Part shown: piece by piece, positions 1 through 47,036 of the stretch
Position numbering within the stretch: the first letter of the stretch is position 1
How the letters are laid out: each line of letters opens with the position of its first letter
IMG/VR virus record: IMGVR_UViG_3300007609_001205
Location: 104,834-151,869 of that record
DNA length: 47,036 nucleotides
Origin: a virus
Taxonomy: Duplodnaviria; Heunggongvirae; Uroviricota; Caudoviricetes
Reading direction: 5' to 3' (one strand)
The notes under the pieces: generated by a model
The model's database searches: none
Seen by the model: only the letters and a program-made list of their open reading frames with translations
What the model was told of the DNA's origin: nothing
Position numbers and translations under genes: made by a program

Positions 1-104
1 ATAACATATAAAGATAGGGGTGAGGTAGAGATATTCATAGAAACATCTAAAAGATTGCCCAATTATGGGTATATCCAAAGAGACAAAAAACTAAACGATC
101 TATT

Positions 105-419
105 ATGAACTACGACAAACGATATGTTGATATATTTTTGGCGGAAAAGCCAGAGATATACCGTACTGACTTCGAAAGAACTGCAGAAGGATTCTTAAAT
201 ATGGATGTAGATATAATACAAGAAATTTATAAAAACAAATTAAAATTTTCAGAAAGAGTCATTGGAATTTATAAATGGGGAAATATATATAATATCATTT
301 CAGTCAAAACATTTTTCCATGAAAAGGGAAGACAAACATTCACATCAAGAACTACCGACAAAGACAAATTCATACAATTGTATAGAAAGAAGGTTTTTGA
401 GAAATTACTGGATGAGTAA
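105..419 (+). CDS. hypothetical protein (104 aa) with C-terminal RxxxxxxLL-type motif
   Basis: ORF track; ends YRKKVFEKLLDE. Confidence 0.6.
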   Translation: MNYDKRYVDIFLAEKPEIYRTDFERTAEGFLNMDVDIIQEIYKNKLKFSERVIGIYKWGNIYNIISVKTFFHEKGRQTFTSRTTDKDKFIQLYRKKVFEKLLDE

Positions 420-1283
420 TTATTTCCTACTTTCTATATAACCTTTTATAATATTAATATGTTCAGTACTGAACATTCCCGGATTAACAATATCCAAAAA
501 ATCAAACATTCGTTCTTTGTTAAGGATAGGAGTATTACCTTTAACATATTCTCTATCCTCGGTTGGGTAAGATTCAATTTCACGGAAATACTCTCTAAAT
601 TTACCATAACGGAAACTAGGTATATGAAATGAAACACACCCATCCATAAGTTCAGAATTTTTTGTTTTTGTATAAACCAATAAATAAGGCATTCCATCAA
701 TATCATGTCTGAACAATTTATCAATATAATCTTCCCTTGCAAAAAATCCAATTACCCAATCCTTCACTTTATAACAAAGAGACTTCTGCTTTTTACTCAC
801 TTCCCCTTTGGCTTTTGCGAACTTGTTACAATCCCTTGCTGACAACCCGACAACATCCAGAAAATCCACCCACTTTCTAATGTTATATTTATCCATGAAT
901 TCAAAATATTTATGATAAACTTTTGAGAAACGATCACATAAGCCATATTTTAATACAAAGAAATAACTTGCACTTGTCCAATTTTCGGTCTTTTTACTCA
1001 ATCGCCATTCACTTCTCCGCCACCCAATAATATTATCGATCTCACTAACGTATTTTTCTACAAGGTTTTCCATATCATAGTCAATTCTATCATCTCTTCC
1101 ATCCTTAACAACAGTAACCTTTAGACGTAAATCTTTACATAAACATTTCTTAATAGAATATCCACTATTTTCAAATATATCCTTCAGACCTTTAAACTCA
1201 GTATCCAACAAATCCATATCCCTTAACTTATAATTAGGATGGCTTGTGTGTTTTTCAAAAGTGTGCAAGTGTCTAAATTCCAT
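420..1283 (-). CDS. hypothetical protein (287 aa), probably late-expressed
   Basis: Long ORF; TAATATATA on minus strand at 1292-1300; N-terminus MEFRHLHTFE. Confidence 0.7.
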   Translation of the reverse strand: MEFRHLHTFEKHTSHPNYKLRDMDLLDTEFKGLKDIFENSGYSIKKCLCKDLRLKVTVVKDGRDDRIDYDMENLVEKYVSEIDNIIGWRRSEWRLSKKTENWTSASYFFVLKYGLCDRFSKVYHKYFEFMDKYNIRKWVDFLDVVGLSARDCNKFAKAKGEVSKKQKSLCYKVKDWVIGFFAREDYIDKLFRHDIDGMPYLLVYTKTKNSELMDGCVSFHIPSFRYGKFREYFREIESYPTEDREYVKGNTPILNKERMFDFLDIVNPGMFSTEHINIIKGYIESRK

Positions 1284-1301
1284 CTATTTATTATATATTA
1301 A

Positions 1302-2498
1302 TCAATCCAGATCATTTTCACGGAACTTCCTATTATAATCAACTTTATTCATTTGATCTTTAGGAATCCATTTATATTTAGGAATCCATTTACGGTCATA
1401 TATGTCATTTGAGAAATAATTATACATTTCCAATTTACTATAAGGTAAAGGTACCAATTCTGCTAACTTATTCAAATCTTTAACACTTGAAATACGATAA
1501 AGAAGTTTATGTGGGTCGGTTGCTTTTTTCTTTTCGACTATATCATTGAACAATTTACGCCAAAGGAAAACCGGTTTCCCATCATTCAATTTCTCTAAAG
1601 TTTTCTTATTACCAACCTTATCATTATCATAAAAATATTGAAGGTCGATGTCATTGGTTTCGAGAAATTTAAGGTCAGTATTAACACCTACTACTCCAAT
1701 TGAATTTGGCCAGAACAATGAGTCAAGATATCCCTCGAAAAGAGTTATAGTGGAAGAAAAATTGACATTTAAAACATTAAAGAAATAACTGAGTTTGTTA
1801 TACACCACCATTTGGTGATCATCTATTTCAAATTCCGGATTTACCCATTCATATAATGATTCATAATTGTATATTACGAAAAACCTTCGCCTTCCTTTCC
1901 TCAAATTACGAACCTGAATACCAAGTACTTTATTTTCTTTACGATTCAGAAGAACTATAACATGTTCAAAACCCTCATCACCTTTATGGAACTTTGCCTG
2001 ATAGATATTCTCGTGTTTATCCTCAGGAATACCACGACCAATAAGATACTTATATATCCCACCATTTTTGACTATTGGTTTAAGGTCATATATAGGGCTT
2101 ACCTTCTTAACATTACATGCTTCTATAAGGTCATCCATCTCTATAAGGTCATCAAATTTAGTGTCTATGAAACCATCAGAATAATCGTTATATGTTATAT
2201 TGTTATTGAGATGTTCAATTATCTCTAACTTCTTATCGGGGTCAAGAACCTCATCGTAATCTTTAACGAATTTATCGAATGTGGTTTTCTTTTCACAATC
2301 TCCATTGAAACAAACATAGAACAATCTATCGAAATAGATGTTACCACGTTTTGCAAATTTGTTCTTATGTGAATCACCACAATAAGGACATGCAAAGTTT
2401 ATCCTATCATCATAAACCTTTATAACTCTTTGGGCAGGTTCAATGTGACTCTTATCGAGTATCTTCTGTGTAACTGCCTCTAAATAACCTCGATCCAT
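1302..2498 (-). CDS. DNA primase, T4 gp61-like
   Basis: Zn ribbon FACPYCGDS...C, TOPRIM FEGYLDS and YFYDND; start moved from 2561 to ATG at 2498 (MDRGYLE). Confidence 0.85.
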   Translation of the reverse strand: MDRGYLEAVTQKILDKSHIEPAQRVIKVYDDRINFACPYCGDSHKNKFAKRGNIYFDRLFYVCFNGDCEKKTTFDKFVKDYDEVLDPDKKLEIIEHLNNNITYNDYSDGFIDTKFDDLIEMDDLIEACNVKKVSPIYDLKPIVKNGGIYKYLIGRGIPEDKHENIYQAKFHKGDEGFEHVIVLLNRKENKVLGIQVRNLRKGRRRFFVIYNYESLYEWVNPEFEIDDHQMVVYNKLSYFFNVLNVNFSSTITLFEGYLDSLFWPNSIGVVGVNTDLKFLETNDIDLQYFYDNDKVGNKKTLEKLNDGKPVFLWRKLFNDIVEKKKATDPHKLLYRISSVKDLNKLAELVPLPYSKLEMYNYFSNDIYDRKWIPKYKWIPKDQMNKVDYNRKFRENDLD

Positions 2499-2607
2499 AC
2501 CACTTATACACAAAAAAGTGAATTGGTTTATGAAAAGGCACACCACCCAGTAAAAATTCATTTTCCGAAAAAAAAAATAGATCGATGCCCTTTTAATATA
2601 TTTTTCT

Positions 2608-2615
2608 TATATTTG
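2608..2615 (+). promoter_or_regulatory. Bacteroidota-type -7 promoter element (TAnnTTTG)
   Basis: TATATTTG 4 nt before ATG 2620; no clear -33 TTTG. Confidence 0.4.
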
Positions 2616-2619
2616 TACC

Positions 2620-3348
2620 ATGGAATTCAAATTCGAAGATATTATTTCAGTTGGAGACTTACACGGTCATTGGGAAGTTGTTATTGAACATATTAATAGA
2701 TATGACATCAAAAACACCTTATACCTATGTGTTGGTGATTTTGGTGTGGGGACACACCTCACAAAAAATAAAGAATTTCTTTTGAAATTGAATGATACAT
2801 TAAAATCAAGCAATAACTCATTCTTCACAATCCGTGGCAACCACGATGACCCAGAATGGTTTGTTAGTGGAAAACACGATGATTTCAAGAAACAATTATC
2901 AAACATCTTATTCATTGAAGATTATTCTATATTGAATATCAATGATGAGAATTATTTATTCATTGGTGGAGCACATTCGGTTGATAGAGTTGCACGGAAT
3001 GGAAGAGGTCTTCCACATTGGGAAGATGAGGTTGTTAGATTTGATTATGATTTCTGTGAAACAGTATCCAATATCGATAGGATGTTCTGCCATACCTCGC
3101 CTATGTTCTGTCCACCAATTGGCCCACATTCTGGATTTATTATGGATAATGCCGAGTCAGACCCTAGTTTATTACAGGACATTTACAATGAAAGAACACA
3201 AATGACTAAGATTGTTGATGATATTATGGCTAATAATAAATTGAAAACGTTCCATTATGGACATTTTCATAAGCCAAGTAAAATCACACACAATGGCTGT
3301 GAATTCATATGTTTGGATATCAATGAATTCTCGATGATCAACTATTAA
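2620..3348 (+). CDS. calcineurin-like metallophosphoesterase
   Basis: GDLHG, GDFG, RGNHD, HTSP, GHFH motifs. Confidence 0.9.
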   Translation: MEFKFEDIISVGDLHGHWEVVIEHINRYDIKNTLYLCVGDFGVGTHLTKNKEFLLKLNDTLKSSNNSFFTIRGNHDDPEWFVSGKHDDFKKQLSNILFIEDYSILNINDENYLFIGGAHSVDRVARNGRGLPHWEDEVVRFDYDFCETVSNIDRMFCHTSPMFCPPIGPHSGFIMDNAESDPSLLQDIYNERTQMTKIVDDIMANNKLKTFHYGHFHKPSKITHNGCEFICLDINEFSMINY

Positions 3349-3369
3349 AAACATACAAATTCAGAAATC

Positions 3370-3606
3370 ATGAAAGTTTATTCTAAAATTTATTTAGTGT
3401 CAGACCCATTTGGGACAAAAGAGTATGCTACTTGTCAAGAAAGTAGTGATATCATACAGATCAATAGCCTAAAAAATAGTTTAGGCGAAAACAAATTCTT
3501 TGAATCAGATGCATACCATCTTGAAGATTGGTGTATTGAAAATGGTTTTGAATATAAGTGTATTAATAAGGAATATGACTTTGACGAATTGTGGAAAGAT
3601 CAATAG
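3370..3606 (+). CDS. hypothetical protein (78 aa)
   Basis: ORF track; fills the intergenic space. Confidence 0.6.
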   Translation: MKVYSKIYLVSDPFGTKEYATCQESSDIIQINSLKNSLGENKFFESDAYHLEDWCIENGFEYKCINKEYDFDELWKDQ

Positions 3607-5078
3607 CTTACAATAACTTGATAAGGATATTTTCTACCATCATCTACACTTTCCTCAAACTCCTTATTGGTTTTATCCAAATGAGATTTCATTTTTACAA
3701 AATCTGATTCCTCTTTGAAACCCAATAAAAATCTACTATCTTTCTTCCATGGACCACCAAGCCTACAACTCCAAGCACGGTGACCCTCGACCATTTTACG
3801 TGCATCTATACCAGCATCTTTGAGCAAATTACCAACTGCTTCAAGTGTGTAAGAATTATCTAACCCACTATTTTCTTTTTCCAAATCTTCTTTGGTTAAA
3901 ACATCTTTCTTTGCTGATTCTACTTTGGTAGCCAAATCATCTTTTGATGATTCATTAAAATTTCCAAAATTCTTTAAATGTTCCATAATATCTTTCTTCT
4001 TTTTTTTACTCTCAATGGAGTTCTTCTTCTTTTTAACATCCTCTTCTTCTTCTAATTCTTTAGAAACCTTCGCAAGTTCTTTTGAGGATTTTTTAAGTAT
4101 CGAATTGGTAGAGTTCTCACTATCAGTGTATATATTATCTGATAATTTACCAAAATCTTTAAACCCCACTAATGAGGATTGAAGTCCCGGAGTCCCACCA
4201 ACAAAGGTATTGGCATTTGATTCTATTTTACGAACTATTTTCTTCATATCATTTGGGTCATTTGTATTCTTTATAACATATTCCTTTATATGTGTGAATT
4301 CCTCATGGTCTAAATTTTTAATAAGATCTTCCATATGTCGTACATTTCCTAGATCATCATCAGAAAATCCTATCTTTGCATATACACCTAACTCACCTGC
4401 CCACTTATTGACCTTCTGTTTAAAGTCAAGTAACGCCTTTTCCTTTTCCTTTTCGGGGTTACTTGTATCACCACCCCGTGATGGTGCAGATATACCAACC
4501 AGATCACAATGCGATATATATCGTTTAAACACCCCATTATCACTTGGCTTACCTTGTATTTTCCGAGGTATGTCTTTAATATCCTTTCCAAATTGATATT
4601 CAAATCGGATAAGGTTCATATACATTGTACTCTTTTGGTCATCAGTCAGATAATCATCTATAATGTATTCTATACCTTTGGCAATCGATTTTGGTTCATG
4701 ACCACGGGCTGTTATAATAGCAAAAAGTGATCCATTCACGAGACATTCAATGAAGTCATCCCATGATGGACCAAACTTCTCATCTTTTATTGCCGATATA
4801 ACATCCTCGAAAAAGGCATTAGAACCCCTCGGACCATTATCACGGAACTCAGAAAAAGCCTTTTCTGGATCATTATCAATGATTCTATAATCGTCATCTG
4901 ATCTAACTGAAGCAAATTCACTGGTTGAAATATCAACTGGAACCCATTCATCATCTACTAGTCTTTCCATATGGATGACTGTAGGCATATTCAGAATATT
5001 ATCATCTACATCAAAGGCATAGAATAATATATGATCACCTGACCAATTCTCATTATATGATGAGAATCTGGTTATCAC
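3600..5078 (-). CDS. HAD-superfamily phosphatase-like protein with charged linker and extra C-terminal domain
   Basis: Motif I FDVDD, motif II ITAR, motif IV FSDDD. Confidence 0.7.
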   Translation of the reverse strand: MITRFSSYNENWSGDHILFYAFDVDDNILNMPTVIHMERLVDDEWVPVDISTSEFASVRSDDDYRIIDNDPEKAFSEFRDNGPRGSNAFFEDVISAIKDEKFGPSWDDFIECLVNGSLFAIITARGHEPKSIAKGIEYIIDDYLTDDQKSTMYMNLIRFEYQFGKDIKDIPRKIQGKPSDNGVFKRYISHCDLVGISAPSRGGDTSNPEKEKEKALLDFKQKVNKWAGELGVYAKIGFSDDDLGNVRHMEDLIKNLDHEEFTHIKEYVIKNTNDPNDMKKIVRKIESNANTFVGGTPGLQSSLVGFKDFGKLSDNIYTDSENSTNSILKKSSKELAKVSKELEEEEDVKKKKNSIESKKKKKDIMEHLKNFGNFNESSKDDLATKVESAKKDVLTKEDLEKENSGLDNSYTLEAVGNLLKDAGIDARKMVEGHRAWSCRLGGPWKKDSRFLLGFKEESDFVKMKSHLDKTNKEFEESVDDGRKYPYQVIVSY

Positions 5079-5087
5079 AATTACCGA

Positions 5088-5375
5088 TTATTTTCTATTC
5101 TTAACGAATTCAGAGAAAGATTCGAACTGTGCCTGAGGTACTTCATCTTCTGACTGTACTTCGTCATCTTCAAAGTCTTCTACCTCACCTTCTTCATCAC
5201 CGAATGCCTTAAGGTCTTCATCACCTTCTTCGCCATCCTCGACACCTTCACCTTCTTCCATTTCAACTGTGAATTCCTCTACAACTTCCTCATCTAGCAT
5301 TGCCATTACAGAAATTCTATCATCATCACTTGAAACAACGATTTCGTATCCTTCAATTTCTACTGTAGTTTTCAT
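5088..5375 (-). CDS. small highly acidic protein (possible prohead core/scaffold-like)
   Basis: E/D-rich 95 aa; TAATATATA at 5400-5408; function is inference only. Confidence 0.6.
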   Translation of the reverse strand: MKTTVEIEGYEIVVSSDDDRISVMAMLDEEVVEEFTVEMEEGEGVEDGEEGDEDLKAFGDEEGEVEDFEDDEVQSEDEVPQAQFESFSEFVKNRK

Positions 5376-5469
5376 ATTTTTAAGTTATTTTTTATAGTAT
5401 ATATATTAACATTAAATACCTAAAAATATACATTTAAACATTTTCAATTAAAATCAATAAAAAATACGT

Positions 5470-6087
5470 ATGGAATCAAATAAGTCTTATAAATCAATAT
5501 CCAATATTATACACGACCGTAGCAGTATAATGGGTATAGATAATAACCAAGTGGATATATTTCACCATTTACTATCACAAAGGATACTTATTATAAGTGG
5601 TAAAATAGACACATATATATGTGAATTCACAAAGGCTTCATTGTTATACCTTTCTTCGGAAAGTGATGAAGATATAACCTTATACATAAATTCACCAGGT
5701 GGTTCTGTTTATGATGGGCTTGGACTACTTGATGTTATGGAATATGTAAAACCTGATATTGTAACTATTAATACCGGGCTTTGTGCATCTATGGGTGCAA
5801 TTATACTATGTTCTGGTACAAAGGGCAAAAGAAAGGCATTAAAACGAAGCAGAACAATGATTCACCAACCGATTGGTGGTGGTTGGATGCAGCAAGCATC
5901 TGATATGGTAATTGAGGCACAGGAAATTAATGATTTGAAAAAAGAGCTGTATAAAATAATATCCACAAACACCAACCAAGATTATGAAAAAGTTGAGCAA
6001 GACTCTGACCGAGATTATTGGATGAATGCAAAAGATGCACTGAAATACGGAATGATAGATGAGATTCTGACAACTGCAAAATCTTGA
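5470..6087 (+). CDS. clpP: ATP-dependent Clp protease proteolytic subunit
   Basis: YINSPGG, GLCASMG (Ser), MIHQP (His), DRDYWM (Asp). Confidence 0.95.
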   Translation: MESNKSYKSISNIIHDRSSIMGIDNNQVDIFHHLLSQRILIISGKIDTYICEFTKASLLYLSSESDEDITLYINSPGGSVYDGLGLLDVMEYVKPDIVTINTGLCASMGAIILCSGTKGKRKALKRSRTMIHQPIGGGWMQQASDMVIEAQEINDLKKELYKIISTNTNQDYEKVEQDSDRDYWMNAKDALKYGMIDEILTTAKS

Positions 6088-6143
6088 CCAAACCGACCAT
6101 CCAAACAAACCATTTATTGATTACTATGAACTACATAAAAAGC

Positions 6144-6178
6144 GAAACCACCAAGTAGCGACACATGGTGGTTTCTTT
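6144..6178. terminator. probable bidirectional intrinsic terminator between convergent genes
   Basis: 10-bp stem GAAACCACCA (6144-6153) / TGGTGGTTTC (6166-6175), flanked by A and T runs. Confidence 0.6.
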
Positions 6179-6226
6179 ATAGTCGTAACTATAAACCGGT
6201 CCTAAATGAGATTTCACATCTCCCGG

Positions 6227-6577
6227 TTATTTTTTCTTAGGTTCTTTCCTTTTAGAAGTTGTTTTCTTAGCAGGTGCCTTTTTCTTAGCAGGTGCTTTCC
6301 TTTTAGAAGTTGCCTTCTTAGCAGGTGCTTTCCTCTTAGCAGGTGCTTTCCTCTTAGCAGGTGCTTTCCTCTTAGCAGGTGCTTTCCTTTTTGATTTATC
6401 TTCAACAACAGGTTCAGCAACCTTTGTTTTACTCTCCTCTTTAACGGGTTTCTCTTCTACTTCACCAACAGACTCAAACACTGGTACATCATCATTAGAA
6501 GAATCTTTAAAAATCCAACCAAAGAGAGATTTAAGGATTGACCACACACCCTTTACAATTTTCTTTAAATAATTCAT
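6227..6577 (-). CDS. histone H1-like basic protein with KRKAPA repeats
   Basis: Repeated AKRKAPA/AKKKAPA; acidic middle; amphipathic N-terminus. Confidence 0.75.
   Translation of the reverse strand: MNYLKKIVKGVWSILKSLFGWIFKDSSNDDVPVFESVGEVEEKPVKEESKTKVAEPVVEDKSKRKAPAKRKAPAKRKAPAKRKAPAKKATSKRKAPAKKKAPAKKTTSKRKEPKKK
6266..6388. repeat. 18-nt coding tandem repeat
   Basis: CTTAGCAGGTGCTTTCCT x4 exact at 6317-6388, another exact copy at 6284-6301, variant at 6266-6283. Confidence 0.95.
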
Positions 6578-6683
6578 TACACGTGTATTTATTTTTAGAT
6601 ATATATAAAAAACAACACTCCCTATAACAACTTGATTTTCAATTATTTAAAACAATCATTTTAATAAAAAATATAAGTAATGT

Positions 6684-8309
6684 ATGAAGTTTAAATATGA
6701 CAAAGAGAAGGAAGAACTTGTAGTTACAGATGCATCGAGAATCGAGTACCACCAATTGAAAGTGTGGTTATCAAGACATGTAAAGGGGTATAAATTCATG
6801 CCAGCTTTTAAAATGGGTATATGGAATGGGCAACAAACATATTTTAAAGACGGTCGAATCAACTTAGGCCTTTGGAAAGAATGTGTCAAAGCAGCTAGGG
6901 AAATTGGCTCATCTTTCCAACTTGAAAACAAGGAAGATTTCCCATTGAACCGTGAAGTCACACAAGAATCTGTTAAAGAATTCTGTGAGAAATTTTTCAA
7001 AAATCACAAAGTGAAGGATAAATCCGGTAAATGGGTTTCGTTTATGCCGTATGACCATCAGATTGAAACTGCATTTAAAATATTAAAGAATAGATATTGC
7101 ATGGCAGAAGTTGCTACATCAGGTGGTAAATCACTTATCATATCGATTGTTATGTTTTATACACTAAAGAATTTAAACCCAGATGCTAAATTCCTTATGA
7201 TAGTACCATCAATAACATTAGTTACCCAATTTTATGATAACTTATTGGAATATAACTATGGTGAAAATTCACTTGCACAATTAAGGAGTGATAAGTTAGA
7301 ATCATTACTAAGAGACGAAGATTATTATGGACCATGTAACCTTAGAATAGAAGAAGTTATGTCTGACAAACCAAGAAAGCATTCAGGTGTACAAGATGCT
7401 AATGTGTATATAGGAACATATCAGTCACTGGAAAAATGGCCAAAGAAATTCTTTCAACAATTCCACACCATATCTTGTGATGAGGCACATGGTGCAAAAG
7501 CCAAAACAACTCTCACAATACTCAAAAAAACATTTGGTCATGCATATTCACGATTTGGTGTTTCTGGAACATTTCCACCAGAAGACTCGTGTGAAATATT
7601 AACCATACAATCGGTGCTTGGTCCACTTATAACAGAAGTTTCTGCCAAACAACTAAAAGACAAGGGCATAATAACCCCAATGAAAATAAAGGCACTTATA
7701 ATGAACCACAATGATCCTGCCTTTGCAAGACAAATGGATGAAATAAAACGAGGTGGGTTGGGTAAAGAAATATTAAACTTCGAAAAGAAATATATCCAAG
7801 AATCAGAACAAAGAAAAGAAATAATTGGGAAAATAATTGACAAGTGTGATAAAAACACACTGATCCTTTTCCACTCTATTGAACATGGGAAAGCACTTTT
7901 AGATTTTTTAAGTAAAAGATGTGGAGACAAAGAATTCTTTTATATAGATGGTGAAGTCAAGAACAAAAAAAGGGAAGAAATCAAAAACAAAATGGAAGAA
8001 ACCGGTGGTAAAGTCAAGATACTTATTGCATCATTCGGGACATTATCTACAGGAGTTTCGATAAAGGCCATATTCAATGTAATATTTGCAGACTCATTCA
8101 AATCAGAACAAATAATAATTCAGTCTATTGGTAGGGCACTTAGATTACACAAGGACAAATCGACTGCATATATTTTTGATCTCGTAGATGTTTTTACAGA
8201 AAACAATCCCAAAAATATACTTTATAGACATTTTCTGGAACGTAAGAAATTTTACTTCAAAAGGGAATACCCATATTCAACCAAAACAATAATGTTACAA
8301 AACAAATAA
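6684..8309 (+). CDS. uvsW: superfamily II DNA helicase, T4 UvsW-like
   Basis: ATSGGKS, CDEAH, SGT, STGVSI, QSIGRALR motifs. Confidence 0.9.
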   Translation: MKFKYDKEKEELVVTDASRIEYHQLKVWLSRHVKGYKFMPAFKMGIWNGQQTYFKDGRINLGLWKECVKAAREIGSSFQLENKEDFPLNREVTQESVKEFCEKFFKNHKVKDKSGKWVSFMPYDHQIETAFKILKNRYCMAEVATSGGKSLIISIVMFYTLKNLNPDAKFLMIVPSITLVTQFYDNLLEYNYGENSLAQLRSDKLESLLRDEDYYGPCNLRIEEVMSDKPRKHSGVQDANVYIGTYQSLEKWPKKFFQQFHTISCDEAHGAKAKTTLTILKKTFGHAYSRFGVSGTFPPEDSCEILTIQSVLGPLITEVSAKQLKDKGIITPMKIKALIMNHNDPAFARQMDEIKRGGLGKEILNFEKKYIQESEQRKEIIGKIIDKCDKNTLILFHSIEHGKALLDFLSKRCGDKEFFYIDGEVKNKKREEIKNKMEETGGKVKILIASFGTLSTGVSIKAIFNVIFADSFKSEQIIIQSIGRALRLHKDKSTAYIFDLVDVFTENNPKNILYRHFLERKKFYFKREYPYSTKTIMLQNK

Positions 8310-8319
8310 AAGAACAATT

Positions 8320-8553
8320 ATGAAACACTTAAATAAATACAACGAATCTTCCTTTGAAGAATTTAAAAAACTTTATAAGAAATCTGAATACAGAAAAGCA
8401 GCAAATATATTGTTATCTGGGTGGGGCAATGATAGAACACCAATTGATAAAAAAGAGGTAGATAGAATAAATGATTATATTGAAAAAACACCAAAAACCA
8501 AACAAGCAGAATATACCAAAGTGTTCAATGGTATGACCGGTACATTCTCTTAA
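8320..8553 (+). CDS. small hypothetical protein with MKHLNKYNES N-terminus
   Basis: ORF track; N-terminal motif shared with other ORFs. Confidence 0.7.
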   Translation: MKHLNKYNESSFEEFKKLYKKSEYRKAANILLSGWGNDRTPIDKKEVDRINDYIEKTPKTKQAEYTKVFNGMTGTFS

Positions 8554-10019
8554 ACATTATCCCTTGGTAAAAACTCAACCTGACCATCATCATATTTCAG
8601 CCTTAAAACAGTTCTTATCTGCTTTAACTTACGTTTTTTCTTATAAACACCATCACCCTCACGACTACCCCTCTTATTAGTATTTCCCTCAATAGTCTCT
8701 ATTTTATTATTACTTACTTGTGATATGGCAATACCAATATGACTGAACGTAAATATGATTATATCACCTGGTAATATTTTATCAAAGGGTGGTTTAATGA
8801 TTTCCACATATTTTGAATTTTTCCTTGCCCAATTTTCAAAATCATATGCACCGGCAGTCCTCGGAAGTGTAAATGAATATCTAACACCATCCATATTAGA
8901 AACTGCCTTGAAACAAAAGCAAACAAATGCTGCACACCAAGGCCACCCCTTTGGATCGATTCCCGGTGTTTTTACAGGTGTTAACCAAGTAGAATCTTGA
9001 TAAACATAAACTTCCGGACCAGTGTTTGAATTTTTGGGGTCTTCTTTGACTCCTTCTTGGGTTAATGCAATTTCTACAACCTTCTTTGCAAAATCACTTA
9101 CTACACCTGATGATGGTCCTTCATTATCATCCACATACACAGGGTTACTTTTTGGTAATTTCTTTGTTGGGTCCAATAGAATGTTTGCCGCATCATTGTC
9201 ATCAATTGCAGGTGAGAATGATGGCACTTCATCATCAAAGTCAATAGAAACATCACTTACCTTTTTAGTAGATTTCCAATCATCTCCCGATACTTGATCA
9301 CTCTTTCTTTTCTTGGACATTTTATCGGGAACTGTTTTGATTTCTGAGTTACTATTAACATATACATTATTCGAAAGAAATTTGGGATCCCTTAATTCAA
9401 AGTATTCATTCAAAATATTCACAAACCCCGGTGTCGGTTGCACAGGAGCACTTTGGTTTCCCATATATGGTCCGGCACCAAGTCCAGCCAATTCCTTCAC
9501 AAACTTATCCATCCAATTCATAAAATTCGTACCAAGTATTGCTTGTTGGTCAGCATTTGCATCACCAAGTGACAACTTAGAATAATTATCCTTTAAATTT
9601 ATGTCTATGGTTGTATCTTGTATATTTATATTGTGAAACTTATAGTCAAGTATAAGACCTTCATCATCATTGGAATATATTTGTGTCTTGTGATCAAATA
9701 CAATAGATTTCATCGATCGATAACCACCTTCTGATAAATCCTTTAACTTATTTTCCAAATTCATATTATAATGGTCTGAATAAATATATTCAGGTTTATA
9801 TATGTTCCCATTATCAAAAACACAAGTTACCACTTTCCCGACTTCGGGTGCGTTGAATTCATTTCCGTTTATATCTTTCCATGGAGATGCCCATGGAATA
9901 TCTTCGGTGTCGATTTCTTCAAAAACATTCACTATACGAACTTTACACCTACCAAGTCTTTTGGGGTCATTATTATCCTCTACAATCCCAATATATGTTT
10001 TACTTCCATCAATGTACAT
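8550..10019 (-). CDS. baseplate hub/spike protein, gp5-like OB-fold plus C-terminal CHAP amidase
   Basis: YIGIVEDNNDPKRLGRCKVR / IPWASP (gp5/VgrG OB-fold); PWCAAFV, FSHIGIA, TIEGNT (CHAP). Confidence 0.85.
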   Translation of the reverse strand: MYIDGSKTYIGIVEDNNDPKRLGRCKVRIVNVFEEIDTEDIPWASPWKDINGNEFNAPEVGKVVTCVFDNGNIYKPEYIYSDHYNMNLENKLKDLSEGGYRSMKSIVFDHKTQIYSNDDEGLILDYKFHNINIQDTTIDINLKDNYSKLSLGDANADQQAILGTNFMNWMDKFVKELAGLGAGPYMGNQSAPVQPTPGFVNILNEYFELRDPKFLSNNVYVNSNSEIKTVPDKMSKKRKSDQVSGDDWKSTKKVSDVSIDFDDEVPSFSPAIDDNDAANILLDPTKKLPKSNPVYVDDNEGPSSGVVSDFAKKVVEIALTQEGVKEDPKNSNTGPEVYVYQDSTWLTPVKTPGIDPKGWPWCAAFVCFCFKAVSNMDGVRYSFTLPRTAGAYDFENWARKNSKYVEIIKPPFDKILPGDIIIFTFSHIGIAISQVSNNKIETIEGNTNKRGSREGDGVYKKKRKLKQIRTVLRLKYDDGQVEFLPRDNV

Positions 10020-10037
10020 AAATTATATATGCTTATT

Positions 10038-11789
10038 TTATCCACCGGTTATAAACCCACTTAAAGTATCCCCACCAAAATCTCTGAGTGAATTCCTAAC
10101 GTCAAAAAAGAACTGATTTGAAATACCATCAACAATCTGACTTTGATAAACATTTGTCGGTTCAGACATTCTACCAATACCAAAGGAATTCCTTATTTGA
10201 TCAATCGAATCATTCACCAAAGAAAATTGTGTATTCAGTTGCCTCTGTGCTTCTTGTAATGCTGCATTTTTAAGACCATTCAATAACCTCGATGCTGCCG
10301 AACTTCTTTGATTATTTGCAAAATCATCAAGTGTTGCACCGGGTGTTATATTATCCCCCTCTGGACCCATCACAGACCCATTTGGTGAAACATCTTTTAA
10401 CTTGAAATTTCCAGTGTTTGTTATAAACCCGGCTCTTTGTGGTATATCAACCGATGTTCCAAGTGGTTGTGGATTTACTTGGTGGTTATTAACTTCCTTA
10501 AACACTTCTTGACCCGGATTATAACGAATGAATGCCATGTCTGCATTTTTATATGCAAGTTGTATCTCCCATTTGTCAGTTACCTCTGGTTTCGATCCTA
10601 AATCGATTGAATCTGGATGTGTTGCCTTACTGAAAAAGAATTGGCATTCATATACCTTATACTCATATTTTGATAGATTTGATCTCAGAATCTCCAATTT
10701 GGACAAGTTCTCTTCAACACTTGCCCCCTTTTTAACACTTACAAAATTTCTAAGTTCAGAGATATTCAATTTCATATCAAATCTGAGAAGGTTCTCAGGA
10801 CATATCGATTTACCACGTAACCTAGACCAATACAATGATTTATAAAGTGTGTATAATGTACCCATATTAAGTGTTGTGTCCTCATAAAAACCCAATGTAA
10901 GGAGATCATTCATATAATCGACAAATGCATTATGCTTCCCGGGTGTATTACTTTCTGATAGTTTATCAAGACCACCAATGGATTTAACGTAATAGAATTT
11001 ATTTTTTCGGAACTCTTCTGAATTAAAATCCGTCTTGAATATGGAATTGGGTTCTATACCATTAAAGGTAACCCTTCTTGAAAATCTAAAATATTTGGAA
11101 AGTTCTCTTACAAACTCGTAATATATTTCAATTCTTGAAGAAACCTCATCATCCAACCCATTTGACCATTCACCTAAAAGAAATTCTTCCAATGCACCAT
11201 TTAACAATGGGGATGCATCAACATCAATAACAATATCAAACCCAAAATACACAGGGTCTTCGTTATCGTGTGGTGTTATATAATCACCTTCATCATAATT
11301 CCAAATACGTGATTTACTTTGTTCGAATGAATTTAAGTTAGTGGCAGTTTCGAATGACTGCAAAACAGTTTCTGCATTATCATAATCGAGTTTGAATTTG
11401 AAATCACTAGTAGACACATCACCATATTTGTCATACTCACCATCACTACTTGCAAGTGATTTATAAATATCATTGGTGTTTCTCATTTCGGATGTGGAAG
11501 GTGGTATGACTTTAAATTCAGGATCACCACCTGTCCAATCAGAACTCACTGTTTTATAATACTCAACCGGTGTAAACCCAGGCCGTTGATTTGAAGTTTT
11601 GTCTATGAGTGTTTCTTTCAAAGAAACCATTGCCTTACCATCAGGTGGTCCAGTTCTATTATTAACATGTTTGTTGGATGGGTGACCGGGGTCGTTAAAG
11701 CCGGGTAATTGACCCGCCCTTGGGTTACCCAGTGCATCATTCAATTGATCACCTGCATTTTGAAAAAATCTATTTAGACCATCTGCCAT
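10038..11789 (-). CDS. probable virion structural (baseplate/tail) protein
   Basis: 583 aa, adjacent to the gp5-like gene, late-motif upstream; family not confidently recognised. Confidence 0.5.
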   Translation of the reverse strand: MADGLNRFFQNAGDQLNDALGNPRAGQLPGFNDPGHPSNKHVNNRTGPPDGKAMVSLKETLIDKTSNQRPGFTPVEYYKTVSSDWTGGDPEFKVIPPSTSEMRNTNDIYKSLASSDGEYDKYGDVSTSDFKFKLDYDNAETVLQSFETATNLNSFEQSKSRIWNYDEGDYITPHDNEDPVYFGFDIVIDVDASPLLNGALEEFLLGEWSNGLDDEVSSRIEIYYEFVRELSKYFRFSRRVTFNGIEPNSIFKTDFNSEEFRKNKFYYVKSIGGLDKLSESNTPGKHNAFVDYMNDLLTLGFYEDTTLNMGTLYTLYKSLYWSRLRGKSICPENLLRFDMKLNISELRNFVSVKKGASVEENLSKLEILRSNLSKYEYKVYECQFFFSKATHPDSIDLGSKPEVTDKWEIQLAYKNADMAFIRYNPGQEVFKEVNNHQVNPQPLGTSVDIPQRAGFITNTGNFKLKDVSPNGSVMGPEGDNITPGATLDDFANNQRSSAASRLLNGLKNAALQEAQRQLNTQFSLVNDSIDQIRNSFGIGRMSEPTNVYQSQIVDGISNQFFFDVRNSLRDFGGDTLSGFITGG

Positions 11790-11852
11790 AATTATATATA
11801 TTAAGATATAACAGTCTTCAGGAAAAGGATTTCTAAAAGAAATATATAATAA

Positions 11853-13235
11853 GTGATGATAAAGAAATATTTCGAATTCATAATAGAAGGAAAAAAAGGG
11901 GATTATTCAAATAAAAATCTAATAGAGGAATTATGTGTCTCTATGGTATTGATCAACAATGAATTCCTCGATGCAATACTGGACCAAGGACAAAAAGCCA
12001 GATACTCCCAAAATTCTAAGGTTTTTATAACAGACCTTAAAAATTTGGTAATGAATAAGAACCGACTCAAATTAGGTAAATTCTTTGATGGTAAATGTGA
12101 AGAAGATGCCAATTTTTCGAAATTGAGATCCGTTTTTGATGATGTTGAATTCGACATTGAAAGAGATTGGAATAAATTAGTAAAATCCCGTAACACTGCA
12201 CGTAACATCAAAGACAAGTTATTGGGCGAGGAAAAACTAACACCCGACCAAATAAAGAATGTCTATTGGCTAGGTCCGAATAAAGATTTGGAACATCAAG
12301 AAGATCTTGTTATTGAAACAACACTTGGAAGACAATATTCACTTTTCCTCAATAAGAACATGAAAAGCCAAAAAACATCTTCTTTTAATACTTTTGCAGA
12401 TGAATTCATTGGACCAGACATAGATAGATTGTATAATGAAGACTTTATAGAAAAATGGAATAAGATAACACAGGAATTCGTGAGAATAACCTACGAAAAT
12501 GCAACAAAACCAATTCAAGAACATATCGAGAAGTTCATAGATCCAAGAAGAATACAATCATTGGGTTACTTTGAGTATTTTAATATTAAACACCGTGACC
12601 CAAGGTTCAAACATCTTGGTGAACAGATGCCCGAGTTTGAAAAAAATGTTCTAATGTTTTCAGACCTTATGAAATTCATCTGGAAAGATGCAAAAGTTTT
12701 TCTACAAAATTATGAAAAGGCAAAAGATGAATGGGCAGAGGTTAAAATCGTAACACTAAACTCTCGTATATTGGAAGAATTATTCACAAGTTCCCTCATC
12801 AAAAATAAATCAGAAGAGGTTGAGAAATTAGACGATGGTTATAAAAGATCATCTGGTTCACTTAAAATGAAGTTGATGAAAGTATTTGTTGAGAAATTAG
12901 GTTGTATTGAAAGACCGGTCTTCTTTGTTTCAAAAACAGGAGATGAACTACATAGAATACCCGCAAGAACGTTCTTCCGTTCCAATTATGAAACAATTGA
13001 TATCGACTTTGATTACCATGTGAAATTCCAAAAGAGTATGGATGATGATGAACTGAACGACTTCAATATGAAGGTTAGAATGAATTATAACGGAGATGTA
13101 TTATTGAAATTTAATATAATAGTTAAATTTACCGGAGGAGAATTTTCAAATAAACTAAGTGCCAAATATAAATTCGACATACCAACAAATTTCAATTATA
13201 TCATAAGCAAAATTGAGAAGGAGTCAGAAGTTTAA
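11853..13235 (+). CDS. hypothetical protein (460 aa) with KKYFEFIIE N-terminus
   Basis: Long ORF; AAATATATA at 11840-11848. Confidence 0.7.
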   Translation: MMIKKYFEFIIEGKKGDYSNKNLIEELCVSMVLINNEFLDAILDQGQKARYSQNSKVFITDLKNLVMNKNRLKLGKFFDGKCEEDANFSKLRSVFDDVEFDIERDWNKLVKSRNTARNIKDKLLGEEKLTPDQIKNVYWLGPNKDLEHQEDLVIETTLGRQYSLFLNKNMKSQKTSSFNTFADEFIGPDIDRLYNEDFIEKWNKITQEFVRITYENATKPIQEHIEKFIDPRRIQSLGYFEYFNIKHRDPRFKHLGEQMPEFEKNVLMFSDLMKFIWKDAKVFLQNYEKAKDEWAEVKIVTLNSRILEELFTSSLIKNKSEEVEKLDDGYKRSSGSLKMKLMKVFVEKLGCIERPVFFVSKTGDELHRIPARTFFRSNYETIDIDFDYHVKFQKSMDDDELNDFNMKVRMNYNGDVLLKFNIIVKFTGGEFSNKLSAKYKFDIPTNFNYIISKIEKESEV

Positions 13236-13262
13236 TAGATATTCAAAAGAGTATCAATCATT

Positions 13263-14501
13263 ATGGCATCAAATCCAGCAACAGTAGGTTTAGAAGATAA
13301 TATTGAGAAACTAAAAAATCTCATTTACGCAGGTGATACGACTTCGGGTATAATAAACCAAATTACCAGTCAATTCCTTCCTTATGAAGAAATTGCTAAA
13401 AAGCTAATATTACTAAAAAACCAAAAAATGACAAAGGAGGATGCTGATCTTATGATAGATGGTCCTGAAGAAAGAGACCAATCAACTGAAAATAAAGCAG
13501 CACAATTCCTTTCCAAACAAGATGCAGAAAAAGCATTGAGTGGCTATGTAAACACACCCCTCAAAGAACTCGTATTCCCATTGGAAGGCAGAACATTCAC
13601 TCGGTCAGGACAAACCCAATCCAAAGAAGAACGAAAGGAAGATAGAAAAGCTAAAAATGAACAAAGAAAAGAAGAAGCAAAGGCCAAAACCGGACAAGTA
13701 CGTGACCAATTCATTGAAGAAGCCAAGAAAATAGTTGAACAAGTTAAAAAGGCCCTATTTAAAATAATATCTGAACAAGCAAATATTATACAAGAACTTG
13801 TTAAAGCAGCCATATCATTCGGTGTAAGCATTCCTGCAATGGCAGTAATGGTAGCAGCACCACCTTGGAATGTAGCAGCCGCCATCGCCCTCGTATTAGG
13901 CATAATAGAAACACTGAACGCATTGGCCAAGAGATTAACAGATATTGTAGAATACTTAGACCCACTGAAACAACTTAAACTCTTATTACCAGACGAAGCA
14001 TATCAGGTAATAACTTTACCACTAAATATTGCAATTATCATACTAATTGGTATATATACACCGATTGCTGCATTAAAAAAGGGAATTGATAGCATTCTCG
14101 CCTTTCTCTTGAATCTAATAAGTCCAGGTAACATCAGTGGAACAATTGATAAGATAAAAAGACAGAAAAGAAAAAAAGAACGTGAAAGAGATAATACGGA
14201 TGATGATGATGAACGTCAAGCACTTGAAGATGAAATAGAAGGCTTGGAAACTCAATGCAGAGAATTGGAAAATGGGAATTTCGATAAAATAACATTTACT
14301 GATGCTGATCTTAAAAATTATACAGACACCGCAGATATCTATGAAGAAATAAAATCAGTTGAAAAACTAGCAAATGATGTTGTATATGTATACGATGTTA
14401 AATTACCTGATGGTACAATTATGAGGGACTTATCACTTGATCAATTAGAAGAAATTAAAGAAAGATATGATATTGTATTCAACAACCAGCAAAGTGAATG
14501 A
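13263..14501 (+). CDS. coiled-coil protein with two hydrophobic helical segments
   Basis: AAISFGVSIPAMAVMVAAPPWNVAAAIALVLGII and VITLPLNIAIIILIGIYTPIAAL flanked by charged coils. Confidence 0.65.
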   Translation: MASNPATVGLEDNIEKLKNLIYAGDTTSGIINQITSQFLPYEEIAKKLILLKNQKMTKEDADLMIDGPEERDQSTENKAAQFLSKQDAEKALSGYVNTPLKELVFPLEGRTFTRSGQTQSKEERKEDRKAKNEQRKEEAKAKTGQVRDQFIEEAKKIVEQVKKALFKIISEQANIIQELVKAAISFGVSIPAMAVMVAAPPWNVAAAIALVLGIIETLNALAKRLTDIVEYLDPLKQLKLLLPDEAYQVITLPLNIAIIILIGIYTPIAALKKGIDSILAFLLNLISPGNISGTIDKIKRQKRKKERERDNTDDDDERQALEDEIEGLETQCRELENGNFDKITFTDADLKNYTDTADIYEEIKSVEKLANDVVYVYDVKLPDGTIMRDLSLDQLEEIKERYDIVFNNQQSE

Positions 14502-14527
14502 TATAACAATAAAAATAAAGATTTATT

Positions 14528-14776
14528 ATGCCTAAATCAAAACACAGGAAAAATCACAAGAAAAAATTAGCAGCACGTAAGGAACGTATCAAAAATGAAA
14601 AAAGGAGATATGAGAAAATGCAACGCGAATTCATAAATCAGTTGATTGAGAAAGAACGTGAAAAAGGTATGTATGATAATATGCCAGAAGTTCCAAATAC
14701 TGATGGTGCAACAGTGTCTACACCAAGCACTGATTCAAATGGTGATGACCCGATCATAGAGGGTCCATCTATCTAA
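14528..14776 (+). CDS. small protein with basic N-terminus
   Basis: MPKSKHRKNHKKK... ORF. Confidence 0.65.
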   Translation: MPKSKHRKNHKKKLAARKERIKNEKRRYEKMQREFINQLIEKEREKGMYDNMPEVPNTDGATVSTPSTDSNGDDPIIEGPSI

Positions 14777-14799
14777 TTCGTTTAAATATATAGTATAGA

Positions 14800-15849
14800 A
14801 TGGATACAAATAATAATTTTGTTATAAACTTTGACGAACCATCTGAACAAGACATGTTGTATGTTTGGGGGAAGATGGGACATATGCCCTCAAAAACATC
14901 AATTCACACTAATTTAGAAAGTGATGTTTTTAGAGAATTGGTATTTTCCTATTTTCCCAATATGAAAAACGAAGTAATGACCAATGATATTATTCCGATA
15001 AATGGGGATGTTGTAAAAAACACAAAATTTATAGATCTATTATTTGAAGACACATGGATATCATACCTTGAATTTGATATAAATGGTGATTTTTATATCG
15101 ATGACATAACCATTTTCCATAAACCGGAGTCATATGAATCAATATACAAATTCGTATCTGATGTATCAGAAATAAGCAATAGCACTGAAGACGATGTGTC
15201 TATAAAAGATAGTGTTTTATCGGTAAGGGATGGTATATTGGAAACATCTCCTGTATACAATGAGGTCGATTATGAATTTATAGAGTTATTCTACACAAAG
15301 TCCACATATGTTGGTATCAAAAAAGTGTTAAGGTCTTTAAAATATGACCAATGTGGTATAAATATTTTATACGGACAGAGAGGATTGGGAAAAACAGAAT
15401 GCATTAAATATATCACAACAAAAGTAGAACAATCGACATTGTTCATACCAAACAACCTCATAGAACAATCGATAAATAACCCTGAGTTTAGAAGTATAAT
15501 ATCTAATTATGACAAACTCATAATATTAATGGATGATTGTGAATTCTTGACCAACTCTCAATTTTCTAAAATGAATCATTTCACATCAAACCTAATGCAA
15601 TTGGTGGAAAGTTATGGTAATTTGGACATACATTTTATTTTGATATTCAATGAAAATGAAGATAAAATTGACCAAAACATAGTTGAATCAAACTCAATAA
15701 AAAATATTGTTAAGTTTGAAAACCTATCAACTGAGGAGGCGATTGAACTCAATAACCACCTAAACCTTGATGGGGAGATAACCAACCCAATGAAAGTAAG
15801 GGATGTTATAAATCCGAACCGCCCAAAAAGAAGACATATAGGACTATGA
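14800..15849 (+). CDS. AAA+ ATPase-domain protein (divergent)
   Basis: Walker A GQRGLGKT, Walker B IILMDD. Confidence 0.7.
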   Translation: MDTNNNFVINFDEPSEQDMLYVWGKMGHMPSKTSIHTNLESDVFRELVFSYFPNMKNEVMTNDIIPINGDVVKNTKFIDLLFEDTWISYLEFDINGDFYIDDITIFHKPESYESIYKFVSDVSEISNSTEDDVSIKDSVLSVRDGILETSPVYNEVDYEFIELFYTKSTYVGIKKVLRSLKYDQCGINILYGQRGLGKTECIKYITTKVEQSTLFIPNNLIEQSINNPEFRSIISNYDKLIILMDDCEFLTNSQFSKMNHFTSNLMQLVESYGNLDIHFILIFNENEDKIDQNIVESNSIKNIVKFENLSTEEAIELNNHLNLDGEITNPMKVRDVINPNRPKRRHIGL

Positions 15850-16169
15850 CAGAAGAACAAGAAGAAATTATTTTTCAAGAACTTATGACATCAGATTTTA
15901 ATGACCACTCTGACCATGATACTTGGAGAAATCGTATTTTCCTATTTAGGAAATATTATAAAATGCTATATGCAAAGTATAAAAATTCATCAAGTAATAA
16001 TGAACTACTTACAAAAGATTTAAATGAACATAGATCAAATGAGAATAGGTTAATTACTCAAATGAAAAATGAACTTTGGGAACTTAGAAATGAGAATGAA
16101 AAATTGAAAAAGCCAAAGAAGCTTACATTAGTGGAACGTTTCAAAGGCATGACCAAACAAGATATATAA
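15846..16169 (+). CDS. coiled-coil hypothetical protein
   Basis: ATGA overlap with the upstream gene. Confidence 0.65.
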   Translation: MTEEQEEIIFQELMTSDFNDHSDHDTWRNRIFLFRKYYKMLYAKYKNSSSNNELLTKDLNEHRSNENRLITQMKNELWELRNENEKLKKPKKLTLVERFKGMTKQDI

Positions 16170-16192
16170 TCTATAAAAATAAAATTGATGAA

Positions 16193-16408
16193 ATGGAATA
16201 TGTTGATAAATATGATGAACTTCTAAAAGTACTTACAGAAGAAATTGAAATCGATGGTAAGAAATACAGTGCCAAAGAAGAATTTGATAAGTTCTTTGTT
16301 CGGGGAAATAAAGCAGCTGGAACGAGGCTCCGAAAAATGATGCAGATGTTAAAAGGAACAGCACAAGAGGTTAGAGAAGACGTAAGATCCTACAAAAAAC
16401 TTCTATAA
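16193..16408 (+). CDS. histone H1-like protein, Hc1 family
   Basis: FFVRGNKAAGTRLRK matches the Hc1 signature GNKAAGTRAR. Confidence 0.8.
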   Translation: MEYVDKYDELLKVLTEEIEIDGKKYSAKEEFDKFFVRGNKAAGTRLRKMMQMLKGTAQEVREDVRSYKKLL

Positions 16409-16413
16409 AACTT

Positions 16414-16445
16414 AAAAACCCCAACCAATTGTTGGGGTTTTTGTT
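16414..16445. terminator. intrinsic terminator (symmetric)
   Basis: 12-bp perfect stem AAAAACCCCAAC / GTTGGGGTTTTT, loop CAATT. Confidence 0.8.
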
Positions 16446-16458
16446 TAATATATACTAT

Positions 16459-17007
16459 ATGAAAAAATTCTCTAAAATAACAAACGTAAAAGTAAATGAA
16501 GAACCTAAAAGCGAAAAGGCGGAAATGTCCGACCTTGAAGAACTGAGGATGAGAATCCATATGATCCTTGAAAATAATCTATCAGTGGGTGCTTCTGGTC
16601 CAATACATCAAGTTCTCCAAGGTGGAACTGTGAGGGTTGAGGGAAAGGAAAGAGTTATCCAATCAATAATGGATATGTTTGATGAGATAAGTAACAAAAA
16701 AACCATTAAATTATTGGAATCAATGAAATCACACATCGGTGATCATAAGATAATAGATTCTAAGATAATGGACTTAAAAGATGAAACCTTTTTGAAAAAT
16801 GATCCAGTTATGAAGAATCTCAAAACAAGAATAAAAAATCTCTCCGAAAGGTATTCAGATGACGGGGAATTTAAAAAAGTTATGTCTTTAAAAGCATCTA
16901 AGATGCCATCTAGTGCAATGATTGCTGTTGAACTTACGGATATACCCAAAAACCGAAAACGAGTTGTCTATGAGTGTCTAAGAGATCAATTGGCCGATGA
17001 TAACTAA
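16459..17007 (+). CDS. hypothetical protein
   Basis: Start moved to ATG 16459 (MKKFSKI), 4 nt after TAATATATA. Confidence 0.7.
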   Translation: MKKFSKITNVKVNEEPKSEKAEMSDLEELRMRIHMILENNLSVGASGPIHQVLQGGTVRVEGKERVIQSIMDMFDEISNKKTIKLLESMKSHIGDHKIIDSKIMDLKDETFLKNDPVMKNLKTRIKNLSERYSDDGEFKKVMSLKASKMPSSAMIAVELTDIPKNRKRVVYECLRDQLADDN

Positions 17008-17396
17008 TCACCTTCCATCTGAATAATACAATTCAACCTTCTTCTAGGAACATCTACAAAAATCTTAACCTTATTTATTCTAAGTTTTTTGAATTTTTTC
17101 AACTTTATTGTTTGAACCAAATCACTCACAAGAATGGTTAAGTAACCAGTATCTGGAACAAAAGCCGCCTCATCACCCACATCGACCTTAAATAAGAAAT
17201 CCGGAAGAGTGTCATCATCACTGTTCTCGACAGTTACAACATTTTCAAGGTCATGTAATAATTTCGAGCAATATACTGGGAAATATTCATTAATTTCACC
17301 CGAAGCCAAATGGTTTTTCATCGACCTTATAAAAATCTCACTTGTTTGGTCAGATAATTTATAATGTTCATTTACAATTTTCAATAATTCTTCCAT
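17004..17396 (-). CDS. hypothetical protein (130 aa)
   Basis: ORF track. Confidence 0.6.
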   Translation of the reverse strand: MEELLKIVNEHYKLSDQTSEIFIRSMKNHLASGEINEYFPVYCSKLLHDLENVVTVENSDDDTLPDFLFKVDVGDEAAFVPDTGYLTILVSDLVQTIKLKKFKKLRINKVKIFVDVPRRRLNCIIQMEGD

Positions 17397-17420
17397 ACCT
17401 ATTATATGGTCTGGTGTGAA

Positions 17421-18038
17421 TTAAGTTGCCTCGTGATGATCAACTGGTTTTATTTTCCTTTCCGAAAAAATCGTTTTTAATTGGTTATACGAAATTGGTG
17501 TATAATCCCATCCATTACACCCAACATCAAGAACTCTCCTATCATATAACCACCTCACTTCAGGATTTTTTGCAATAGATTGATGACTGTGACCGTGTAA
17601 ATGCCATGCACCATAATGACCCTTATTCCAAGAGAATATCATATAATGACACAGTACAATAACTTGCCACCCTCGATTTGCATCATCATCTCTTATATTT
17701 ATCGTAGCACCACCCAATGCAGTATCATCACCGAATATCCGTTCAAATACATTCATCCTTTTAAGATACTTTATTCGGTCATGGTTACCCATTATAAGAT
17801 AATGTGTTCCATTCAATTGTTTCATTATCTCTTCTGCAACACCCGGTCGGCATTTATAATAAAGATCACCTAAATTGAAACATAGTGCATCATTACCCAC
17901 AACAGAATTCCAATTCTGTATTATGGCGTGATGCATTTCATCTACATTATCAAATGGGCGTTCATCATGTTTAATAACTGCCTTATGACCTAAATGTAAG
18001 TCTGATGTAAAATATATGTTATGGGTATCAATTCTCAT
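17421..18038 (-). CDS. calcineurin-like metallophosphoesterase
   Basis: SDLHLGH, LGD, GNHD, HLHGHSH, DVG motifs. Confidence 0.9.
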   Translation of the reverse strand: MRIDTHNIYFTSDLHLGHKAVIKHDERPFDNVDEMHHAIIQNWNSVVGNDALCFNLGDLYYKCRPGVAEEIMKQLNGTHYLIMGNHDRIKYLKRMNVFERIFGDDTALGGATINIRDDDANRGWQVIVLCHYMIFSWNKGHYGAWHLHGHSHQSIAKNPEVRWLYDRRVLDVGCNGWDYTPISYNQLKTIFSERKIKPVDHHEAT

Positions 18039-18355
18039 TTCTTTATTTTTTCTAAATCTACTTCAAATGTTTCTATTAACCGTTGTGAAGGAAGTTCATA
18101 CACACGGTCTTCAATTTTTTCTGTTACAGTAATATCATATGCCTTTATATATCTTCTTACATCTAAAACTTTGAAATCGGAACGAACACCTTGATTGAAC
18201 AATTTTTTCGTTTTGAATCTTGAATCATACCATTCTTTATCCATTTCATTATCTATGTATATAACCTCACCGGTACTTGGTGGCATTATCGATGCAATTG
18301 TCAATATATGGTTATTCTCACAAAAATACGATACCTCACTTTTATCTTCCATCAT
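18035..18355 (-). CDS. hypothetical protein
   Basis: Overlap-coupled with both neighbours. Confidence 0.6.
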   Translation of the reverse strand: MMEDKSEVSYFCENNHILTIASIMPPSTGEVIYIDNEMDKEWYDSRFKTKKLFNQGVRSDFKVLDVRRYIKAYDITVTEKIEDRVYELPSQRLIETFEVDLEKIKK

Positions 18356-18960
18356 ACTTTACTTGTTACGTTTCTAAATTGCGTTAATATATTATTCTTC
18401 CTTTCTCGAAATGTTTCATCGAGTTCTTCCCATGTCCAATCATATCTACTCCAAAGTTCAGTATGGATGTCATTGGCAACGCCCCAATCCACTATTTCTC
18501 CATGTTCGGCTATCTGTATCCCGAACATCGGTATCCTAAGTGAATGAAAAAGAGACTTTATACCAACCGCATAATCACCTTTATTCACCTTTTTCTTTGC
18601 TTTTACCCAAGAATTGGATGATGTGTGTGAGAATGAATGCCTAAGACTTGGTATGTTCAAATTAAATTTGAAATCACCATCAACAATCCGAAACTTATCA
18701 GGTGCAAGAACACACTCAACAGAACCAGGTTTGTGTTCTTTCAATTGTTGTATAAAATCTTGTGGTGTTATTACATGTATATTATATGAACCCCTTCTCA
18801 ATTCAAGGTTGGATACAGTTCCATTAGCAATCAATTTAATATCCCAATCAGATTCATTTTTGAAATTTCCATAAACCCTTGATCCAAATATATAACACCC
18901 CTTGACCCTTAATGGATGTGTTCCTGATTTTTCAATTATCTGTTCCAATGTAGGAATCAT
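18352..18960 (-). CDS. Pol-beta superfamily nucleotidyltransferase
   Basis: FGSRVYG...SDWDI motif. Confidence 0.8.
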   Translation of the reverse strand: MIPTLEQIIEKSGTHPLRVKGCYIFGSRVYGNFKNESDWDIKLIANGTVSNLELRRGSYNIHVITPQDFIQQLKEHKPGSVECVLAPDKFRIVDGDFKFNLNIPSLRHSFSHTSSNSWVKAKKKVNKGDYAVGIKSLFHSLRIPMFGIQIAEHGEIVDWGVANDIHTELWSRYDWTWEELDETFRERKNNILTQFRNVTSKV

Positions 18961-18964
18961 ATTA

Positions 18965-18996
18965 CAAAGATATAAAACAATCTAAGAAATAACCAA
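18965..18996 (-). promoter_or_regulatory. Bacteroidota-type promoter
   Basis: Minus-strand TATCTTTG (18965-18972) with TTG 21 nt upstream; 4 nt before ATG. Confidence 0.5.
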
Positions 18997-19007
18997 GTAT
19001 GTCCAAT

Positions 19008-20387
19008 TTATTTTTTAACTTTAAGTAAAGATGCCTTATCATACTTATCATCAGAGTCAAATCTAGTATCAAAGAAATTACCATACCCATTATCAGTTAC
19101 TATTCTGGTCTCTGATGAAATTGTAGCAAATGGTCCCAACTCACCTGAACGGAATATACCCCCATTCATATCCCCATTCAAATAACCATTCATAAAGAAA
19201 CAATCAGATATAGTTGTCTGTTCAACATGACACGCCATTAATTTAGAACCACCAACTTCCGAATTATGAACACTTGATTTGGTAAGTTGTGAATTTTTAA
19301 TATCACACCCATGGAAATTACATGTATCATATATACCATCTATGATCATACAATTTATGAATTCAGTTCTGTTAATTGTCATCAATGATTTGACATTAGC
19401 ATCAACAACTTCAAGAACTTGGCGGGTTGTATCATAATTCACAATACAGTCTTTCAGTTCATCTGCCGATTCTATTAGATCGTATAGATCTTCATATATT
19501 CGTAAATAATTTGAATTGACAACCTCATATGCACCATCCTGATCAATTTGCAATTCAATAGTTGGAAATTCAACCAAGAAATTGTCAAATTTTGAAAAGG
19601 TTTTGAATCTATTTATGTTTTCATCCATAAACTCTTCTAATTTATTTGCATCGTGTGTATCAAAAGAAGACCCTATGGAATTGTATACATCTAATATGAA
19701 TCTATCCATGAAGTAAATTATCGTTCCTATATTCTTTTCATAACCATCCCCACCAATATATCGATATTCTACACGTTGGTCTTTTTTACTTTTCGAAGTA
19801 TTTATGAAATTTATTCCAAAATACTTATCATTTGGTAGTTTCATAGAATGCCTTACCGAATCAATATTTACGTTGAAGAAGTCATATTGTTTAAATGGTA
19901 TTAAACTCTTAACAGACTTTGCATATATATTATTCTTCCTTTGTGGGAAAAATCGATAAACTTCCTCTTCATTTGTATTCAATATCAATTTCAATATATT
20001 TAGATCATTTAGATTTATATCACCATCGAAAGAAATGTTCATATGCAATGAACATTTATCATTCGTTCTACCATATTTCTGTATAAAATTCATTATTTTA
20101 GATAAGAAATATTTCGCCTCTGTATATTGCAGTGGTCCAGTTATTATTTCAACCATATTGCTACCACCCGATAAGTCTGGTTCCATTTTAAAATTTTCGG
20201 AATCTGGCTTGAATTTTGAGTGATATTGACGGAAACCATGTACTTTAACTGGATCAAGTTCTTTATTAAAAAGTTCAAGTGTCTTATAATAAGACATATC
20301 AACCATATAGAATTCAAATTCAAATCCAACTACTGCTTTATTCAATTTTTTGTATTCATGTATAAACTTCTCAGAATATTTTCTCAT
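19008..20387 (-). CDS. putative amidoligase (COOH-NH2 ligase-like) with C-terminal beta-helix/pentapeptide-like repeats
   Basis: VGFEFEF, VEIITGP, CSLHMN, RVEYR; C-terminal short beta repeats. Confidence 0.65.
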   Translation of the reverse strand: MRKYSEKFIHEYKKLNKAVVGFEFEFYMVDMSYYKTLELFNKELDPVKVHGFRQYHSKFKPDSENFKMEPDLSGGSNMVEIITGPLQYTEAKYFLSKIMNFIQKYGRTNDKCSLHMNISFDGDINLNDLNILKLILNTNEEEVYRFFPQRKNNIYAKSVKSLIPFKQYDFFNVNIDSVRHSMKLPNDKYFGINFINTSKSKKDQRVEYRYIGGDGYEKNIGTIIYFMDRFILDVYNSIGSSFDTHDANKLEEFMDENINRFKTFSKFDNFLVEFPTIELQIDQDGAYEVVNSNYLRIYEDLYDLIESADELKDCIVNYDTTRQVLEVVDANVKSLMTINRTEFINCMIIDGIYDTCNFHGCDIKNSQLTKSSVHNSEVGGSKLMACHVEQTTISDCFFMNGYLNGDMNGGIFRSGELGPFATISSETRIVTDNGYGNFFDTRFDSDDKYDKASLLKVKK

Positions 20388-20455
20388 ATACTATATATTA
20401 TTAATATGAACATCCATTCTATCAATATACACCCACACAAAAGATATGGTTCAGT

Positions 20456-20902
20456 ATGCTGAAAAATAAAACTGTTAAATTAAAAGTAAGTAGGAAAACT
20501 ATAACACATTACCGAAAATTAGGATATGATTGTAATATTAACGAATACATTGACATTAAAATAACTGACCTACAAAAGGGGAGCCATGTAAAGGTTGATG
20601 TTATTTGTGATGTGTGTGGTACTGAAAAAGTTATAATGTATCAAAAATATGTTAAAAATATAAACAATCAAGATATCTATTGTTGCTCTAGCAAATGTGC
20701 TCAATTCAAAGTGAAAAGCACTTCCTCGAAAAATATGGAGTTCAATATTACACACAAACAAATGATTAACACATGTTAATTTCTTCCAAGTTTGATTGAA
20801 CGGTTTGACGTTAATAAATCAGAACACGAGATTATGTTGAGTAGAAAAATATATAGAATATATAACGTAGGTAATATCAAATACTCATTGACCAAACACT
20901 GA
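20456..20902 (+). pseudogene. internally deleted, frameshifted homing-endonuclease-like gene
   Basis: Zn-ribbon VICDVCG/CCSSKC; FLEKYGVQYY in a shifted frame (20722-20769); after TAA 20777-20779 the frame resumes FDVNKSEHEIMLSRKIYRIYNVGNIKY, a C-terminus I recognise from large-phage endonucleases. Confidence 0.6.
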
Positions 20903-20976
20903 TGGATAATCTTTAATAGTTTGTTTGAAATATGGAAGGGGATCCACACCACCAATATATACCAACAAAGATATAA

Positions 20977-21378
20977 TTGATGCCATCTATGAACTTTTTC
21001 TGTGTTTATTCCAAAAATCGAAAGAAAGTCGACAAGTATTTTAAAAACAATAGGATAAGAAACAAATATGTCATTGACATAAAACGAATTGTTGATGAGG
21101 AAGAATTAGATTTCAATGAAGATAAAACATATCTGAAGATTCTCATATTCAACCGAATTGAACAAGCAATTGAAAGGAACAAAGATATTTATTATCTCCC
21201 CAATTTCAATGAAGAGTTCTCAATAAATAAATTACTCAACCTCAAAAAAATGCTAGGAGAAAACGATTTTAATGTTCTTGTTTTCTATAACGAGTTCAGA
21301 AAAGAACCAAAAACACTAAATTCAATCCTCGAAAACCTCTCAAAATTTAGCAACTCGCAAATAATCCGGGATTACTAA
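20977..21378 (+). CDS. hypothetical protein (start uncertain, 20977-20989)
   Basis: ORF track. Confidence 0.65.
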   Translation: MMPSMNFFCVYSKNRKKVDKYFKNNRIRNKYVIDIKRIVDEEELDFNEDKTYLKILIFNRIEQAIERNKDIYYLPNFNEEFSINKLLNLKKMLGENDFNVLVFYNEFRKEPKTLNSILENLSKFSNSQIIRDY

Positions 21379-21437
21379 ACACACTAGAATACTAAGAAAC
21401 ATATAAATGATAATATATATCACAAATCATTTATAAT

Positions 21438-23234
21438 ATGGCAGCATACACATCTTCACCTTTAAGTTTAACGACATTTTCCGGTATAGGAAGTTATGCA
21501 ACTGGAAATGATATTGGAAGCATTTTTGCATCAAAGAATAAATACCATCGTTTCGAAACTGGGAGAGTTCAGAATAGTGTTCTCTCAAAGGATGAGAATA
21601 TTCACACAAATGAGATGTATGATGTTTCAACATTCAACATATTGAAATCATTTGAATCAATTGATCACTTAAGGTTAAACCCTGCCGATTTTGCTTACAA
21701 TAGAGATTTTGGTGTTTATCCTAATAACAGATTGATAATACTCAGAAGGTTTGCAAATCCAATTCAAGATGATATTTATTCACTTTCGGACAAAGAAAGT
21801 CCGGGTGTTCCTATATCAACAGTGGTCGGCTACGTTAAAGATACTGATGATTTTATGGACTTTGATATAAGTGAGGAATGGATTAAAGCAGATGCATCAT
21901 TTCGTGATATATTAAACAAAGTTGGTGATGATTTTTCATTTGGTAAATTTAAAATAGGTGATATACTAACAAGAGGAAATAATATAATACCGATGCCCGG
22001 AGCAACGGAACTTCTACAAAGAAGGTTATTGGTGGAATTTGGTTTGATAGACAAAAATGACTCAGCAGTTATACCATCAGGTGATCCAAACTTGATAAAG
22101 GATGCAAAGACACGAAAATTGATAAAGGATGGCGAAGCGGGATCGGGACTCAATGGTAAAGTTTCTGTTAATTTTGAAGTGACGTATGAACAAAAGTTCA
22201 TCGATGGAGTCGATCCAACTTTTGTCTATATGGATATACTCGGTATTTTGCTCTCAATGGGTACATCACCATCTAAATTTTATTTAGGTGGTAGAGAAAA
22301 CACTGCATTGGGTGAAAAAATCAAAGCATTTATAAAAAACCCAAATGCGGTTATCAAAGATTTTATAAAAGCAACTATATCTACATTCAGTGATGCAGTA
22401 GAAAAGCTAAAATCTTTATTTGATACCGCAACAGAAACTGTCTCTGATGATGATGGTGAAAGTGTTACTGATTCAATTTCCCGAAATGCAGGAGAGGCGT
22501 GGGATTATTTTGTTGAAAAATTCAATGGGGATGCTGAAAAGGCAGCAGATGCTGCTGTGGCAACTTCTGAAATACAAAATGTTTTCTCAAATATAACAAA
22601 TTATATATCCGATTTCATTTCTGCAAAATACCGAGTACAAGCACTTGGAGTTTTCTCGGCATTGTCCGGTGCTCCATCAACCCCATGGCATGTTACTATT
22701 GGAAATCCATTAAGACCAGTGTTTTGTTCCGGTGATATGTTATGTACAAAAATAAACATAAAACAAGGTCCACAACTTAGTTTCAATGACCTCCCAACAT
22801 ATATAACAGCATCCATTGAACTACAATCAGCACGTGATCAAGGATTGCAAGAACTATTCACAAAGTTCAATTCAGGTGGTATGAGAACATTAAGCACAAC
22901 AACTACAAAAAATAGGAAAGGTTGGTTAATATCACCGGGTACTACGTTTTGGTCTGGTGAATTTGGGTTGGAAACCGGATTGGATGGTGTAGTTTTCCCT
23001 AGTGTTGATGCTGCAAATAACGTTGCAAATACTGTCGATGCAACTAAAGTAAGTGAGCAGACAGATAAAATACAACCGGACCCATCAATTGCGGAAACGT
23101 TCGTCAGTACTGCCTCTGATACATTAGAAAGTGCAAGGGAGGGTATAGGTGGTGGACTTAACACGATATCAGGTGGTGTAAATAATGCTGCGAACTTTGT
23201 TCGTGATGGGTTTTCAAATATATTTGGTAACTAA
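21438..23234 (+). CDS. probable baseplate/tail-tube initiator protein
   Basis: Directly upstream of gp53-like and hub genes; WHVTIGNPLRP; late motif at 21411. Confidence 0.55.
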   Translation: MAAYTSSPLSLTTFSGIGSYATGNDIGSIFASKNKYHRFETGRVQNSVLSKDENIHTNEMYDVSTFNILKSFESIDHLRLNPADFAYNRDFGVYPNNRLIILRRFANPIQDDIYSLSDKESPGVPISTVVGYVKDTDDFMDFDISEEWIKADASFRDILNKVGDDFSFGKFKIGDILTRGNNIIPMPGATELLQRRLLVEFGLIDKNDSAVIPSGDPNLIKDAKTRKLIKDGEAGSGLNGKVSVNFEVTYEQKFIDGVDPTFVYMDILGILLSMGTSPSKFYLGGRENTALGEKIKAFIKNPNAVIKDFIKATISTFSDAVEKLKSLFDTATETVSDDDGESVTDSISRNAGEAWDYFVEKFNGDAEKAADAAVATSEIQNVFSNITNYISDFISAKYRVQALGVFSALSGAPSTPWHVTIGNPLRPVFCSGDMLCTKINIKQGPQLSFNDLPTYITASIELQSARDQGLQELFTKFNSGGMRTLSTTTTKNRKGWLISPGTTFWSGEFGLETGLDGVVFPSVDAANNVANTVDATKVSEQTDKIQPDPSIAETFVSTASDTLESAREGIGGGLNTISGGVNNAANFVRDGFSNIFGN

Positions 23235-23707
23235 TGGACTTACACGATATAGACATATTAAGATTTGTAAATGGGATAGCCGACCTATCACAGAACACCT
23301 TCAATTATGATAATGAAATTATCGGAAATGAAAGTGAAAAAGCATATATTATACAGAGGGGTGAAGAAATGAGGGCAGACCTAATATGTGATAATTTGTA
23401 TGATAATGTTGATAATGTTGATATGTTGTGCAATTATAACGGTATTGATAACCCACTGAACTTCAAAGAAGGCGAAACAATTTTTTACCCAATGGAATCA
23501 AATGTATCAAAACTCAGATACAGTGATCCAAATTTACAAGAAAATGACCTTTTAACACAATCGCCCACAAAAACAACAAGGAAGGATCCAAACCGAGAGG
23601 AATATATTAACAACAACCGATCACTACCACCAACACAATTAAGTAGAAGAATAGACCCACTCACATCGGAAAATGATGATCTTTCAATAGGTGATGGGTT
23701 ATTTTAA
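23234..23707 (+). CDS. baseplate wedge protein, gp53/LysM-like
   Basis: YIIQRGEEMRADLI...YNGIDNPLNFKEGETIFYP. Confidence 0.7.
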   Translation: MDLHDIDILRFVNGIADLSQNTFNYDNEIIGNESEKAYIIQRGEEMRADLICDNLYDNVDNVDMLCNYNGIDNPLNFKEGETIFYPMESNVSKLRYSDPNLQENDLLTQSPTKTTRKDPNREEYINNNRSLPPTQLSRRIDPLTSENDDLSIGDGLF

Positions 23708-23717
23708 TAAATAACAT

Positions 23718-26252
23718 ATGCTAAATCCAACTGATTATACATTCAATGTGGGCATATATACTGACCTCTCGTTAGAGGAAGTACACGAATTGGTGTTCAA
23801 TAAATTAACCGAGTATGAACCAGACAACGAAACTTCACTACGTGATGAATACACCATACTGAAAAACGACCATTTTTATCTTATGGGAAACTGGGAACAA
23901 AAGGTTGGAATAAGAGAACAAATAATCAATAAGGCAGTTGAGATAATAAACATAGTTGATGGACCGAAATCAGCAAATCCGAATATCGAACAAGTAAGTG
24001 AATTGGAAGAAATCGAAACAATCGATGTTACATCAATTGAAGTGCCACCAATCGATGATGGACTTATTCCACCTATTGACATAGAAACTTATAATAGTGG
24101 TATAGACACTGACCCAAATATAAATGCCCCCATACGAACATCAGAAACGCCAATTGATGATATAATAGAACAACCAATTGAAAGAAGTGATGAAGAAGAC
24201 CGAAAATCAAACGAGTCAGATTTTAACCCAGTTGAACTGACACAATTGGAAAAACCTACGATAAAACCCATAAAAATAAAATTCCCCACAAAGGGTATGA
24301 GTAAAAGGGACAAAGAACAATTTGGTATTGGGCTTGGTCAAGTTCCACTTGTTTATTACAATGGTGTGCATATAGAATACAACCGTATAAAAACATTCAG
24401 TCTTTACCACGAAGGAATATTACCCGCAATAAGTATGAGTTTTACCGACCAGGCAGAATTTCGTGACATAGGCTTCCCAACTGATAATATATCTATAACA
24501 ATTTTCATATACTCCCGTTCAAAGAAAATCCGATCTGTTTATATGGACTTCAAAGTAACCAATATGAGGGATCACCAAGGACTCGTTCATATAACAGGCA
24601 TTGCCGATATACCCGAAATATACTTAATAGACTTTAAGGCTTATAGAGATAAGACATCACTACAAACAATGAGAGACGTTGCCAAAAAATGCAAGTTGGG
24701 TTTCAATACGAATATATCATCCACAAATGATAAACAAACATGGGTAAATCCAGGGAAAACAAGAAAGAAATTCATAGAGAATATAACTAAAAATGCATAC
24801 ATATCAGATTCTTCTTTCGTAGTATGCTACATCGATTTTTATTACAATTTATGTTTTATGGATCTTGAAAAAGAAATTGGGCGAGATATATCCAACGACC
24901 TTATGAGACTGAGTTCAGGTAAATCAGAACTTACCGAAGAAGATATAGATGAAGAAAAAGTAGTCCCGGTCATACTCACAACCGATAAATCAGCACTTGA
25001 TACAAACTGTCATGTTACCGAAGTTGACATATTGAATCAATCAACAAGAGTAAGTTTGAACAAAGGATACTTGACAAAAACAAGGTTTTATGATTCAAAT
25101 AATAAAGAAATGTTGATGTTCGATATTGATACCATATCCAATGACCGAAATAAATTATCACTTAAAAGCAAAAAGAATGATACATATTTCTACAAAGAAA
25201 ATAGTAATGCTGAATGGGTTGGGAAAATGGATAAATATGATAATGGGACAGGTAATGTACATGACAACTACAACTATGCATTGATACACAATAAAGTCAA
25301 TCGAACCGAATTGAATAAAATAGATATTGATATAAAATTGGATGTTCCCAATTACAACTTCTATTTATATCAAAAAATAAGATTTGAACTAATATATGAC
25401 GTTCCTGGTGCAGTTTCAACTTCCATAAAACATGAAAGGATTTCTGGTGAGGCGATAATCAATAGTATAGAATACACGTTTGATGGTAATAAATTCTATC
25501 AAAATATAGGACTTATTCGAAGAGACCTTGAAAAAACAGAAGAAGAGATAAAAAACACTGTAGAGGAAAGAAATTTTACAGAGCAGTTCCAAGACAACGA
25601 AAACCCACTTGGACCGAATGATGACCTCCCACAAAATGATATTGTGGATGATGTAGCTGATGTCATTGATGAAGTGCCTACTGTTCCACCGATACCAAGT
25701 GATATAAATGGCGAGAATCCGGACTTTTGGACATTGGTTGCAGTTGCATCAAGAGAGGATAGTGACCCACAAGCAAGGGCAGATATTGCACAATCAATAT
25801 ACAATAGAGTAAATGCAGAAGGTTACCCAAATTCCATAAGATCTGTTATTATACAGAATTGGGCATATGAACCAACATGGAGATACCCAAGAAATTCTAC
25901 ACAAGATGGGCTACCCAATCCAGAATGGTTGAATATTAAAGATGCCCAAACTGCAGCAGAGGCAGCAGGGTGGAACAACATTGATGTGATACAATCAACA
26001 GCCGATTCTATTTTGAACCAAACACTCCAATCCAATGCAGCCAAATTTGTAGAAGGCAGAACGGACTTCCTTAGTGAAACACAAGGAACTCCTGACCAAA
26101 GAAATGCTAAAGACCCCACTAGACTTGCTATTATGAGAGAAGAGAATAGACCAAATAATGTATTTGCATGGAACTATAATTACAAAGATAATATTGCATA
26201 CACCGTCCCAAATTGGGAGTCTTTTGGTATAGTGTCTAGTAATTTAGCATAA
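23718..26252 (+). CDS. baseplate hub protein with C-terminal SleB-like cell wall hydrolase domain
   Basis: Position in baseplate cluster; C-terminal WTLVAVASRED..ADIAQSIYNRV..SVI..YEP. Confidence 0.65.
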   Translation: MLNPTDYTFNVGIYTDLSLEEVHELVFNKLTEYEPDNETSLRDEYTILKNDHFYLMGNWEQKVGIREQIINKAVEIINIVDGPKSANPNIEQVSELEEIETIDVTSIEVPPIDDGLIPPIDIETYNSGIDTDPNINAPIRTSETPIDDIIEQPIERSDEEDRKSNESDFNPVELTQLEKPTIKPIKIKFPTKGMSKRDKEQFGIGLGQVPLVYYNGVHIEYNRIKTFSLYHEGILPAISMSFTDQAEFRDIGFPTDNISITIFIYSRSKKIRSVYMDFKVTNMRDHQGLVHITGIADIPEIYLIDFKAYRDKTSLQTMRDVAKKCKLGFNTNISSTNDKQTWVNPGKTRKKFIENITKNAYISDSSFVVCYIDFYYNLCFMDLEKEIGRDISNDLMRLSSGKSELTEEDIDEEKVVPVILTTDKSALDTNCHVTEVDILNQSTRVSLNKGYLTKTRFYDSNNKEMLMFDIDTISNDRNKLSLKSKKNDTYFYKENSNAEWVGKMDKYDNGTGNVHDNYNYALIHNKVNRTELNKIDIDIKLDVPNYNFYLYQKIRFELIYDVPGAVSTSIKHERISGEAIINSIEYTFDGNKFYQNIGLIRRDLEKTEEEIKNTVEERNFTEQFQDNENPLGPNDDLPQNDIVDDVADVIDEVPTVPPIPSDINGENPDFWTLVAVASREDSDPQARADIAQSIYNRVNAEGYPNSIRSVIIQNWAYEPTWRYPRNSTQDGLPNPEWLNIKDAQTAAEAAGWNNIDVIQSTADSILNQTLQSNAAKFVEGRTDFLSETQGTPDQRNAKDPTRLAIMREENRPNNVFAWNYNYKDNIAYTVPNWESFGIVSSNLA

Positions 26253-26271
26253 CCTATTTAATATATAATCT

Positions 26272-26889
26272 ATGGAACGTATAAAGAACTTTGAATCATT
26301 TGTAATAGATACATCATTTGATCTCATTGATAACTTAAAGGAATCACTTTCAATGTGGCATGATATGTTGTTGGCATCTATGGGAGCACAGGAAGTTAAT
26401 ATTGAAGAAGAGTTCGATATCAGTAGTGAGGTTTCTAAACTTGATATAGACAATATGGTAGAGAATAGTGATTTTCTTAAAGCACTTTCGAGCATTGGCC
26501 TCAAATCATCACCTGTCGAAGAAACAGATGATTATGAAACATTCATAAACAAACCGTGTAGGTTCATGTTAATATATCGATTGGGTTCGATTGAATTGGA
26601 AACGCCTGAATATATCCTTTTCCAATCGTGGGATGATTCTAGGAAAGATTGGACACAAACAGAACTATATCGAATTGAAGGAAATATAAATGAATTCTAT
26701 GATAAATTAACATCTCGTACAATAGAGATAGTTGATGGTGAAACAAATTACATATACAATACATCAAATGGTAATGATTGGATATTGCAGAACCCACAGA
26801 ATCAAAACGATGTTTATTTGAAAAATTTCAGAAAAGAGGAATTTGAAGAACTTATAAATAAAAAGGGTCTTAAACTAAATATCATTTGA
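26272..26889 (+). CDS. hypothetical protein with RIKNFESF N-terminus
   Basis: TAATATATA 4 nt upstream. Confidence 0.7.
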   Translation: MERIKNFESFVIDTSFDLIDNLKESLSMWHDMLLASMGAQEVNIEEEFDISSEVSKLDIDNMVENSDFLKALSSIGLKSSPVEETDDYETFINKPCRFMLIYRLGSIELETPEYILFQSWDDSRKDWTQTELYRIEGNINEFYDKLTSRTIEIVDGETNYIYNTSNGNDWILQNPQNQNDVYLKNFRKEEFEELINKKGLKLNII

Positions 26890-27430
26890 AATATTTACCA
26901 ATATAATCAACAATAACCTTCCCCTTATCCTCTTCACCTTCCGCCTCCAACCATTTCCAAGTAAATGTTTTTTTCAGAAACTCTGTTCTTTTCTCATAAC
27001 TATCAATCCGTTCTTTAATATCATCGATTGGTATTGAGTCTTCAGGAAATATATCCAAGGACATTGATAATTTAAGAAGTCCAAGGTAATCACCATTTTC
27101 ATATGCCTCGTTTGCCTCAACATACATAGAATTCAAGAGTTCGTTGTTTATTTTATCGGGATGTGTTTCTTTGGCTATTTTTCTATAAAGGTCTTTTGAA
27201 TCCTTATCAACAACCTTTTCAATAACTTTCTCAGATTCAATCGGTTCTTCTTTATTTGACTCATAAACCTCTTTCAATTCCGGATAACCCTTTAAAAATT
27301 CATTCACCGATTTCATAAAAAGGGTATCGGCACTTGATATAAGCCCTGATTGGTATTCATAATCTGCCTCAACCCATTCAAGTTTCTTAAATAGTCGTTT
27401 AAGTTCTAATATACGTAAACTATCCATCAT
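26882..27430 (-). CDS. J-domain (DnaJ-like) co-chaperone
   Basis: LYRKIAKETHPDK with HPD motif. Confidence 0.8.
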   Translation of the reverse strand: MMDSLRILELKRLFKKLEWVEADYEYQSGLISSADTLFMKSVNEFLKGYPELKEVYESNKEEPIESEKVIEKVVDKDSKDLYRKIAKETHPDKINNELLNSMYVEANEAYENGDYLGLLKLSMSLDIFPEDSIPIDDIKERIDSYEKRTEFLKKTFTWKWLEAEGEEDKGKVIVDYIGKYFK

Positions 27431-27506
27431 TGTTTTTATTCAATAATTCACGTTATGTTGTCGGTATTCCCACATTAATTCCAAATCCCACATTAATATA
27501 TAGAAT

Positions 27507-28022
27507 ATGGATATAAAACAACTCAACACACTTAAACAGATTTTCATTGAAGAAGGTTTAGTAGAAGATGCCAAAGATATTGAGGACATTATAAATGAAA
27601 CAACATCTGCCACGGGTGGTAGTTCGGGTGGGTCGGTTCATTCAGGGGGTACATCATTATCAAATGCAACAACTGCAGGTGCAGGTGCAATACAATCATC
27701 CCAACCATCAGCATTGCCAGGTGCAATGAACGGTGCAGATTGGATGAATGGTGGTGGTGAAGAAGGAAGTGGTGATATATCAGTTCCATATAACCCATCA
27801 GGTGCAAATAGAGTATTTCAGAAAGTACCAAGGATGGGTAAAAATCACGGATCACGAACCGGAAAGAAGTCAAGAGAACCTAAACTTGATATCAAACAAT
27901 TAAAAACAATGTTACAACATTCAAAAGATGCTAGAGAAAAAGGTGAGGGGAAAGGTAAAGTTATGAGTTTTGATGACTTTGCAAAAGGACACTTGAAAGA
28001 CGTAACAAAAGTTAAAGATTAA
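27507..28022 (+). CDS. Gly/Ser-rich low-complexity hypothetical protein
   Basis: TAATATATA 4 nt upstream; low-complexity middle. Confidence 0.7.
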   Translation: MDIKQLNTLKQIFIEEGLVEDAKDIEDIINETTSATGGSSGGSVHSGGTSLSNATTAGAGAIQSSQPSALPGAMNGADWMNGGGEEGSGDISVPYNPSGANRVFQKVPRMGKNHGSRTGKKSREPKLDIKQLKTMLQHSKDAREKGEGKGKVMSFDDFAKGHLKDVTKVKD

Positions 28023-28060
28023 GAATTAAACCATTTACAGTTAAAAACATATAACACATA

Positions 28061-28579
28061 ATGGAAATTGTGAAGAAAATAATAATATGTGGACCTGGTG
28101 GGTCTGGAAAGGATTATTTACTGAACCAATTGAATAATTCCGAACACAAAACATCTATTAAAACAACAACAAGACCAAAACGCCTTAATGAAAAAAATGG
28201 GGTGGATTATTATTTCACCACCATTGATGAGTTTGAAACCGATAAATACATTGTAAAAGAATCATTCAAAAACCATATAGATGATGTATGGTATTATGGT
28301 ATAAGTGAATCAGAATTCAACAAATCCAATGTTTTAATTATGACACCGGGTGAATTGAAACAACTTGATGAAGAACTACGAAAGAATTGCTGTGTTATTT
28401 ATCTCAATATCGATGAAAGTGTACGAAAAAACCGCCTTTCAAGTAGGAATGGTATGGACGATTCAGTTGAAAGGCGGTTAATTGCAGATAGGAAGGATTT
28501 TTTAGGGTTCACAGATTTTGATATAATGATAACAGACCCGAATTTTTCACCCAATGAGGTTATTTCTCTTCTTCCTTAA
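28061..28579 (+). CDS. gmk: guanylate kinase-like protein
   Basis: GPGGSGKD P-loop, TTTRPKR..E..GVDYYF, WYYG. Confidence 0.85.
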   Translation: MEIVKKIIICGPGGSGKDYLLNQLNNSEHKTSIKTTTRPKRLNEKNGVDYYFTTIDEFETDKYIVKESFKNHIDDVWYYGISESEFNKSNVLIMTPGELKQLDEELRKNCCVIYLNIDESVRKNRLSSRNGMDDSVERRLIADRKDFLGFTDFDIMITDPNFSPNEVISLLP

Positions 28580-28847
28580 TAGAATCCAATAACACATCTT
28601 CTACAAATTCACCCATCTTAATTTCTCTATCAACACAATATTTCTTCACCTCACTATGAACATCTGCTGATATTGTCAATGTTTTAACTTTTTTCTGTTC
28701 TTTTTTCTTGATGATTGCTGCTTCCAACATCTTAAGTTTTGATTGTGCATTTTTGATTTTATCAATAGAAAAGTCTGCTGCATTTTCTTTAATCTCGTCA
28801 AAAGTAACTTCAAGTTCATTTGCTATTTCTTCTAATTTTCTTTCCAT
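28560..28847 (-). CDS. coiled-coil plus ribbon-helix-helix-like DNA-binding protein
   Basis: KTLTISADVHSEVKKYC...MGEFVEDVL. Confidence 0.6.
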   Translation of the reverse strand: MERKLEEIANELEVTFDEIKENAADFSIDKIKNAQSKLKMLEAAIIKKKEQKKVKTLTISADVHSEVKKYCVDREIKMGEFVEDVLLDSIKEEEK

Positions 28848-28910
28848 AATATATTTTTCTTTTTAATTATATAATTAAATAATTAAATAGTTTTCAGAAA
28901 GATGGATTTT

Positions 28911-29357
28911 TTATGTTTTACTATCCTTAATCCTTTCATCGATATTTAAATACCCAGAAAGACCAATACATAATGTTAAGTTATCGGGTTCAGTGTGTAA
29001 CGAACTTGTATACCAAATTATGTCTATTTCACTCCCATCTTTTGTTATATATGTTGTGTGGTAGTCGGTAAATTTCTCGTCCTTTTCCACGAATTCTTCA
29101 TAATCACCCAAAACACCATCCCTTTCATTTTTCTTAACCATCTTTATCCATGGAATACTACACATCTCTTCTTTGGTATAACCCATATCATCTGCAAACC
29201 GTTGATTGACATAAGTCCACTTACCATCTGGATGAGAATAACCTACATATATAGGGAACTCAGATAAGTCAATAATCTCAACAAACCTTTGTATGTGTTG
29301 AAAATTATTAACAATCTTTGTCAATTTGCTCAGTTCATCATTTAGATTTCCTTCCAT
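28911..29357 (-). CDS. stand-alone PAS-domain protein
   Basis: DGKWTYVNQRFADDMGYTKEEM...YITKDGSEIDI. Confidence 0.85.
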   Translation of the reverse strand: MEGNLNDELSKLTKIVNNFQHIQRFVEIIDLSEFPIYVGYSHPDGKWTYVNQRFADDMGYTKEEMCSIPWIKMVKKNERDGVLGDYEEFVEKDEKFTDYHTTYITKDGSEIDIIWYTSSLHTEPDNLTLCIGLSGYLNIDERIKDSKT

Positions 29358-29511
29358 TATTCTTATTTATCTTATATTTTTCATTTTTCTGAGACATTTG
29401 ATCATTTTTACTACCAACACCCTTTAATTTATTCAATTCATCATAAAGGTCATTACACACACGATCTAACTCATCACGAACTTTTCTATTACCGTCTTCT
29501 TTAATACCCAT
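29338..29511 (-). CDS. small ORF (57 aa, MGIKEDGNRK...), not in ORF track
   Basis: Read manually; TAATG coupling with the upstream stop; overlaps the PAS start. Confidence 0.55.
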   Translation of the reverse strand: MGIKEDGNRKVRDELDRVCNDLYDELNKLKGVGSKNDQMSQKNEKYKINKNNGRKSK

Positions 29512-29852
29512 TATTTATTCATAAATGATCGAATCAAATCTGTGGCACTTACAACAGCAGGTATAACTTTTTCCATTATATCTTTCTGCAAATCGTCCTT
29601 ATCATTATTAAGTGATTCTATAAGTCTTTTCAACTCTTCAATCTCTCTATCCTTATCCTTAATCCGATCATCATATATTTTTTTTATTACACCAAATGCA
29701 GTTGCCAATGCACCAACAAGGGTTAAAATAACCCATCTCATCCACCCAAATTCGTCATTATCCATAGGCGGTTCATTCATTGGTTGAGCATTAATTAACA
29801 CAGTAGGAATAATTACCGATGTCAAAAGAATTATTATTACAGTCTTTCTCAA
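29511..29852 (-). CDS. membrane protein with TM helix and coiled coil (holin-like)
   Basis: TTG start; hydrophobic N-terminus, TM WMRWVILTLVGALATAFGVI, coiled coil. Confidence 0.5.
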   Translation of the reverse strand: MRKTVIIILLTSVIIPTVLINAQPMNEPPMDNDEFGWMRWVILTLVGALATAFGVIKKIYDDRIKDKDREIEELKRLIESLNNDKDDLQKDIMEKVIPAVVSATDLIRSFMNK

Positions 29853-29944
29853 ATCTTTACAATTAATTTTATTCTATAAACTATATATTTTTTCCACAAA
29901 CCGAGAATTGGTTAATTTATATATAGAACAAAATATAAAATGCC

Positions 29945-30283
29945 ATGTCCCATAAAGAAAATATAAACAAAGTACATTATCTTCTAACAGAAAATTTCGA
30001 CAATGTAGAAATAAAGGAAGATGCAAATAGAACTTTTGGAAATCACGTTGTGATAAAAATAAGTGAAACACTCGACCTCAACCTTGTTATAGAGAAACTT
30101 GCAATCGAAAATGATAAATTCAGATGGTTCTATTTAACTGATCCACGAGATGAGGATTCATTTGTTGAGAGGATATCAAATACTGAAACATTCACAAAAG
30201 ACGTTAGAGAGATACTTGACAAGGAAATGTTCAGAGAGAGTTATGTCAAATCAAATTCATTGAAAAAACAAGAAGACCAATAA
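29945..30283 (+). CDS. hypothetical protein
   Basis: ORF track; TTATATATA at 29917-29925. Confidence 0.65.
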   Translation: MSHKENINKVHYLLTENFDNVEIKEDANRTFGNHVVIKISETLDLNLVIEKLAIENDKFRWFYLTDPRDEDSFVERISNTETFTKDVREILDKEMFRESYVKSNSLKKQEDQ

Positions 30284-30289
30284 TAAAAT

Positions 30290-32005
30290 ATGAACAATTT
30301 CATACAAATAGCATTCAAGAATATAAAGGCGGAAACTGAAAGGTTTCTGAAGAGAGAACATAATAAGGCGGATATTACATATTCACCGGCTTCACCTTTC
30401 GGTCAAATATTGACCACAATTCAGAAATATCAACAACTATCATTTTTATATCTCAAAAATGCTATTAGAAGTTTTGACCTAAGTCTTCCAAATTCAAACA
30501 ATCCTAAGAACATACGAAATGTATCCATATATTCCGGTCATATACCTGGTAGGGCAATTTCGGCAACAGGAACACTTAAATTAGTAGTTAAGTCGGGAAT
30601 TGACCTCGAAAGTGAATTGAGAGGTGGGAGAATAACATTCAAAAACCGCCTTATACTTAAAAATAATACGAATGGTCTTTTTTACTCACTCAATTTAGGA
30701 CAAGACAAGATAACTTATCAAATAAGTACCTCAACACAATTGTTCTTACCAATAATCCAAGGGGAAACAAACACAACATCATTCACTGGCCGAGGTGAGA
30801 TAAATTCCACATACCAAATTGCGTTGAAGGGTGGGAAAGAGATTGAGAATTTCAATGTTGAAGTTCTTGTCAATGGTGAATTCTGGACAGTCAAAAAGAC
30901 TTTATATGAACTACTTCCAAATGAAAAATCATGTGTTGTCCGTACAGGATTCAATGATGGTGTGGATATTATATTTGGGAATGGTGGTTATGGTAGAGTA
31001 CCCGAAGCCGGTTCAAATATAGTGGTCAGATACATTGAAACGAATGGTGCAGATGGAAACATTTTCCGGAGAACATTAAATGACTGGACATTTGTTGAAG
31101 ATGCAATTGATGGTTTTGGTGGGTCAGTAGATGTTACATCAATATTTGACATTTTAATCTACAATGATATAAATTTTGGAAGTAATAGAGAAGAACCAAG
31201 TTTCACAAAAAACCTATTACCCATAGCATCTAACAATTTTGTACTTGGACTCCCACAACAATATGCATATACTATAAAAAAATTAGGTGTATTTTCACAT
31301 GTAAATGCATATGAGAGTGATAGTGTTGTTTATATAGTTGCCACACCCAATATAAAATTATTTAAGAACAGAAATGCCGATTATTTTTCAGTTAATACTG
31401 CAGCATTCGAACTTGACGATTATGAAAAGAGCAAAATCGATAGATATATCCGTGGCAATGGAAACATTCAATTAACACGTAAATATAGAATAGATTCACC
31501 AAAACTATCATATTACATAATGAATGTATTTATTGTTAGATACTTGGACTCGAATGATGATTCTGTAAATGCACAAGTAACTGATGTCGTTTCTGAGTAC
31601 TTTCTAAACATCAATCGTGTGGATAGAATACCAAAATCCGATCTGATTGCTTCTCTTTCACAAATAAATGATATTCACTCTGTCGATGTTCAATTCATAT
31701 GTAAAAAGAATGAAGATTATCATAGAAAGAATAAAATTAAAACTGAAAACAAGGTTAATGCTGCTGAATCAAGGTTAGCACCTATCGGAACACAAGTCGA
31801 CCCCGATTATAAACCAGATCTTGCACTTGGATTAGACCCAGTACTTGGAGATATAATCTTTGATGCTGATGAATACCCTATAATACGTGGTGGTTGGTAT
31901 GATAGAAATGGTGTCTATTTTTCACCAGATGTTAAGGATAGCAACCTTAAATCGATAAATATAATAAAAACAGGTGTTGCTGACCCAAAATTGAGAAATA
32001 AATAA
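30290..32005 (+). CDS. baseplate wedge protein, T4 gp6/baseplate J-like
   Basis: GHIPGRAISATG, IIFGNGGYGRVP..GSNIVVRYIETNGADGN. Confidence 0.85.
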   Translation: MNNFIQIAFKNIKAETERFLKREHNKADITYSPASPFGQILTTIQKYQQLSFLYLKNAIRSFDLSLPNSNNPKNIRNVSIYSGHIPGRAISATGTLKLVVKSGIDLESELRGGRITFKNRLILKNNTNGLFYSLNLGQDKITYQISTSTQLFLPIIQGETNTTSFTGRGEINSTYQIALKGGKEIENFNVEVLVNGEFWTVKKTLYELLPNEKSCVVRTGFNDGVDIIFGNGGYGRVPEAGSNIVVRYIETNGADGNIFRRTLNDWTFVEDAIDGFGGSVDVTSIFDILIYNDINFGSNREEPSFTKNLLPIASNNFVLGLPQQYAYTIKKLGVFSHVNAYESDSVVYIVATPNIKLFKNRNADYFSVNTAAFELDDYEKSKIDRYIRGNGNIQLTRKYRIDSPKLSYYIMNVFIVRYLDSNDDSVNAQVTDVVSEYFLNINRVDRIPKSDLIASLSQINDIHSVDVQFICKKNEDYHRKNKIKTENKVNAAESRLAPIGTQVDPDYKPDLALGLDPVLGDIIFDADEYPIIRGGWYDRNGVYFSPDVKDSNLKSINIIKTGVADPKLRNK

Positions 32006-32814
32006 TGCGAAAATTTACAGAATCTCTTAATGTTTATAGCAGAGAAGCAATGGACGAACTTGCCCAAGATTTTGCCGATAATATACTAGGTGATTATGAG
32101 TTGGTTCTACAGATAGATACAGGACACCGTATAATCAACGTAAGTGATGCCGAAATTGAGGAGTTTGATACGAAGCACCAACTATACATAACATGTAGAA
32201 TATTCAATTTAAAAGGTGTTTATAATATAGACGAACTTGGTTTGGTTATTGATACCCGCCACAACTTCCCATATTTCAAAGAACTCATTGACGATCTGGA
32301 GATGTTCTTGGGTAACACGGAAGCATTTGGGATGAAACCCATTATAGAATTTTCAGTTGATGATAGTTTATACATAAGATTCCCAAAAGAACCAAATGCA
32401 GAAGATTACTTTGATATTTTAACTTCTATTTTAGATGATTACCAATCCCAATTGATGGGTACAATGACACCTAAGGTGGTAGGGAATAAATGGATAATTG
32501 AAGTCGATGTAGAACAAGCAATGAAGCATATAAACTCACTTAGTGATAGGGGAATAAAAAGTTACTTTGAAGTTAATTCATTTGAAAATCCCTCAGTACA
32601 CGAAGAGTATATAAAAAATCCTATGACGGTTGATAAATGGAAGGGACTTATTGATGACCAACGACATGAAGAAATAATAGAATTATTCAGATATAATATC
32701 TATTCCGATCTTGTATATGACCACATTAAATCTATATCACCCACAAAGTTTCACTTGTTTGGTGTAAGGGATACTACACTATCAAATTACGAACCAAAGA
32801 ATTTTTATATATAA
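32005..32814 (+). CDS. hypothetical protein (MRKFTESL N-terminus)
   Basis: TAATG coupling to the gp6-like gene. Confidence 0.65.
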   Translation: MRKFTESLNVYSREAMDELAQDFADNILGDYELVLQIDTGHRIINVSDAEIEEFDTKHQLYITCRIFNLKGVYNIDELGLVIDTRHNFPYFKELIDDLEMFLGNTEAFGMKPIIEFSVDDSLYIRFPKEPNAEDYFDILTSILDDYQSQLMGTMTPKVVGNKWIIEVDVEQAMKHINSLSDRGIKSYFEVNSFENPSVHEEYIKNPMTVDKWKGLIDDQRHEEIIELFRYNIYSDLVYDHIKSISPTKFHLFGVRDTTLSNYEPKNFYI

Positions 32815-32818
32815 GATC

Positions 32819-33073
32819 ATGTTATACGAAAGGAAAGACCTACCGGAACTTCATAAACTGAAACATCGCCACGATGATTTCGATGATTATGTGGATTATG
32901 AGAAAACAATACTCAAATCTGCACTTTCCCCATACCTTTATAACAATGACCTTATGAATAATTTCCTCAACAGATTACAACCACTTGTTGCATTACTGTT
33001 CGATCAAATGAACATAGTTAAAAATTGGAGAAACTACACTGTAGATAAATATTTTTACAAACATAACGGATAA
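32819..33073 (+). CDS. small hypothetical protein, possibly baseplate-associated
   Basis: ORF track; TTATATATA at 32805-32813. Confidence 0.6.
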   Translation: MLYERKDLPELHKLKHRHDDFDDYVDYEKTILKSALSPYLYNNDLMNNFLNRLQPLVALLFDQMNIVKNWRNYTVDKYFYKHNG

Positions 33074-33126
33074 ATAAAAAACCAACGACAAAAGTTAATA
33101 TATAACTTAATAAATTACTAATTGAT

Positions 33127-33762
33127 ATGGCAGGTAGAAGTATAAAAGGATTTAAGAAATTTTCGGAAATGAAATCCGATAAGGAGATTGAAGAGGTACA
33201 ACCTTCGGTATCACCTGATACTGATTCAGATAGACCGGGTAATCCAAATACTCCTAATAAGGGGAAGAAGATTGAAAAGACTGCATCAAGAAAGGGATTG
33301 ATTCCCAAAGATCAAAACCTTGAATTGGGCAAAACTGAAACTGAAAAGTCAGATGACGAGGAAGAAGTTGATGAAAGCAAAGAGGTTAAATTTTATGGAA
33401 AAGTTGCCAAATTTCCTAACAAGACCAAGGCATCCAAAGCATTGAACTTTTTGGAAAATGTTAAAATCCCAAAGAATTCAATATGGTATATCCTCGTTGA
33501 GAAACAATCAAATGAATTACAAATGTTAAAATACAACAACAAACAGGGTGTTGATATGGAACGATTCGTTTTGGAATTGAAGGGGTTCTATCTTAAAAAA
33601 TATGCAAAAGACCCAAAATTAACAAAACTCATTGAGAACATGAATGTAAAAGGGGCACAAGAATTTTCTGCAATCCAGAATATCCCAAATATTGAAGTTG
33701 AGGACGGGAAGAAAATGATCACTAAAATAACCGAAGACCTTCTTAAACTTTTGTCTAAATAA
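33127..33762 (+). CDS. hypothetical protein
   Basis: TAATATATA at 33096; GFKKFSEMK near N-terminus. Confidence 0.7.
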   Translation: MAGRSIKGFKKFSEMKSDKEIEEVQPSVSPDTDSDRPGNPNTPNKGKKIEKTASRKGLIPKDQNLELGKTETEKSDDEEEVDESKEVKFYGKVAKFPNKTKASKALNFLENVKIPKNSIWYILVEKQSNELQMLKYNNKQGVDMERFVLELKGFYLKKYAKDPKLTKLIENMNVKGAQEFSAIQNIPNIEVEDGKKMITKITEDLLKLLSK

Positions 33763-33796
33763 TACATATGACTTATAATCAACTATTATAATACAT

Positions 33797-34534
33797 ATGA
33801 CTTATAATAAAATTTACAACCAAAACTGTGTGGAATTTATGAAGACATTACCCGATCATTCAATTGATCTCACGGTAACCGATCCACCATACCTCATTAA
33901 TTACTCATCTTTTCGTACAAAGTCCAAACAAATAAAAAATGATGATAATTCTGAATGGGTAGAACCATTTTTCAAAGAACTCAGTCGTGTTATGAAAAAA
34001 GAATCACATCTTTATTGTTTTTGTGATTTTGAAATGTCTGCCGAGTTCCTGATTGAAATAAGAAAATACTGGAAAGTTAGAAACCTTCTGTGTATTCCAC
34101 GTAAGATGAAAGGAAATGGGGGCGAAAGAATTTTCCAACAACAGTTTGAATATTGTATATTTGCCACTCTTGGTAACAAAAAACAAGGTAGGAAATTCAA
34201 CCAAACTCAAATACTGAAACCATCTGCAGGGTATCTTAAAGATAAGAGATACAAGGCAAAGGAATGGTTATATAGGTTACCCGATCATTGGCATTGGACA
34301 ACTGCAAGTGCATTCAACCATGACCGACTCCATCCAAACCAAAAGAATGTTGAGTGTCTGAAAGATATGATATCTCTCTCATCATCACCGGGCGAAGTAG
34401 TATTTGACCCATTTACAGGAAGTGGCTCAACCTTAGTTGCTGCAAAAGAATTGGGTAGAAATTACATTGGGTGTGAATTAGATACTAAATATTACGAAAT
34501 ATCAACCAACAGACTAAAAGAAAACAATGGATAA
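33797..34534 (+). CDS. N6-adenine/N4-cytosine DNA methyltransferase (beta class), orphan
   Basis: TDPPY precedes DPFTGSGST; HPNQK. Confidence 0.92.
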   Translation: MTYNKIYNQNCVEFMKTLPDHSIDLTVTDPPYLINYSSFRTKSKQIKNDDNSEWVEPFFKELSRVMKKESHLYCFCDFEMSAEFLIEIRKYWKVRNLLCIPRKMKGNGGERIFQQQFEYCIFATLGNKKQGRKFNQTQILKPSAGYLKDKRYKAKEWLYRLPDHWHWTTASAFNHDRLHPNQKNVECLKDMISLSSSPGEVVFDPFTGSGSTLVAAKELGRNYIGCELDTKYYEISTNRLKENNG

Positions 34535-34982
34535 ATTTGAAAAAATATGTGATTCCCTTCTGAATAGTACTAATGATGGGGCAATAAAATGGAAAGAAAA
34601 CACAACCCATATATTCAGCAGTGATACCTCTAAATATTTTGAGTATAAAAGCCCAGATGGGAATACAGAATTCCAAATAAATATAAAACTCTGTGATGAT
34701 CTAAAATACGACACATGTTCATTGCTTATAAGAAATGAAAAATTGCTAAATGGTGCTAGGAATATATTTTCAGAAATTTATCCAGAACTCAAATCTCTTG
34801 GCGAAGTTATATATCAAAATGATATAAAACCGAATATCACAAAAGGACACGGAAATAATCAAGCTGCAGATGAAATATTATGTTCCATAGAAACAATTAA
34901 AGATAAAAGAAACCAAAAATTAGAAAACCTACTTAACACGGGACTGGCTTCAAAAATCAAAAACATAATTAAATCTTTTTAA
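34527..34982 (+). CDS. hypothetical protein with KRNQKLENLL motif
   Basis: ORF track. Confidence 0.65.
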   Translation: MDKFEKICDSLLNSTNDGAIKWKENTTHIFSSDTSKYFEYKSPDGNTEFQINIKLCDDLKYDTCSLLIRNEKLLNGARNIFSEIYPELKSLGEVIYQNDIKPNITKGHGNNQAADEILCSIETIKDKRNQKLENLLNTGLASKIKNIIKSF

Positions 34983-35047
34983 TGTGAATAATTATTAATA
35001 CCTTTACTCTTGATATATTATAAGTTTAATACGAAATATATACTAAC

Positions 35048-35626
35048 ATGAGAAAGGAAATATCACTTACACCGAAAGAACGTGAGGCATATGAAATGGC
35101 CCAAGCACTTCATGATGGTGTCTATCGTAAATTTTCAGGAGCACCTTATTTCTATCACGTGGAAAAGGTATTCAAATATGTTAAAAAAGTTGATAAAAGA
35201 GAAAAACTTGCAATTGCAGCACTACTACACGATGTGGTGGAAGATTGCTTCACAAATAATCATGCCGAGGGCTACCGAGTCATTGAATCAAAATTTGGGA
35301 AAGATGTTATGTTGCTCGTAAAGGAACTTACATCAGTTGGCCATATGGTAAAATTAATGGGTAAGGCAGATTACCTACTTGATAAGATGGTCAATATGAG
35401 TGATGATGCACTTACTATTAAATTATGTGATCGATTACAGAACATATCGGACCACTATGCATCTGATTCAAAATTCCGAGAAAAATATTATAAAGAAACT
35501 CGGTACATAATCACTAAATTACAAAGAAACCGACAACTTAACCGAAAACAGACCACTGTAGTAAATCTTATTGAGGGGATACTTGATATGATGTCCAAGA
35601 GGTATAATATCGATTCTTCTGAGTAA
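35048..35626 (+). CDS. HD-domain protein, RelA/SpoT-hydrolase (SAH/Mesh1)-like
   Basis: AQALHDG.YRKFSGAPYFYH, AALLHDVVED, VKELT, IKLCDRLQN. Confidence 0.88.
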   Translation: MRKEISLTPKEREAYEMAQALHDGVYRKFSGAPYFYHVEKVFKYVKKVDKREKLAIAALLHDVVEDCFTNNHAEGYRVIESKFGKDVMLLVKELTSVGHMVKLMGKADYLLDKMVNMSDDALTIKLCDRLQNISDHYASDSKFREKYYKETRYIITKLQRNRQLNRKQTTVVNLIEGILDMMSKRYNIDSSE

Positions 35627-35684
35627 GGTTATATATAAATTATTAATAGTTTATTTGGTACAACTTATAATTAATATATAGAAT

Positions 35685-35921
35685 ATGATAAAAAAATGGA
35701 AACAATACAACGAAGAATTGTCTGATCAAGAATACCAGAGTATTATTGAAAGAGACCCAATGAAGAATTTTGACTCACCCAATTATAAATTGGTTAGGTT
35801 TGCATACAATGATGTAGGCAACAATGCAACTGCATTAGTAGATAAAAAACAAAAGAAGATACTTTCTTTTAGTTTAACTGGAAGTTCAGAACTAGATAAA
35901 TATCAAGAACTTACAAAATAG
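35685..35921 (+). CDS. small hypothetical protein (MIKKWKQYNEE)
   Basis: TAATATATA 4 nt upstream. Confidence 0.65.
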   Translation: MIKKWKQYNEELSDQEYQSIIERDPMKNFDSPNYKLVRFAYNDVGNNATALVDKKQKKILSFSLTGSSELDKYQELTK

Positions 35922-35957
35922 GAAAATAATATATAGTACTAAACACAATAATCAATT

Positions 35958-36485
35958 ATGAGTTTAAATGAAAACTATTTAAGATATGAGATCAGTGGCG
36001 GTGCTACTTATTATGGATATGTAATAAATCCAGGAACTACTGACACAGAAAAGAAATGGTCTATCAGAGTACAAGATGGATCTGACGTTAAATGGAATGC
36101 GAACTCATACTATGCATATACGGCAATTTGGGATAATAAGGAAGATCATTTTTCCACACCATCTGCACCATCCATAGGAATAACATCATCAGTACAAACA
36201 AACTCATCTGGAAATGAAAGAGTTGTTCTTGGTATCACTTGGTCTGCCGTTTCAGGTGTTGATATTTATAGGATTAAAATTGAAGACCAAAATGGGATAG
36301 TTTATAATGATTTGGGTGGACCTTTACAAAACCCAACCAGAAGAAGAACTGGACTTTTCCACACAACAGAAATATTTTCACCGAATTATAATTTCAAAGG
36401 AAAATCTAGTATGACATATTCGATAACTGTTGAATCCATAAACCAACAAGGCTCAAGTGCTACTTCATCAACTTACCTAACTTAA
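35958..36485 (+). CDS. probable virion protein with FN3-like beta sandwich
   Basis: PSAPSI...ITWSAVSGVDIYRI...YSITVESIN; late motif at 35927. Confidence 0.55.
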   Translation: MSLNENYLRYEISGGATYYGYVINPGTTDTEKKWSIRVQDGSDVKWNANSYYAYTAIWDNKEDHFSTPSAPSIGITSSVQTNSSGNERVVLGITWSAVSGVDIYRIKIEDQNGIVYNDLGGPLQNPTRRRTGLFHTTEIFSPNYNFKGKSSMTYSITVESINQQGSSATSSTYLT

Positions 36486-36853
36486 TTCATATCTTTTAAC
36501 CCTATAAGAACTGGGAATTCCATATGTGATCGATCAGTAATAGATACTTGTGTCTTAACTACCTCATCATCGGTGTGTGTTATATTCATATTTACCATAA
36601 CACGTTCTTCCTCACCATTTGCAGATTTTGTTGTAGCAGTTCCCGAAATTTCTTCGGAGTCAGAATCACCTTTGATTGTTTTATCATCAAACCCAAGTGT
36701 TTTGGCCACCTCCCTATCAATAGAACTATACCTTGCACCCGTATCAAATTTAGCAACAACATCAACTGCCTCGCCATTCAATGGATTGGTAAGCTTCACC
36801 TTGTGAATCCCATCCATCTTGCTTTCGAAATATTTTTTAAAACTTAGTACCAT
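36482..36853 (-). CDS. retropepsin-like aspartic peptidase (RimK-associated type)
   Basis: AKFDTGARYSSID ... PVLIG. Confidence 0.85.
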   Translation of the reverse strand: MVLSFKKYFESKMDGIHKVKLTNPLNGEAVDVVAKFDTGARYSSIDREVAKTLGFDDKTIKGDSDSEEISGTATTKSANGEEERVMVNMNITHTDDEVVKTQVSITDRSHMEFPVLIGLKDMN

Positions 36854-36885
36854 TTATAGTATATATTAATAAATAAACAATAACT

Positions 36886-37290
36886 ATGTGGGCAAACCTA
36901 TCATCAACAGATAACAAATCACCATTCGATATATTGAAAGAATTCCAAAAATCTTTGGGTGAGGAAACCGATAACGAATTTACAGCAGATATGGATATTG
37001 GTATGCGTGAAAATGCTAATGGATTTCCATTACCATGGTATAGATTCTATATCAATCATGAAGACTATACACATCTTTTTATGTCCATAGAACAAACTTA
37101 TTGTGATATGAACAATGGAATATCGTATTATCCGGTCAGACTTACTTTCCACTTCTTCGATACTGTTGAAGATACTATAAATGATAACGATCAGTTAGAA
37201 GAAAAGATAACGGAGGTAGTCGGTAGTGAAAAAACAGGAAACTTTTTGGAATACATTAGAAGAATATCCGATAACATTCAAATAAATTAA
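36886..37290 (+). CDS. hypothetical protein
   Basis: ORF track. Confidence 0.6.
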   Translation: MWANLSSTDNKSPFDILKEFQKSLGEETDNEFTADMDIGMRENANGFPLPWYRFYINHEDYTHLFMSIEQTYCDMNNGISYYPVRLTFHFFDTVEDTINDNDQLEEKITEVVGSEKTGNFLEYIRRISDNIQIN

Positions 37291-37302
37291 TATCTTTGTA
37301 AA

Positions 37303-37452
37303 ATGCTATTAGGACTCTTATACCTTATTATATTCTCACCCATCATATTATGGATTTTAGTAGAGATAGAGTGGGTAATATACTGCCATAAGTTTGATAA
37401 AAAATATGGCAAATATAAAGAAAAATATTATAATGAAGATTCGAACACATGA
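37303..37452 (+). CDS. small membrane protein (49 aa), not in ORF track
   Basis: MLLGLLYLIIFSPIILWILVEIEWVIY...; TATCTTTG at 37291-37298; ATGA overlap with the next gene. Confidence 0.6.
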   Translation: MLLGLLYLIIFSPIILWILVEIEWVIYCHKFDKKYGKYKEKYYNEDSNT

Positions 37453-37775
37453 CGAATAAGGAATATAAACGTATAAATAATTTTTTAGAAGAAAAGGGTC
37501 ATGACCAACATGGGTTTTTGGTGTTGAGCCGTGATAAAAAAACAAAGAAACTATATAATAATAGAACATATGTTTCTTTCAAAATCATAAAACCGAATGA
37601 TGGCGAATTCAGAGTACTAACAAAAAGCCCTGAATCCGATTATCGTAGTGAAATGTGGTTAAGTATAAACCGTAAACATATCCAAAAAATAACTATGAGG
37701 TCTATGGTAGGGTGGTCAGATGTGAAAGGCGAAAGAGATAAAAGACTCAATAAAATACTTGGTAATGAGTCGTGA
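37449..37775 (+). CDS. hypothetical protein ending RDKRLNKILGNES
   Basis: ORF track. Confidence 0.65.
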   Translation: MTNKEYKRINNFLEEKGHDQHGFLVLSRDKKTKKLYNNRTYVSFKIIKPNDGEFRVLTKSPESDYRSEMWLSINRKHIQKITMRSMVGWSDVKGERDKRLNKILGNES

Positions 37776-37817
37776 AGTTGTATATAAATAAGATAGTAAC
37801 AAAATAAATAATTAAAC

Positions 37818-38243
37818 ATGAGTGATGTAAGTAATATAGGTGAAATGGAAGGCAAAACCATATACCGGATTAACCAATCAAACTTTGACGAGGAGGATTA
37901 TATTGAATTCATTTGCACCGATGGGTGGATATATAAAATGTATCACACACAAGATTGTTGTGAAAATGTTACAATCGATGATATTATAGGGGATTTATCC
38001 GATCTGTTAGACACACCATTAACAATGGCAGATGAATCCTGTAATAGTAATGACAGTGATTGTGAGTCAGAAACATGGACATTCTATCGTTTTGCAACTG
38101 TTAATGGGTATATCACCATAAGATGGCATGGAACATCGAATGGTTACTATTCTGAAAGTGTTGATGTGTATAAAAGATACGACATTCAGAAAGCAAGAAA
38201 ATATAAATTGGGTACTATATTAGATAATGGAAAAGATATGTGA
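37818..38243 (+). CDS. conserved phage hypothetical protein (MYHTQDCCENV type)
   Basis: MYHTQDCCE, TWTFYRFAT, WHGTSNGYYSE motifs; T4-type TATAAATA at 37783-37790. Confidence 0.75.
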   Translation: MSDVSNIGEMEGKTIYRINQSNFDEEDYIEFICTDGWIYKMYHTQDCCENVTIDDIIGDLSDLLDTPLTMADESCNSNDSDCESETWTFYRFATVNGYITIRWHGTSNGYYSESVDVYKRYDIQKARKYKLGTILDNGKDM

Positions 38244-38481
38244 TATTAACAATCTACCAGTCTATGTCGATAAGTATATGGAAAAAAATAAGATACATAT
38301 TGGTCGGAAAGGTAACCAAAAACAATTTGTGATTTGTGGGCAGGAAGTAGGTGAAATATTAAAAAACTTCCTTATGTGTAAAAGAAGAAATTCAGTTATA
38401 GATAATGTTCTCGATGAACTCATCCCACATAAGATAGACATACTAAGTCAATTTGGAAATATTTTCCAACGAAACTCATAA
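38227..38481 (+). CDS. hypothetical protein
   Basis: ORF track. Confidence 0.55.
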   Translation: MEKICDINNLPVYVDKYMEKNKIHIGRKGNQKQFVICGQEVGEILKNFLMCKRRNSVIDNVLDELIPHKIDILSQFGNIFQRNS

Positions 38482-38511
38482 TTGCTGAATTGTAAAAAAA
38501 ATTAAAATAAT

Positions 38512-38542
38512 TTTGGAGTTTAACAAAACTTTATTAACTTTG
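38512..38542 (+). promoter_or_regulatory. Bacteroidota primary-sigma promoter for the leader/tRNA array
   Basis: TTTG (38512-38515) - 19 nt - TAACTTTG (38535-38542). Confidence 0.75.
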
Positions 38543-38594
38543 TACTCTATAACGAAAAAGGAAGAAATAAAACTTAATATATAACAACAAGAAA

Positions 38595-38702
38595 ATGAAT
38601 ACATTAGTATCTAATATCAAGAATGGAAAATGCTTTAAATGGCATTTTAAATCATACCTATCCGGTTTTGATAATAGGATTACTATGTATGACTTTCTAT
38701 GA
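38595..38702 (+). CDS. attenuator leader peptide 1 (35 aa, MNTLVSNIKNGKCFKWHFKSYLSGFDNRITMYDFL)
   Basis: Read manually; consecutive TTT AAA TGG CAT TTT AAA at 38634-38651. Confidence 0.75.
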   Translation: MNTLVSNIKNGKCFKWHFKSYLSGFDNRITMYDFL

Positions 38703-38742
38703 TAAGATAGAATAACACACAAAGGTAATTTCAAAGCCGGAT
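38660..38742 (+). promoter_or_regulatory. antiterminator helix
   Basis: ATCCGGTTTTGA (38660-38671) pairs 12/12 (one G-U) with TCAAAGCCGGAT (38731-38742), which overlaps the terminator 5' arm. Confidence 0.75.
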
Positions 38743-38766
38743 TTCGAAAGAGATCCGGCTTTTTTT
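38733..38766 (+). terminator. intrinsic terminator directly upstream of the tRNA array
   Basis: AAAGCCGGATTTC-GAAA-GAGATCCGGCTTT plus T-run. Confidence 0.9.
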
Positions 38767-38775
38767 ATTTTACAT

Positions 38776-38848
38776 GGTGGATGTAGCTCAGGGGAAGAGT
38801 GTCGGTTTGTGAAACCGAAGGTCGGGATTTCGAAACTCCTCATCCACA
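38776..38848 (+). tRNA. tRNA-His(GTG), G-1 opposite A73, T-stem mismatch
   Basis: Cloverleaf folded by hand; anticodon 38809-38811; no encoded CCA. Confidence 0.8.
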
Positions 38849-38850
38849 CA

Positions 38851-38921
38851 TAGTCAGAACTGATGTGGTGCAGTGCCCCTGAGAAACAGGGGGATTTGAG
38901 GGTTCGATTCCCTCCTGACAA
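38851..38921 (+). tRNA. atypical tRNA-like element (nominal GAA anticodon, no U33)
   Basis: Perfect T-arm GAGGG-TTCGATT-CCCTC; acceptor core GTCAG/CTGAC; anticodon arm CCCCT-GAGAAAC-AGGGG. Confidence 0.5.
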
Positions 38922-38926
38922 AAATT

Positions 38927-39000
38927 GGCTTCGTAACTCAGCCGGGTAGAGTGACAGACTGAAAATCTGTTGGTCATGGGTTCAAATCCCATCGAAGCCA
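38927..39000 (+). tRNA. tRNA-Phe(GAA)
   Basis: Canonical cloverleaf; ACAGA-CTGAAAA-TCTGT. Confidence 0.95.
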
Positions 39001-39009
39001 CAAACATAC

Positions 39010-39082
39010 GATCTCGTAGCTCAGTTGGTAGAGCATTCCCCTTTTAAGGGAAGGGTCGTGGGTTCGAGGCCTACCGGGATCA
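39010..39082 (+). tRNA. tRNA-Lys(TTT)
   Basis: Canonical cloverleaf; TTCCC-CTTTTAA-GGGAA. Confidence 0.95.
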
Positions 39083-39091
39083 CTAAAATAT

Positions 39092-39183
39092 GGTGATTGT
39101 AGCTGAATGGTATGTAGTACCGTAAGGGAACAAGCACTTGGTTGTGACCCAAGAGGATGCCGGTTCGAGTCCGGTCTTTCACC
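39092..39183 (+). tRNA. tRNA-His(GTG) with G-1:C73 and greatly expanded D-loop
   Basis: CTTGG-TTGTGAC-CCAAG; 28-nt D-loop (39105-39132); two T-T mismatches in acceptor stem. Confidence 0.8.
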
Positions 39184-39191
39184 CAAAATAT

Positions 39192-39265
39192 GGCACCGTA
39201 ACTCAGTCTGGTAGAGTGGTCCCCTGAAGAGGGAAGGGTCGTTGGTTCAAATCCAACCGGTGCCA
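39192..39265 (+). tRNA. tRNA-Phe(GAA), G37 variant
   Basis: GTCCC-CTGAAGA-GGGAA; full acceptor and T arms. Confidence 0.9.
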
Positions 39266-39280
39266 CAGAAAATATTAAAT

Positions 39281-39355
39281 GCAGGAGTAGCTCAGCCTGG
39301 TCAGAGCAACGGTCTCCAAAACCGTGTGTCGGTGGTTCGAATCCATCCTCCTGTG
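39281..39355 (+). tRNA. tRNA-Trp(CCA)
   Basis: ACGGT-CTCCAAA-ACCGT; canonical arms. Confidence 0.93.
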
Positions 39356-39369
39356 CAAAAAAAAATAGA

Positions 39370-39411
39370 ATGAGAATGAAAACTAAACGGAAATATAAAC
39401 AGTTTAGTTAG
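39370..39411 (+). CDS. Lys-rich leader peptide 2 (MRMKTKRKYKQFS)
   Basis: 4 AAA codons in 13; stop overlaps hairpin 39405-39434; precedes two tRNA-Lys genes and lysS. Confidence 0.55.
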   Translation: MRMKTKRKYKQFS

Positions 39412-39439
39412 ACTTGATGAAAAGAGTCTAACTACATTA

Positions 39440-39532
39440 GGCTCTGTCGTATAGCGGCCATTACACCTCCCTTTTAAGGAGATGAGGTAATCAAGTCCTC
39501 GACCGTGGGTTCGAGTCCCACCAGAGCCACCA
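39440..39532 (+). tRNA. tRNA-Lys(TTT) with long variable arm and encoded CCA
   Basis: CCTCC-CTTTTAA-GGAGA; 22-nt variable region with GAGG/CCTC stem; ACCA end. Confidence 0.85.
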
Positions 39533-39616
39533 GCGTTTGTGGGTGAGTGGTCGAAACCAATAGTCTCTTAAACTATCTCCGTAAGGACATCGCAGGTCCG
39601 AATCCTGCCAAACGCA
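39533..39616 (+). tRNA. tRNA with Lys(CTT) anticodon on a class II (Leu/Ser/Tyr-like) body
   Basis: ATAGT-CTCTTAA-ACTAT; D-arm GGT-GAGTGGTCGAA-ACC; variable arm CTCCGTAAGGACATC; T-loop TCCGAAT; A73. Confidence 0.85.
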
Positions 39617-39669
39617 CATCGAACCCATAATGTGTATATTAAGGCACTTACATTCACAATATATACATT

Positions 39670-40617
39670 ATGGAATATTATGAAGAAATACAAAAATACT
39701 ATGATGATGGACATACAATTGCGGAAACATGTTTAAAATTCAATATAAGTGAGAGTAAAGCATATCGGGCATCAAAAAGAGGACAACTAAAATTTAGAAG
39801 TCTGAGTGAAGCGATGAAAATATCATGTAAAAAGAAACCTAGAAAGCATACAGATGAAACAAAAGAAAAACTAAGTAAGATACGTAAAGAATATCTTCGA
39901 AAAAATCCAAATAAAGTCCCATACCTATTAAACCACAGTAGTAAAGGATCGTATCCGGAAAAATACTTTACTGAGGTATTTAAAAGGGAAGGATTAGATG
40001 TTGTTAAAAAATTTAGAGTTTCTTTATATGAACTTGACTTTTCTATACCACATAAAAAGATAGATATTGAAATAGATGGGAATCAACATTATGATGATAT
40101 TAAAATAGTTGAAAGTGATATTAGGAGAAATGAATTTCTCGAAACAGAAGGATGGGATGTAATACGTATAAATTGGTCAAACTATCAAAAATTAAATTAT
40201 AAAGAGAAAAATATGTTCATAAATGACCTCAAATCTTATGTAAATAATTTAAGTGAAATCAAACCAACCATAACCACTAAACCAAGTATGAGAGGAAAAA
40301 ATTTATGTGAATGTGGTGGATTAAAAACAAAAAAATCTAAACTATGTAAAATATGTAGGCACGAAAACTCTAAAAAAAGAGATATTAAATCTTATAAATC
40401 AGAACGTAGAAAAAAATATAAATGCAATTCTTGTGGGAATAAATGTACAAATAAAAATAAACGATGTCGTAAATGTTACGAGATTGATAATAGAAAGGTT
40501 ACCGACCGACCAAGCAAAGAATCACTCATAAAAGATATTGAAAACATAGGATATTCTGCAACGGGTCGAAAGTATGGTGTTAGTGATAATACTATACGAA
40601 AATGGATTAAGAATTAA
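39670..40617 (+). mobile_element. free-standing homing endonuclease-like gene (NUMOD3-like + Vsr/DUF559 nuclease + Zn ribbons + HTH)
   Basis: KHTDETKEKLSKIRK; ELDF..IEIDGNQH..D..RNEFLE..GWDVIRI; CECG, CKIC, CNSC, CRKC; ATGRKYGVSDNTIRKW. Confidence 0.8.
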
Positions 40618-40632
40618 TTAAAATCACAAATA

Positions 40633-41832
40633 ATGGAAACACTAAATTTTAGAATTTTAAACATCAGATTGCACGGTAGGTCAGCCTTTATGGATGTTCT
40701 AACCAACGGTGAAAACTTACAGTGTTATATAAACTCACAAGTTGAAAACTTCACCGAGATAACAGAACTACCAAATGGTTCTCACCTTGGCTGTCGTGGA
40801 GAATACTTCACAACAAGAACAGGACACTACACATTCAGAATACTTGAAGCAGACATTCTGAATATTCCCAACAGACCATTACCTGTTGTTCAAAATGATG
40901 GTGAAACACTGTATAACATAACAACTGATAGAGAAGATATCCGAAGAAGAAGATATCTGAACACTATACTCAATCCAAATGAAAGAGATATATTTGTTAC
41001 TCGATCAAGACTTATCTCTTTGATAAGAAACTTCTATAATGACAATGGTTATATGGAGGTAGAAACACCTATCTTACAACCAGTATATGGTGGTGCAGAG
41101 GCAACTCCATTCACTACACATTTCGAATCACTTGATATGGATTGTTATATGAGAATTGCACCTGAATTGTATCTTAGAAGAATGATCATTGGTGGTTATG
41201 ATAGAGTTTTCGAGATAGGTAGAAATTTTCGAAATGAAGGGATTTCTTCTCGACACAATCCAGAATTCACTGTTATGGAATCATATACTGCATATGAGGA
41301 TTATAACTTCAGTATGGACATGGTTGAAAACATTCTTTTGGGAATTCATAATGAATTTGGAACCGTTACATACAATGGGAATGAAATAGATTTCTCAAAT
41401 GTATCAAGAATATCATTCGTGGAATCAATTGAAAGATACTATGGTGAAACAGAAAGCCTTTCAGATATTGAATTGAATGAGTTGTTTGAAACACACGTTG
41501 AGCCAAATTTGATACAACCAACAATGGTATATGATTACCCATCAAGTATAAGTCCATTGGCACAAGTGAGATCGGACAATGAAAACATTGCCGAAAGATT
41601 TGAACTTTTCATCTCAGGTATGGAAATTGCCAATGCCTATTCAGAACTTAACGATATAACCAGACACGTTGAGAATATTGGAGACGATGACCAAGATTTC
41701 ATTGATGCACTATCATATGGTATGCCACCAACAACCGGTATCGGTATCGGTATCGATAGATTGGTTATGATACTTACTGATAGAACAATCAGAGATGTTA
41801 TCTATTTCCCTATGATGAGAAACCGTTCCTGA
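40633..41832 (+). CDS. lysS: class II lysyl-tRNA synthetase, compact and lysine-free
   Basis: OB-fold N-terminus; EVETPIL, GGAEATPF, RIAPELYL, FRNEG..HNPEF, E.ANAYSELND, YGMPP..GIGIDRLVM. Confidence 0.95.
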   Translation: METLNFRILNIRLHGRSAFMDVLTNGENLQCYINSQVENFTEITELPNGSHLGCRGEYFTTRTGHYTFRILEADILNIPNRPLPVVQNDGETLYNITTDREDIRRRRYLNTILNPNERDIFVTRSRLISLIRNFYNDNGYMEVETPILQPVYGGAEATPFTTHFESLDMDCYMRIAPELYLRRMIIGGYDRVFEIGRNFRNEGISSRHNPEFTVMESYTAYEDYNFSMDMVENILLGIHNEFGTVTYNGNEIDFSNVSRISFVESIERYYGETESLSDIELNELFETHVEPNLIQPTMVYDYPSSISPLAQVRSDNENIAERFELFISGMEIANAYSELNDITRHVENIGDDDQDFIDALSYGMPPTTGIGIGIDRLVMILTDRTIRDVIYFPMMRNRS

Positions 41833-41850
41833 TATTTGAATATATACTGA

Positions 41851-42651
41851 ATGAAGCATATCCGAGAATTTAAAAACCAAGAAACCTTCATAGAATGGTT
41901 AAGTAGAAAGAGTGGAATACAAATAACAGAAGGCGATCCAAGATTCGGGTTGTTTGGGGCAGTTTTCAATTTAGGGGATAAGAGAGTCATCAGACTTTCA
42001 AGAACCCAACACTTAACTTATAAACATATGTTAAATAAAAACATACCGGGTGCTGTAAGGGTATACTCAATGGGCAAAATTAAAATACCCAACAGATATT
42101 TGGACCATTTACCGACTAACATCAGATGTGTGAAATTTGGAATGGATTATAAAATGAAAAGTAATTTTGATAAATTATGCACACGCAATGGTTATGTCTA
42201 TTATACTGTAATGGAAAAGGTTGATATACCCAAGGACCTAGTGTTGAACATAGATCACATATCGGACTCCATTAAACACATGGAAAATGATGAACAACAC
42301 GAAACGGCATATCTTGGTCTGAAACATATATATGATTGCATATATTGGGCAGACGAAGAAGAGGATTATATGAATGTAGTACAAGACCTTTATGATACGA
42401 TATCCAATGATTTCGGACCAAGACAGGCCAAGAAGTTACACATACTAATGGCAGATATAGTGGCATTGTTCAAAAAATTAGTTAAGAATTTTAATTGGGA
42501 TGATATACATTCCGGACAATTTGGATATAACACTAAGGGAGAACTTATTGCATTTGATCTCGATGGTGCAAAATTTGAAGGAGATGGTAGAATCAAAACA
42601 GTTATTAAGGAATGTTTGAACGAAACCAATCAAGTAAAGTCAAAACATTGA
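41851..42651 (+). CDS. protein-kinase-like fold protein
   Basis: GLFGAVF Gly-loop, DDIHSGQ catalytic loop, IAFDLD. Confidence 0.65.
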   Translation: MKHIREFKNQETFIEWLSRKSGIQITEGDPRFGLFGAVFNLGDKRVIRLSRTQHLTYKHMLNKNIPGAVRVYSMGKIKIPNRYLDHLPTNIRCVKFGMDYKMKSNFDKLCTRNGYVYYTVMEKVDIPKDLVLNIDHISDSIKHMENDEQHETAYLGLKHIYDCIYWADEEEDYMNVVQDLYDTISNDFGPRQAKKLHILMADIVALFKKLVKNFNWDDIHSGQFGYNTKGELIAFDLDGAKFEGDGRIKTVIKECLNETNQVKSKH

Positions 42652-42735
42652 ATTATTCACATAGAATACAAAGGAAACTTAAAATTAAAAAGAAATAAAC
42701 CCAAACACTCACCGCAATTGCTCATATATAATAAT

Positions 42736-43917
42736 ATGAAATATATCTTAACATTACTTCTTACACTACCATTCATTTCAATTTCACAATCCGTGACGAT
42801 AGATGGTGGATTTATACGAATGACCGGTGATTCCAGGATCATAATAGTCAATGGTGGTCCGGATGCATTCAGTGTAACATCAAATGGTGGTGGTATAATA
42901 ATGGAAGATGAAAATTCTGTTGTTCAATGGAATGATGTGAACTCAATCGGTACATATATGATACCATTTGCATCTTCCTCAGGTGATACTATTCCATTTA
43001 CTTATGAAATAAGTGATGTTGGTGTGGGTGGTGATAACATAACATTCAATTCACATGAGGTTGCACCGGATAACTTTCCCATGCCAACCGGAGTCCTTCA
43101 TATAACAGATGACTTTGGAACTGACAATGGACCAAGTGTAATAGACCGTTACTGGATAATAACACCAAATGGATACACGACAAAACCAAGGGGGACTTAT
43201 ACATTCACATACGATGACAATGATTGGAATGACCCAACCAATTTCATAAATGAGGCAAACTTAACTGCCCAACGATATAATTCAGATGAAGATAAATGGT
43301 TAGATTGGTTATATGGACCAACTACGAATACCATCACTAACCAACTTACCATAACAATAGCCAACCAATTGGATCAATATTCGGTATGGACATTATCCGA
43401 TATAAATAACCCATTGCCAATAGAACTTGTACGTTTCACGGTTGATTGTGAAAGTAGTGTTGTTACTTGGGTAACTGTAACTGAAACCAATACAAGCCAT
43501 TATATCATACAAGGTTCTGATGATGCATATGAATGGAACGACATTAGAACAGTAGAGGCTGCCGGAAATTCAAATCAAATTTTAAAATACAGTGAAAAGG
43601 TTGATCCATATGGATATTATCGATTACACCAATTTGATGTTGATGGTAGTAACAAATACTCTGACATTCTTTATGGATGTCCGGATTTCGAATCTATAAA
43701 TGTAATTGTTTTCCCCAACCCAAATGATGGAAGGTTTTTCATAAACCATCCGGGTATATATAATATTGAAATATATGATATGGTCGGTAAATTGATATTC
43801 AGTGAAAAAACAGACCAAAGGTTTTATGATATGACACACTTACCGAATGGAAGATATGTTGTGAACATACATAATGAAATAAATATACACACATTCAATA
43901 TGATAAAAATAGATTGA
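42736..43917 (+). CDS. secreted protein with T9SS type A C-terminal sorting domain
   Basis: Start moved to 42736 (MKYILTLLL signal peptide); PLPIELVRF; VFPNP...IYDMVGK...LPNGRYVV. Confidence 0.85.
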   Translation: MKYILTLLLTLPFISISQSVTIDGGFIRMTGDSRIIIVNGGPDAFSVTSNGGGIIMEDENSVVQWNDVNSIGTYMIPFASSSGDTIPFTYEISDVGVGGDNITFNSHEVAPDNFPMPTGVLHITDDFGTDNGPSVIDRYWIITPNGYTTKPRGTYTFTYDDNDWNDPTNFINEANLTAQRYNSDEDKWLDWLYGPTTNTITNQLTITIANQLDQYSVWTLSDINNPLPIELVRFTVDCESSVVTWVTVTETNTSHYIIQGSDDAYEWNDIRTVEAAGNSNQILKYSEKVDPYGYYRLHQFDVDGSNKYSDILYGCPDFESINVIVFPNPNDGRFFINHPGIYNIEIYDMVGKLIFSEKTDQRFYDMTHLPNGRYVVNIHNEINIHTFNMIKID

Positions 43918-43921
43918 TAAT

Positions 43922-45304
43922 ATGAAAAAAATACTAACATTCACACTCTTACTCATAACTACACATTCATTCTCACAGAACTATGTGGGTATCAGTAATG
44001 ATCAAACATTCACACCTGATACAACACTACATATTGACGGTTCATTGAAAGTCGGTCGTACTAATAGTTCCATTGGGAATATTTATTTGGCGAACAAATT
44101 ATATGATATGGACAATTCAAATTATTTTATAGATCCTGGTGCAGCAAGTCGGGTGAATGGCTTGGATTTGGACATAGGGAGCACAACAACTAATAGTGTA
44201 TATTTTTCCAATAATACAAGAACCGGCATTTACCAACCCACAATCCATAGTATAGGATTTTCTGTGGATGGAACTGAAGCAATTAGAATAACAGATAATA
44301 GAAATTTAGAATTGAATGGTAATGATATAAGAGGCGTAGAACAACTTCATTTCACAAATGGGGAAGTGTATATTGATGGTAATAATGGAGATATTGGACA
44401 AGTTATCAAATCTGATGGGGATATGGTGTATTGGGATGACATCTCCCCAATAAAAGCTGAGTCTATTTTTGAAACTCTTTCAGGTAGTGGGGGGGTTCTG
44501 TGGTCACATCCCGATGGGATTTATGTTTATATCGCCCCTGATGATAAATTAATACGAGTTGATAATACAGTATCCACTGATAACTGGAGTGTTTTTATAA
44601 GTGGTAGATCCACTGATTCATCTGATGAAATTGTTACAATATCTGATAATATTTCTAGTGGGAATAATGTCGAGTTGGATATATCAGGGTCGCCATGTGG
44701 CACAGAAGAGGTTTGGATAAATGAGATTCACTATGATAATTCTGGAACTGATACATTAGAGGGTGTTGAAATTGCCGGTGTTACCGGGACAGATTTATCG
44801 GGTTGGACCATTTACTCATACAGTGGGGCAGATGGGTTAATTTATTCACAAACAAGCCTAAATGGAATAATACCAAATGAATCAAATGGAATTGGTGCAA
44901 TGTGGTTTGGAATACTCGGACTACAAAATGGTTCTCCAGATGGACTTGTTTTACATGACGGAACAAGTGTTGTTATGTTTATCAGTTATGAGGGTACATT
45001 CACTGCAAATGATAGTGTTGCGGTTGGAATGACATCAACCGATATTGGTGTTTCCCAGTCACCTAATGAAGACATAGATCAAACTTTACAATTAACCGGT
45101 TCAGGTCTGTCTTATTCAGATTTCACTTGGTCTGTTCAAAGCAACAGGAGTGATGGAAACTTGAACGATGGACAGAATATAAACACATGTAATAGAAATG
45201 GTGGGTTTACTATACATGCTGGTAATAATACATCCGGTATTGGGTTTACTCTACACTGCACATTTACTGATAACACATTCATTGGTTTGGTACAACACTG
45301 GTAA
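43922..45304 (+). CDS. secreted beta-rich protein with lamin-tail-like domain
   Basis: Signal peptide MKKILTFTLLLITTHSFSQ; WINEIHYDNSGTD..EGVEIAG..GTDLSGW. Confidence 0.7.
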   Translation: MKKILTFTLLLITTHSFSQNYVGISNDQTFTPDTTLHIDGSLKVGRTNSSIGNIYLANKLYDMDNSNYFIDPGAASRVNGLDLDIGSTTTNSVYFSNNTRTGIYQPTIHSIGFSVDGTEAIRITDNRNLELNGNDIRGVEQLHFTNGEVYIDGNNGDIGQVIKSDGDMVYWDDISPIKAESIFETLSGSGGVLWSHPDGIYVYIAPDDKLIRVDNTVSTDNWSVFISGRSTDSSDEIVTISDNISSGNNVELDISGSPCGTEEVWINEIHYDNSGTDTLEGVEIAGVTGTDLSGWTIYSYSGADGLIYSQTSLNGIIPNESNGIGAMWFGILGLQNGSPDGLVLHDGTSVVMFISYEGTFTANDSVAVGMTSTDIGVSQSPNEDIDQTLQLTGSGLSYSDFTWSVQSNRSDGNLNDGQNINTCNRNGGFTIHAGNNTSGIGFTLHCTFTDNTFIGLVQHW

Positions 45305-45350
45305 ATATGCATCCCCTATATTAAATACATAGAGAAATTATTTATTATAT

Positions 45351-45735
45351 ATGCCGGGAATAATATCACCACACACTAATTTAGGATAAGTGCCTTTACC
45401 TGCCACGAGAAGTTCAAATTTAATATTAGACCAAAACGGGAAATTAACCATATTGAGAAGTAATGGTTCGTCTGAACAAATAAGTGCAACTGGTGGAGTA
45501 TATGGATCTGGGCCAATTGGACCAACCAGACCTAAAAGGAGCAACTGGTTCTAACGGAATTTCCACCCTATTATATGAAATGGCATATGAAACATTCTAC
45601 AATGGATTTTCATTTTCGACATTAACACCACCATATTACAAGATAACAGGTTTTCAAACAGACGGATTCATTGGTTATCGTATTACCAACTTCTTAAACA
45701 TTTTGGTATATAAAAAACATATCATATATTTGTAA
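45351..45735 (+). pseudogene. decayed collagen-repeat (fibre-like) gene
   Basis: MPGIISPHTNLG*VPLP...GPIGPT, then frameshift into KGATGSNGISTLL... Confidence 0.5.
45702..45732 (+). promoter_or_regulatory. Bacteroidota primary-sigma promoter for the His leader/hisS
   Basis: TTTG (45702-45705) - 19 nt - TATATTTG (45725-45732). Confidence 0.75.
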
Positions 45736-45736
45736 T

Positions 45737-45781
45737 ATGAACATGAGCACACATACCCATCAAAGAACACATTATATGTGA
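45737..45781 (+). CDS. His-rich attenuator leader peptide 3 (MNMSTHTHQRTHYM)
   Basis: 3 CAT codons (45752, 45758, 45770); alternative start at 45743. Confidence 0.8.
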   Translation: MNMSTHTHQRTHYM

Positions 45782-45820
45782 TCGGGAAAGTTGTGTTAAG
45801 TATAATTAGCAAACCCGATT
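45780..45820 (+). promoter_or_regulatory. antiterminator helix overlapping the leader stop
   Basis: GATCGGG (45780-45786) pairs with CCCGATT (45814-45820). Confidence 0.7.
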
Positions 45821-45835
45821 TATTCGGGTTTTTTT
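45811..45835 (+). terminator. intrinsic terminator upstream of hisS
   Basis: AAACCCGA-TTTAT-TCGGGTTT followed by T-run. Confidence 0.9.
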
Positions 45836-45860
45836 ATGTCCAAAAATTAAATATTAGAAA

Positions 45861-46517
45861 ATGAAAAACGAAATTAAATTAGAATCAACATACAAGGGTA
45901 CACGAATATTATGTGGGGAAATTGCAACCTATAAAAGAAAACTAATAAATGAAATGGTTGATAAAGTCACAGAGAAAGGATTCACAGAAGTAATGATACC
46001 TATAATCCAAAAACAAGACACTTTCCTTTCGAAAGTCGGTGATGAAAACCAAAAGATGATGTACTCGTTCAAAGACCGTGGGAATAGGGATCTCTGCCTT
46101 GCACCCGAATACACTGCCGTTGTTCAAAAATTGGCGAAAGAGGAATTTATATTTGGTAAAGGGAAACCTATGCCCGATGTAAAGTTATTTTACATTTCAG
46201 AATGTTTCCGAGGAGAGAACTCACAGAAAGGGAGATACCGACAATTTACACAATTTGGAGTGGAAATATTAAACCCCACAAAAGATTATTCTGACTACCT
46301 TTTGAATCTTGCAACTGAACTTATTTCTATGGTTACTCCGGATTATGAATATGATAAAGAGACAAGGAGGGGTCTTGATTATTATACCGAGGGAAAGGGG
46401 TTTGAAGTATCTTGCACTGAACTAGGGGCACAGAAACAGATATGTGGTGGTGGATCGTATGATGGTGGGATTGGATTTGCATTGGGTATTGATAGACTTA
46501 TATTAATTAAAGATTGA
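45861..46517 (+). CDS. hisS: minimal histidyl-tRNA synthetase (catalytic core only), histidine-free
   Basis: KGTR, motif 1 FTEVMIPII, LAPEYT, motif 2 FRGE..QKGRYRQFTQ, RGLDYY, GGGSYDG, motif 3 GFALGIDRL; no anticodon-binding domain. Confidence 0.88.
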   Translation: MKNEIKLESTYKGTRILCGEIATYKRKLINEMVDKVTEKGFTEVMIPIIQKQDTFLSKVGDENQKMMYSFKDRGNRDLCLAPEYTAVVQKLAKEEFIFGKGKPMPDVKLFYISECFRGENSQKGRYRQFTQFGVEILNPTKDYSDYLLNLATELISMVTPDYEYDKETRRGLDYYTEGKGFEVSCTELGAQKQICGGGSYDGGIGFALGIDRLILIKD

Positions 46518-46563
46518 ACACTGTGTTTACACCAATCGATTTTAATATATACAACAAATAAAC

Positions 46564-47036
46564 ATGAATAATATGAGATATTTACAGAATTTCAACAACT
46601 TAAATGACCCAAGACAAATCCACAGAACCCGTGTGGATCAAATATGTGAGATGAGCATCCCCGACCCAGACCACGGTGATATGAAATTGAGTGTATTTCC
46701 GTTTGAGAATACAGGAGATTGGGTAAATCTACCAGAGGGTTTTAAAAAATGGGAAGGAACACTTAATGAAATACTTAAACATGTCCCATTACAGGAAGGT
46801 GCAAACACACACTATGTAACAATCGATTCAAAGTTCTTCACACAGGATGATTACCTACGAAGGGAAGGAATCCACATAGATGGCAATTTCTGTGTTGATC
46901 CTGAGTTTTCCTTTCAGAATTTATCCGAAAAGGCATCTTGGGGTGGTGCAAGTCCAAGACCAAGATGGGGTGGTGTTAATCTGAAAGAAGTTGATGATGC
47001 AGAAGAAGAGGAAGAAACAAAGGCATCTTGGGGTGG
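46564..47036 (+). CDS. partial ORF (runs off window), 2OG-Fe(II) oxygenase-like
   Basis: Read manually: MNNMRYLQNF...LRREGIHIDGNF (HxD); TAATATATA at 46543. Confidence 0.55.
   Translation, partial: MNNMRYLQNFNNLNDPRQIHRTRVDQICEMSIPDPDHGDMKLSVFPFENTGDWVNLPEGFKKWEGTLNEILKHVPLQEGANTHYVTIDSKFFTQDDYLRREGIHIDGNFCVDPEFSFQNLSEKASWGGASPRPRWGGVNLKEVDDAEEEEETKASWG
46929..47036 (+). repeat. 18-nt direct repeat (KASWGG)
   Basis: AAAGGCATCTTGGGGTGG at 46929-46946 and 47019-47036. Confidence 0.85.

Follow-up and report, generated by a model that had tools for sequence, protein, structure and literature searches.

Organization of the locus

The window, by which we mean the whole 47,036-nt stretch analyzed, is the end of a fragment (∼25% complete) from a marine, giant, Mar_Mega-like megaphage of Bacteroidota. 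ARAGORN and Rfam identified nine tRNA genes in the window, rather than eight, in the order His, Phe-like, Phe, Lys, His-like (with a 20-nt insertion), Phe, Trp, and two Lys genes with long variable arms; the 152-kb contig contains no tRNAs beyond these nine. Some of the tRNA-Lys, tRNA-His, and tRNA-Phe genes are of structurally odd form. The tRNA genes and two putative synthetase genes are arranged with short leader ORFs in three modules, which contain the following features:

38512–38542, + strand: Bacteroidota-type promoter of module 1, TTTG-N19-TAACTTTG (pattern search)
38595–38702, + strand: leader ORF 1, 35 codons, containing ...KCFKWHFKS... (ORF; conserved in relatives)
38733–38769, + strand: predicted intrinsic terminator of leader 1, with a 13-bp stem (38733–38762), GAAA loop, and T-run (folding)
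38777–39355, + strand: tRNA array, His(GUG), Phe-like, Phe(GAA), Lys(UUU), His-like with insertion, Phe(GAA), Trp(CCA) (ARAGORN, Rfam)
39370–39411, + strand: leader ORF 2, MRMKTKRKYKQFS, with four AAA codons and 4 Lys in 13 residues (ORF; K-rich homologues)
39405–39444, + strand: hairpin 3′ of leader 2, whose 3′ arm has an alternative partner in the first nucleotides of the following tRNA-Lys (folding)
39440–39616, + strand: two tRNA-Lys genes (UUU, CUU) with long variable arms (ARAGORN, Rfam)
39670–40617, + strand: homing-endonuclease-like gene (MTES_1575/DUF559, HTH, NUMOD3), inserted between tRNA-Lys and LysRS (Pfam)
40633–41832, + strand: class II lysyl-tRNA synthetase (LysRS), 399 aa, without Lys and without Trp (Pfam, PDB matches)
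45702–45732, + strand: Bacteroidota-type promoter of module 3 (pattern search; start-site position inferred)
45737–45781, + strand: leader ORF 3, MNMSTHTHQRTHYM, with 3 His in 14 residues and a second ATG at 45743 (ORF; L002 homologue)
45811–45838, + strand: predicted intrinsic terminator before hisS, with an 8-bp stem (45811–45831) and T-run (folding)
45861–46517, + strand: mini histidyl-tRNA synthetase (HisRS), 218 aa, catalytic core only, without His (Pfam, alignment, AlphaFold)

The homing-endonuclease-like gene is missing from the related loci L090, L093, and L006, where LysRS adjoins the tRNA-Lys array. The short ORFs (13 to 35 codons) lie 3′ of promoters and are kept as ORFs in relatives, and their translation is predicted. 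As originally predicted, each leader matches the genes behind it, with F-K-W-H-F-K preceding the His/Phe/Lys/Trp tRNAs, K preceding tRNA-Lys and LysRS, and H preceding HisRS.

Leaders 1 and 3 Resemble Transcription Attenuators

The promoter search pattern, TTTG-N19-TAnnTTTG, has four matches in the 47 kb, which is not above chance; two of the four stand directly upstream of leaders 1 and 3, and the module 1 promoter is kept in L002, L006, and L093. The module 1 5′ UTR contains an ATATATA box (38577–38583), and the control codons F-K-W-H-F-K of leader 1 occupy 38634–38651. L002 and L103 share the peptide KCFKWHFKS, in which an AAA codon has changed synonymously to AAG, and the leaders of L006, L090, and L093 are likewise rich in H/K/F/W, but their DNA differs.

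The 5′ arm of the leader 1 terminator has an alternative partner in region 2, the antiterminator strand (38659–38672), which lies 3′ of region 1 (∼38612–38627). The resulting antiterminator 2:3 helix spans 12 bp with a predicted energy of −18.1 kcal/mol (p=0.003 versus shuffles), and the minimum-free-energy fold includes the 1:2 pairing. One pair of the terminator stem is G:C in the window, A:U in L002, and C:G in L103, and compensatory changes among these three tie regions 2, 3, and 4 together. The sets of leader, terminator, tRNA, and synthetase genes that the original prediction proposed to seek in relatives are co-conserved there, with compensatory changes.

Module 3 has a homologue of its leader in L002, MKTNTHTHHMTH. 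Region 2 of leader 3 (45781–45793) overlaps the end of the stop codon by a single base. Its antiterminator is weaker (−8.4 kcal/mol) and marginal, with p=0.05. The module 3 promoter ends 4 nt upstream of the first leader ATG, and the transcript is thus probably near-leaderless; translation would have to begin on a nearly leaderless mRNA, which counts against attenuation here. The host-type promoters and strong terminators claimed for leaders 1 and 3 are present, as is the competing antiterminator of leader 1; that of leader 3 is a candidate.

The Synthetases Lack Their Cognate Amino Acid

The LysRS matched PF00152 (E 2e-75) and, weakly, PF01336 in Pfam, and its best PDB matches are LysRS proteins (E ∼1e-89), with FRNEG and GIGIDRL aligned. 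A class II enzyme of the LysS/LysU type is predicted, with a D/K/N-type core, motifs 2 and 3, and an N-terminal OB-fold for anticodon binding; the protein is ∼60 N-terminal residues short. It contains 0 Lys in 399 residues, compared to a window mean of 8.5% Lys (binomial p ∼4e-15); every other ORF of ≥150 aa in the genome contains all the common residues. Lys is likewise absent from 47 of 57 members of the family, whereas cellular LysRS proteins contain 2–11% Lys. Lys positions that are invariant in cellular enzymes have been replaced: the K of the cellular LYLKR motif is K in 63/63 cellular enzymes and R in 46/46 phage enzymes. Thus, normal cognate content, which would have spoken against the original prediction, is not the rule among homologous synthetases. 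Loss of the leader goes with a return of Lys: the Lys-free clade encloses two sublineages that contain Lys, and in both the LysRS gene adjoins the upstream gene and the leader is absent. Among the Lys-free loci with enough upstream DNA, a Lys leader was found in nine (the window, L002, L004, L006, L090–L093, and L107).

The mini-HisRS harbors class II motifs 1–3 and the His-specific RGLDYY and GGGxYD peptides. Its AlphaFold model (pLDDT 79) best matches the HisRS catalytic domains 1kmn, 1kmm, and 2el9, with TM scores of 0.7–0.8. Relative to S. aureus HisRS, residues ∼135–248 (insertion domain) and >320 (C-terminal anticodon-binding domain) are missing, indicating that the protein is a relative reduced to the catalytic core. 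We regard a regulatory function like that of HisZ as unlikely, given the context of a His leader and tRNA-His. The absence of His (0/218) is weak evidence within the window alone, since six other ORFs there are also His-free, and is decisive at the family level, where 117 of 120 homologues lack His. The claim that each synthetase lacks its own amino acid is therefore borne out for both enzymes.

Could avoidance of the cognate residue have nothing to do with shortage? The enzyme might avoid self-modification by its own aminoacyl-adenylate, or escape a host modification directed at the residue. Aminoacyl-adenylates can acylate protein lysines, which could explain a Lys-free LysRS. We consider this very improbable, as the purge also hits many other enzyme types, most of whose side chains are unreactive, and it follows the presence of a leader.

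Related Genomes Contain Many Matched Modules

An unbiased scan of a 508-kb relative revealed 13 synthetases with ≤1 cognate residue, including those for Ile (0/742) and Val (0/509). Besides LysRS, the purge extends to enzymes of the Ile, Val, Asp, Asn, Thr, Phe, Tyr, Pro, Ala, Gly, Gln, Arg, and His types; as exceptions, LeuRS-like enzymes keep Leu, and 12 Ser remain in the SerRS of the 508-kb relative. In this relative almost all tRNA arrays are preceded by a matching leader, and permuting the leader-to-gene labels 20,000 times never reached the observed score. A strict genome-wide scan of the relative for a promoter, small ORF, and terminator gave five hits, all five before synthetase or tRNA genes.

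Leaders match genes across 27 modules at eight loci (Fisher p 7e-39), although the modules are not fully independent events because the loci are related. For example, an SSSSSSSSR leader precedes tRNA-Arg, four tRNA-Ser, and SerRS; IIII, VVVV, and THFHFHF leaders precede IleRS, ValRS, and HisRS-PheRS, respectively; YIGYIAEGGYEAG precedes Glu/Tyr/Gly/Ile/Ala tRNAs; and NNNNNNNN precedes the AsnRS of Mar_Mega_1, which is the relative L092 (OU342829.1). Weakly enriched leaders also exist, such as Asp leaders with 2–3 Asp and a D/E/P leader (p=0.8). A strong terminator is present in 22/23 modules, and antiterminator complementarity exceeds that of shuffled controls (Fisher p 8e-12). The design is thus more general than in the original prediction and is not confined to Lys and His, as one related genome extends it to ∼15 amino acids.

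Viewed within the window, a His-free 218-aa protein and four promoter matches are unremarkable, as would be expected if the ORFs and terminators were unrelated and the composition biases reflected chance or drift. The comparative data, with p-values from 1e-5 to 1e-39 and features kept down to 53% protein identity, effectively refute such a coincidence, to which we assign almost no weight.

Leader 2 Departs from the Classical Attenuator Design

Hairpins are present at leader 2, and no U-tract terminator was found downstream. The K-rich homologues of this leader in L002, L006 (two copies), and L093 lack the U-tract as well. Leader 2 is thus not a classical attenuator. There is complementarity between the 3′ arm of its hairpin and the 5′ end of the tRNA-Lys that follows (p=0.025 in the window, 0.001 and 0.004 at two further loci; Fisher 1.6e-5 for five loci combined). 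As the arm can pair with the start of this tRNA, the hairpin is possibly a tRNA-folding switch, and leader 2 in this lineage may control whether the next tRNA-Lys folds.

The missing U-tracts and this complementarity suggest a wider alternative, in which the small ORFs act after transcription and their translation determines how the downstream tRNA or mRNA folds, how it is processed, or how stable it is. As a general account we regard it as rather unlikely, given that 22/23 other modules have canonical terminators with competing antiterminators and that the Lys leaders of L090, L091, L092, L004, and L107 also have canonical terminators.

A Model for Leader-Gated tRNA and Synthetase Expression

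Judged from these sequence comparisons, the modules are probably ribosome-mediated transcription attenuators that sense the availability of charged tRNA separately for each amino acid and gate phage tRNA and synthetase genes accordingly. Host RNA polymerase would start at the Bacteroidota-type promoter and transcribe the short leader ORF. Where the cognate codons are read fast, the ribosome at the stop codon would cover region 2, the terminator would form, and the tRNA and synthetase genes would be off. A stall at the F/K/W/H codons of module 1 or the His codons of module 3 would leave region 2 free to pair with the terminator 5′ arm, leading to read-through. A synthetase purged of its own amino acid could be translated independently of the missing aminoacyl-tRNA, and the loop would restart from RNA and a cognate-free enzyme that is predicted to be active. 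The core proposal of the original prediction, a stalling sensor that switches on replacement tRNAs and synthetases that can still be translated, is supported by every computational test run.

The shortage could arise because phage demand is heavy, because the cell is starved, because the host attacks tRNAs or synthetases, or because the phage imposes a shut-off. PrrC, RloC, and PARIS AriB are anti-phage nucleases that cleave tRNA-Lys, and phage tRNAs can compensate for such cleavage. The attenuators might therefore form a counter-defense circuit that detects host tRNA nucleases (PrrC, RloC, PARIS-type) or synthetase attack, with the phage responding by supplying tRNAs that resist the nuclease, along with enzymes of its own. 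Consistent with this, purging is complete even at invariant residues, which suggests that aminoacyl-tRNA levels at times drop near zero, as expected after attack rather than under mild starvation; odd long-variable-arm tRNA-Lys genes recur beside LysRS; and RNA-ligase genes lie near such loci in relatives. However, the ∼15 amino acids covered extend far beyond the known nuclease targets, so that a specific answer to PrrC, RloC, or PARIS tRNA-Lys nucleases is not needed, and this contig (∼25% complete) carries no RNA ligase. We therefore hold a dedicated counter-defense circuit to be possible but doubtful.

A broader proposal, which we favor somewhat, is that Mar_Mega-like megaphages of Bacteroidota carry a self-restarting aminoacylation system with feedback for each amino acid. 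In this system nearly all tRNA arrays and synthetases would lie behind cognate-codon attenuators, at least 13 synthetases would be stripped of their own residue, and a second, terminator-less switch would possibly gate tRNA-Lys folding via the tRNA 5′ end. If this is true, single aminoacyl-tRNAs would regularly fall near zero in infection, either because the host attacks tRNAs or synthetases or because the phage imposes a shut-off, and the phage would restart each of them from RNA and a cognate-free enzyme.

Relation to Known Systems

The E. coli pheM-pheST attenuator places phenylalanyl-tRNA synthetase under leader-peptide control. The phage modules resemble it in combining a cognate-codon-rich short ORF, a terminator/antiterminator, and a synthetase gene, with charged tRNA probably sensed via ribosome speed; they differ in spanning ∼15 amino acids, in having some multi-amino-acid leaders, in regulating tRNA arrays, and in encoding enzymes without the sensed residue. 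The enterobacterial attenuators trpL, hisL, leuL, thrL, and pheL control amino-acid biosynthesis operons. The pheL attenuator has been described (PMC3082878). Leader 1 is built as these are, as a four-region RNA (1:2, 2:3, 3:4) in which a stall would free region 2, but trpL-type attenuators govern cellular biosynthesis operons whereas the phage ones precede viral tRNA and synthetase genes. No Rfam leader family matched within 38300–47036. T-box riboswitches of Firmicutes follow the same logic, as uncharged tRNA causes antitermination and more expression of synthetase and supply genes; they bind tRNA directly, without translation, whereas the phage sensor is predicted to be a translated ORF. 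No T-box match was found in 38300–47036 at E≤1.

The phage responses to tRNA attack include T4 Pnk/Rnl versus PrrC and T5 tRNAs versus PARIS or retron systems, and the modules are similar in that phage tRNAs would replace depleted host tRNAs. Neither a sensing step nor a dedicated synthetase free of its cognate residue is known for the T4 and T5 systems. PMC13282480 cites a review of phage tRNAs and tRNA repair versus anticodon nucleases.

As for composition, the removal of the cognate residue from the phage synthetases is complete (0/399, 0/742) and includes positions that are invariant in cells. In cells, amino-acid biosynthetic enzymes were reportedly found by Alves and Savageau in 2005 to be depleted in their own product, in contrast to the phage enzymes as a modest statistical bias.

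Reports on huge phages of the same kind (Al-Shayeb et al. 2020, PMC7162821; Mar_Mega_1, PMC9723777) already describe genomes with as many as 67 tRNAs and 15 synthetases. Neither PMC7162821 nor PMC9723777 mentions leader peptides, attenuators, or absence of cognate residues, and PMC9723777 does not mention synthetases. Our literature search found no published account of phage leader-gated tRNAs and cognate-free synthetases, and as far as it shows, this would be the first leader-peptide attenuation of tRNA genes. The tRNAs and synthetases of huge phages appear to be regulated by demand, amino acid by amino acid, rather than being constitutive codon-usage patches.

Selection for translation without one amino acid can apparently override residues invariant in cells, as enzymes without Lys, Ile, Val, Gly, Ala, or Pro look functional. 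The set includes natural minimal enzymes, namely HisRS of 210–218 aa, a 240-aa AlaRS, and a ValRS that lacks the editing domain, and the long-arm tRNA-Lys with the Lys-free LysRS is a candidate orthogonal pair. Such minimal enzymes and orthogonal pairs are of interest to synthetic biology and to the study of genetic-code evolution.

Cognate-Rich Leaders Precede Matching tRNA and Synthetase Genes

Three short open reading frames had been proposed as leader peptides enriched in exactly the amino acids served by the genes behind them, and all three were borne out:

Leader 1, 38595-38702: peptide MNTLVSNIKNGKCFKWHFKSYLSGFDNRITMYDFL, before the His/Phe/Lys/Trp tRNA array
Leader 2, 39370-39411: peptide MRMKTKRKYKQFS, before two tRNA-Lys genes and then LysRS
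Leader 3, 45737-45781: peptide MNMSTHTHQRTHYM, before a mini-HisRS gene

Leader 1 has a complete four-region architecture. In the full-length fold, region 1 (~38612-38627) is paired with region 2 (38659-38672) and the terminator is formed, a 13-bp hairpin with a GAAA cap at 38733-38762 followed by a T-run. In the fold preceding synthesis of the terminator 3′ arm, region 2 pairs with the 5′ arm, an interaction of −18.1 kcal/mol compared to −7.0 for shuffled sequences (p = 0.003). Regions 1 and 2 are separated by the control codons (38634-38651); we infer that the leader is translated and that a ribosome stalled on these codons would break the 1:2 pairing and free region 2, permitting read-through. 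For leader 3, the terminator at 45811-45831 has a stem of 8 bp, and the antiterminator, which is weaker (p = 0.05), starts at the final base of the stop codon. The complete switch predicted for two leaders held in full for leader 1 and, for leader 3, in its terminator more clearly than in its antiterminator. Leader 2 is followed by hairpins and lacks a U-tract. The Bacteroidota promoter pattern has four matches in the 47 kb, two of them directly before leaders 1 and 3; by count alone this is not above chance, but relatives retain both promoters. Scanned with Rfam, positions 38300-47036 gave tRNAs only, with neither a T-box nor any known leader family. As judged from sequence, the best-supported reading of these elements is classical ribosome-mediated attenuation, amino acid by amino acid, of tRNA and synthetase genes carried by the phage.

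Many leaders in the window and in four of its relatives (L002, G001, L090 and L093) share an ATG AAA ACA or ATG AAT ACA start (MKT or MNT), an A-rich beginning that may favor Shine-Dalgarno-independent initiation in Bacteroidota.

Leader Modules Are Conserved and Extended in Related Megaphages

The window is the final 47 kb of one 151,869-bp viral contig (33.5% GC), which CheckV estimates to be 25% complete and which is thus a fragment of a ~600-kb genome. The contig is most closely related to uncultured marine contigs between 230 and 656 kb long, one of which is the published megaphage Mar_Mega_1 (OU342829.1). No near-identical DNA was matched in the phage collection, and one close relative was present among 54 IMG/VR LysRS loci. 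Relatives had been proposed as the place to look for co-conserved leader, terminator, tRNA and synthetase sets, and such sets were found in the syntenic 230-kb relative L002 (LysRS identity 79%), in G001 (IMGVR_UViG_3300049793_000366), a whole 507,910-bp relative (97% complete, 68 tRNAs), and in Mar_Mega_1.

In L002, the leader 1 core KCFKWHFKS is kept with one synonymous AAA>AAG change, leader 2 is still K-rich and leader 3 is kept as MKTNTHTHHMTH. The RNA covaries among the window, L002 and a third close sequence, L103: at one terminator position the pair is G:C, A:U or C:G, and the region 2/3 contact changes from ATCCGG/CCGGAT to ACCGGT/ACCGGT with region 4 changed to match. Searching metagenome and viral contigs with the leader 1 core pattern gave one true homologue (L103); ten other matches lay inside unrelated genes and were dismissed as chance. 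More distant relatives encode H/K/F/W-rich leaders from different DNA (SHKHFSKSNKWFSH, THKHFNKFHWFS and KHKHFSKSSFWFK), which argues for selection on the leader codons beyond the RNA hairpin. L002 also carries a fourth module, in which the leader MKTIINISSSSSSSSRGNSNLIRRC, with Ser codons TCA, TCT, TCG, TCC and AGT, and a terminator precede tRNA-Arg, four tRNA-Ser and a SerRS whose 417 residues include one Ser. In Mar_Mega_1, NNNNNNNN precedes AsnRS and KYKQLKSKK precedes LysRS. The leaders listed for G001, with their terminators, lie upstream of tRNA or synthetase genes.

Leader cores of G001 and the genes that follow them
TLTVNMNLNNTMTTVVNITL: Leu/Asn/Thr/Arg/Ile/Val/Met tRNAs
QQVQQQQ: four tRNA-Gln
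ISRSRSSRS: Ser/Arg tRNAs and SerRS
YIGYIAEGGYEAG: Glu/Tyr/Gly/Ile/Ala tRNAs
IIII: IleRS
VVVV: ValRS
THFHFHF: HisRS-PheRS operon
LLLL: LeuRS-like gene

Over 27 modules, leaders are enriched for the amino-acid set of the downstream genes (Fisher p = 7e-39), and none of 20,000 leader-to-gene label permutations within G001 reached the observed score. A strong terminator is present in 22 of the 23 modules examined, and antiterminator complementarity is greater than in shuffled sequences (Fisher p = 8e-12). Under strict criteria, the combination of promoter, small ORF and terminator occurs five times on the two strands of G001, each time before synthetase or tRNA genes.

The Phage LysRS Lacks Lysine

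LysRS, 40633-41832: PF00152, E 2e-75

As originally noted, this enzyme contains no Lys in 399 residues, in a window with a mean Lys content of 8.5%, and it is the only ORF of at least 150 aa on the contig that is missing a common residue. It belongs to a family of 57 short phage LysRS proteins, with identities as low as 52%, and 47 of them are Lys-free; the 63 cellular LysRS proteins in the same hit list (P0058-P0120) contain 2-11% Lys. Positions occupied by Lys in 45 to 63 of these 63 cellular enzymes are replaced in the phage enzymes, and the K of the cellular LYLKR motif is R in 46 of 46 phage LysRS. The protein aligns to solved class II LysRS (E ~1e-89) with motifs 2 and 3 kept.

In a maximum-likelihood LysRS tree, the phage clade has 100/100 support, and two sublineages with ~5% Lys are nested on long branches within Lys-free clades. 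In both, LysRS directly adjoins or overlaps the gene before it and the leader is absent; by contrast, a Lys leader is present at nine Lys-free loci with enough upstream DNA. The leaderless sublineages can thus be read, from their sequences, as a natural control for the link between purging and the leader.

Further LysRS clusters outside this clade are also Lys-free. In L107, a Lys-free LysRS is preceded by a sigma-70-type promoter, a leader containing K and a terminator. On a cellular contig of 53% GC, L109, a LysRS with one Lys (3522-4970) has lysA downstream and is divergent from dapA-dapB-aspartokinase, placing a cognate-poor LysRS within a bacterial lysine-supply cluster. The cognate-free principle may therefore extend beyond phages. 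Rfam gave no match upstream of the K-free or K-poor LysRS genes in these other lineages (L107-L109). L057 (IMGVR_UViG_3300044957_000763), a distant 479-kb phage of 44% GC (LysRS identity 37%), has at 8582-11191 a LysRS core with one Lys, three tRNA-Lys upstream of it and a small ORF, MSIRLKRNKRNY, and may be an independent case of the leader/cognate-free design.

Cognate Purging Extends to Other Synthetases of G001

The mini-HisRS of the window has no His in its 218 residues, as had been reported. Since six further window ORFs also lack His, significance from the window alone was rejected and the observation accepted at the family level: a search gave 1,896 hits, and among the best 120 homologues, 117 have no His and three have one. 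The G001 mini-HisRS, found separately, has no His in 211 residues. In the mini-HisRS of the window, motifs 1-3 and the His-specific peptides are kept, the insertion and anticodon-binding domains are absent, and the best matches of its AlphaFold model (pLDDT 79, pTM 0.81) are HisRS catalytic domains. LysRS and mini-HisRS are thus plausible enzymes as predicted from sequence and model.

An unbiased screen of G001 for ORFs without a common residue yielded, aside from large Lys- and Glu-poor proteins, synthetases of the matching type; one extra hit, of 323 aa with one Phe, has no Pfam match. Normal cognate content in homologous phage synthetases had been named as evidence against the original prediction, and the contrary was found, with 13 G001 synthetases having at most one cognate residue.

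Cognate residues/length of G001 synthetases
IleRS 0/742
ValRS 0/509
AspRS 0/425
ThrRS 0/346
PheRS 0/366
TyrRS 0/359
ProRS 0/368
AlaRS 0/240
LysRS 1/400
AsnRS 1/392
GlnRS 1/539
ArgRS 1/391
GlyRS-like 1/266

Lys-specific chemistry was rejected as the cause of the Lys-free LysRS, as 12 further synthetases have also lost the residue they handle, which in most cases is unreactive. Purging is not universal: the residue is kept in LeuRS-like enzymes, in the G001 SerRS (12 Ser) and in a GluRS/GlnRS-like paralogue.

Several G001 synthetases are unusually small, including AlaRS (423046-423768), the GlyRS-like protein (422098-422898) and ThrRS (322160-323200). By its length, ValRS (396695-398224) probably lacks the editing domain; PheRS (415861-416961) is monomeric with an FDX-ACB domain.

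tRNA Genes and the Leader 2 Module

All tRNA genes of the contig lie within 38777-39616, in the order His; aberrant Phe-like; Phe; Lys(UUU); His(GUG)-like; Phe; Trp; Lys(UUU); Lys(CUU). A ninth gene was added by Rfam, having been missed by ARAGORN. The unusual genes are:

38851-38922: aberrant Phe(GAA)-like gene, ARAGORN call only
39093-39183: His(GUG)-like gene whose D region carries a 20-nt insertion, Rfam call only (51.7 bits)
39440-39529 and 39533-39616: tRNA-Lys UUU and CUU with long variable arms

At the place equivalent to the His(GUG)-like gene, L002 has an 86-nt tRNA-His. Long class II-like-arm tRNA-Lys genes (UUU and CUU, 83-94 nt) recur beside Lys-free LysRS across loci (L002 8869-9060, L090 9564-9984, L093 9629-9981 and L094 2181-2274), with varying arm sequence and conserved stems. 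The phage LysRS may use them as dedicated substrates, or they may be nuclease-resistant. G001 also has a tRNA with a CUA anticodon (amber suppressor, labeled Pyl by ARAGORN; 121630-121701, or L063 2631-2703).

Hairpins follow the terminator-less Lys leaders of the window (39405-39444), L002 (8826-8875) and L006 (9612-9655, one copy), and in each the 3′ arm complements the 5′ end of the following tRNA-Lys (p = 0.025, 0.001 and 0.004, respectively; Fisher p = 1.6e-5 over five loci). Leader 2 in the window's lineage is not a terminator switch; we tentatively suggest, from these complementarities, that it may be a translation-sensitive switch on tRNA-Lys folding or processing.

39670-40617: homing-endonuclease-like gene (MTES_1575/DUF559, HTH, NUMOD3) that has an ATATATA box of its own and separates tRNA-Lys from LysRS as an insertion

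L090, L093 and L006 have no homing endonuclease and their tRNA-Lys array abuts LysRS, indicating that the ancestral unit was a K leader, tRNA-Lys array and LysRS.

A Proposed Substrate-Independent Response and the Likely Host

The core of the original prediction, attenuators gating tRNA and synthetase genes together with cognate-free enzymes, is supported at the level of sequence. Under attenuation of this kind, the effector synthetases would be made independently of the scarce substrate. That purging is complete suggests that charged tRNA can drop near zero, which favors attack or shut-off over mild starvation as the trigger. A response aimed only at tRNA-Lys nucleases is argued against by a design that spans ~15 amino acids. 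No RNA ligase that might support tRNA repair was found on the window's 25%-complete contig.

Huge-phage genomes with numerous tRNAs and as many as 15 synthetases have been described (PMC7162821). The Mar_Mega_1 paper (PMC9723777) never mentions synthetases, and a 2026 jumbo-phage review mentions neither synthetases nor attenuation. In a library with limited coverage of subscription journals, we found no publication that describes synthetases free of their cognate residue or phage tRNA genes under leader control. The likeness to pheM-pheST lies in leader-peptide attenuation, a known mechanism; unlike pheM-pheST, the megaphage form is found in a virus, gates tRNA arrays, uses multi-amino-acid leaders and has synthetases stripped of their own amino acid. 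It thus appears to be a new and much more extensive form of leader-peptide attenuation.

The host is probably a member of the Bacteroidota, as indicated by TTTG-N19-TAnnTTTG promoters and by a sorting tail for type IX secretion on one phage protein. This predicted secreted protein (42718-43917), whose C-terminal sorting domain is of the type IX secretion (Por) kind, is followed by a second Lys-poor protein (43922-45304) whose start resembles a signal peptide, and relative to L002 the two genes form an insertion between LysRS and HisRS.

Follow-up and report, generated by a model that had tools for sequence, protein, structure and literature searches.

A probable leader-peptide attenuator with a tRNA operon as its output in a phage genome

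Results

Organization of the tRNA locus

We analysed a 47,036-nt stretch of DNA from a giant marine phage, here called the window, which forms the end of a 151,869-base IMG/VR record with an estimated completeness of 25% and a GC content of 33%. The window holds the sole tRNA array of the contig, and the anticodons of this array, called with ARAGORN and Rfam, are limited to His, Phe, Lys and Trp. Directly upstream of the array we observed a promoter, a short open reading frame (ORF) and an intrinsic terminator, laid out as follows.

38512 to 38542, + strand: Bacteroidota-type promoter, with TTTG at 38512-38515, 19 nt, and TAACTTTG at 38535-38542 (regex scan)
38576 to 38583, + strand: gene-start motif AATATATA, 11 nt 5' of the leader ATG (motif count on the contig)
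38595 to 38702, + strand: leader ORF, 35 codons plus TGA, peptide MNTLVSNIKNGKCFKWHFKSYLSGFDNRITMYDFL (ORF list, homologues)
38611 to 38627, + strand: region 1, predicted upstream partner of region 2 (anti-antiterminator; ribosome-free full-length MFE)
38627 to 38648, + strand: apical hairpin AAAATGC/GCATTTT at the control codons, which may act in pausing (MFE folds)
38634 to 38651, + strand: control codons F14 (TTT), K15 (AAA), W16 (TGG), H17 (CAT), F18 (TTT) and K19 (AAA) (sequence)
38660 to 38671, + strand: region 2, ATCCGGTTTTGA, putative 5' strand of the antiterminator and almost identical to the 3' arm of the terminator (duplex analysis)
38731 to 38742, + strand: region 3, TCAAAGCCGGAT, common to the antiterminator and the terminator 5' arm (sequence, duplex analysis)
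38733 to 38766, + strand: intrinsic terminator, with a 13-bp stem at 38733-38762, a GAAA loop at 38746-38749 and a T7 tract at 38760-38766 (terminator scan, folding)
38776 to 39356, + strand: putatively gated tRNA block of His, an aberrant tRNA-like gene, Phe, Lys(UUU), His with a D-loop insert, Phe and Trp (ARAGORN, Rfam)
39440 to 39617, + strand: two tRNA-Lys genes with long variable arms (UUU and CUU; class II-like arms) (ARAGORN, Rfam)

The promoter is of the type TTTG-N19-TAACTTTG, which we take to be the Bacteroidota sigma-A consensus. A regex scan of the contig placed matches directly upstream of a short leader ORF at 38512 and 45702 only, both in the window. The leader ATG at 38595 lies 53 nt past the promoter -7 box and is a credible start within a 5' leader. 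ATATATA is found within 30 nt upstream of 51 of the 166 long ORFs (31%), compared to 1.6% of random positions, and it precedes the start codon of nearly every leader reported here, the two His leaders being without an exact copy; the leader ORFs therefore start where real genes do. Across the contig, the AATATATA motif (in the window, for example, at 39658, 41839 and 46544) has a preferred spacing of 4-7 or 18-23 nt before starts and accompanies about one third of long ORFs; a role as a phage promoter or in marking translation starts is possible. The homologue of the leader ORF in the related contig L009 was annotated as a gene by a public pipeline.

The six control codons name exactly the four amino acids of the array, and further Lys codons are present at K9 (AAG, 38619-38621) and K12 (38628-38630). 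His, Phe, Lys and Trp account for 8 of the 16 residues in codons 5-20, against a background of 15.5% (binomial p = 0.0013). Phe and Lys are common residues at 33% GC and the FKWHFK run overlaps a palindrome, both of which would favour a chance coincidence of ORF, codon run and alternative helix in AT-rich DNA. Nevertheless, of the 1247 ORFs on the contig with 20 aa or more (six frames; 81,341 six-residue windows), the leader ORF is the only one to have a six-residue run of F, K, W and H with all four present.

The first tRNA-His starts with its G-1 at 38776, ~10 nt past the T7 run. A separate promoter would not fit between the T-run and the tRNA, and we rejected that arrangement. Several of the tRNA genes are unusual. 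The tRNA-like gene at 38851-38922 has the aberrant anticodon loop GAGAAAC and was called Phe by ARAGORN and left undetected by Rfam; the tRNA-His at 39093-39183 carries a 20-nt D-loop insert. In the relatives, tRNAs with anticodon loops of 6 or 8 nt occur mostly at array position 2 (third in L011; also in L130 and L134). Upstream of both tRNA-Lys genes with long variable arms, at 39370-39439, we observed a Lys-rich mini-ORF, MRMKTKRKYKQFS, and a 10-bp hairpin. Because this hairpin has no U-tract, the two genes probably belong to the putatively gated transcription unit. The same layout of mini-ORF, hairpin and long-arm tRNA-Lys is found in L009, L133 and L134, and the equivalent leader of L130 has a true terminator. 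Between the Lys tRNAs and the LysRS gene lies a very Lys-rich homing-endonuclease-like gene (39670-40617; NUMOD3, DUF559/REase, HTH; 53 Lys), and L009 has a similar gene in the equivalent position. The phage also has a tmRNA gene elsewhere on the contig, outside the window and on the minus strand (G000:C1:24366-24738, L135 467-839; Rfam RF00023, 59.9 bits, E = 1e-22), which was unreported by ARAGORN.

A Bacteroidota host is suggested by three findings, namely a type IX secretion sorting domain, the promoter type and the relatives. The sorting domain is C-terminal in an ORF at 42718-43917, and the relatives include a 656-kb record named uncultured marine phage. In flavobacteria, leader-peptide attenuation has been reported for amino-acid operons (PMC9723704). 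A blastn search of the GenBank phages returned nothing beyond generic tRNA similarity.

Folding of the leader

The terminator stem, located between the leader ORF and the tRNAs, contains 6 G-C pairs and has a free energy of -20.6 kcal/mol. Counting candidates from both strands of the 152-kb contig, it ranks in the top three, and no + strand candidate is stronger. Regions 2 and 3 (ATCCGGTTTTGA:TCAAAGCCGGAT) can form a helix of 12 bp with one G-U that is mutually exclusive with the terminator. This antiterminator duplex reaches -18.1 kcal/mol, compared to -7.7 ± 2.0 kcal/mol for dinucleotide shuffles, and none of 500 shuffles was as good; the fold of the whole 197-nt leader has a z score of -7.4 against shuffles. 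A sequence-only reading of this DNA had proposed the order of promoter, 35-aa leader, GNRA-capped (GAAA) terminator and tRNA ~10 nt on, the agreement of the F-K-W-H-F-K codons and the AAG codon at K9 with the array, and the 12-bp helix that excludes the terminator. Each of these held at the same positions, the codon assignment by sequence and anticodon calls alike.

The full-length MFE of the window leader combines 1:2 with 3:4. The 1:2 pairing joins 38611-38627 to 38661-38677; it is clear in L009 and non-uniform across the other relatives. The truncated ribosome-free transcript already favours the 2:3 antiterminator at equilibrium (P = 0.83), and the state without translation is therefore ambiguous. 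To place the ribosome in this picture, we folded transcripts that end before the terminator 3' arm with masking of all nucleotides as far as 12 nt beyond the A site, a model that counts everything 5' of the ribosome as unavailable. Across 18 leaders, predicted capture of the terminator 5' arm was ~0.8 with the A site on or before the control codons and dropped to ~0.1-0.5 a few codons later in most of them. For the window, the model gives K9, K12 and F14 to F18 as the effective sensor codons.

These folds support one half of a two-part proposal in the sequence-only reading. It held that a ribosome stalled at the control codons would leave region 2 free, as mask folding predicts, and that a ribosome reaching the stop codon would melt it. 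The latter does not follow, since 38660-38671 is uncovered when the ribosome is at the stop codon (38700). Instead, region 2 is masked while the ribosome crosses codons 21-27, and could later be recaptured by 38611-38627, as in the full-length MFE. Most of the seven relatives folded (L011, L130, L133, L134) also form a hairpin at the Trp codon, from differing sequences, and this hairpin may act as a pause element.

An Rfam cmscan of 38000-40000 at E ≤ 1 gave tRNA matches and sub-threshold noise only, with no T-box or amino-acid leader family. We rejected a T-box or other known riboswitch on this ground.

Homologous leaders in related phages

Homologues of the window LysRS form ~55 clusters with 52-81% identity on large phage contigs, and we compared the genomic contexts of members whose contig DNA was available. 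Leaders of 30-35 codons rich in His, Lys, Phe and Trp (HFKW leaders) that are homologous to the window's are present on eight related phage contigs, nine including the window, and all have terminators. The unit shared by L009, L011, L128, L130, L133 and L134 consists of a TTTG-N19-TAnnTTTG promoter, the AATATATA motif, an ORF of 30-35 codons and an intrinsic terminator. A His/Phe/Trp/Lys tRNA array begins 10-25 nt past the terminator in the relatives that carry this unit, except in L130, where the cargo is a HisRS-like gene, then a His/Phe/Trp/Lys array, and a TrpRS-like gene. The promoter motif pair precedes the leaders of these six contigs and also those of L136 and L137.

The HFKW peptides can be aligned as a single family whose residues 6-19 make up an H/K/F/W-rich core, with invariance limited to M1, one Trp and one Phe. 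The leaders of the window and L009 are separated by 5 synonymous codon changes and 13 replacements; the core residues CFKWHFKS are all retained, with K15 changing from AAA to AAG. Such synonymous variation at control codons is seen across the relatives (AAA/AAG, TTT/TTC, CAT/CAC) with the amino acids kept. We also considered the palindrome as the sole source of FKWHFK. L128 retains KFKWHFK without the window's palindrome, so the residues are no by-product of the hairpin, and this origin was rejected.

For a prospective search, a profile of seven leader peptides was run against 1.84 billion proteins. It returned five called peptides: one identical to the L009 leader, two that closely resemble the L128 and L133 leaders, and two that are distinct (L136 and L137). 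The latter, chosen by peptide similarity alone, both have the same promoter type, a terminator and a His/Phe/Trp/Lys array, and their in-ORF antiterminators match their own terminators (1/500 and 6/500 shuffles as good). A unit kept in eight relatives and predicted prospectively contradicts a chance origin, as do the rarity of the codon run and the shuffle result for the helix, and we regard coincidence as practically negligible.

Other searches added little. A single-sequence LysRS scan of IMG/VR gave no matches, and an alignment-based LysRS scan of the same database recovered one family member, L011. The DUF7448 neighbours in IMG/VR had no tRNA arrays nearby, and a degenerate DNA pattern from FKWHFK to tRNA-His gave a single chance match inside a gene.

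Co-variation of the putative switch strands

For each of the nine HFKW leaders, the strongest pairing of the ORF with the terminator 5' arm beats dinucleotide shuffles (0 to 29 of 500 as good). In each, the antiterminator strand lies within ORF nt 48-78 and starts at nt 48-66, directly 3' of the control codons. The strand itself varies by phage (GCCGGA, ACCGGT, GTCGAA, CCCGGA, GCTCGAAC, CCTGAAC and GTCCGAAC), and in every phage it is a near copy of that phage's own terminator 3' arm. Because the MAFFT alignment of the leaders lost the helix register, we replaced column-wise pair counting with a matrix of own versus other duplexes. Over 18 leaders of all classes, pairing with the own terminator averaged -11.9 kcal/mol, compared to -7.8 kcal/mol with the 17 others (permutation p < 5e-5). 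The Ser/Arg-class antiterminators are weak (shuffle p 0.09-0.21). Covariation in related phages had been named beforehand as a check, and the terminator/antiterminator pair is indeed conserved with co-variation in the nine homologous leaders.

These results bear on a rival account, in which an ordinary leaky terminator marks the end of the upstream gene cluster or of a gene for a small peptide. Polymerase would then reach the tRNAs through constitutive read-through, or a phage enzyme insensitive to the hairpin would transcribe them, and the 35-aa product would be a functional micro-protein. The upstream genes at 37818-38481 have no other terminator, the AATATATA motif might be a phage promoter, and the peptide core is conserved. 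However, three strands co-vary that a plain terminator would not need, a dedicated host-type promoter sits between the upstream gene and the leader, and the composition-matched unit also precedes other arrays and synthetases. Moreover, the peptide is free to change outside the control run, as the 13 replacements relative to L009 demonstrate (the two LysRS are 79% identical). We consider this account very unlikely.

Leader composition and cargo

Judged by sequence, leader composition tracks cargo in this phage family at the level of five leader classes. In addition to the HFKW leaders, Ser/Arg leaders (MKTIINISSSSSSSSRGNSNLIRRC in L009, MKTTMTITISRSRSSRSLPLVV in L011 and MKVMNITSSSSSSRSSNKIRRW in L133) precede Arg/Ser tRNA arrays, and Lys-rich leaders precede Lys tRNA blocks or LysRS (L127, L130, L131, L132). 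His leaders (MNMSTHTHQRTHYM at 45737-45781 of the window and MKTNTHTHHMTH in L009) precede HisRS-like genes. In L132 (OU342829.1, ~2900-2960), a GTG-started leader with eight consecutive Asn codons and a terminator precedes an AsnRS-like gene. Enrichment of the own amino-acid set in codons 5-20 gave binomial p values from 3e-2 to 5e-8, with 1e-3 to 3e-5 for each HFKW leader. The Ser/Arg leaders hold 0-1 HFKW residues, and Ser and Arg are at background level in most HFKW leaders. The match extends to individual codons: AGT is present in the Ser/Arg leaders of L009 and L133, whose arrays include tRNA-Ser(GCU), and absent from that of L011, whose array lacks it, and the Arg codons of the L011 leader, CGC and CGT, match its tRNA-Arg(GCG) and tRNA-Arg(ACG).

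The nine HFKW leaders are homologous and their composition does not amount to nine independent observations; the independence of this evidence rests on the different leader classes, not on the count of nine. Lys is a partial exception. All nine HFKW leaders have 3-4 Lys in their first 20 codons, with or without a Lys tRNA in the first block, and in L130, where separate terminators precede the Lys tRNAs, the HFKW leader is Lys-enriched all the same. The expectation from the window alone that control codons would follow array content in relatives is thus borne out by leader class, with a codon-tRNA link that is looser for Lys than for His, Phe and Trp.

This weighs on the possibility that the switch is real and is set by general translation capacity or coupling, or by an RNA-binding factor of phage or host, and not by specific aminoacyl-tRNAs, the H/K/F/W peptide being a family trait. 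The mask model frees the antiterminator for a stall anywhere 5' of codon 19, the Lys enrichment is independent of Lys tRNAs in the gated block, and the HFKW leaders are one homologous family, all as this possibility would have it. What it does not account for is that five leader classes match their own cargo, down to the link between AGY codons and tRNA-Ser(GCU), that every HFKW leader contains both Trp (1% background) and His (1.8%), and that control codons vary synonymously with their amino acids kept. The lack of a match to a T-box or other known RNA family also speaks against it. We regard such a non-specific switch as improbable and favour sensing of the specific codons.

We noted further units of related layout. 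At 45702-46517 of the window lies a second attenuator-like unit, with the promoter at 45702, the leader MNMSTHTHQRTHYM, a terminator with its T-run from 45829 and a HisRS-like gene that encodes 218 aa and no His; its counterpart in L009 (7877-8661) also encodes a protein with 0 His. L011 has a leader of alternating His and Phe, MKTLNINTHFHFHFENLELGVH, with a terminator at 10935-11003. Upstream of the Lys leader of L130, at 3990-4260, the sequence GGGTTCGATTCCCTTAATG(T/A)TGGCATC occurs three times and looks like the T-arm of a tRNA joined to the 3' half of the acceptor.

Synthetases without their cognate residue

The window LysRS (40633-41832; class II, 399 aa) contains no Lys, and the same is true of ~45 homologue clusters (52-81% identity), whereas the next, cellular-type relatives contain 11-59 Lys. 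Similarly, HisRS-like genes encode 0 His in three phages, and the AsnRS-like gene of L132 (3048-4418; class II synthetase, 456 aa) encodes 0 Asn. The SerRS of L009 (11304-12557), located downstream of the Ser/Arg leader and the Arg/Ser array, has 1 Ser in 417 residues. Synthetases without their cognate residue would stay translatable under the very shortage that stalls ribosomes on the matching leader. A full-text literature search found no description of a Lys-free phage LysRS.

Discussion

We consider it probable, from sequence and structure models, that the locus is a ribosome-mediated (leader-peptide) transcription attenuator with a tRNA operon as its output, and that the phage reserves synthesis of its His, Phe, Lys and Trp tRNAs for times when ribosomes are slow on these codons. 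This agrees with the original proposal, and the comparative evidence supports it through the codon-cargo match in five classes and the co-variation in nine homologous leaders. Leader translation, stalling, termination efficiency, the actual switch and the kind of shortage sensed are what we infer from these observations.

In the mechanism that we propose, host RNA polymerase would start at the 38512-38542 promoter and transcribe the 35-codon leader. If charged tRNA-His, -Phe, -Lys or -Trp were scarce, the ribosome would stall on codons 9-18 and leave 38660-38671 uncovered. This free strand would pair with 38731-38742 as it emerges, no terminator would form, and polymerase would enter the tRNA genes. 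With fast decoding, the ribosome would cover 38660-38671 during synthesis of the terminator, the hairpin at 38733-38762 would form, and transcription would stop at the T-run, 10 nt before tRNA-His. The choice between helices 2:3 and 3:4 would be set by ribosome position, as in the trp operon. The outcome would be negative feedback on decoding capacity, in which tRNAs for the four amino acids are made only while they are limiting.

Extra tRNA is no cure for a lack of amino acids, which makes loss of tRNA or of charging the more sensible input. We speculate that host shut-off, anticodon nucleases or the codon demand of the phage bring about this loss. More tentatively, and as a possibility that we would not yet call probable, the attenuator could be the sensor of an on-demand translation rescue against tRNA-depleting immunity (anticodon nucleases) or host shut-off, with each megaphage tRNA block having its own sensor. 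Stalled ribosomes would then switch on replacement tRNAs once host tRNA-His, -Phe, -Lys or -Trp has been destroyed or is left without its amino acid. This reading draws on the unusual tRNAs (long-variable-arm Lys, D-loop-insert His, odd anticodon loops) and on the downstream synthetases that would still be translatable.

If the attenuator operates as proposed, phages would induce their tRNA genes instead of expressing them constitutively, which bears on why phages carry tRNAs, for codon-usage matching or for defence against tRNA-targeting immunity. Leader composition would become a sequence-only readout of the decoding shortages that a phage expects, and compact, amino-acid-specific, tRNA-responsive switches would become available.

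Leader-peptide attenuation has been a textbook mechanism for ~50 years. To our knowledge, all described leader-peptide attenuators regulate genes for biosynthesis, transport or synthetase proteins, and our full-text literature search found no published attenuator gating tRNA genes. The first regulated genes in the window are tRNAs and not amino-acid biosynthesis, transport or synthetase proteins.

T-box leaders also use a terminator/antiterminator switch for translation-related genes and respond to the charging of a specific tRNA. However, they bind uncharged tRNA directly and do not need translation, and the window has no Stem I, specifier or T-box sequence (no Rfam match). We know of no T-box riboswitch upstream of phage tRNA genes. 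In pheST of E. coli, the pheM leader-peptide attenuator precedes an aminoacyl-tRNA synthetase gene, just as the K, H and N leaders of the phage family precede LysRS, HisRS and AsnRS-like genes. The output of pheST is protein, whereas the first genes past the window terminator are tRNAs, and the phage synthetases lack their cognate residue.

The multivalent leaders of enterobacteria, ilvGMEDA (Leu/Val/Ile) and thr (Thr/Ile), known alongside trpL, hisL, pheL and leuL, provide a further parallel in design. Like the ilv and thr leaders, the phage element has a short translated leader, as we propose, with a run of regulatory codons for more than one amino acid, an intrinsic terminator, and an exclusive antiterminator just 3' of the codons. 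There is no similarity to the enterobacterial leaders in sequence or to their Rfam models. Unlike those leaders, which control biosynthetic enzymes, it is a phage element that covers four amino acids and has a tRNA operon as its predicted output, and its product decodes the control codons. The regulated tRNA would decode its own sensor, and the attenuator would thereby act as a direct, virus-borne homeostat for decoding capacity.

What the first reader, a model, noticed from the sequence alone, without database searches (positions are those of the whole stretch)
39533..39616. Lys(CUU) anticodon on a Leu/Ser/Tyr-type class II body
The D-arm, variable arm and A73 are class II-like, and the T-loop is UCCGAAU. 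Bacterial LeuRS largely ignores the anticodon, so this tRNA might insert Leu at AAG (deliberate mistranslation to bypass Lys starvation). Alternatively it may be an orthogonal substrate of the phage LysRS.
Basis: partly seen in the sequence, partly recalled or inferred. Interest (0 to 1): 0.75.

Follow-up and report, generated by a model that had tools for sequence, protein, structure and literature searches.

The report
Phage lysine tRNA with extra arm
This is a real phage tRNA that reads the lysine codon AAG but carries an extra arm normally found only on leucine, serine and tyrosine tRNAs; it belongs to a widespread, almost phage-only family of such lysine tRNAs, apparently undescribed, and most likely still inserts lysine, helping the phage keep translating when the host's lysine tRNAs fail.

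Summary
Window 39533-39616 is an 84-nt tRNA with anticodon CUU, A73, a 15-nt variable arm and a T-loop reading UCCGAAU.

It is not a one-off. The tRNA directly upstream (39440-39532, anticodon UUU) has the same build. Such long-arm lysine tRNAs recur in related megaphages, in at least 75 IMG/VR contigs, and in cultured phages such as phiCbK, where they are annotated simply as tRNA-Lys. In 596 Gb of cellular genomes they are rare and sit mostly inside dense, phage-like tRNA arrays.

Family evidence favours lysine identity:
- The anticodon loop is C-U-(U/C)-U-U-A-A in 55 of 58 sequences.
- UUU and CUU swap between near-identical copies.
- The discriminator base tracks that of the ordinary tRNA-Lys in the same phage, not tRNA-Leu or tRNA-Tyr.
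- One megaphage has only long-arm lysine tRNAs and no LysRS.
- AAG codons sit at conserved lysine positions.

The arm geometry differs from that of Ser, Leu and Tyr tRNAs. Deliberate Leu insertion at AAG is not supported. A strictly orthogonal pair with the phage LysRS is unlikely, although here the tRNAs sit behind a lysine-rich leader and ahead of a lysine-free LysRS.

The arm's role is inferred: probably evasion of host nucleases that target tRNA-Lys. I found no paper describing this family.

The parts
39533..39616 (+). Long-arm tRNA-Lys(CUU), the finding: 84 nt to A73; anticodon at 39567-39569; variable arm at 39577-39591; C55 at 39598
   Evidence: ARAGORN; Rfam tRNA model 58.7 bits; family model R1 88.9 bits; ortholog with compensatory changes in L002 and L282
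39440..39532 (+). Long-arm tRNA-Lys(UUU): 90 nt to A73 plus an encoded CCA; 22-nt variable region; abuts the CUU tRNA with no spacer
   Evidence: ARAGORN; Rfam 53.3 bits; R1 80.5 bits
39370..39411 (+). 13-codon lysine-rich leader ORF (MRMKTKRKYKQFS, four AAA codons) just upstream of the long-arm tRNA pair
   Evidence: Small ORFs of the same type (MMRMKQKYKQVG, MKTKRKYKR, MKTKLKYKR, MRTITIKRKCKR) precede the Lys tRNA block in L002, LR756502, LR745206 and L009
39401..39438 (+). Hairpin with an 11-bp core stem that overlaps the leader's stop codon. No U-tract follows, so its role is not established
   Evidence: RNAfold -13.7 kcal/mol; equivalent hairpins with different sequence occur in the four other phages
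39010..39083 (+). Ordinary (class I) tRNA-Lys(UUU) in the upstream part of the same array
   Evidence: ARAGORN; Rfam 65.2 bits
39670..40617 (+). Endonuclease-like gene (DUF559, REase_MTES_1575, HTH and NUMOD3 matches; probably a homing endonuclease) lying between the tRNAs and LysRS
   Evidence: Pfam. Missing from this position in L009, L282, L283 and L284, where the tRNAs adjoin LysRS
40633..41832 (+). Compact 399-aa class II lysyl-tRNA synthetase with no lysine codon
   Evidence: NCBIfam lysS 424 bits, below the 468-bit cut-off. OB anticodon-binding domain retained; N-terminal ~60 aa and short insertions missing. 0 of 399 codons are Lys against 7.9% genome-wide. 46 of the 57 clade members listed are lysine-free

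Best explanation
The gene encodes a functional lysine tRNA that reads AAG and is charged with lysine. It belongs to a phage-restricted structural family of tRNA-Lys. That family has a base-paired extra arm (1 nt, a 3-5 bp stem, usually a tetraloop, then four unpaired bases CAYC) added to an otherwise lysine-type identity set: the C-U-N-U-U-A-A loop and a discriminator matching the local tRNA-Lys rule.

In this phage it is the second of two such tRNAs (UUU, then CUU). They are probably transcribed behind a lysine-rich leader ORF and ahead of a lysine-free LysRS. Together these form a module that can restart lysine decoding when charged tRNA-Lys runs out, for example after host defence nucleases that target tRNA-Lys have acted.

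Shown here:
- the tRNA structure and its covariation;
- the family's breadth and near-restriction to phages;
- anticodon and discriminator behaviour consistent with lysine identity;
- the gene neighbourhood and the lysine-free LysRS.

Inferred:
- that lysine is the amino acid attached;
- co-transcription and regulation by the leader;
- that the extra arm's purpose is to make the tRNA a poor substrate for tRNA-Lys-directed nucleases.
For: Structure:
- 13 copies in five related megaphages give 97% paired cells, with compensatory changes in 20 of 23 pairs, including all three arm pairs.
- 58 distinct family members give 98% paired cells, with all 23 pairs compensatory. The alignment was fitted to the model.

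Lysine identity:
- C32, U33, A37 and A38 are invariant. U35 is present in 56 of 58 and U36 in 57 of 58. The three exceptions carry other anticodons.
- The CUU copy in LR756502 and a UUU copy in LR745206 are 94% identical outside the anticodon and arm.
- The discriminator covaries with the ordinary tRNA-Lys of the same locus, while Leu and Tyr stay A73.
- Published identity rules state that lysine identity is the anticodon plus A73, and that transplanting UUU suffices in the human system (PMC9976931).
- LR756502 has only long-arm Lys tRNAs and no LysRS of either class. A host enzyme must therefore charge them.
- AAG codons lie at conserved K/R columns and never at L.

Module:
- A K-rich leader precedes the Lys tRNA block in 5 of 5 phages examined.
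- Long-arm Lys tRNAs lie directly upstream of LysRS in 6 of 9 LysRS lineages.
- The LysRS has 0 of 399 lysines, as do 46 of 57 relatives, and keeps its anticodon-binding OB fold.

Phage restriction:
- 75 of 80 fetched IMG/VR matches are real long-arm tRNA-Lys, against 13 of 80 from 596 Gb of prokaryote genomes. Of those 13, 8 lie among 8-29 tRNAs within 8 kb.

Precedent:
- tRNA-Lys is the main target of PrrC, PARIS AriB and a bacterial Schlafen, and phage tRNA-Lys variants rescue infection (PMC11555353, PMC12409363, PMC13056530).
- AriB resistance depends partly on tRNA features outside the anticodon stem-loop.
- The other isotypes with long-arm variants in these loci are mostly Thr, Met, Asn and Ile, which overlaps the AriB and Schlafen target lists.
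Against: No aminoacylation or expression data exist for any family member.

This copy alone has C55 in place of the near-universal U55 (57 of 58 family members have U), which could weaken it.

Its D-arm (U8 G9, 3-bp stem, G13-A22) resembles tRNA-Leu. Among non-family tRNAs, a tRNA-Leu is one of its closest cores at 0.66, against 0.64 for the best ordinary tRNA-Lys. It has A73, so LeuRS mischarging of this particular copy cannot be excluded from sequence.

The nuclease-evasion role of the arm is by analogy only. The host and its defence systems are unknown. PrrC and AriB recognise mainly the anticodon arm, which is canonical here.

The leader hairpin has no U-tract, so attenuation is unproven.

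The discriminator test counts loci that are not phylogenetically independent.
Confidence: 0.62

Rival explanations
1. Orthogonal pair. The extra arm makes the tRNA unusable by the host LysRS, and the compact phage LysRS, made without any lysine, is its dedicated charging enzyme. The phage would thus own a private lysine-decoding channel.
For: The tRNA block lies directly upstream of LysRS, on the same strand, in 6 of 9 LysRS lineages. The LysRS is lysine-free in 46 of 57 relatives, so it can be made before any Lys-tRNA exists. It lacks the N-terminal helix and short insertions. From my own knowledge, not tested here: class II synthetases approach tRNA from the variable-loop side, so an arm could clash with a standard LysRS.
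Against: LR756502 and LR745206 carry three long-arm Lys tRNAs each but no LysRS of either class. None of 80 IMG/VR loci has a LysRS within the fetched flanks. phiCbK-type phages have only long-arm Lys tRNAs in their annotated arrays. Three LysRS lineages have no long-arm tRNA nearby.
Confidence: 0.15
2. Mis-sense tRNA. The class II body is charged by LeuRS (or TyrRS or SerRS), so AAG is partly read as Leu, Tyr or Ser.
For: A73, U8 G9, a 3-bp D-stem and a long arm. E. coli LeuRS ignores both the anticodon and the arm (PMC9976931). nev-tRNAs with Gly or Ile anticodons are a published precedent (PMC3333845, abstract). A phage tRNA-Leu is among the closest non-family cores (0.66).
Against: See the points on discriminator covariation, arm geometry, Lys-only anticodons, LR756502 having no other tRNA-Lys, and the AAG column analysis. 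In addition, this copy has a G15-C48 pair rather than the A15-U48 pair important for E. coli LeuRS. Lysine makes up 7.9% of codons, so systematic misreading would be very costly.
Confidence: 0.04
3. Decoy or decaying copy. The RNA is made but serves as a sponge for tRNA-Lys nucleases or other tRNA-binding factors, or this particular copy is drifting toward a pseudogene.
For: C55 is unique to this copy among 58 family members. The anticodon stem is AU-rich. PMC12409363 raises non-productive complexes as a possible phage strategy. A degenerate tRNA-like sequence already lies in the same array at 38851-38922.
Against: All five stems are fully paired, and the identity elements and anticodon loop are intact. 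The sequence is identical in a second, independent assembly. The orthologs in L002 and L282 keep the CUU anticodon. It is the only CUU tRNA-Lys found on this contig, though the contig is only about 25% of the genome.
Confidence: 0.1
4. Ordinary tRNA-Lys with a functionally neutral or merely stabilising arm. The arm has no role in defence evasion or synthetase choice and is inherited simply because the family is old.
For: No direct evidence ties the arm to any nuclease. The same megaphages also carry sporadic long arms on Asn, Gln, Glu, Thr, Met and His tRNAs, and short arms on some Leu tRNAs. This suggests loose constraints on this region.
Against: The arm stem is kept by compensatory changes across hosts as distant as Caulobacter phages and the megaphages studied here (96.5% paired). 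The CAYC linker is conserved. The type is near-absent from cellular genomes. Many phages carry an ordinary and a long-arm tRNA-Lys side by side (53 of 80 loci), which is hard to explain without a distinct role.
Confidence: 0.15

Closest known systems
Bacterial and phage tRNA-Lys (class I, 4-5 nt variable loop)
   Same: Anticodon loop C-U-(U/C)-U-U-A-A. A73 here, or U73 where the local ordinary tRNA-Lys also has it. A 7/5 acceptor/T-stem layout and G18 G19. The ordinary and long-arm forms often sit in the same array.
   Different: A 13-22 nt base-paired variable arm with a conserved 3' CAYC linker. D-arms are unlike the ordinary tRNA-Lys D-arm (UAGCUCAGUUGGUAGAGCA in this window). This copy has C55.
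Class II tRNAs of bacteria (Leu, Ser, Tyr)
   Same: A long, base-paired variable arm. For this copy, also U8 G9, a 3-bp D-stem, G13-A22 and A73, as in tRNA-Leu.
   Different: Lys anticodons only. Four unpaired bases 3' of the arm, against 1 (Ser), 2 (Leu) and 3 (Tyr). The discriminator varies with the tRNA-Lys rule, not with the Leu/Tyr rule.
Nematode nev-tRNAs (PMC3333845) and allo-tRNAs (PMC5389517)
   Same: A variable arm on tRNAs whose anticodons belong to amino acids that normally use class I tRNAs.
   Different: The nev-tRNA paper's title describes an alternative code for leucine; from my own knowledge, their bodies are tRNA-Leu-like and are charged with Leu in vitro. Allo-tRNAs have 8/4 or 9/3 acceptor/T-stems; from my own knowledge, they carry serine identity. 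The phage family is 7/5, forms its own group, and behaves as lysine-specific by the discriminator and anticodon evidence.
Phage counter-defence tRNAs: T5 tRNA-Lys(UUU) against PARIS AriB (PMC11464382, PMC12409363); SP15 tRNA-Lys against PrrC170 (PMC11555353)
   Same: Phage-encoded tRNA-Lys that replaces host tRNA-Lys destroyed by a defence nuclease. Resistance is encoded in the tRNA itself. Companion Thr and Asn tRNAs are also involved, and long-arm Thr and Asn tRNAs occur in these phages too.
   Different: The T5 variant differs by point changes in the anticodon stem (U39A, A41C), not by an added arm. No nuclease or host is known for the family described here.
Leader-peptide attenuators of amino-acid operons, and T-box control of synthetase genes
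   Same: A short ORF enriched in one amino acid's codons sits upstream of genes that serve that amino acid, followed by a hairpin.
   Different: The genes controlled here would be tRNAs plus a synthetase. The hairpin has no U-tract, and no alternative pairing was shown for this leader.

Membership tests
tRNA (Rfam RF00005) | Cloverleaf that scores above the family's gathering threshold | tested here: met
   58.7 bits against a 29-bit threshold, E = 1.5e-11
tRNA-Lys | Anticodon UUU or CUU, with U35 and U36, in a 7-nt loop with U33 and A37 | tested here: met
   Loop CUCUUAA. C32, U33, A37 and A38 are invariant and U35/U36 present in 56 and 57 of 58 family members
tRNA-Lys | Discriminator A73 (E. 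coli class II LysRS rule, PMC9976931) | tested here: met
   A73 at 39616. Across the family the discriminator follows that of the ordinary tRNA-Lys in the same locus
tRNA-Lys | Short (4-5 nt) variable loop | tested here: not met
   15-nt variable region with a 3-bp stem
tRNA-Lys | Aminoacylation with lysine | not testable with these tools
   Indirect support only
Class II tRNA-Leu, -Ser and -Tyr | Long, base-paired variable arm | tested here: met
   The arm stem covaries: 96.5% paired, with compensatory changes in 3 of 3 pairs
Class II tRNA-Leu, -Ser and -Tyr | Anticodon of Leu, Ser or Tyr | tested here: not met
   CUU here; the family's anticodons are UUU or CUU apart from three higher-scoring relatives with other anticodons
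Class II tRNA-Leu, -Ser and -Tyr | Isotype-specific number of unpaired bases 3' of the arm | tested here: not met
   Lys has mostly 4 (45 of 70 structured arms). Ser has 1 (42 of 51), Leu 2 (10 of 16) and Tyr 3 (9 of 12)
Class II tRNA-Leu and -Tyr | Strict A73 | tested here: inconclusive
   This copy has A73. One third of the family has U73, while Leu and Tyr in the same loci stay A73
nev-tRNA or allo-tRNA type mis-sense tRNAs | Body of a Leu or Ser acceptor (nev), or an 8/4 or 9/3 acceptor/T-stem layout (allo) | tested here: not met
   7/5 layout. Family members are each other's nearest cores; tRNA-Leu is only a secondary neighbour for this subtype
Phage counter-defence tRNAs | Phage-encoded isoacceptor of a tRNA that defence nucleases target | tested here: met
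   It lies in a phage tRNA array. tRNA-Lys is the target of PrrC, AriB and RorSlfn5
Phage counter-defence tRNAs | Resistance to cleavage and rescue of infection | not testable with these tools
   Host and nuclease are unknown

The most novel reading that the evidence does not exclude
The extra arm is a virus-specific device. It defines a fourth family of class II tRNAs, found almost only in phages, whose arm makes tRNA-Lys (and occasionally Thr, Asn and Met tRNAs) invisible to host defence nucleases while leaving lysine charging intact. In this megaphage lineage it is wired, together with a lysine-sensing leader and a lysine-free LysRS, into a self-starting operon that can reboot lysine decoding from zero charged tRNA-Lys.
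Probability: 0.35. Interest if true: 0.85.

Novelty: new variant of a known kind. Interest (0 to 1): 0.62.

Why it matters
Long variable arms are textbook markers of Leu, Ser, Tyr and Sec tRNAs. The few exceptions described so far (nev-tRNAs, allo-tRNAs) drew attention because they blur the genetic code.

Here a large, conserved family of lysine tRNAs carries such an arm. It is almost restricted to phages. It is already present, unremarked, in well-studied phages such as phiCbK; the genome paper says nothing about it, and nine literature searches found no description of it.

If the arm protects against tRNA-Lys-directed immunity, it would be a new structural route of phage counter-defence, and it is testable in the Caulobacter/phiCbK system. 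If it does not, it still shows that lysine identity tolerates a class II body, which is useful for engineering orthogonal tRNAs.

In this window, the leader, the two long-arm tRNAs and the lysine-free LysRS together form an unusually explicit design for surviving loss of one charged tRNA species.

Tried and rejected
- The search for related loci with the single LysRS protein found nothing in IMG/VR. Relatives came instead from the protein database and contig look-ups.
- blastn of the two tRNAs against cultured phages gave only short matches, apart from two megaphages. The family was reached with a spacing-constrained DNA pattern.
- The Walker-A lysine codon count was too small to be informative (6 AAA, 1 AAG).
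- All 119 UvsW homologs used for the AAG column test are at least 68% identical and come from the same phage clade. The test shows the substitution pattern (K, R, S, N, E; never L) but is not an independent decoding test.
- The control lines of the class I and class II LysRS searches did not say which model genomes passed. My recollection that alphaproteobacterial hosts use class I LysRS therefore stays untested.
- Core-similarity ranking does not resolve the origin of the body.
- A Ser-type identity was considered and dropped: G73 is essentially absent from the family and the arm geometry differs.
- An intron, or an ARAGORN artefact, was considered as the cause of the extra length and dropped: the Rfam alignment places the insertion in the variable region and the arm covaries.

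Full report
**The object**

ARAGORN finds eight tRNAs at 38777-39617 on the + strand. The last two are tRNA-Lys(UUU) of 93 nt at 39440-39532 and tRNA-Lys(CUU) of 85 nt at 39533-39617. Rfam's tRNA model matches both, at 53.3 and 58.7 bits, and places the extra bases in the variable region.

Read from the sequence, the CUU tRNA has these features:
- a perfect 7-bp acceptor stem;
- U8 G9 and a 3-bp D-stem with G13-A22;
- anticodon loop CUCUUAA;
- a variable region of 1 nt, a 3-bp stem, a GUAA loop and 4 nt;
- a 5-bp T-stem and the T-loop UCCGAAU;
- A73.

A second, independent assembly is identical, including C55.

**Setting**

The window is the last 47 kb of a 152-kb contig at 33% GC. CheckV rates the contig as about 25% of a genome. 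It carries phage genes: a UvsW-like helicase and a baseplate spike with a CHAP domain. One protein has a type IX secretion sorting domain, which points to a Bacteroidota host.

Downstream of the two tRNAs lie:
- an endonuclease-like gene with DUF559 and NUMOD3 matches;
- a 399-aa class II LysRS;
- further on, a 218-aa HisRS core.

**It is a family, not an accident**

A syntenic relative, L002 (LysRS 79% identical), has the same array, ending in long-arm Lys(UUU) and Lys(CUU). Its acceptor, D and anticodon stems show compensatory changes, and its T-loop is the normal UUCGAAU.

Long-arm Lys tRNAs also occur in L009, L282, L283 and L284, directly upstream of LysRS. They occur too in the 640-kb megaphages LR756502 and LR745206.

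Thirteen copies gave alignment A2 and model R1. In that alignment 97% of cells pair, and 20 of 23 pairs show changes on both sides, including all three arm pairs. No shuffle or slid control comes near these values.

I then scanned IMG/VR for CTTTTAA, 16-27 bases, CGTGGGTTCGA. Of the 80 loci fetched, 75 hold ARAGORN long-arm tRNA-Lys genes, 92 in all.

Cultured phages have them as well. phiCbK carries tRNA-Lys genes of 88 and 91 nt, for AAG and AAA. Mesorhizobium phage Cp1R7A-A1 carries two of 88 nt. All are annotated plainly as tRNA-Lys. The phiCbK genome paper does not comment on them.

The same pattern scanned over 596 Gb of prokaryote genomes gave 98 matches. Only 13 of the 80 fetched are real. 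Eight of those 13 lie among 8-29 tRNAs within 8 kb, which is a phage-like arrangement.

A model-fitted alignment of 58 distinct members has 98% paired cells, with all 23 pairs compensatory. Its conserved features are U8, A14, G18 G19, G30-C40, the loop C-U-(U/C)-U-U-A-A, a CAYC linker after the arm, and U55 in 57 of 58. The single C55 is the window's copy.

**Which amino acid?**

Six lines of evidence point to lysine.

1. The anticodons are confined to UUU and CUU in 55 of 58 members. The two swap between copies that are 94% identical elsewhere.
2. Published identity rules make the anticodon plus A73 the lysine identity set. E. coli LeuRS needs A73 together with A15-U48, G18 G19 and A20a (PMC9976931). 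This copy has G15-C48.
3. About a third of the family has U73. In loci that also hold an ordinary tRNA-Lys, the two discriminators go together: A/A 36, U/U 8, U/A 10, A/U 0 (Fisher p = 4e-5; the loci are not phylogenetically independent). tRNA-Leu and tRNA-Tyr in the same loci keep A73.
4. The arm is followed by four unpaired bases in most members, against 1 for Ser, 2 for Leu and 3 for Tyr in the same phages.
5. LR756502 has about 50 tRNAs covering nearly all amino acids, but its only Lys-anticodon tRNAs are three long-arm ones. It has no LysRS of either class. A host enzyme must charge them, and they fill the lysine slot.
6. The 19 AAG codons of the helicase lie in columns that are 70% K, 5% R and 0% L in 119 homologs. 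Eight of those columns are invariant K. The homologs are clade-mates, so this shows the substitution pattern rather than providing independent proof.

Deliberate Leu insertion at AAG is therefore not supported. Low-level mischarging of this particular A73, Leu-like D-arm copy cannot be excluded from sequence alone.

**Relation to the phage LysRS**

The LysRS keeps its OB anticodon-binding domain but lacks the N-terminal ~60 residues and short insertions. It contains no lysine at all, in a genome where lysine is 7.9% of codons. The same is true of 46 of the 57 listed relatives, down to 53% identity.

I followed this lead from earlier notes on this genome and confirmed it here.

A short lysine-rich ORF followed by a hairpin precedes the Lys tRNA block in all five phages examined. 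The peptides are similar, and the hairpin sequences differ but still pair.

Long-arm tRNAs adjoin LysRS in 6 of 9 LysRS lineages. The other three have none nearby. None of 80 IMG/VR long-arm loci has a LysRS in its flanks.

The tRNA family therefore does not depend on a phage LysRS. In this lineage the two have been joined into one module that looks built for conditions with no charged tRNA-Lys.

**Why an arm?**

This part is inference.
- tRNA-Lys is the recurrent target of bacterial defence nucleases: PrrC, PARIS AriB and a bacterial Schlafen.
- Phage tRNA-Lys variants rescue infection in those systems.
- AriB also cuts Thr and Asn tRNAs. Its resistance determinants extend beyond the anticodon arm, and a predicted model spans anticodon-stem positions 40-41 and the D-loop (PMC11555353, PMC12409363, PMC13056530).
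- In the phage loci, the other isotypes that sometimes carry long arms are mainly Thr, Met, Asn and Ile. Two of the three non-Lys sequences that score as members of the Lys family have G at anticodon position 35.

An arm that emerges next to the 3' strand of the anticodon stem could plausibly block such enzymes. No nuclease or host is known here, and a neutral or stabilising role remains possible.

**Verdict**

The mistranslation reading is not supported. The link to the phage LysRS is real but not exclusive.

The tRNA is best described as a member of a phage-specific long-arm tRNA-Lys family. I did not find that family described in nine literature searches.

Noticed in passing
window 39093-39183: Rfam finds a tRNA with a His (GUG) anticodon loop and a ~20-nt insertion placed in the D-loop (51.7 bits). 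ARAGORN misses it. Its counterpart in L002 (8519-8604) is called an 86-nt tRNA-His with an extra arm. The phage also encodes a HisRS reduced to its catalytic core.
   Followed up: partly
window 38851-38922: ARAGORN calls a tRNA-Phe here with mismatched acceptor ends, and Rfam does not report it. It is probably a degenerate tRNA copy within the array.
   Followed up: no
LR756502 and LR745206 (loci L016, L017, L019, L020, L023; L051-L059): These megaphages carry single long-arm versions of Asn, Gln, Glu, Thr and possibly Arg and Pro tRNAs, with isotype-appropriate discriminators in several cases. They also carry 74-76 nt tRNA-Leu (UAA, UAG, CAA) that lack the long arm. Arm status is unusually fluid in this clade.
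   Followed up: partly
L008 (OU342829.1) 3263-4561 and 96-183: A 432-aa LeuRS-like protein scores 416 bits against a 548-bit cut-off and matches in three separate stretches, apparently lacking much of a full-length LeuRS. An 88-nt long-arm tRNA with a CAU anticodon lies 3 kb upstream.
   Followed up: no
window 40633-41832 and proteins P0001-P0057: The ~400-aa phage LysRS clade is completely lysine-free in 46 of the 57 members listed. Five members (P0018, P0052-P0055) have a normal 5-6% lysine, a natural contrast for testing why.
   Followed up: partly
window 45861-46517: The 218-aa HisRS core contains no histidine (22 Lys, 0 His), mirroring the lysine-free LysRS.
   Followed up: partly
window 39529-39533: The UUU long-arm tRNA has an encoded CCA and abuts the first base of the CUU tRNA with no spacer. 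The CUU tRNA has no encoded CCA. The two must therefore be processed differently.
   Followed up: no
L283 3913-3984 and L284 3905-3979: In two LysRS-linked arrays the CUU tRNA-Lys is a 72-75 nt molecule with an aberrant T-loop (AUCGUUA) in place of a long-arm copy.
   Followed up: no
L196, L239, L260 (MAG contigs of 0.36-2.8 Mb labelled Actinomycetota or Thermoleophilia): Single long-arm tRNA-Lys(UUU) genes stand alone, not inside tRNA arrays, on large chromosomal contigs. They could be rare cellular members or integration remnants.
   Followed up: no
window 39670-40617: The endonuclease-like gene between the tRNAs and the lysine-free LysRS is very lysine-rich (53 of 315 residues). It is absent at this position in L009, L282, L283 and L284, so it looks like a later insertion into the module.
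   Followed up: partly

Follow-up and report, generated by a model that had tools for sequence, protein, structure and literature searches.

A lysine-free lysyl-tRNA synthetase from a Mar_Mega_1-like megaphage and its candidate role in relieving a shortage of Lys-tRNA-Lys

Why a phage should encode a lysyl-tRNA synthetase (LysRS) without a single lysine is the question raised by a gene in IMG/VR virus record IMGVR_UViG_3300007609_001205. The stretch analyzed here, referred to as the window, spans 47,036 nt and constitutes the final 47 kb of this 151,869-bp record. Since CheckV completeness was only ~25%, the record is a fragment of a very large phage. The genome is Lys-rich, with a GC content of 33%, and the gene in question is as follows.

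40633..41832, + strand, compact class II lysyl-tRNA synthetase, 399 aa (Pfam PF00152, NCBIfam lysS models)

Translation of this ORF gave 0 Lys and 33 Arg (8.3%), and neither AAA nor AAG codons occur in it. Of the 33 Arg codons, 26 are AGA, which is one transition away from AAA. Given the mean composition of the 152-kb contig (8.3% K, 3.9% R), ~33 Lys were expected versus none observed; the cognate amino acid thus falls short of its share in the proteome, with a probability of absence by chance of 1.3e-15. The flanking ORFs, 39670-40617 and 41851-42651, contain 16.8% and 10.2% K, respectively, and LysRS is the sole long Lys-free ORF on the contig. The zero Lys count, the Lys-rich neighbors and a chance estimate of about 1e-15 had all been put forward in the first-pass annotation of this DNA, and each was reproduced here. 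An alternative genetic code was rejected, as AAA and AAG are heavily used in neighboring genes.

A compact LysRS and the history of its missing lysines

The window LysRS matched Pfam tRNA-synt_2 (PF00152) across residues 104-395 (E = 2.2e-75) and its best NCBIfam matches were to lysS models, namely PRK00484 (424 bits, cut-off 468) and TIGR00499 (387 bits, cut-off 428). These scores, below the curated family cut-offs, would fit three deletions visible in the alignment, which remove the N-terminal helix (~65 aa), an insertion of ~23 aa that follows motif 2, and a loop of ~14 aa ahead of motif 3. The earlier description of a compact enzyme, missing the N-terminal extension and part of the catalytic insertion, thus agrees with the alignment. 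The OB-fold domain (PF01336) was weakly detected, with 17.4 bits against a cut-off of 27; alignment to the lysS models begins at residue 7, and AlphaFold2 predicted a beta-barrel at residues 2-77 (pLDDT 80-93). The AlphaFold2 model, built from a 26-sequence clade alignment, was otherwise poor (pLDDT 67, core disordered), and only the OB barrel was used.

Overall, the enzyme resembles bacterial class IIb LysRS (E. coli LysS/LysU, PDB 1bbu and 1e1o), sharing the same fold and domain order, with a probable OB anticodon domain and a class II core, and is ~45% identical to the solved LysRS structures. The columns of class II motifs 1-3 were invariant in an alignment of phage and cellular LysRS. In LysU, we take the lysine- and ATP-binding residues to be G216, E240, R262, E264, H270, F274, E278, Y280, E414, E421, N424, E428, and R480. 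Aligned to 1e1o, the window equivalents are G154, E178, R200, E202, H208, F212, E216, Y218, E324, E331, N334, E338, and R376; all are kept, and all are invariant across the phage and cellular sequences. LysU F426 corresponds to Y336. Hence, there is no sign of a dead enzyme, and the window LysRS is presumably catalytically active. Unlike LysS/LysU, and in addition to lacking the N-terminal helix, one insertion, and one loop, it has no Lys even at three positions where Lys is found in 92 to 100% of cellular enzymes. These are R16 at the 'GK' site, R182 at the LYLKR site, and Q311 at the SPLAK site, occupied by K in 95%, 100%, and 92% of 63 cellular LysRS, respectively, and they confirm the replacements (GK to GR, LYLKR to LYLRR, SPLAK to SPLAQ) named from the sequence at the outset.

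EpmA (GenX/PoxA) is the EF-P lysine ligase, a protein of ~325 aa comprising the catalytic core without an anticodon-binding domain. The EpmA model scored 189 bits against the window LysRS (cut-off 287), compared with 424 for lysS, and matched only residues 123-392, with an extra N-terminal, probably OB-type, region present in the window protein. EpmA identity was therefore rejected.

A homolog search of 5.8 billion proteins recovered a compact phage clade of enzymes 395-417 aa long with 52-81% identity; their contigs, the largest of 656 kb, include that of the published marine megaphage Mar_Mega_1 (OU342829.1), whose description is silent on synthetases (PMC9723777). Lys was exactly 0 in 47 of 57 homolog clusters, down to 54% identity. 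Five more clusters had 1-5 Lys, three of these only in mis-called N-terminal extensions, and the remaining five had 20-24. Cellular LysRS (n = 63) carry 11-59 Lys and never 0; counting Lys in homologs, a check proposed in the first-pass annotation, therefore showed that cellular relatives are not equally Lys-free.

A tree was built with K recoded as R, such that the trait cannot drive the topology. In this tree the compact clade was monophyletic and every basal branch was Lys-free, with the Lys-rich members nested at two separate places. About half of the Lys in these members lie where the Lys-free majority has Arg, and their LYLKR position is still Arg; for this reason the tree fits a Lys-free ancestor of the compact phage clade with later reversion in two lineages. 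A crude estimate takes the rate of the revertants, in which each unit of branch length added ~60 Lys; the Lys-free part of the tree, totaling 9.5 substitutions per site, should then have accumulated ~580 Lys gains, yet no more than 7 real ones were observed. Since the revertants with 20-24 Lys show that the enzyme tolerates Lys, its absence appears to be actively maintained: judged from these sequences, the LysRS fold tolerates Lys, mutation favors it, and selection keeps it out.

Several Lys-free or nearly Lys-free LysRS were also found on long branches outside the compact clade. These include enzymes with a single Lys from a complete 479-kb phage with a GC of 0.44 (L054, 419 aa) and from an 18-kb phage-like contig (L119, 378 aa), as well as two with 0 Lys (P0168, 450 aa; P0179, 398 aa). 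A further 45 LysRS from viral contigs (385-654 aa, mostly ~490-650) contain 15-50 Lys, and no tRNA-Lys was found nearby in any of the six such loci scanned for tRNAs.

Cognate depletion in other synthetases

All 671 ORFs of a 507,910-bp relative (G001), whose LysRS is 68% identical to that of the window, were scanned for the total absence of any amino acid, without reference to annotation. With the exception of one Cys-free ORF of 1099 aa, for which no Pfam match was found, the eight strongest protein-sized absences were all synthetases according to Pfam. These eight ORFs and two more from this genome that lack an amino acid, with their independent NCBIfam assignments, were as follows.

742 aa, Ile missing, P = 5e-28, ileS
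509 aa, Val missing, P = 4e-14, valS
425 aa, Asp missing, P = 7e-14, aspS
375 aa, Thr missing, P = 8e-11, thrS
366 aa, Phe missing, P = 1e-8, PheS-related SrmL/pheS_mito
359 aa, Tyr missing, P = 2e-8, tyrS
240 aa, Ala missing, P = 1e-5, alaS
368 aa, Pro missing, P = 2e-5, proS
240 aa, Trp missing, trpS
211 aa, His missing, hisS

In 10 of 10 cases the missing residue equals the specificity of the family. Across the 17 aminoacyl-tRNA synthetase-like ORFs of this genome the cognate was depleted in 16, and in 14 it was the most depleted residue of all. Near-complete depletion was seen in AsnRS (Asn observed/expected 1/26), GlnRS (Gln 1/16), and a GlyRS-like core (Gly 1/15), and a second Glu/Gln-type enzyme showed 2/15 for Gln and 20/35 for Glu. 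The cognate-free rule is not absolute: SerRS keeps 12 Ser (12/30), and one class I enzyme is an exception in which Leu depletion is only mild.

The same depletion was evident in homologs. Compact IleRS have 0 Ile in 65 of 104 homologs and no more than 2 in 91, versus 34-74 in long cellular IleRS, and the AsnRS of Mar_Mega_1 has 0 Asn. The Phe-free, single-chain PheRS-like enzyme of G001 is a member of NCBIfam NF051887, 'PheS-related mystery ligase SrmL' (434 bits, cut-off 300), which differs from LysRS in both enzyme family and amino acid; SrmL-type PheRS have 0 Phe in 90 of 120 homologs. SrmL homologs also occur on contigs >1 Mb, which may be cellular. The window itself holds a second cognate-free synthetase.

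45861..46517, + strand, HisRS-like catalytic core, 218 aa, 0 His

In an independent 479-kb phage (G002), which encodes a LysRS with 1 Lys together with tRNA-Lys, the wider rule was absent: 3 His occur in its HisRS-like protein, and none of the remaining composition outliers is a synthetase.

Based on these compositions, the Lys-free LysRS is one case of a wider cognate-free synthetase rule among its relatives. Because the missing residue changes with the substrate of the enzyme, the constraint would have to act through translation. An origin in lysine-specific protein chemistry was rejected, as about a dozen other synthetases in G001 deplete chemically unrelated cognates.

tRNA genes and leaders upstream of LysRS

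The region upstream of LysRS in the window contains two leader ORFs and a series of tRNA genes, in the following order.

38595..38702, + strand, leader ORF with the run F-K-W-H-F-K, before the tRNA array and with the same four amino acids as the array tRNAs
38733..38762, + strand, intrinsic terminator (13-bp stem plus T-run) between this leader and the first tRNA
38777..39356, + strand, tRNA array (His, Phe, Lys, an odd GUG tRNA, Phe, Trp), extended to 39617 by two long-arm tRNA-Lys
39010..39082, + strand, standard-shape tRNA-Lys (UUU), Rfam tRNA 65 bits
39370..39411, + strand, Lys-rich leader mini-ORF, MRMKTKRKYKQFS-stop, with 4 AAA codons in 13, preceding the two long-arm tRNA-Lys
39381..39445, + strand, three mutually exclusive helices within and after the Lys leader, by structure prediction
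39440..39529, + strand, long-variable-arm tRNA-Lys, anticodon UUU, A73, CCA encoded, Rfam tRNA 53 bits
39533..39616, + strand, long-variable-arm tRNA-Lys, anticodon CUU, A73, Rfam tRNA 59 bits
39670..40617, + strand, HTH plus DUF559/MTES_1575 endonuclease-like gene, 16.8% Lys, between the tRNAs and LysRS

In total the window encodes three tRNA-Lys, two of them with long variable arms. Long-arm tRNA-Lys were found in 12 copies on 7 contigs, where the variable-arm stem is kept by compensatory changes and all 12 have A73 and a normal Lys anticodon loop. A73 and the Lys anticodon loop are the main LysRS identity elements. In loci L003, L114, L119, L120, and L121 only 17-23 nt separate the last tRNA-Lys from the LysRS start. 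Upstream of LysRS, L054 and L119 each carry three tRNA-Lys, which in L119 end 17 nt before the start. The endonuclease-like gene is probably a homing-endonuclease insertion that parted tRNA-Lys from LysRS in the window genome only.

A Lys-rich leader followed by a hairpin or terminator precedes Lys-free or near-Lys-free LysRS in the window, L003, L114, L113, L121, L119, and L054. K/R-rich leaders similar to that of the window, with an ending of the type ..KRK(Y/C)KR-stop, were found in L003 (in two copies), in L114, and in L121, a basal lineage, with functional analogs in L113, L119, and L054; the L054 leader reads MSIRLKRNKRNY-stop and that of L119 contains ..IIKKKKC... Leaders of the same kind as F-K-W-H-F-K are present in L003 and L114. 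Clear terminators were identified in L113, L119, and 5' of the whole window tRNA array. In L119, an unrelated lineage, the leader is followed by a terminator and a predicted antiterminator, and in Mar_Mega_1 a 6-Lys leader and an intrinsic terminator lie directly before LysRS. The helices after the window Lys leader pair 39381-88 with 39402-09 (A), 39405-14 with 39425-34 (B), and 39423-31 with 39437-45 (C, which includes the 5' end of the next tRNA). No T-run follows them, hence classical termination is not evident there, and helices A-C may function as a switch. L120, a basal Lys-free lineage, is an exception, where a terminator lies upstream and tRNA-Lys and LysRS are laid out in the same way but the leader has only 1 Lys. 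At the Lys-normal revertant loci (L115, L116), the leader, terminator, and adjacent tRNA were all absent and LysRS lies within an ordinary operon; Lys-freeness was lost only in lineages that also lack the upstream tRNA-Lys and leader context.

This arrangement resembles ribosome-mediated attenuation (trp, his, and pheST leaders) and T-box control, in that a terminator or alternative helices lie between a leader ORF rich in cognate codons and the genes that bring relief. From this arrangement we infer attenuation at LysRS modules. Unlike the trp, his, pheST, and T-box systems, phage tRNA genes are predicted to be controlled together with the synthetase, and in contrast to classical attenuators the window Lys leader has no T-run terminator.

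A proposed rescue module and its alternatives

We consider it likely that this LysRS is a working, stripped-down enzyme of a Mar_Mega_1-like megaphage, purged of Lys codons and acting in a module that rescues translation from a shortage of charged tRNA-Lys. The module would comprise, in order, the Lys-codon-rich leader, an RNA hairpin or terminator, phage tRNA-Lys of standard and long-arm shape, and LysRS. As charged tRNA-Lys runs low, ribosomes would stall in the leader and the module would be read through, thereby transcribing fresh tRNA-Lys. The Lys-free LysRS mRNA could then be translated at full speed despite stalling at Lys codons elsewhere, presumably restoring Lys decoding for a phage proteome with 8% Lys. 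Selection would have purged the Lys codons such that LysRS synthesis never needs its own product, Lys-tRNA-Lys. The initial interpretation of the gene, selection to stay translatable without Lys-tRNA-Lys, is supported by the 47 of 57 Lys-free clusters, the 11-59 Lys of cellular enzymes, and the cognate-free state of other synthetases. Several observations stand against the module, namely the Lys-rich endonuclease gene between the window tRNAs and LysRS, the missing T-run after the window Lys leader, the basal Lys-free L120 without a Lys-rich leader, and the exceptions to the cognate-free rule (SerRS, the class I enzyme with mild Leu depletion, five Lys-carrying clade members, and the HisRS-like protein of G002).

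Both the activity of the enzyme and the cause of the shortage are presumed in this scheme. A host defense that cuts tRNA-Lys, or host shut-off inflicted by the phage, is about as plausible a cause as a mismatch of supply and demand during a long, AT-rich infection, neither being clearly favored; amino-acid starvation is the least likely of the three. Phage replies to tRNA-Lys-cutting defenses include T4 Pnkp/Rnl1, which answers PrrC, and T5 tRNA-Lys, which answers PARIS. As in these systems, the megaphage would supply or restore tRNA-Lys removed by the host and, by analogy, an odd-shaped phage tRNA-Lys could escape the nuclease. The megaphage system differs in having its own Lys-free synthetase and in a pattern that covers many amino acids. 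If tRNA-Lys destruction were the only insult, the phage tRNAs could still be charged by the LysRS of the host. That a phage LysRS is needed therefore has to be assumed, either because the long-arm tRNAs are orthogonal or because host enzyme is in short supply.

The closest alternative is classical cognate bias, whereby free lysine, rather than tRNA or enzyme, is scarce and Lys is economized for synthesis under lysine starvation. Cognate bias (Alves and Savageau 2005; Fasani and Savageau 2014, PMC4209129) holds that an enzyme relieving a shortage of an amino acid avoids that amino acid, as with TrpA, which lacks Trp, and the Lys-free LysRS follows the same deadlock-avoiding logic. The published principle concerns biosynthetic enzymes, and leader peptides could equally sense starvation. 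However, a synthetase is no help when the amino acid itself is absent, and the modules carry several extra cognate tRNAs, some structurally unusual, which points to the tRNA or charging step; we regard free-lysine scarcity as unlikely. It differs from the rescue module only in the cause of the shortage. The window LysRS is an aminoacyl-tRNA synthetase and not part of a lysine biosynthetic pathway, whereas the published bias is a statistical under-use in biosynthetic pathways with synthetases not treated (PMC4209129). The phage depletion is total, affects the majority of the synthetases in one virus, and is linked with tRNA genes and leaders. Also conceivable is that the protein is a paralog whose role lies in EpmA-like modification, Ap4A synthesis, or lipid lysylation, and that its Lys-free state serves this role. 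Its scores under the NCBIfam lysS cut-offs and three missing segments would be compatible with this, yet it probably retains an OB anticodon-binding domain, which is missing from EpmA, it scores far higher against lysS than EpmA, LysRS lies directly 3' of tRNA-Lys genes in at least six loci, and the missing residue matches tRNA-charging specificity in all 10 enzymes. Such a paralog is very improbable.

Less credible still than a paralog are two readings that look to the fate of lysine residues or codons. Lys might be avoided to escape lysine-directed attack, i.e., ubiquitin- or Pup-like tagging, acetylation, Lys-specific proteases, or self-lysylation by Lys-AMP. Lysine deserts have been proposed to shield toxins and some phage proteins from tagging, in a 2026 review that does not mention synthetases or tRNA (PMC13696103). 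This explanation is strongly disfavored, as the sister synthetases lack or nearly lack Ile, Val, Asp, Thr, Phe, Tyr, Ala, Pro, Asn, and Gln, which are their own substrates; all other phage proteins are Lys-rich; and cellular LysRS makes Lys-AMP yet keeps 11-59 Lys. Alternatively, the long-arm tRNAs with Lys anticodons could carry another amino acid, with LysRS avoiding misread Lys codons to stay uncorrupted. The tRNA bodies are indeed class II-like (Leu, Ser, or Tyr type) with anticodons UUU and CUU. Against this, A73 and a canonical Lys anticodon loop are present in every long-arm tRNA, misreading would corrupt all other phage genes, which are Lys-rich, and the cognate-free rule reaches amino acids without such tRNAs. 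Least credible of all is chance or compositional drift, the probability of which we deem negligible. Although a few high-GC or halophile LysRS are Lys-poor (P0156, P0267), the absence has P ~1e-15 in a Lys-rich genome of 33% GC, and the Lys-free state is kept in 47 clusters and reversed where its context is lost. Chance or compositional bias was thus rejected, also in view of the cellular Lys counts.

Full-text literature searches found no account of cognate-free synthetases. The LysRS is an extreme form of a known principle within a known enzyme family, and one visible piece of a much larger undescribed pattern. Synthetases are the point where translation depends on itself: once the charged tRNA for an amino acid is gone, a synthetase containing that amino acid becomes unmakeable and the system is locked. 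These phages appear to solve this lock systematically, by removing the amino acid from its own synthetase, and large, old metagenomic families keep the solution, providing a clean natural case of selection on protein composition at the level of individual codons. As a practical rule, the substrate of unassigned synthetase-like genes may be guessed from the missing residue. The enzymes may also be of use in building cell-free translation systems that regenerate themselves and, possibly, as orthogonal tRNA/synthetase pairs.

More tentatively, and on balance doubtfully, Mar_Mega_1-like megaphages may carry a near-complete second aminoacylation system, in which synthetases lack their own amino acid, leaders sense the same charged tRNA, and the compact LysRS and long-arm tRNA-Lys are insulated from host nucleases and perhaps from host LysRS. 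If so, such a system would restart from nothing, enabling the phage to survive, or itself inflict, the wholesale loss of host tRNA charging, and the missing amino acid would predict the specificity of orphan synthetase-like enzymes such as SrmL. These data suggest a new view of the synthetases and tRNAs of huge phages, as starvation- or defense-proof rescue modules and not simple tuning of codon usage.

Lys leaders and surroundings of the Lys-free LysRS gene

Lys leaders, short Lys-codon-rich ORFs, were found in the window and at three related loci encoding a Lys-free LysRS (L003, L114, and L121). These leaders, and other features of the window, are as follows:

Window 38851-38922: tRNA-Phe called by ARAGORN, anticodon loop unusual in having A at position 33
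Window 39093-39183: tRNA called by Rfam (52 bits), anticodon GUG, 20-nt D-loop insertion
Window 39370-39411 (+): Lys leader
L003 9579-9617 and 9750-9782: Lys leaders
L114 9544-9582: Lys leader
L121 143-178: Lys leader
Window 39381-39445: three predicted, mutually exclusive helices connecting the Lys leader with the following tRNA-Lys at its 5' end
Window 42718-43917 and 43922-45304: two secreted-looking proteins, Lys 2.3% and 1.5%, respectively
Window 45861-46517: HisRS-like catalytic core, 218 aa, no His or Trp

No T-run follows the helices, and hence they may gate tRNA folding or processing rather than termination. Arg codons also occur in the leaders at all four loci, with endings of the '..KRK(Y/C)KR*' type, and the Arg content of the Lys-free LysRS is unusually high (8-10%); the leader might therefore sense both Lys and Arg. 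The two tRNA calls listed were each made by a single program, with ARAGORN returning no tRNA at 39093-39183 and Rfam none at 38851-38922 on the strand of the tRNA-Phe. Downstream, a C-terminal sorting domain for type IX secretion is present in the first of the two low-Lys proteins and argues for a host in the Bacteroidota.

Cognate residues in other synthetases

In the 508-kb relative (G001, IMGVR_UViG_3300049793_000366; loci L063-L088), 16 of 17 synthetase-like ORFs were depleted in their own amino acid (examples at L065:11775-14003, L082:16695-18224, L082:8279-9556, and L079:2073-3200). In 14 of the ORFs the cognate was depleted more than any other residue, and from eight it was entirely absent (Ile, Val, Asp, Thr, Phe, Tyr, Ala, and Pro). 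At the Mar_Mega_1 locus (L113, OU342829.1), a 456-aa D/K/N-class synthetase (7048-8418) contains no Asn; a class I synthetase at 3263-4561 is missing no amino acid. In the phage whose LysRS has regained Lys, the AspRS-like gene is broken into two ORFs (L115:13200-14446) in which Asp is still very scarce (2 in 325 aa and 2 in 96 aa).

The HisRS-like protein of the window lacks the anticodon-binding domain. Separately, a 412-aa ORF with no His (window 13263-14501; P ~6e-4) has coiled-coil and membrane-like sequence and no Pfam match; its His absence is probably unconnected with the synthetase rule.

A Phe-free PheRS-like ligase

The Phe-free, single-chain PheRS-like enzyme of G001 (415861-416961; L003:16740-17837) belongs to NCBIfam NF051887, titled 'PheS-related mystery ligase SrmL'. 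Phe is absent from 90 of 120 homologs, some of which are carried on contigs >1 Mb. By the cognate-free rule, phenylalanine would be the substrate of the Phe-free enzyme.

Follow-up and report, generated by a model that had tools for sequence, protein, structure and literature searches.

The gene for a half-size synthetase of the HisRS type (mini-HisRS) in this phage DNA is likely gated by a ribosome-mediated leader-peptide attenuator that would sense charged tRNA-His, a reading that we draw from the sequence of the locus and of its relatives. Under such control the phage probably makes mini-HisRS only when charged tRNA-His is short. The window, i.e. the whole stretch of DNA analyzed here (47,036 nt), is the terminal 47 kb of a contig of 151,869 bp. 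What has been computed or read from sequence is the set of parts with its geometry and its alternative folds, the way these are conserved and covary among relatives, the excess of His codons in the leader frame and the histidine-free product, while the transcription start site, the coupling of transcription and translation in the host and the His-dependent read-through are what we infer. Decisive for the attenuator reading is the comparative evidence, namely covarying His-rich leaders, His codons kept in frame and the avoidance of histidine in the synthetase. The reading bears on how and when huge phages use their tRNAs and synthetases.

A preliminary description of this DNA had proposed the order promoter, leader ORF, terminator and synthetase gene. 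All of these elements are present, with coordinates accurate to the base, and are listed below together with the regions defined in the present analysis:

45702-45705, plus strand: TTTG, a -33-like box, read from the sequence, with a 19-nt spacer to the -7 box
45725-45732, plus strand: -7 box TATATTTG (TAnnTTTG), with the leader ATG 4 nt downstream
45733-45735, plus strand: stop codon of the upstream ORF, read from the sequence, 75 nt before the terminator
45737-45781, plus strand: leader ORF of 14 codons, MNMSTHTHQRTHYM, with ATG at 45737 and stop codon TGA at 45779-45781
45752-45754 and 45758-45760, plus strand: CAT and CAT, the putative regulatory His codons 6 and 8, read from the sequence
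45770-45772, plus strand: CAT, third His codon, read from the sequence
45756-45772, plus strand: possible region 1, a weak anti-antiterminator 5' strand, pairing with 45776-45786
45780-45786, plus strand: region 2, GATCGGG, the candidate 5' strand of the antiterminator, which shares its first two bases with the end of the stop codon
Between region 2 and the terminator, plus strand: spacer of 27 nt holding a small hairpin
45811-45835, plus strand: intrinsic terminator with arms 45811-45818 and 45824-45831 (8 bp) and a 5-nt loop (45819-45823)
45829-45835, plus strand: T-run (U-tract) of the terminator, from a sequence scan
45861-46517, plus strand: mini-HisRS, a 218-aa histidine-free HisRS catalytic core, with its ATG about 25-29 nt past the terminator

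The two His codons at 45752 and 45758 that had been named as stalling sites were confirmed by reading the sequence, and a third was found at 45770. The three codons are not consecutive, and the third lies so near to region 2 that a ribosome stalled there would partly mask it. Compared with the short-ORF background of this AT-rich contig (4.4% His), at least three His residues in 14 codons are expected with P = 0.022. The overlap of GATCGGG with the leader stop codon was likewise found as described, at 45780-45786.

The position of the promoter was given correctly in the preliminary description, whereas its type fits a Bacteroidota -33/-7 promoter better (TTTG/19 nt/TATATTTG), in which we take TTTG at 45702-45705 to be the -33 box from our knowledge of Bacteroidota sigma-A promoters. 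A sigma-70 reading of 45703-45730 was rejected, as its score is just 9/12 and comparable sites occur no less often in shuffled sequences. Within the contig, TAnnTTTG is enriched 10-20 nt before the ATGs of long ORFs (7 observed versus 1.1 expected), and many long genes start 3-8 nt after this box, for example at window positions 2620, 18960 (minus strand) and 23234. The promoter/ATG string of the leader, TATATTTGTAATATG, recurs as an identical copy before a 73-aa ORF and in near-identical form before ORFs of 202 and 364 aa, which places the leader ATG in the normal promoter/start arrangement of the phage. Leaderless or near-leaderless mRNAs thus seem to be the norm in the phage of this contig, and the arrangement implies that the leader mRNA, too, would be leaderless or nearly so. 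The same -7 box stands before the leaders of seven relatives (L092, L004, L012, L094, L112, L009 and L013). Between the terminator and the mini-HisRS ATG no TAnnTTTG box was found in any of 14 loci including the window, so that mini-HisRS would be transcribed only via read-through of the terminator.

The terminator folds with -13.8 kcal/mol (z = -4.7) and belongs to a set of only 17 strong terminators that the 152-kb contig contains. Region 2 can pair with 45814-45820, i.e. with the 5' arm of the terminator, through six Watson–Crick pairs and one G-U pair. This duplex of seven pairs has a predicted energy of -8.2 kcal/mol and exceeds dinucleotide shuffles with P = 0.029, which bears out the proposal that the strand is able to capture the terminator 5' arm. 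In the RNA left free by a stalled ribosome (45772-45823) a 7-pair antiterminator is predicted with -11.7 kcal/mol (z = -3.2). For the ribosome geometry we predicted the folds of nascent RNAs that end at the terminator loop, masking their 5' part as a ribosome would, with the mask reaching +13 nt from the A-site codon (a footprint assumed from E. coli). With the mask set for a ribosome at either of the His codons 6 and 8, the nascent RNA of the window formed the 2:3 antiterminator (4.9/~6 pairs), and with a ribosome at early His codons it was the dominant structure in such folds; with the ribosome at the stop codon it was abolished in 14/14 leaders. The proposed geometry, in which a ribosome at the stop masks the strand and a His stall frees it, therefore holds in masked folding. 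The antiterminator of the window is short, with 7 pairs compared with the 8 bp of the terminator. In the full-length RNA the terminator always beats the antiterminator at equilibrium, as is likewise the case in classical attenuators, which means that control must be kinetic. The folds further predict that an untranslated transcript would read through in the window and in most relatives. A helix between region 1 and region 2 (45756-45772/45776-45786) was seen in full-length MFE folds only and was not dominant in the nascent fold; a clear 1:2 anti-antiterminator was observed only in L092 and L097/L098, being weak in the window and absent in most other loci.

From these parts the following course of events can be proposed. 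A host-type RNA polymerase would start at TTTG/TATATTTG, 0-1 nt before the leader AUG according to the inferred start site, and a ribosome would translate the leader of 14 codons during the time in which the polymerase transcribes a further ~90 nt. When His-tRNA(His) is ample, the ribosome would arrive at UGA (45779-45781) and cover GAUCGGG (45780-45786), the hairpin at 45811-45831 would form and transcription would end at the U-tract. When His-tRNA(His) is scarce, the ribosome would stall with His codon 6 or 8 in its A site, covering the RNA to ~45765-45773, and the free GAUCGGG would capture CCCGAUU (45814-45820) ahead of the synthesis of the 3' arm, so that no terminator forms and the polymerase enters the synthetase gene.

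Taken by itself, the window is suggestive at modest chance levels (His codons P ~0.02, complementarity P ~0.03). An ordinary operon boundary, in which the hairpin ends the transcript of the upstream structural gene, the 14-codon ORF arose by chance and mini-HisRS is expressed constitutively by leak-through, would agree with this range of ~0.02-0.03, and the upstream ORF does end at 45735, leaving just 75 nt to the terminator. The contig does have mini-ORFs that stand before a terminator by chance: a Lys/Met-rich one, preceding the terminator at contig position 80043, was rejected as an attenuator since it lies inside the acidic C-terminal end of a gene but in another reading frame. As the statistics of the window are barely above chance, the case rests on the relatives.

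Three scans of the collection yielded at least 168 loci with homologues of mini-HisRS (42-74% identity) in at least 93 distinct upstream contexts; 80 of more than 380 metagenomic homologues were taken in. Among the loci listed, about 21 of the 93 distinct contexts carry the leader layout of promoter, short ORF, terminator and gene, with 19-34 nt between short ORF and terminator and 24-40 nt between terminator and gene, and these fall into six leader types. About 72 of the 93 contexts have no leader. The window leader MNMSTHTHQRTHYM is homologous to the leader MKTMTTHTHHGTH of L092, the nearest relative among the loci listed (74% identity). Further leaders in relatives read MKMKTTYKLHHHTEKSGS, MKNITNIITHHHSVHLG, MKTLNINTHFHFHFENLELGVH, MTININIFNVHHHFDRIDLGVH and MKHLHTYKIMIDWG or, given in part, MKTLNINTHFHFHF.., MTININIFNVHHHF.., MSYVSKHKHFSKFHF.. 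and MSYVSKHKHFSKFHFWF..., and the motifs HHH, HxHxH or THTHH occur among them. His is the most frequent leader residue (16.4%). Taking one leader per type, we counted 19 His in 116 codons against a background of 4.4% (P = 8.6e-7), and HHH is present in three of the six types, whereas random short ORFs contain it at a rate of 0.35-0.6%. In the leader frame we counted 37 CAY triplets, compared with 13 and 12 in the two remaining frames (P = 1.9e-5), or 19/7/8 by frame when one leader per type is used (P = 0.006). This in-frame excess argues for selection on the codons, beyond the RNA sequence alone.

In each leader a strand near the stop codon copies the terminator 3' arm and can pair with the 5' arm, and region 2 changes along with both terminator arms between leader types. 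The pairs of region 2 and 5' arm are UCGGG/CCCGA in the window and GAUUCGG/CCGAAUC, GUUCGGG/CCUGAAC, AUCUGGG/CCCAGAU and UUGACUGGG/CCUAGUCAA in relatives. We tabulated this covariation from the duplexes of individual loci, since a MAFFT alignment of the leaders (A2) left region 2 out of register across types. The pairing beats shuffled sequences (P ≤ 0.03) in seven of the eight loci tested. A layout kept in six leader types and His codons enriched in frame speak against a mere operon boundary, as do the three-way covariation of region 2 with the two terminator arms and the presence of a promoter typical of this phage right in front of the leader ATG; we consider such a boundary quite improbable.

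These observations bear in part also on a switch that is coupled to translation but senses general capacity, i.e. the arrival or speed of ribosomes, with the His codons as a by-product of region 1 constraints. Masking by a ribosome at the stop codon abolishes the antiterminator at every locus, as such a switch would have it, the type E leaders combine one His with a conserved peptide, and His codon 8 of the window lies within the possible region 1. However, the threefold enrichment of CAY in the leader frame only, the HHH runs at differing positions in three types and a regulated enzyme that is both His-specific and His-free are hard to reconcile with general sensing, which appears unlikely. 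The leader type of L001, L099, L102 and L103 has the conserved peptide M-x-x-LHTYKIxIDWG with one His only, and in these four loci and L109 a 67-codon Lys/Arg-rich ORF lies between terminator and mini-HisRS; simple His sensing is no explanation for this single-His type.

In a third scheme the leader would be an RNA switch read by a trans factor, either uncharged tRNA-His (T-box-like) or mini-HisRS itself (thrS-like). Synthetase genes are controlled by trans factors in Firmicutes and in E. coli thrS, so that there is precedent for this kind of regulation. Rfam covariance models gave no match of the leader to T-box leaders, nor to His_leader (RF00514), either at the gathering score or at E values up to 10; the best leader-type match was Trp_leader with 20 bits versus a gathering score of 41, so that neither a T-box nor any other Rfam leader lies above threshold. 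With only ~95 nt, the leader is without a tRNA-like fold or specifier architecture, and the conservation of its ATG, of an in-frame stop at region 2 and of in-frame His codons is at odds with a trans factor, which makes this scheme highly improbable. The Firmicutes T-box riboswitches are alike in logic, as uncharged tRNA leads to antitermination and thereby to more synthetase, but they bind the tRNA directly and need no translation, and the window element is far too short for one.

Among known systems the leader-peptide attenuator proposed here has its nearest precedent in the synthetase operon pheST. The preliminary description had spoken of his-operon logic; leader-peptide attenuation as such is supported, whereas the his biosynthetic operon is not the closest parallel. 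In the enterobacterial hisL, too, the speed at which the His codons of a short leader are decoded serves as the signal, and an intrinsic terminator competing with an antiterminator reads it out. The hisL leader differs by seven consecutive His codons, several hairpins and biosynthetic genes downstream, while in the window the His codons number three and are spread out (some relatives have HHH), one antiterminator strand alone is present, at the stop, and a synthetase gene follows. E. coli pheST with its leader peptide pheM and the predicted attenuators of Streptomyces trpS and leuS share with the proposed element a leader-peptide terminator/antiterminator switch before a synthetase gene, and in pheST-type attenuators, too, the regulatory codons are cognate to the synthetase and a shortage of charged tRNA raises its transcription. 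In contrast to pheST, the window element is phage-borne, has a Bacteroidota-type promoter, an apparently leaderless leader mRNA and His codons, is without a clear 1:2 hairpin and controls a half-size enzyme free of the cognate amino acid; there is no sequence relationship between the two. Classical attenuators before trpS and leuS have been predicted in Streptomyces (PMC1262725). That tRNAs and synthetases are part of the gene content of huge phages was described by Al-Shayeb 2020, without mention of attenuation (PMC7162821). Our literature searches found no paper in which a phage, or a phage synthetase gene, is described as being under leader-peptide attenuation. The type is thus the classical one, and for its setting in a virus we found no report.

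The downstream gene had been called hisS, and it is indeed of the HisRS type, though not a full hisS. HisRS has a length of ~420 aa versus 218 aa here. The protein matches Pfam tRNA-synt_His (1.9e-18) and reaches 145.5 bits with NCBIfam TIGR00442 (hisS), below the cut-off of 286.75, with the hisZ models lower still. When compared with the PDB, the family profile finds HisRS best (1qe0, 4e-34) and aligns to residues 6-140 and 242-315 of S. aureus HisRS only, so that the insertion and anticodon-binding domains are skipped. An AlphaFold model (pLDDT 70.7, pTM 0.74) retrieved E. coli HisRS first in Foldseek (1kmm, 7e-11), and the class II motifs 1-3 as well as the His-binding RGLDYY and GGG-x-YD are invariant in an alignment of 16 family members (A1). 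Mini-HisRS is therefore predicted to be a HisRS catalytic core. It runs in one frame in the window and in 168 of 170 loci with a tblastn match; L090, a gene with an internal deletion, is alone in changing frame within the gene. The second match in L006 is a separate, weak class II synthetase-like ORF (L006:1314-1691), which lies ~1.3 kb upstream of the mini-HisRS of L006 and shows 28% identity to mini-HisRS residues 22-147.

The mini-HisRS of the window contains no histidine (0 of 218 residues), for which the chance is ~0.02 per protein, the long-ORF proteome of the contig having a His content of 1.77%. Among the loci listed, histidine is absent from all 20 distinct leader-linked synthetases and from 65 of 90 distinct proteins of the family, and leaderless members have a mean of 0.28% His. 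An enzyme without histidine would still be translatable when His-tRNA(His) is scarce.

In a maximum-likelihood tree, 17 of the 20 leader-linked genes fall into one well-supported clade of 37 members, where they are interleaved with leaderless genes, and at least nine gains or losses of the leader are needed on this tree. In four loci (L093, L110, L111 and L114) genes resembling homing endonucleases stand exactly at the place of the leader, several of them with LAGLIDADG-type GDGS motifs, which suggests that the attenuator was lost there by insertion of a mobile gene. Smaller changes were observed as well: in L112:1359-1442 an A-run is one base longer, so that the leader stop lies eight codons downstream and 5 nt before the terminator, and in L013:2910-2975 the promoter and MKNRFNFNVHCSHR are kept while the hairpin has no U-tract, which makes it a decayed remnant. 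In many leaderless relatives (L011, L014, L015, L025, L105, L134 and others) mini-HisRS follows directly after tRNA genes, and the gene of the Sinorhizobium phage Phosso has a tRNA-His located 276 nt upstream; mini-HisRS thus often travels with tRNA genes.

The nearest relatives of the window are 'uncultured phage' genomes of 634-642 kb and viral contigs of IMG/VR. For phage genomes of this size class Bacteroidetes hosts have been predicted (PMC7162821), and a T9SS sorting-domain gene present in the window fits this host range. The phage of the window also encodes a tRNA-His 7 kb upstream of the mini-HisRS locus. In this part of the window a 35-codon ORF, MNTLVSNIKNGKCFKWHFKSYLSGFDNRITMYDFL, precedes a strong terminator (38733-38762; ORF and terminator within 38596-38775) that lies 14 nt before an array of tRNA-His/Phe/Lys/Trp genes. 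Positions 38660-38671 inside this ORF can form 12 bp, one of them G-U, with the 5' arm of this terminator, a duplex of -13.5 kcal/mol and the strongest among the 17 terminators of the contig, and the run F-K-W-H-F-K in the ORF matches the amino acids of the tRNA array. In its design the region 38596-38775 resembles the His leader and may be a second attenuator. Further downstream, a 399-aa class II synthetase of the LysRS type (40633-41832; Pfam tRNA-synt_2, 2e-75) is the sole long ORF in the 152-kb contig without lysine, the proteome containing 7.9% Lys, and this Lys-free LysRS parallels the His-free HisRS. A pattern search of viral contigs gave no close relatives of it. Between the tRNA-Lys genes and the LysRS gene lies a gene with an HTH and a DUF559/MTES_1575 endonuclease domain (39670-40617).

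The 35-codon F-K-W-H-F-K ORF with its 12-bp antiterminator and the lysine-free LysRS lead us to a tentative idea, which we regard as possible but somewhat less than even in its chances: the His attenuator might be one arm of a phage-wide surveillance of charged tRNAs in giant Bacteroidota phages. By means of leader peptides with cognate codons, such a circuit would sense failing host tRNAs, be it through starvation or through tRNA-cleaving defence nucleases, and respond with the matching tRNAs and with mini synthetases built without the scarce amino acid. Should the His attenuator itself be real, the phage would gauge the charging of one specific tRNA in the infected cell and top up that step of translation, and the known range of classical leader-peptide attenuation would come to include viruses, Bacteroidota-type promoters and leaderless leader mRNAs. 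What phage translation genes are for could then be tested directly with one reporter construct. In addition, the locus would offer a compact amino-acid-responsive switch of ~130 nt and points to a natural synthetase core of 210-218 aa for biochemistry.

Upstream of the leader, the region 45390-45735 encodes a collagen-like Gly-X-Y stretch (GPIGPT..., then KGATGSNG) that passes into the +1 frame at an A-run (45534-45537). A sequencing error, a pseudogene or programmed frameshifting could each account for this frame change in a fibre-like gene, the stop codon of which (45733-45735) falls within the leader promoter.

Follow-up and report, generated by a model that had tools for sequence, protein, structure and literature searches.

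A phage gene for a 218-aa protein without a single histidine probably specifies a working, minimal histidyl-tRNA synthetase (HisRS) of a huge Bacteroidota phage, which would read only the acceptor stem of its tRNA and may be made when His-tRNA is scarce. The gene, here called mini-HisRS, lies in the window, the whole stretch of 47,036 nt that was analysed, which represents the final 47 kb of a 152-kb IMG/VR virus contig with a CheckV completeness of ~25%.

45861–46517, + strand: mini-HisRS gene, ATG start, 218 aa, class II core, zero His codons

Architecture and family of mini-HisRS

The histidine-free ORF with motifs 1–3 and RGLDYY, as described in an earlier reading made from the letters alone (the sequence-only reading), was read directly from the sequence, with motif 1 at G40-F41...P47, motif 2 at F116-R117-G-E119...R125-Y-R127-Q-F129, the HisA motif at R170-GLDYY, the HisB motif at G197-G198-S-Y200-D-G, and motif 3 at G205-F-A-L-G-I-D-R212-L. 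Alignment with solved HisRS structures gave two blocks, in which residues 12–139 correspond to positions 6–134 and residues 162–215 to positions 249–315 of the S. aureus HisRS chain. Since residues 140–161 stand for chain positions 135–248, the insertion domain of ~110 residues between motif 2 and HisA is swapped for ~22 residues, and motif 3 is followed by just 6 residues, without the HGTP anticodon-binding domain, so that both domains reported as missing by the sequence-only reading are indeed absent. The linker in place of the insertion domain is acidic with no obvious new RNA-binding surface, and contains a single helix in an AlphaFold2 model based on 62 family members (pLDDT 91.2, pTM 0.89). 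This model superposes on HisRS catalytic domains with TM-scores of 0.81–0.84 (by query), the best PDB matches being the catalytic domains of E. coli, A. baumannii and T. thermophilus HisRS, followed by core-only PylRS.

Profile searches placed the protein with HisRS, as Pfam family PF13393 (tRNA-synt_His) matched in two stretches (1.9e-18) and passed its cut-off (67.2 vs 25). The NCBIfam model TIGR00442 (hisS) gave 145.5 bits, which is under its equivalog cut-off of 286.75, and TIGR00443 (HisZ) gave 67–86 bits and did not reach its cut-off of 271.65. A PHROGs search with mini-HisRS returned just one weak match, to an unnamed family, and near-identical DNA was not found in the phage collection searched.

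A search of 5.8 billion proteins identified 1,961 matches in the allowed length range, and the best 120 of these are 208–252 aa in length with 63–77% identity, many of them encoded on contigs of 100–656 kb. In an exhaustive search of representatives, ~50 clusters (50% identity) of one-block proteins of ~200–225 aa ranked ahead of the first full-length HisRS, and in a tree of core columns a branch with 0.99 support grouped 74 of the 76 minis together, to the exclusion of all 68 full-length HisRS. Pairwise dN/dS among nine mini-HisRS genes was 0.03–0.16, at saturated synonymous sites, and the family is, judging from these ratios, under strong purifying selection. In one family member the conserved core is interrupted by an intein. 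Databases already name these proteins histidyl-tRNA synthetase, and the cultured Sinorhizobium phage Phosso carries a member of 196 aa annotated as 'histidyl-tRNA synthetase', located 276 nt downstream of a tRNAHis(GUG) gene.

Among phage records, LR745206 (634 kb) and LR756502 (642 kb) come closest, at 64–66% protein identity. Al-Shayeb et al. (2020; PMC7162821) placed the largest genomes of their study in the Mahaphage clade, with Bacteroidetes as the predicted hosts, and noted as many as 15 synthetases in one genome, with no remark on their composition. The window encodes sorting domains for Type IX secretion, and these, together with a TAnnTTTG box, fit a Bacteroidota host for the phage described here.

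The tRNA contacts of T. thermophilus HisRS (TtHisRS; PMC4357726) were mapped onto mini-HisRS through a structure–sequence alignment, and residues were then tallied over three sets of sequences (120 members of the clade, 50 distant minis and 68 HisRS of full length). All columns that are invariant in the 68 full-length HisRS are also invariant in 120/120 clade members (P47, F70, D72, P82, E83, T85, R117, Q122, R125, R127, G133 and E135 in the first half of the protein, and R170, G171, Y174, Y175, G197, G198, Y200, G205, G209 and R212 in the second half). The class II motif columns P47, R117, E119, R125, R127, F129, G205, G209 and R212 are likewise unchanged across all 120 clade members and the full-length HisRS, and the histidine-binding residues (R170-GLDYY, G197-G198-S-Y200-D, E83, T85 and E135) all occur in mini-HisRS and do not vary in the clade. 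Q131 is constant in the clade as well, and is His in 4/68 full-length HisRS. In the TtHisRS–tRNA complex the acceptor contacts include C74, A76, the A71/C72 backbone and the G-1 phosphate (PMC4357726). The acceptor-end contacts kept in mini-HisRS are K12, E119, Q122, R125, R127 and R73-G74-N-R76, with equivalents of Tt E114 (A76), Q117 (A71/C72 backbone), R120 (C74), R122 (G-1 phosphate) and R7 (C68), and the cross-subunit RGGR loop of TtHisRS is mostly kept in the clade. With a conserved family and with catalytic and acceptor-end residues kept, the protein is a natural, catalytic-core-only HisRS homologue and no fragment, as the sequence-only reading had considered plausible.

Several positions do differ from full-length HisRS. 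The column of Tt Glu64, a residue reported as essential in TtHisRS (PMC4357726), contains Met in mini-HisRS, and the full-length set has E40 and Q16 in this column. The column of Tt Arg115 is Asn120 in mini-HisRS, with R or K in 33/120 clade members, and R48, E9 and N4 in the full-length set. At near-invariant positions of HisRS, LRPEGT has become L(A/S)PEYT and FRYE has become FRGE; some full-length HisRS also carry Gln (in the Glu64 column), Asn, Ala or Val at these differing columns. A further difference pointed out by the sequence-only reading, GGSYDG in place of GGRYDG, is present in the protein but is not a meaningful change, because the Arg of GGRYDG is not invariant among full-length HisRS (the x column of GGxYD being R29, E10, S9, A9 and T6 in the 68 sequences) and GGSYDG is therefore ordinary.

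Synthetases without their own amino acid

The contig-wide His frequency of 1.8% gives a chance of ~2% for one His-free protein of 218 aa. Over the same 218 columns, 11/50 distant minis and 13/68 full-length HisRS (~20%) are also His-free, with a mean of 2.06–2.09 His per sequence, found over 64 and 48 columns in distant minis and full-length HisRS, respectively. The absence of histidine noted in the sequence-only reading thus holds, but the ~1% chance attached to it does not, and the His-free status of a single protein was set aside as weak evidence. The counts in homologues, put forward in the same reading as a check, gave a clearer result at the level of the clade, where 117/120 cluster representatives (63–77% identity) are His-free and only 3 His are present in 25,515 residues. 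For a neutral expectation we used forward simulation on the maximum likelihood tree (9.87 substitutions per site), starting from a His-free extant sequence. At the proteome His frequency of 1.8% the simulations ended with 124 ± 51 His (minimum 31, 200 runs), and at the lower His frequency of the family (0.95%) with 70 ± 43 His (minimum 9, 500 runs), with 0/700 ending at ≤3 His. The clade-wide absence of histidine is, by this measure, beyond chance and indicates selection against this residue. The His-free rule is specific to the clade, since more distant mini-HisRS contain 0–8 His each, with none in the Phosso homologue.

The sequence-only reading had drawn a parallel with a lysyl-tRNA synthetase of the same phage, and this parallel proved to extend well beyond the window.

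40633–41832: LysRS (best NCBIfam match lysS), no Lys among its 399 aa (Lys makes up 8% of the proteome)

In a 230-kb relative (locus L004), which has the same gene order as the window, the LysRS has 0 Lys and the SerRS has 1 Ser in 417 aa. We then ranked 603 ORFs of LR745206 by depletion of any amino acid, blind to annotation, and the zero-count outliers were named afterwards by their best Pfam and NCBIfam match. At least 10 further synthetases in this related genome follow the pattern (lengths exclude the start Met):

IleRS, 734 aa: 0 Ile
AspRS, 453 aa: 0 Asp
AsnRS, 391 aa: 0 Asn
ValRS-like protein without the editing domain, 442 aa: 0 Val
PheS-related 'SrmL' ('mystery ligase'), 358 aa: 0 Phe
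ArgRS-like protein, 391 aa: 0 Arg
MetRS, 456 aa: 0 Met past the start
AlaRS core (AlaRS-like), 247 aa: 0 Ala
GlnRS-type enzyme (class I E/Q), 531 aa: 1 Gln
GlyRS-like protein, 245 aa: 1 Gly

The LR756502 genome encodes a class II D/K/N enzyme with 0 Asp (AspRS by analogy) and a GlnRS-type enzyme with 1 Gln, and some of its further composition outliers are non-synthetases, such as an SprB-repeat protein with 1 Arg. In every case checked, including very divergent mini-enzymes, the missing amino acid matched the best synthetase family. The rule is confined to this phage clade, as the ThrRS-like protein of phage Phosso has a normal Thr content. Biosynthetic enzymes are known to be poor in their own product amino acid, a tendency described as cognate bias (Alves & Savageau 2005; PMC4209129). 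Word searches of a limited literature found no description of cognate-free phage synthetases, of the mini-HisRS architecture or of its lack of His.

Leader, terminator and tRNAHis genes

The region immediately upstream of mini-HisRS has the following features, which together resemble an amino acid-responsive leader:

45725–45732, + strand: TATATTTG, predicted promoter box just 5′ of the leader ATG, also present in L053 and L054
45737–45781, + strand: leader ORF encoding MNMSTHTHQRTHYM followed by its stop codon, 3 His in 14 codons, 124–80 nt upstream of mini-HisRS
45781–45786, + strand: ATCGGG, proposed antiterminator strand, starting at the last base of the leader stop codon and pairing with CCCGAT at 45814–45819
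45811–45838, + strand: intrinsic terminator (8-pair hairpin plus 3′ T run), 22 nt 5′ of the mini-HisRS start

The consensus of the Bacteroidota -7 promoter box is TAnnTTTG, which TATATTTG fits, and this box may function as the promoter of the leader transcript. Related loci have leaders in the matching position (MKTNTHTHHMTH, MFNRTHTHHRTHKM, MKSMTHIHHRTHKVTG and MKTITHIHHSRHHHVTG), and in four aligned relatives homologous leaders with 4–6 His each precede mini-HisRS. Across five aligned loci the leaders are 12–17 codons in length with 3–6 His, and the peptides differ with the His enrichment being kept. The L051 leader is longer (31 codons, 2 His), and the gene order at this locus is leader, terminator, tRNAHis and mini-HisRS. 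No His leader was found upstream of mini-HisRS in L003 and L052, and L002 has only a leader-like ORF with 1 His and a terminator.

The terminator is paired in 34/35 cells across the five-locus alignment, with compensatory changes, and was also recovered by a terminator scan. The antiterminator, in which an upstream copy of the 3′ arm of the terminator pairs with the 5′ arm, is paired in 29/30 cells over the five loci, with double changes at two pairs and linked changes at the shared columns 108/109, as seen in 5 sequences only. The leader and its mutually exclusive hairpins suggest an attenuator, with regulation of mini-HisRS likely to occur through attenuation.

Two tRNAHis genes are located in the window, 5′ of mini-HisRS:

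38776–38849, + strand: tRNAHis(GUG) with encoded G-1 (38776) and A73, first in an array of His, Phe, Lys and Trp tRNAs
39092–39183, + strand: second tRNAHis(GUG) with encoded G-1, C73 and an enlarged D-loop, scoring 51.7 bits with the Rfam tRNA model and missed by ARAGORN

A tRNAHis gene is located 0.1–7 kb from the mini gene in 7/10 loci (the window, L001, L002, L003 at 5.6 kb, L004, L051 and L052). All tRNAHis genes near mini-HisRS have an encoded G-1, with at least one per genome having C73 and the others A73. The G-1:C73 context, on which the sequence-only reading had based HisRS identity, is thus represented in the window by nearby tRNAHis genes with encoded G-1, one of which has C73.

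Proposed function and relation to known systems

We infer catalysis, dimerisation, tRNA specificity and attenuation for the mini-HisRS system as follows. Mini-HisRS would consist of the class II catalytic core alone, probably as a homodimer formed via motif 1, with His-AMP being made by R117, E119, Q131, E135, E83, T85, R170, Y174/Y175, G197/G198, Y200, G205/F206 and R212. The histidine may then be passed to tRNAHis by reading of the acceptor end, with the involvement of K12, E119, Q122, R125, R127 and the cross-subunit R73-G74-x-R76 loop, and the anticodon-binding domain could be dispensable because the identity of tRNAHis resides mainly in G-1:C73. When His-tRNAHis is scarce, the ribosome would stall in the leader and leave the antiterminator free, allowing transcriptional read-through, and a ribosome reaching the leader stop codon would mask the antiterminator and allow the terminator to form. 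The read-through mRNA, being without His codons, should still be translatable during a shortage of His-tRNA, and mini-HisRS may then restore charging of the phage's own tRNAHis.

Work on truncated enzymes suggests that such a core can be active. The E. coli HisRS catalytic domain without the C-terminal domain is active at a ~2000-fold lower level (Augustine & Francklyn 1997, as cited in PMC3060492), HisRS urzymes of 119–145 aa still activate His, and engineered HisRS truncations have activities lowered by 10^3 to 10^6 (PMC3060492). Counted against a working HisRS are the loss of both the insertion domain, which clamps the acceptor stem in TtHisRS, and the anticodon-binding domain, as well as the sub-cut-off TIGR00442 score, the changed near-invariant residues, the acidic linker and the missing leader in some lineages. 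Because the acceptor-stem clamp is lost and Glu64 is changed to Met, our confidence in a working synthetase stays only somewhat better than even.

An alternative is that mini-HisRS needs a tRNA-binding partner, which could be a host full-length HisRS in a heterodimer formed via motif 1, or a free-standing phage protein. The protein retains motif 1 as well as the cross-subunit RGxR loop, LR745206 (634 kb) encodes a stand-alone tRNA_bind protein of 176 aa (Trbp111-like), and a core-only HisRS is, when engineered, a poor enzyme, all of which would suit such a partnership. We nevertheless regard it as unlikely, as the genes downstream of mini-HisRS vary between lineages (L002/L003, L004, L006, L051 and L053) and there is therefore no conserved adjacent partner, and as the longer family members checked for a fused partner had an intein, a RhuM fragment or unannotated extensions, with no tRNA-binding domain. 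The complete genomes also lack an HGTP_anticodon domain, with zero matches to the PF03129 profile in the contig, LR745206 and LR756502. For the two complete relatives, a split enzyme, whose anticodon-binding domain would come from another gene, was rejected on the same grounds, and the mini gene is the sole tRNA-synt_His match in both.

It is also conceivable that the protein activates His without being a tRNA synthetase, either as a HisZ-like regulator of ATP phosphoribosyltransferase, or as a ligase to another acceptor, comparable to AsnA, EpmA and the amino acid:carrier-protein ligases in their respective synthetase families. The anticodon-binding domain is missing in HisZ as well, a sub-threshold HisZ match of 85.7 bits was obtained, and both the His-sensing leader and the lack of His would fit a factor in His biosynthesis as well, in line with cognate bias (PMC4209129). 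This reading is improbable in our view, since the HisS model scored 145.5 bits vs 85.7 bits for HisZ, and the HisZ score of 67–86 bits is far under the cut-off of 272. The PF01634 (HisG) profile had zero matches in four phage records (the contig, LR745206, LR756502 and phage Phosso), and a HisZ-like role, named in the sequence-only reading as an outcome that would speak against a synthetase, is disfavoured by these results. Residues that touch only the tRNA acceptor end (R125, R127, Q122 and K12) are invariant in the clade, the gene travels with tRNAHis genes and with synthetases of the same composition rule, and a carrier-protein or EF-P-like neighbour is absent. Finally, it is very improbable that mini-HisRS is what is left of a captured hisS gene in decay and lacks His by chance, for although half of the ancestral protein is gone and ~20% of relatives are also His-free in the same columns, there are ~2,000 homologues of equal length, dN/dS is 0.03–0.16, the catalytic residues are invariant over a tree of 9.9 substitutions per site, the predicted fold is confident, and 117/120 members are His-free vs 0/700 simulations.

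Mini-HisRS may be part of a previously undescribed design rule, in which every synthetase of Mahaphage-type huge phages is purged of the amino acid that it charges, with some of these enzymes leader-gated and paired with phage tRNAs, and in which the HisRS of 196–220 aa would be the smallest natural synthetase and read the acceptor stem alone. We consider the chances of this wider proposal to be evenly balanced; within the cognate-free set, leader gating was seen for mini-HisRS only. To our knowledge, all other natural synthetases are larger than ~210 aa. The His-free gene, the His-sensing leader, the linked tRNAHis and the cognate-poor synthetases point to a translation-restart device, and if the rule is true the phage could restore the charging of any single tRNA species from nothing, after a collapse possibly caused by starvation, by host tRNA-targeting defences or by the phage's own host shut-off. 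If active, a natural class II synthetase of ~210 aa would correspond to the conserved core proposed as the ancestral form in urzyme work, and would provide an evolved and optimised test of how far the acceptor stem carries tRNAHis recognition. The missing amino acid may also aid annotation by pointing to the family, as for the ArgRS-, GlyRS- and AlaRS-like proteins and the PheS-related 'mystery ligase', and compact, anticodon-blind enzymes would be attractive parts for genetic code engineering.

Mini-HisRS has the fold, motifs 1–3 and the HisA and HisB motifs in common with bacterial HisRS (class IIa; T. thermophilus 4RDX/1ADJ, E. coli 1KMM and S. aureus 1QE0), as well as the residues contacting His, ATP and the acceptor end. 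It differs in being without His and in being about half the size, because the insertion of ~110 aa and the C-terminal anticodon-binding domain of ~100 aa are missing. The engineered E. coli HisRS fragments and urzymes are likewise stripped of appended domains and still activate histidine, but these are laboratory constructs with a 2x10^3 to 9x10^6-fold lower activity, and the urzymes are also without the HisA loop (PMC3060492), whereas mini-HisRS is natural, conserved and under purifying selection, with HisA, HisB and motif 3 kept and nothing but the insertion and C-terminal domains removed. HisZ is similarly a HisRS paralogue without an anticodon-binding domain and tied to histidine supply, but mini-HisRS is ~100 aa shorter than the HisZ models (314 positions), and its arginines for catalysis and for tRNA contact are retained. 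Other natural class II enzymes close to a core, which do not read the anticodon and offer a further precedent, are the PylRS without N-terminal domain, such as that of Methanomethylophilus alvus (~275 aa); they use another amino acid and tRNA, are larger, have a tRNA-binding N-terminal helix bundle in their core and are not phage-borne.

In the attenuators of the his operon and pheST, a small ORF with many codons for the amino acid being sensed is followed by mutually exclusive antiterminator and terminator structures, and then by the supply gene. The mini-HisRS leader differs from these in being phage-borne and very compact (14 codons, 3–6 His), in apparently having a Bacteroidota-type promoter, and in preceding a gene that is purged of the sensed codon. 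The latter resembles cognate bias (PMC4209129), where proteins needed in a shortage of an amino acid are likewise depleted in it, so that they can still be made. Cognate bias is a statistical trend in cellular biosynthetic enzymes, whereas the phage synthetases display total exclusion (0/734 Ile, 0/453 Asp and 0/399 Lys), and would thereby extend this principle to an absolute exclusion in enzymes of translation.

Synthetases short of their own amino acid

The lysyl-tRNA synthetase (LysRS) in the window (40633-41832, + strand, 399 aa; top NCBIfam match lysS, 424 bits) contains 0 Lys in a proteome with approximately 8% Lys, and its homologue in L004, a 230-kb relative with the same gene order, also contains 0 Lys. 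The SerRS of L004 (11336-12589, + strand, 417 aa) has only 1 Ser, and its gene is preceded by four tRNA-Ser genes. In the complete huge-phage genome LR745206 (634 kb), a blind scan which ranked ORFs by depletion of any amino acid picked out synthetases as ORFs short of one amino acid, several of them strongly reduced in size (443 aa for the ValRS-like enzyme, 248 aa for the AlaRS core and 246 aa for the GlyRS-like protein).

Synthetases from the LR745206 composition scan (L numbers, stretches of that genome)
L031:2047-4254, IleRS, 0 Ile
L028:16580-17944, AspRS, 0 Asp
L031:10522-11700, AsnRS, 0 Asn
L013:14378-15709 (-), ValRS-like, 0 Val
L042:13818-14897 (-), PheS-related enzyme, 0 Phe
L031:11720-12898, ArgRS-like, 0 Arg
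L013:12195-13568 (-), MetRS, 0 Met after the start
L030:8058-8804, AlaRS core, 0 Ala
L032:8154-9752, GlnRS, 1 Gln
L030:7172-7912, GlyRS-like, 1 Gly

Leader RNA, tRNA-His genes and homing elements

In the alignment (A2) of window positions 45737-45800, upstream of the mini-HisRS gene, with homologous leaders, two nucleotide features were more conserved than the leader peptide itself: the block ACACATA(C/T)CCATCA, and a small hairpin (CACAT/ATGTG) spanning the leader stop codon. The minimum free energy fold pairs the antiterminator strand with the His-codon region, which points to a four-segment attenuator.

Two kinds of tRNA-His occur in the phage clade, one with G-1:C73 and the other with G-1 and A73. 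The window contains a second such gene, missed by ARAGORN:

39092-39183 (+), tRNA-His(GUG), Rfam tRNA model, 51.7 bits

Its D-loop is enlarged, and its acceptor stem contains two U-U mismatches. A homing-endonuclease-like gene (39670-40617, + strand; HTH, NUMOD3 and MTES_1575/DUF559 nuclease domains) lies between the tRNA array and LysRS, and is conserved at that position in L004. Separately, the metagenomic mini-HisRS homologue P0122 (564 aa) is interrupted in its conserved core, around residues 80-95, by an intein that bears a LAGLIDADG endonuclease domain.

Composition outliers beyond the recognised synthetases

Two signal-peptide protein genes in the window (42718-43917 and 43922-45304, + strand) encode products low in Lys (2.3% and 1.5%, respectively); one of the two has a C-terminal sorting domain for type IX secretion. 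In the related genome LR756502 (642 kb), large SprB/CHU_C proteins are almost without Arg (1 in 1,669 aa), and a 918-aa protein lacking a Pfam match (L063:5387-8146, + strand) contains 1 His and 1 Glu, versus 58 Glu expected; one possibility is a highly diverged protein that is related to GluRS or linked to Glu.

In LR745206, a tRNA_bind (Trbp111/EMAP-like) domain occurs in a stand-alone protein of 176 aa (L013:1133-1663, + strand). This protein has 0 Tyr versus 8.8 expected, and might either help the mini-synthetases in trans by binding tRNA or be a piece of a split TyrRS. The Phe-free enzyme at L042:13818-14897 (358 aa) matches the NCBIfam family 'PheS-related mystery ligase SrmL' above cut-off (423 bits); if phage synthetases do avoid their cognate amino acid, the amino acid of this SrmL-type protein would be phenylalanine.
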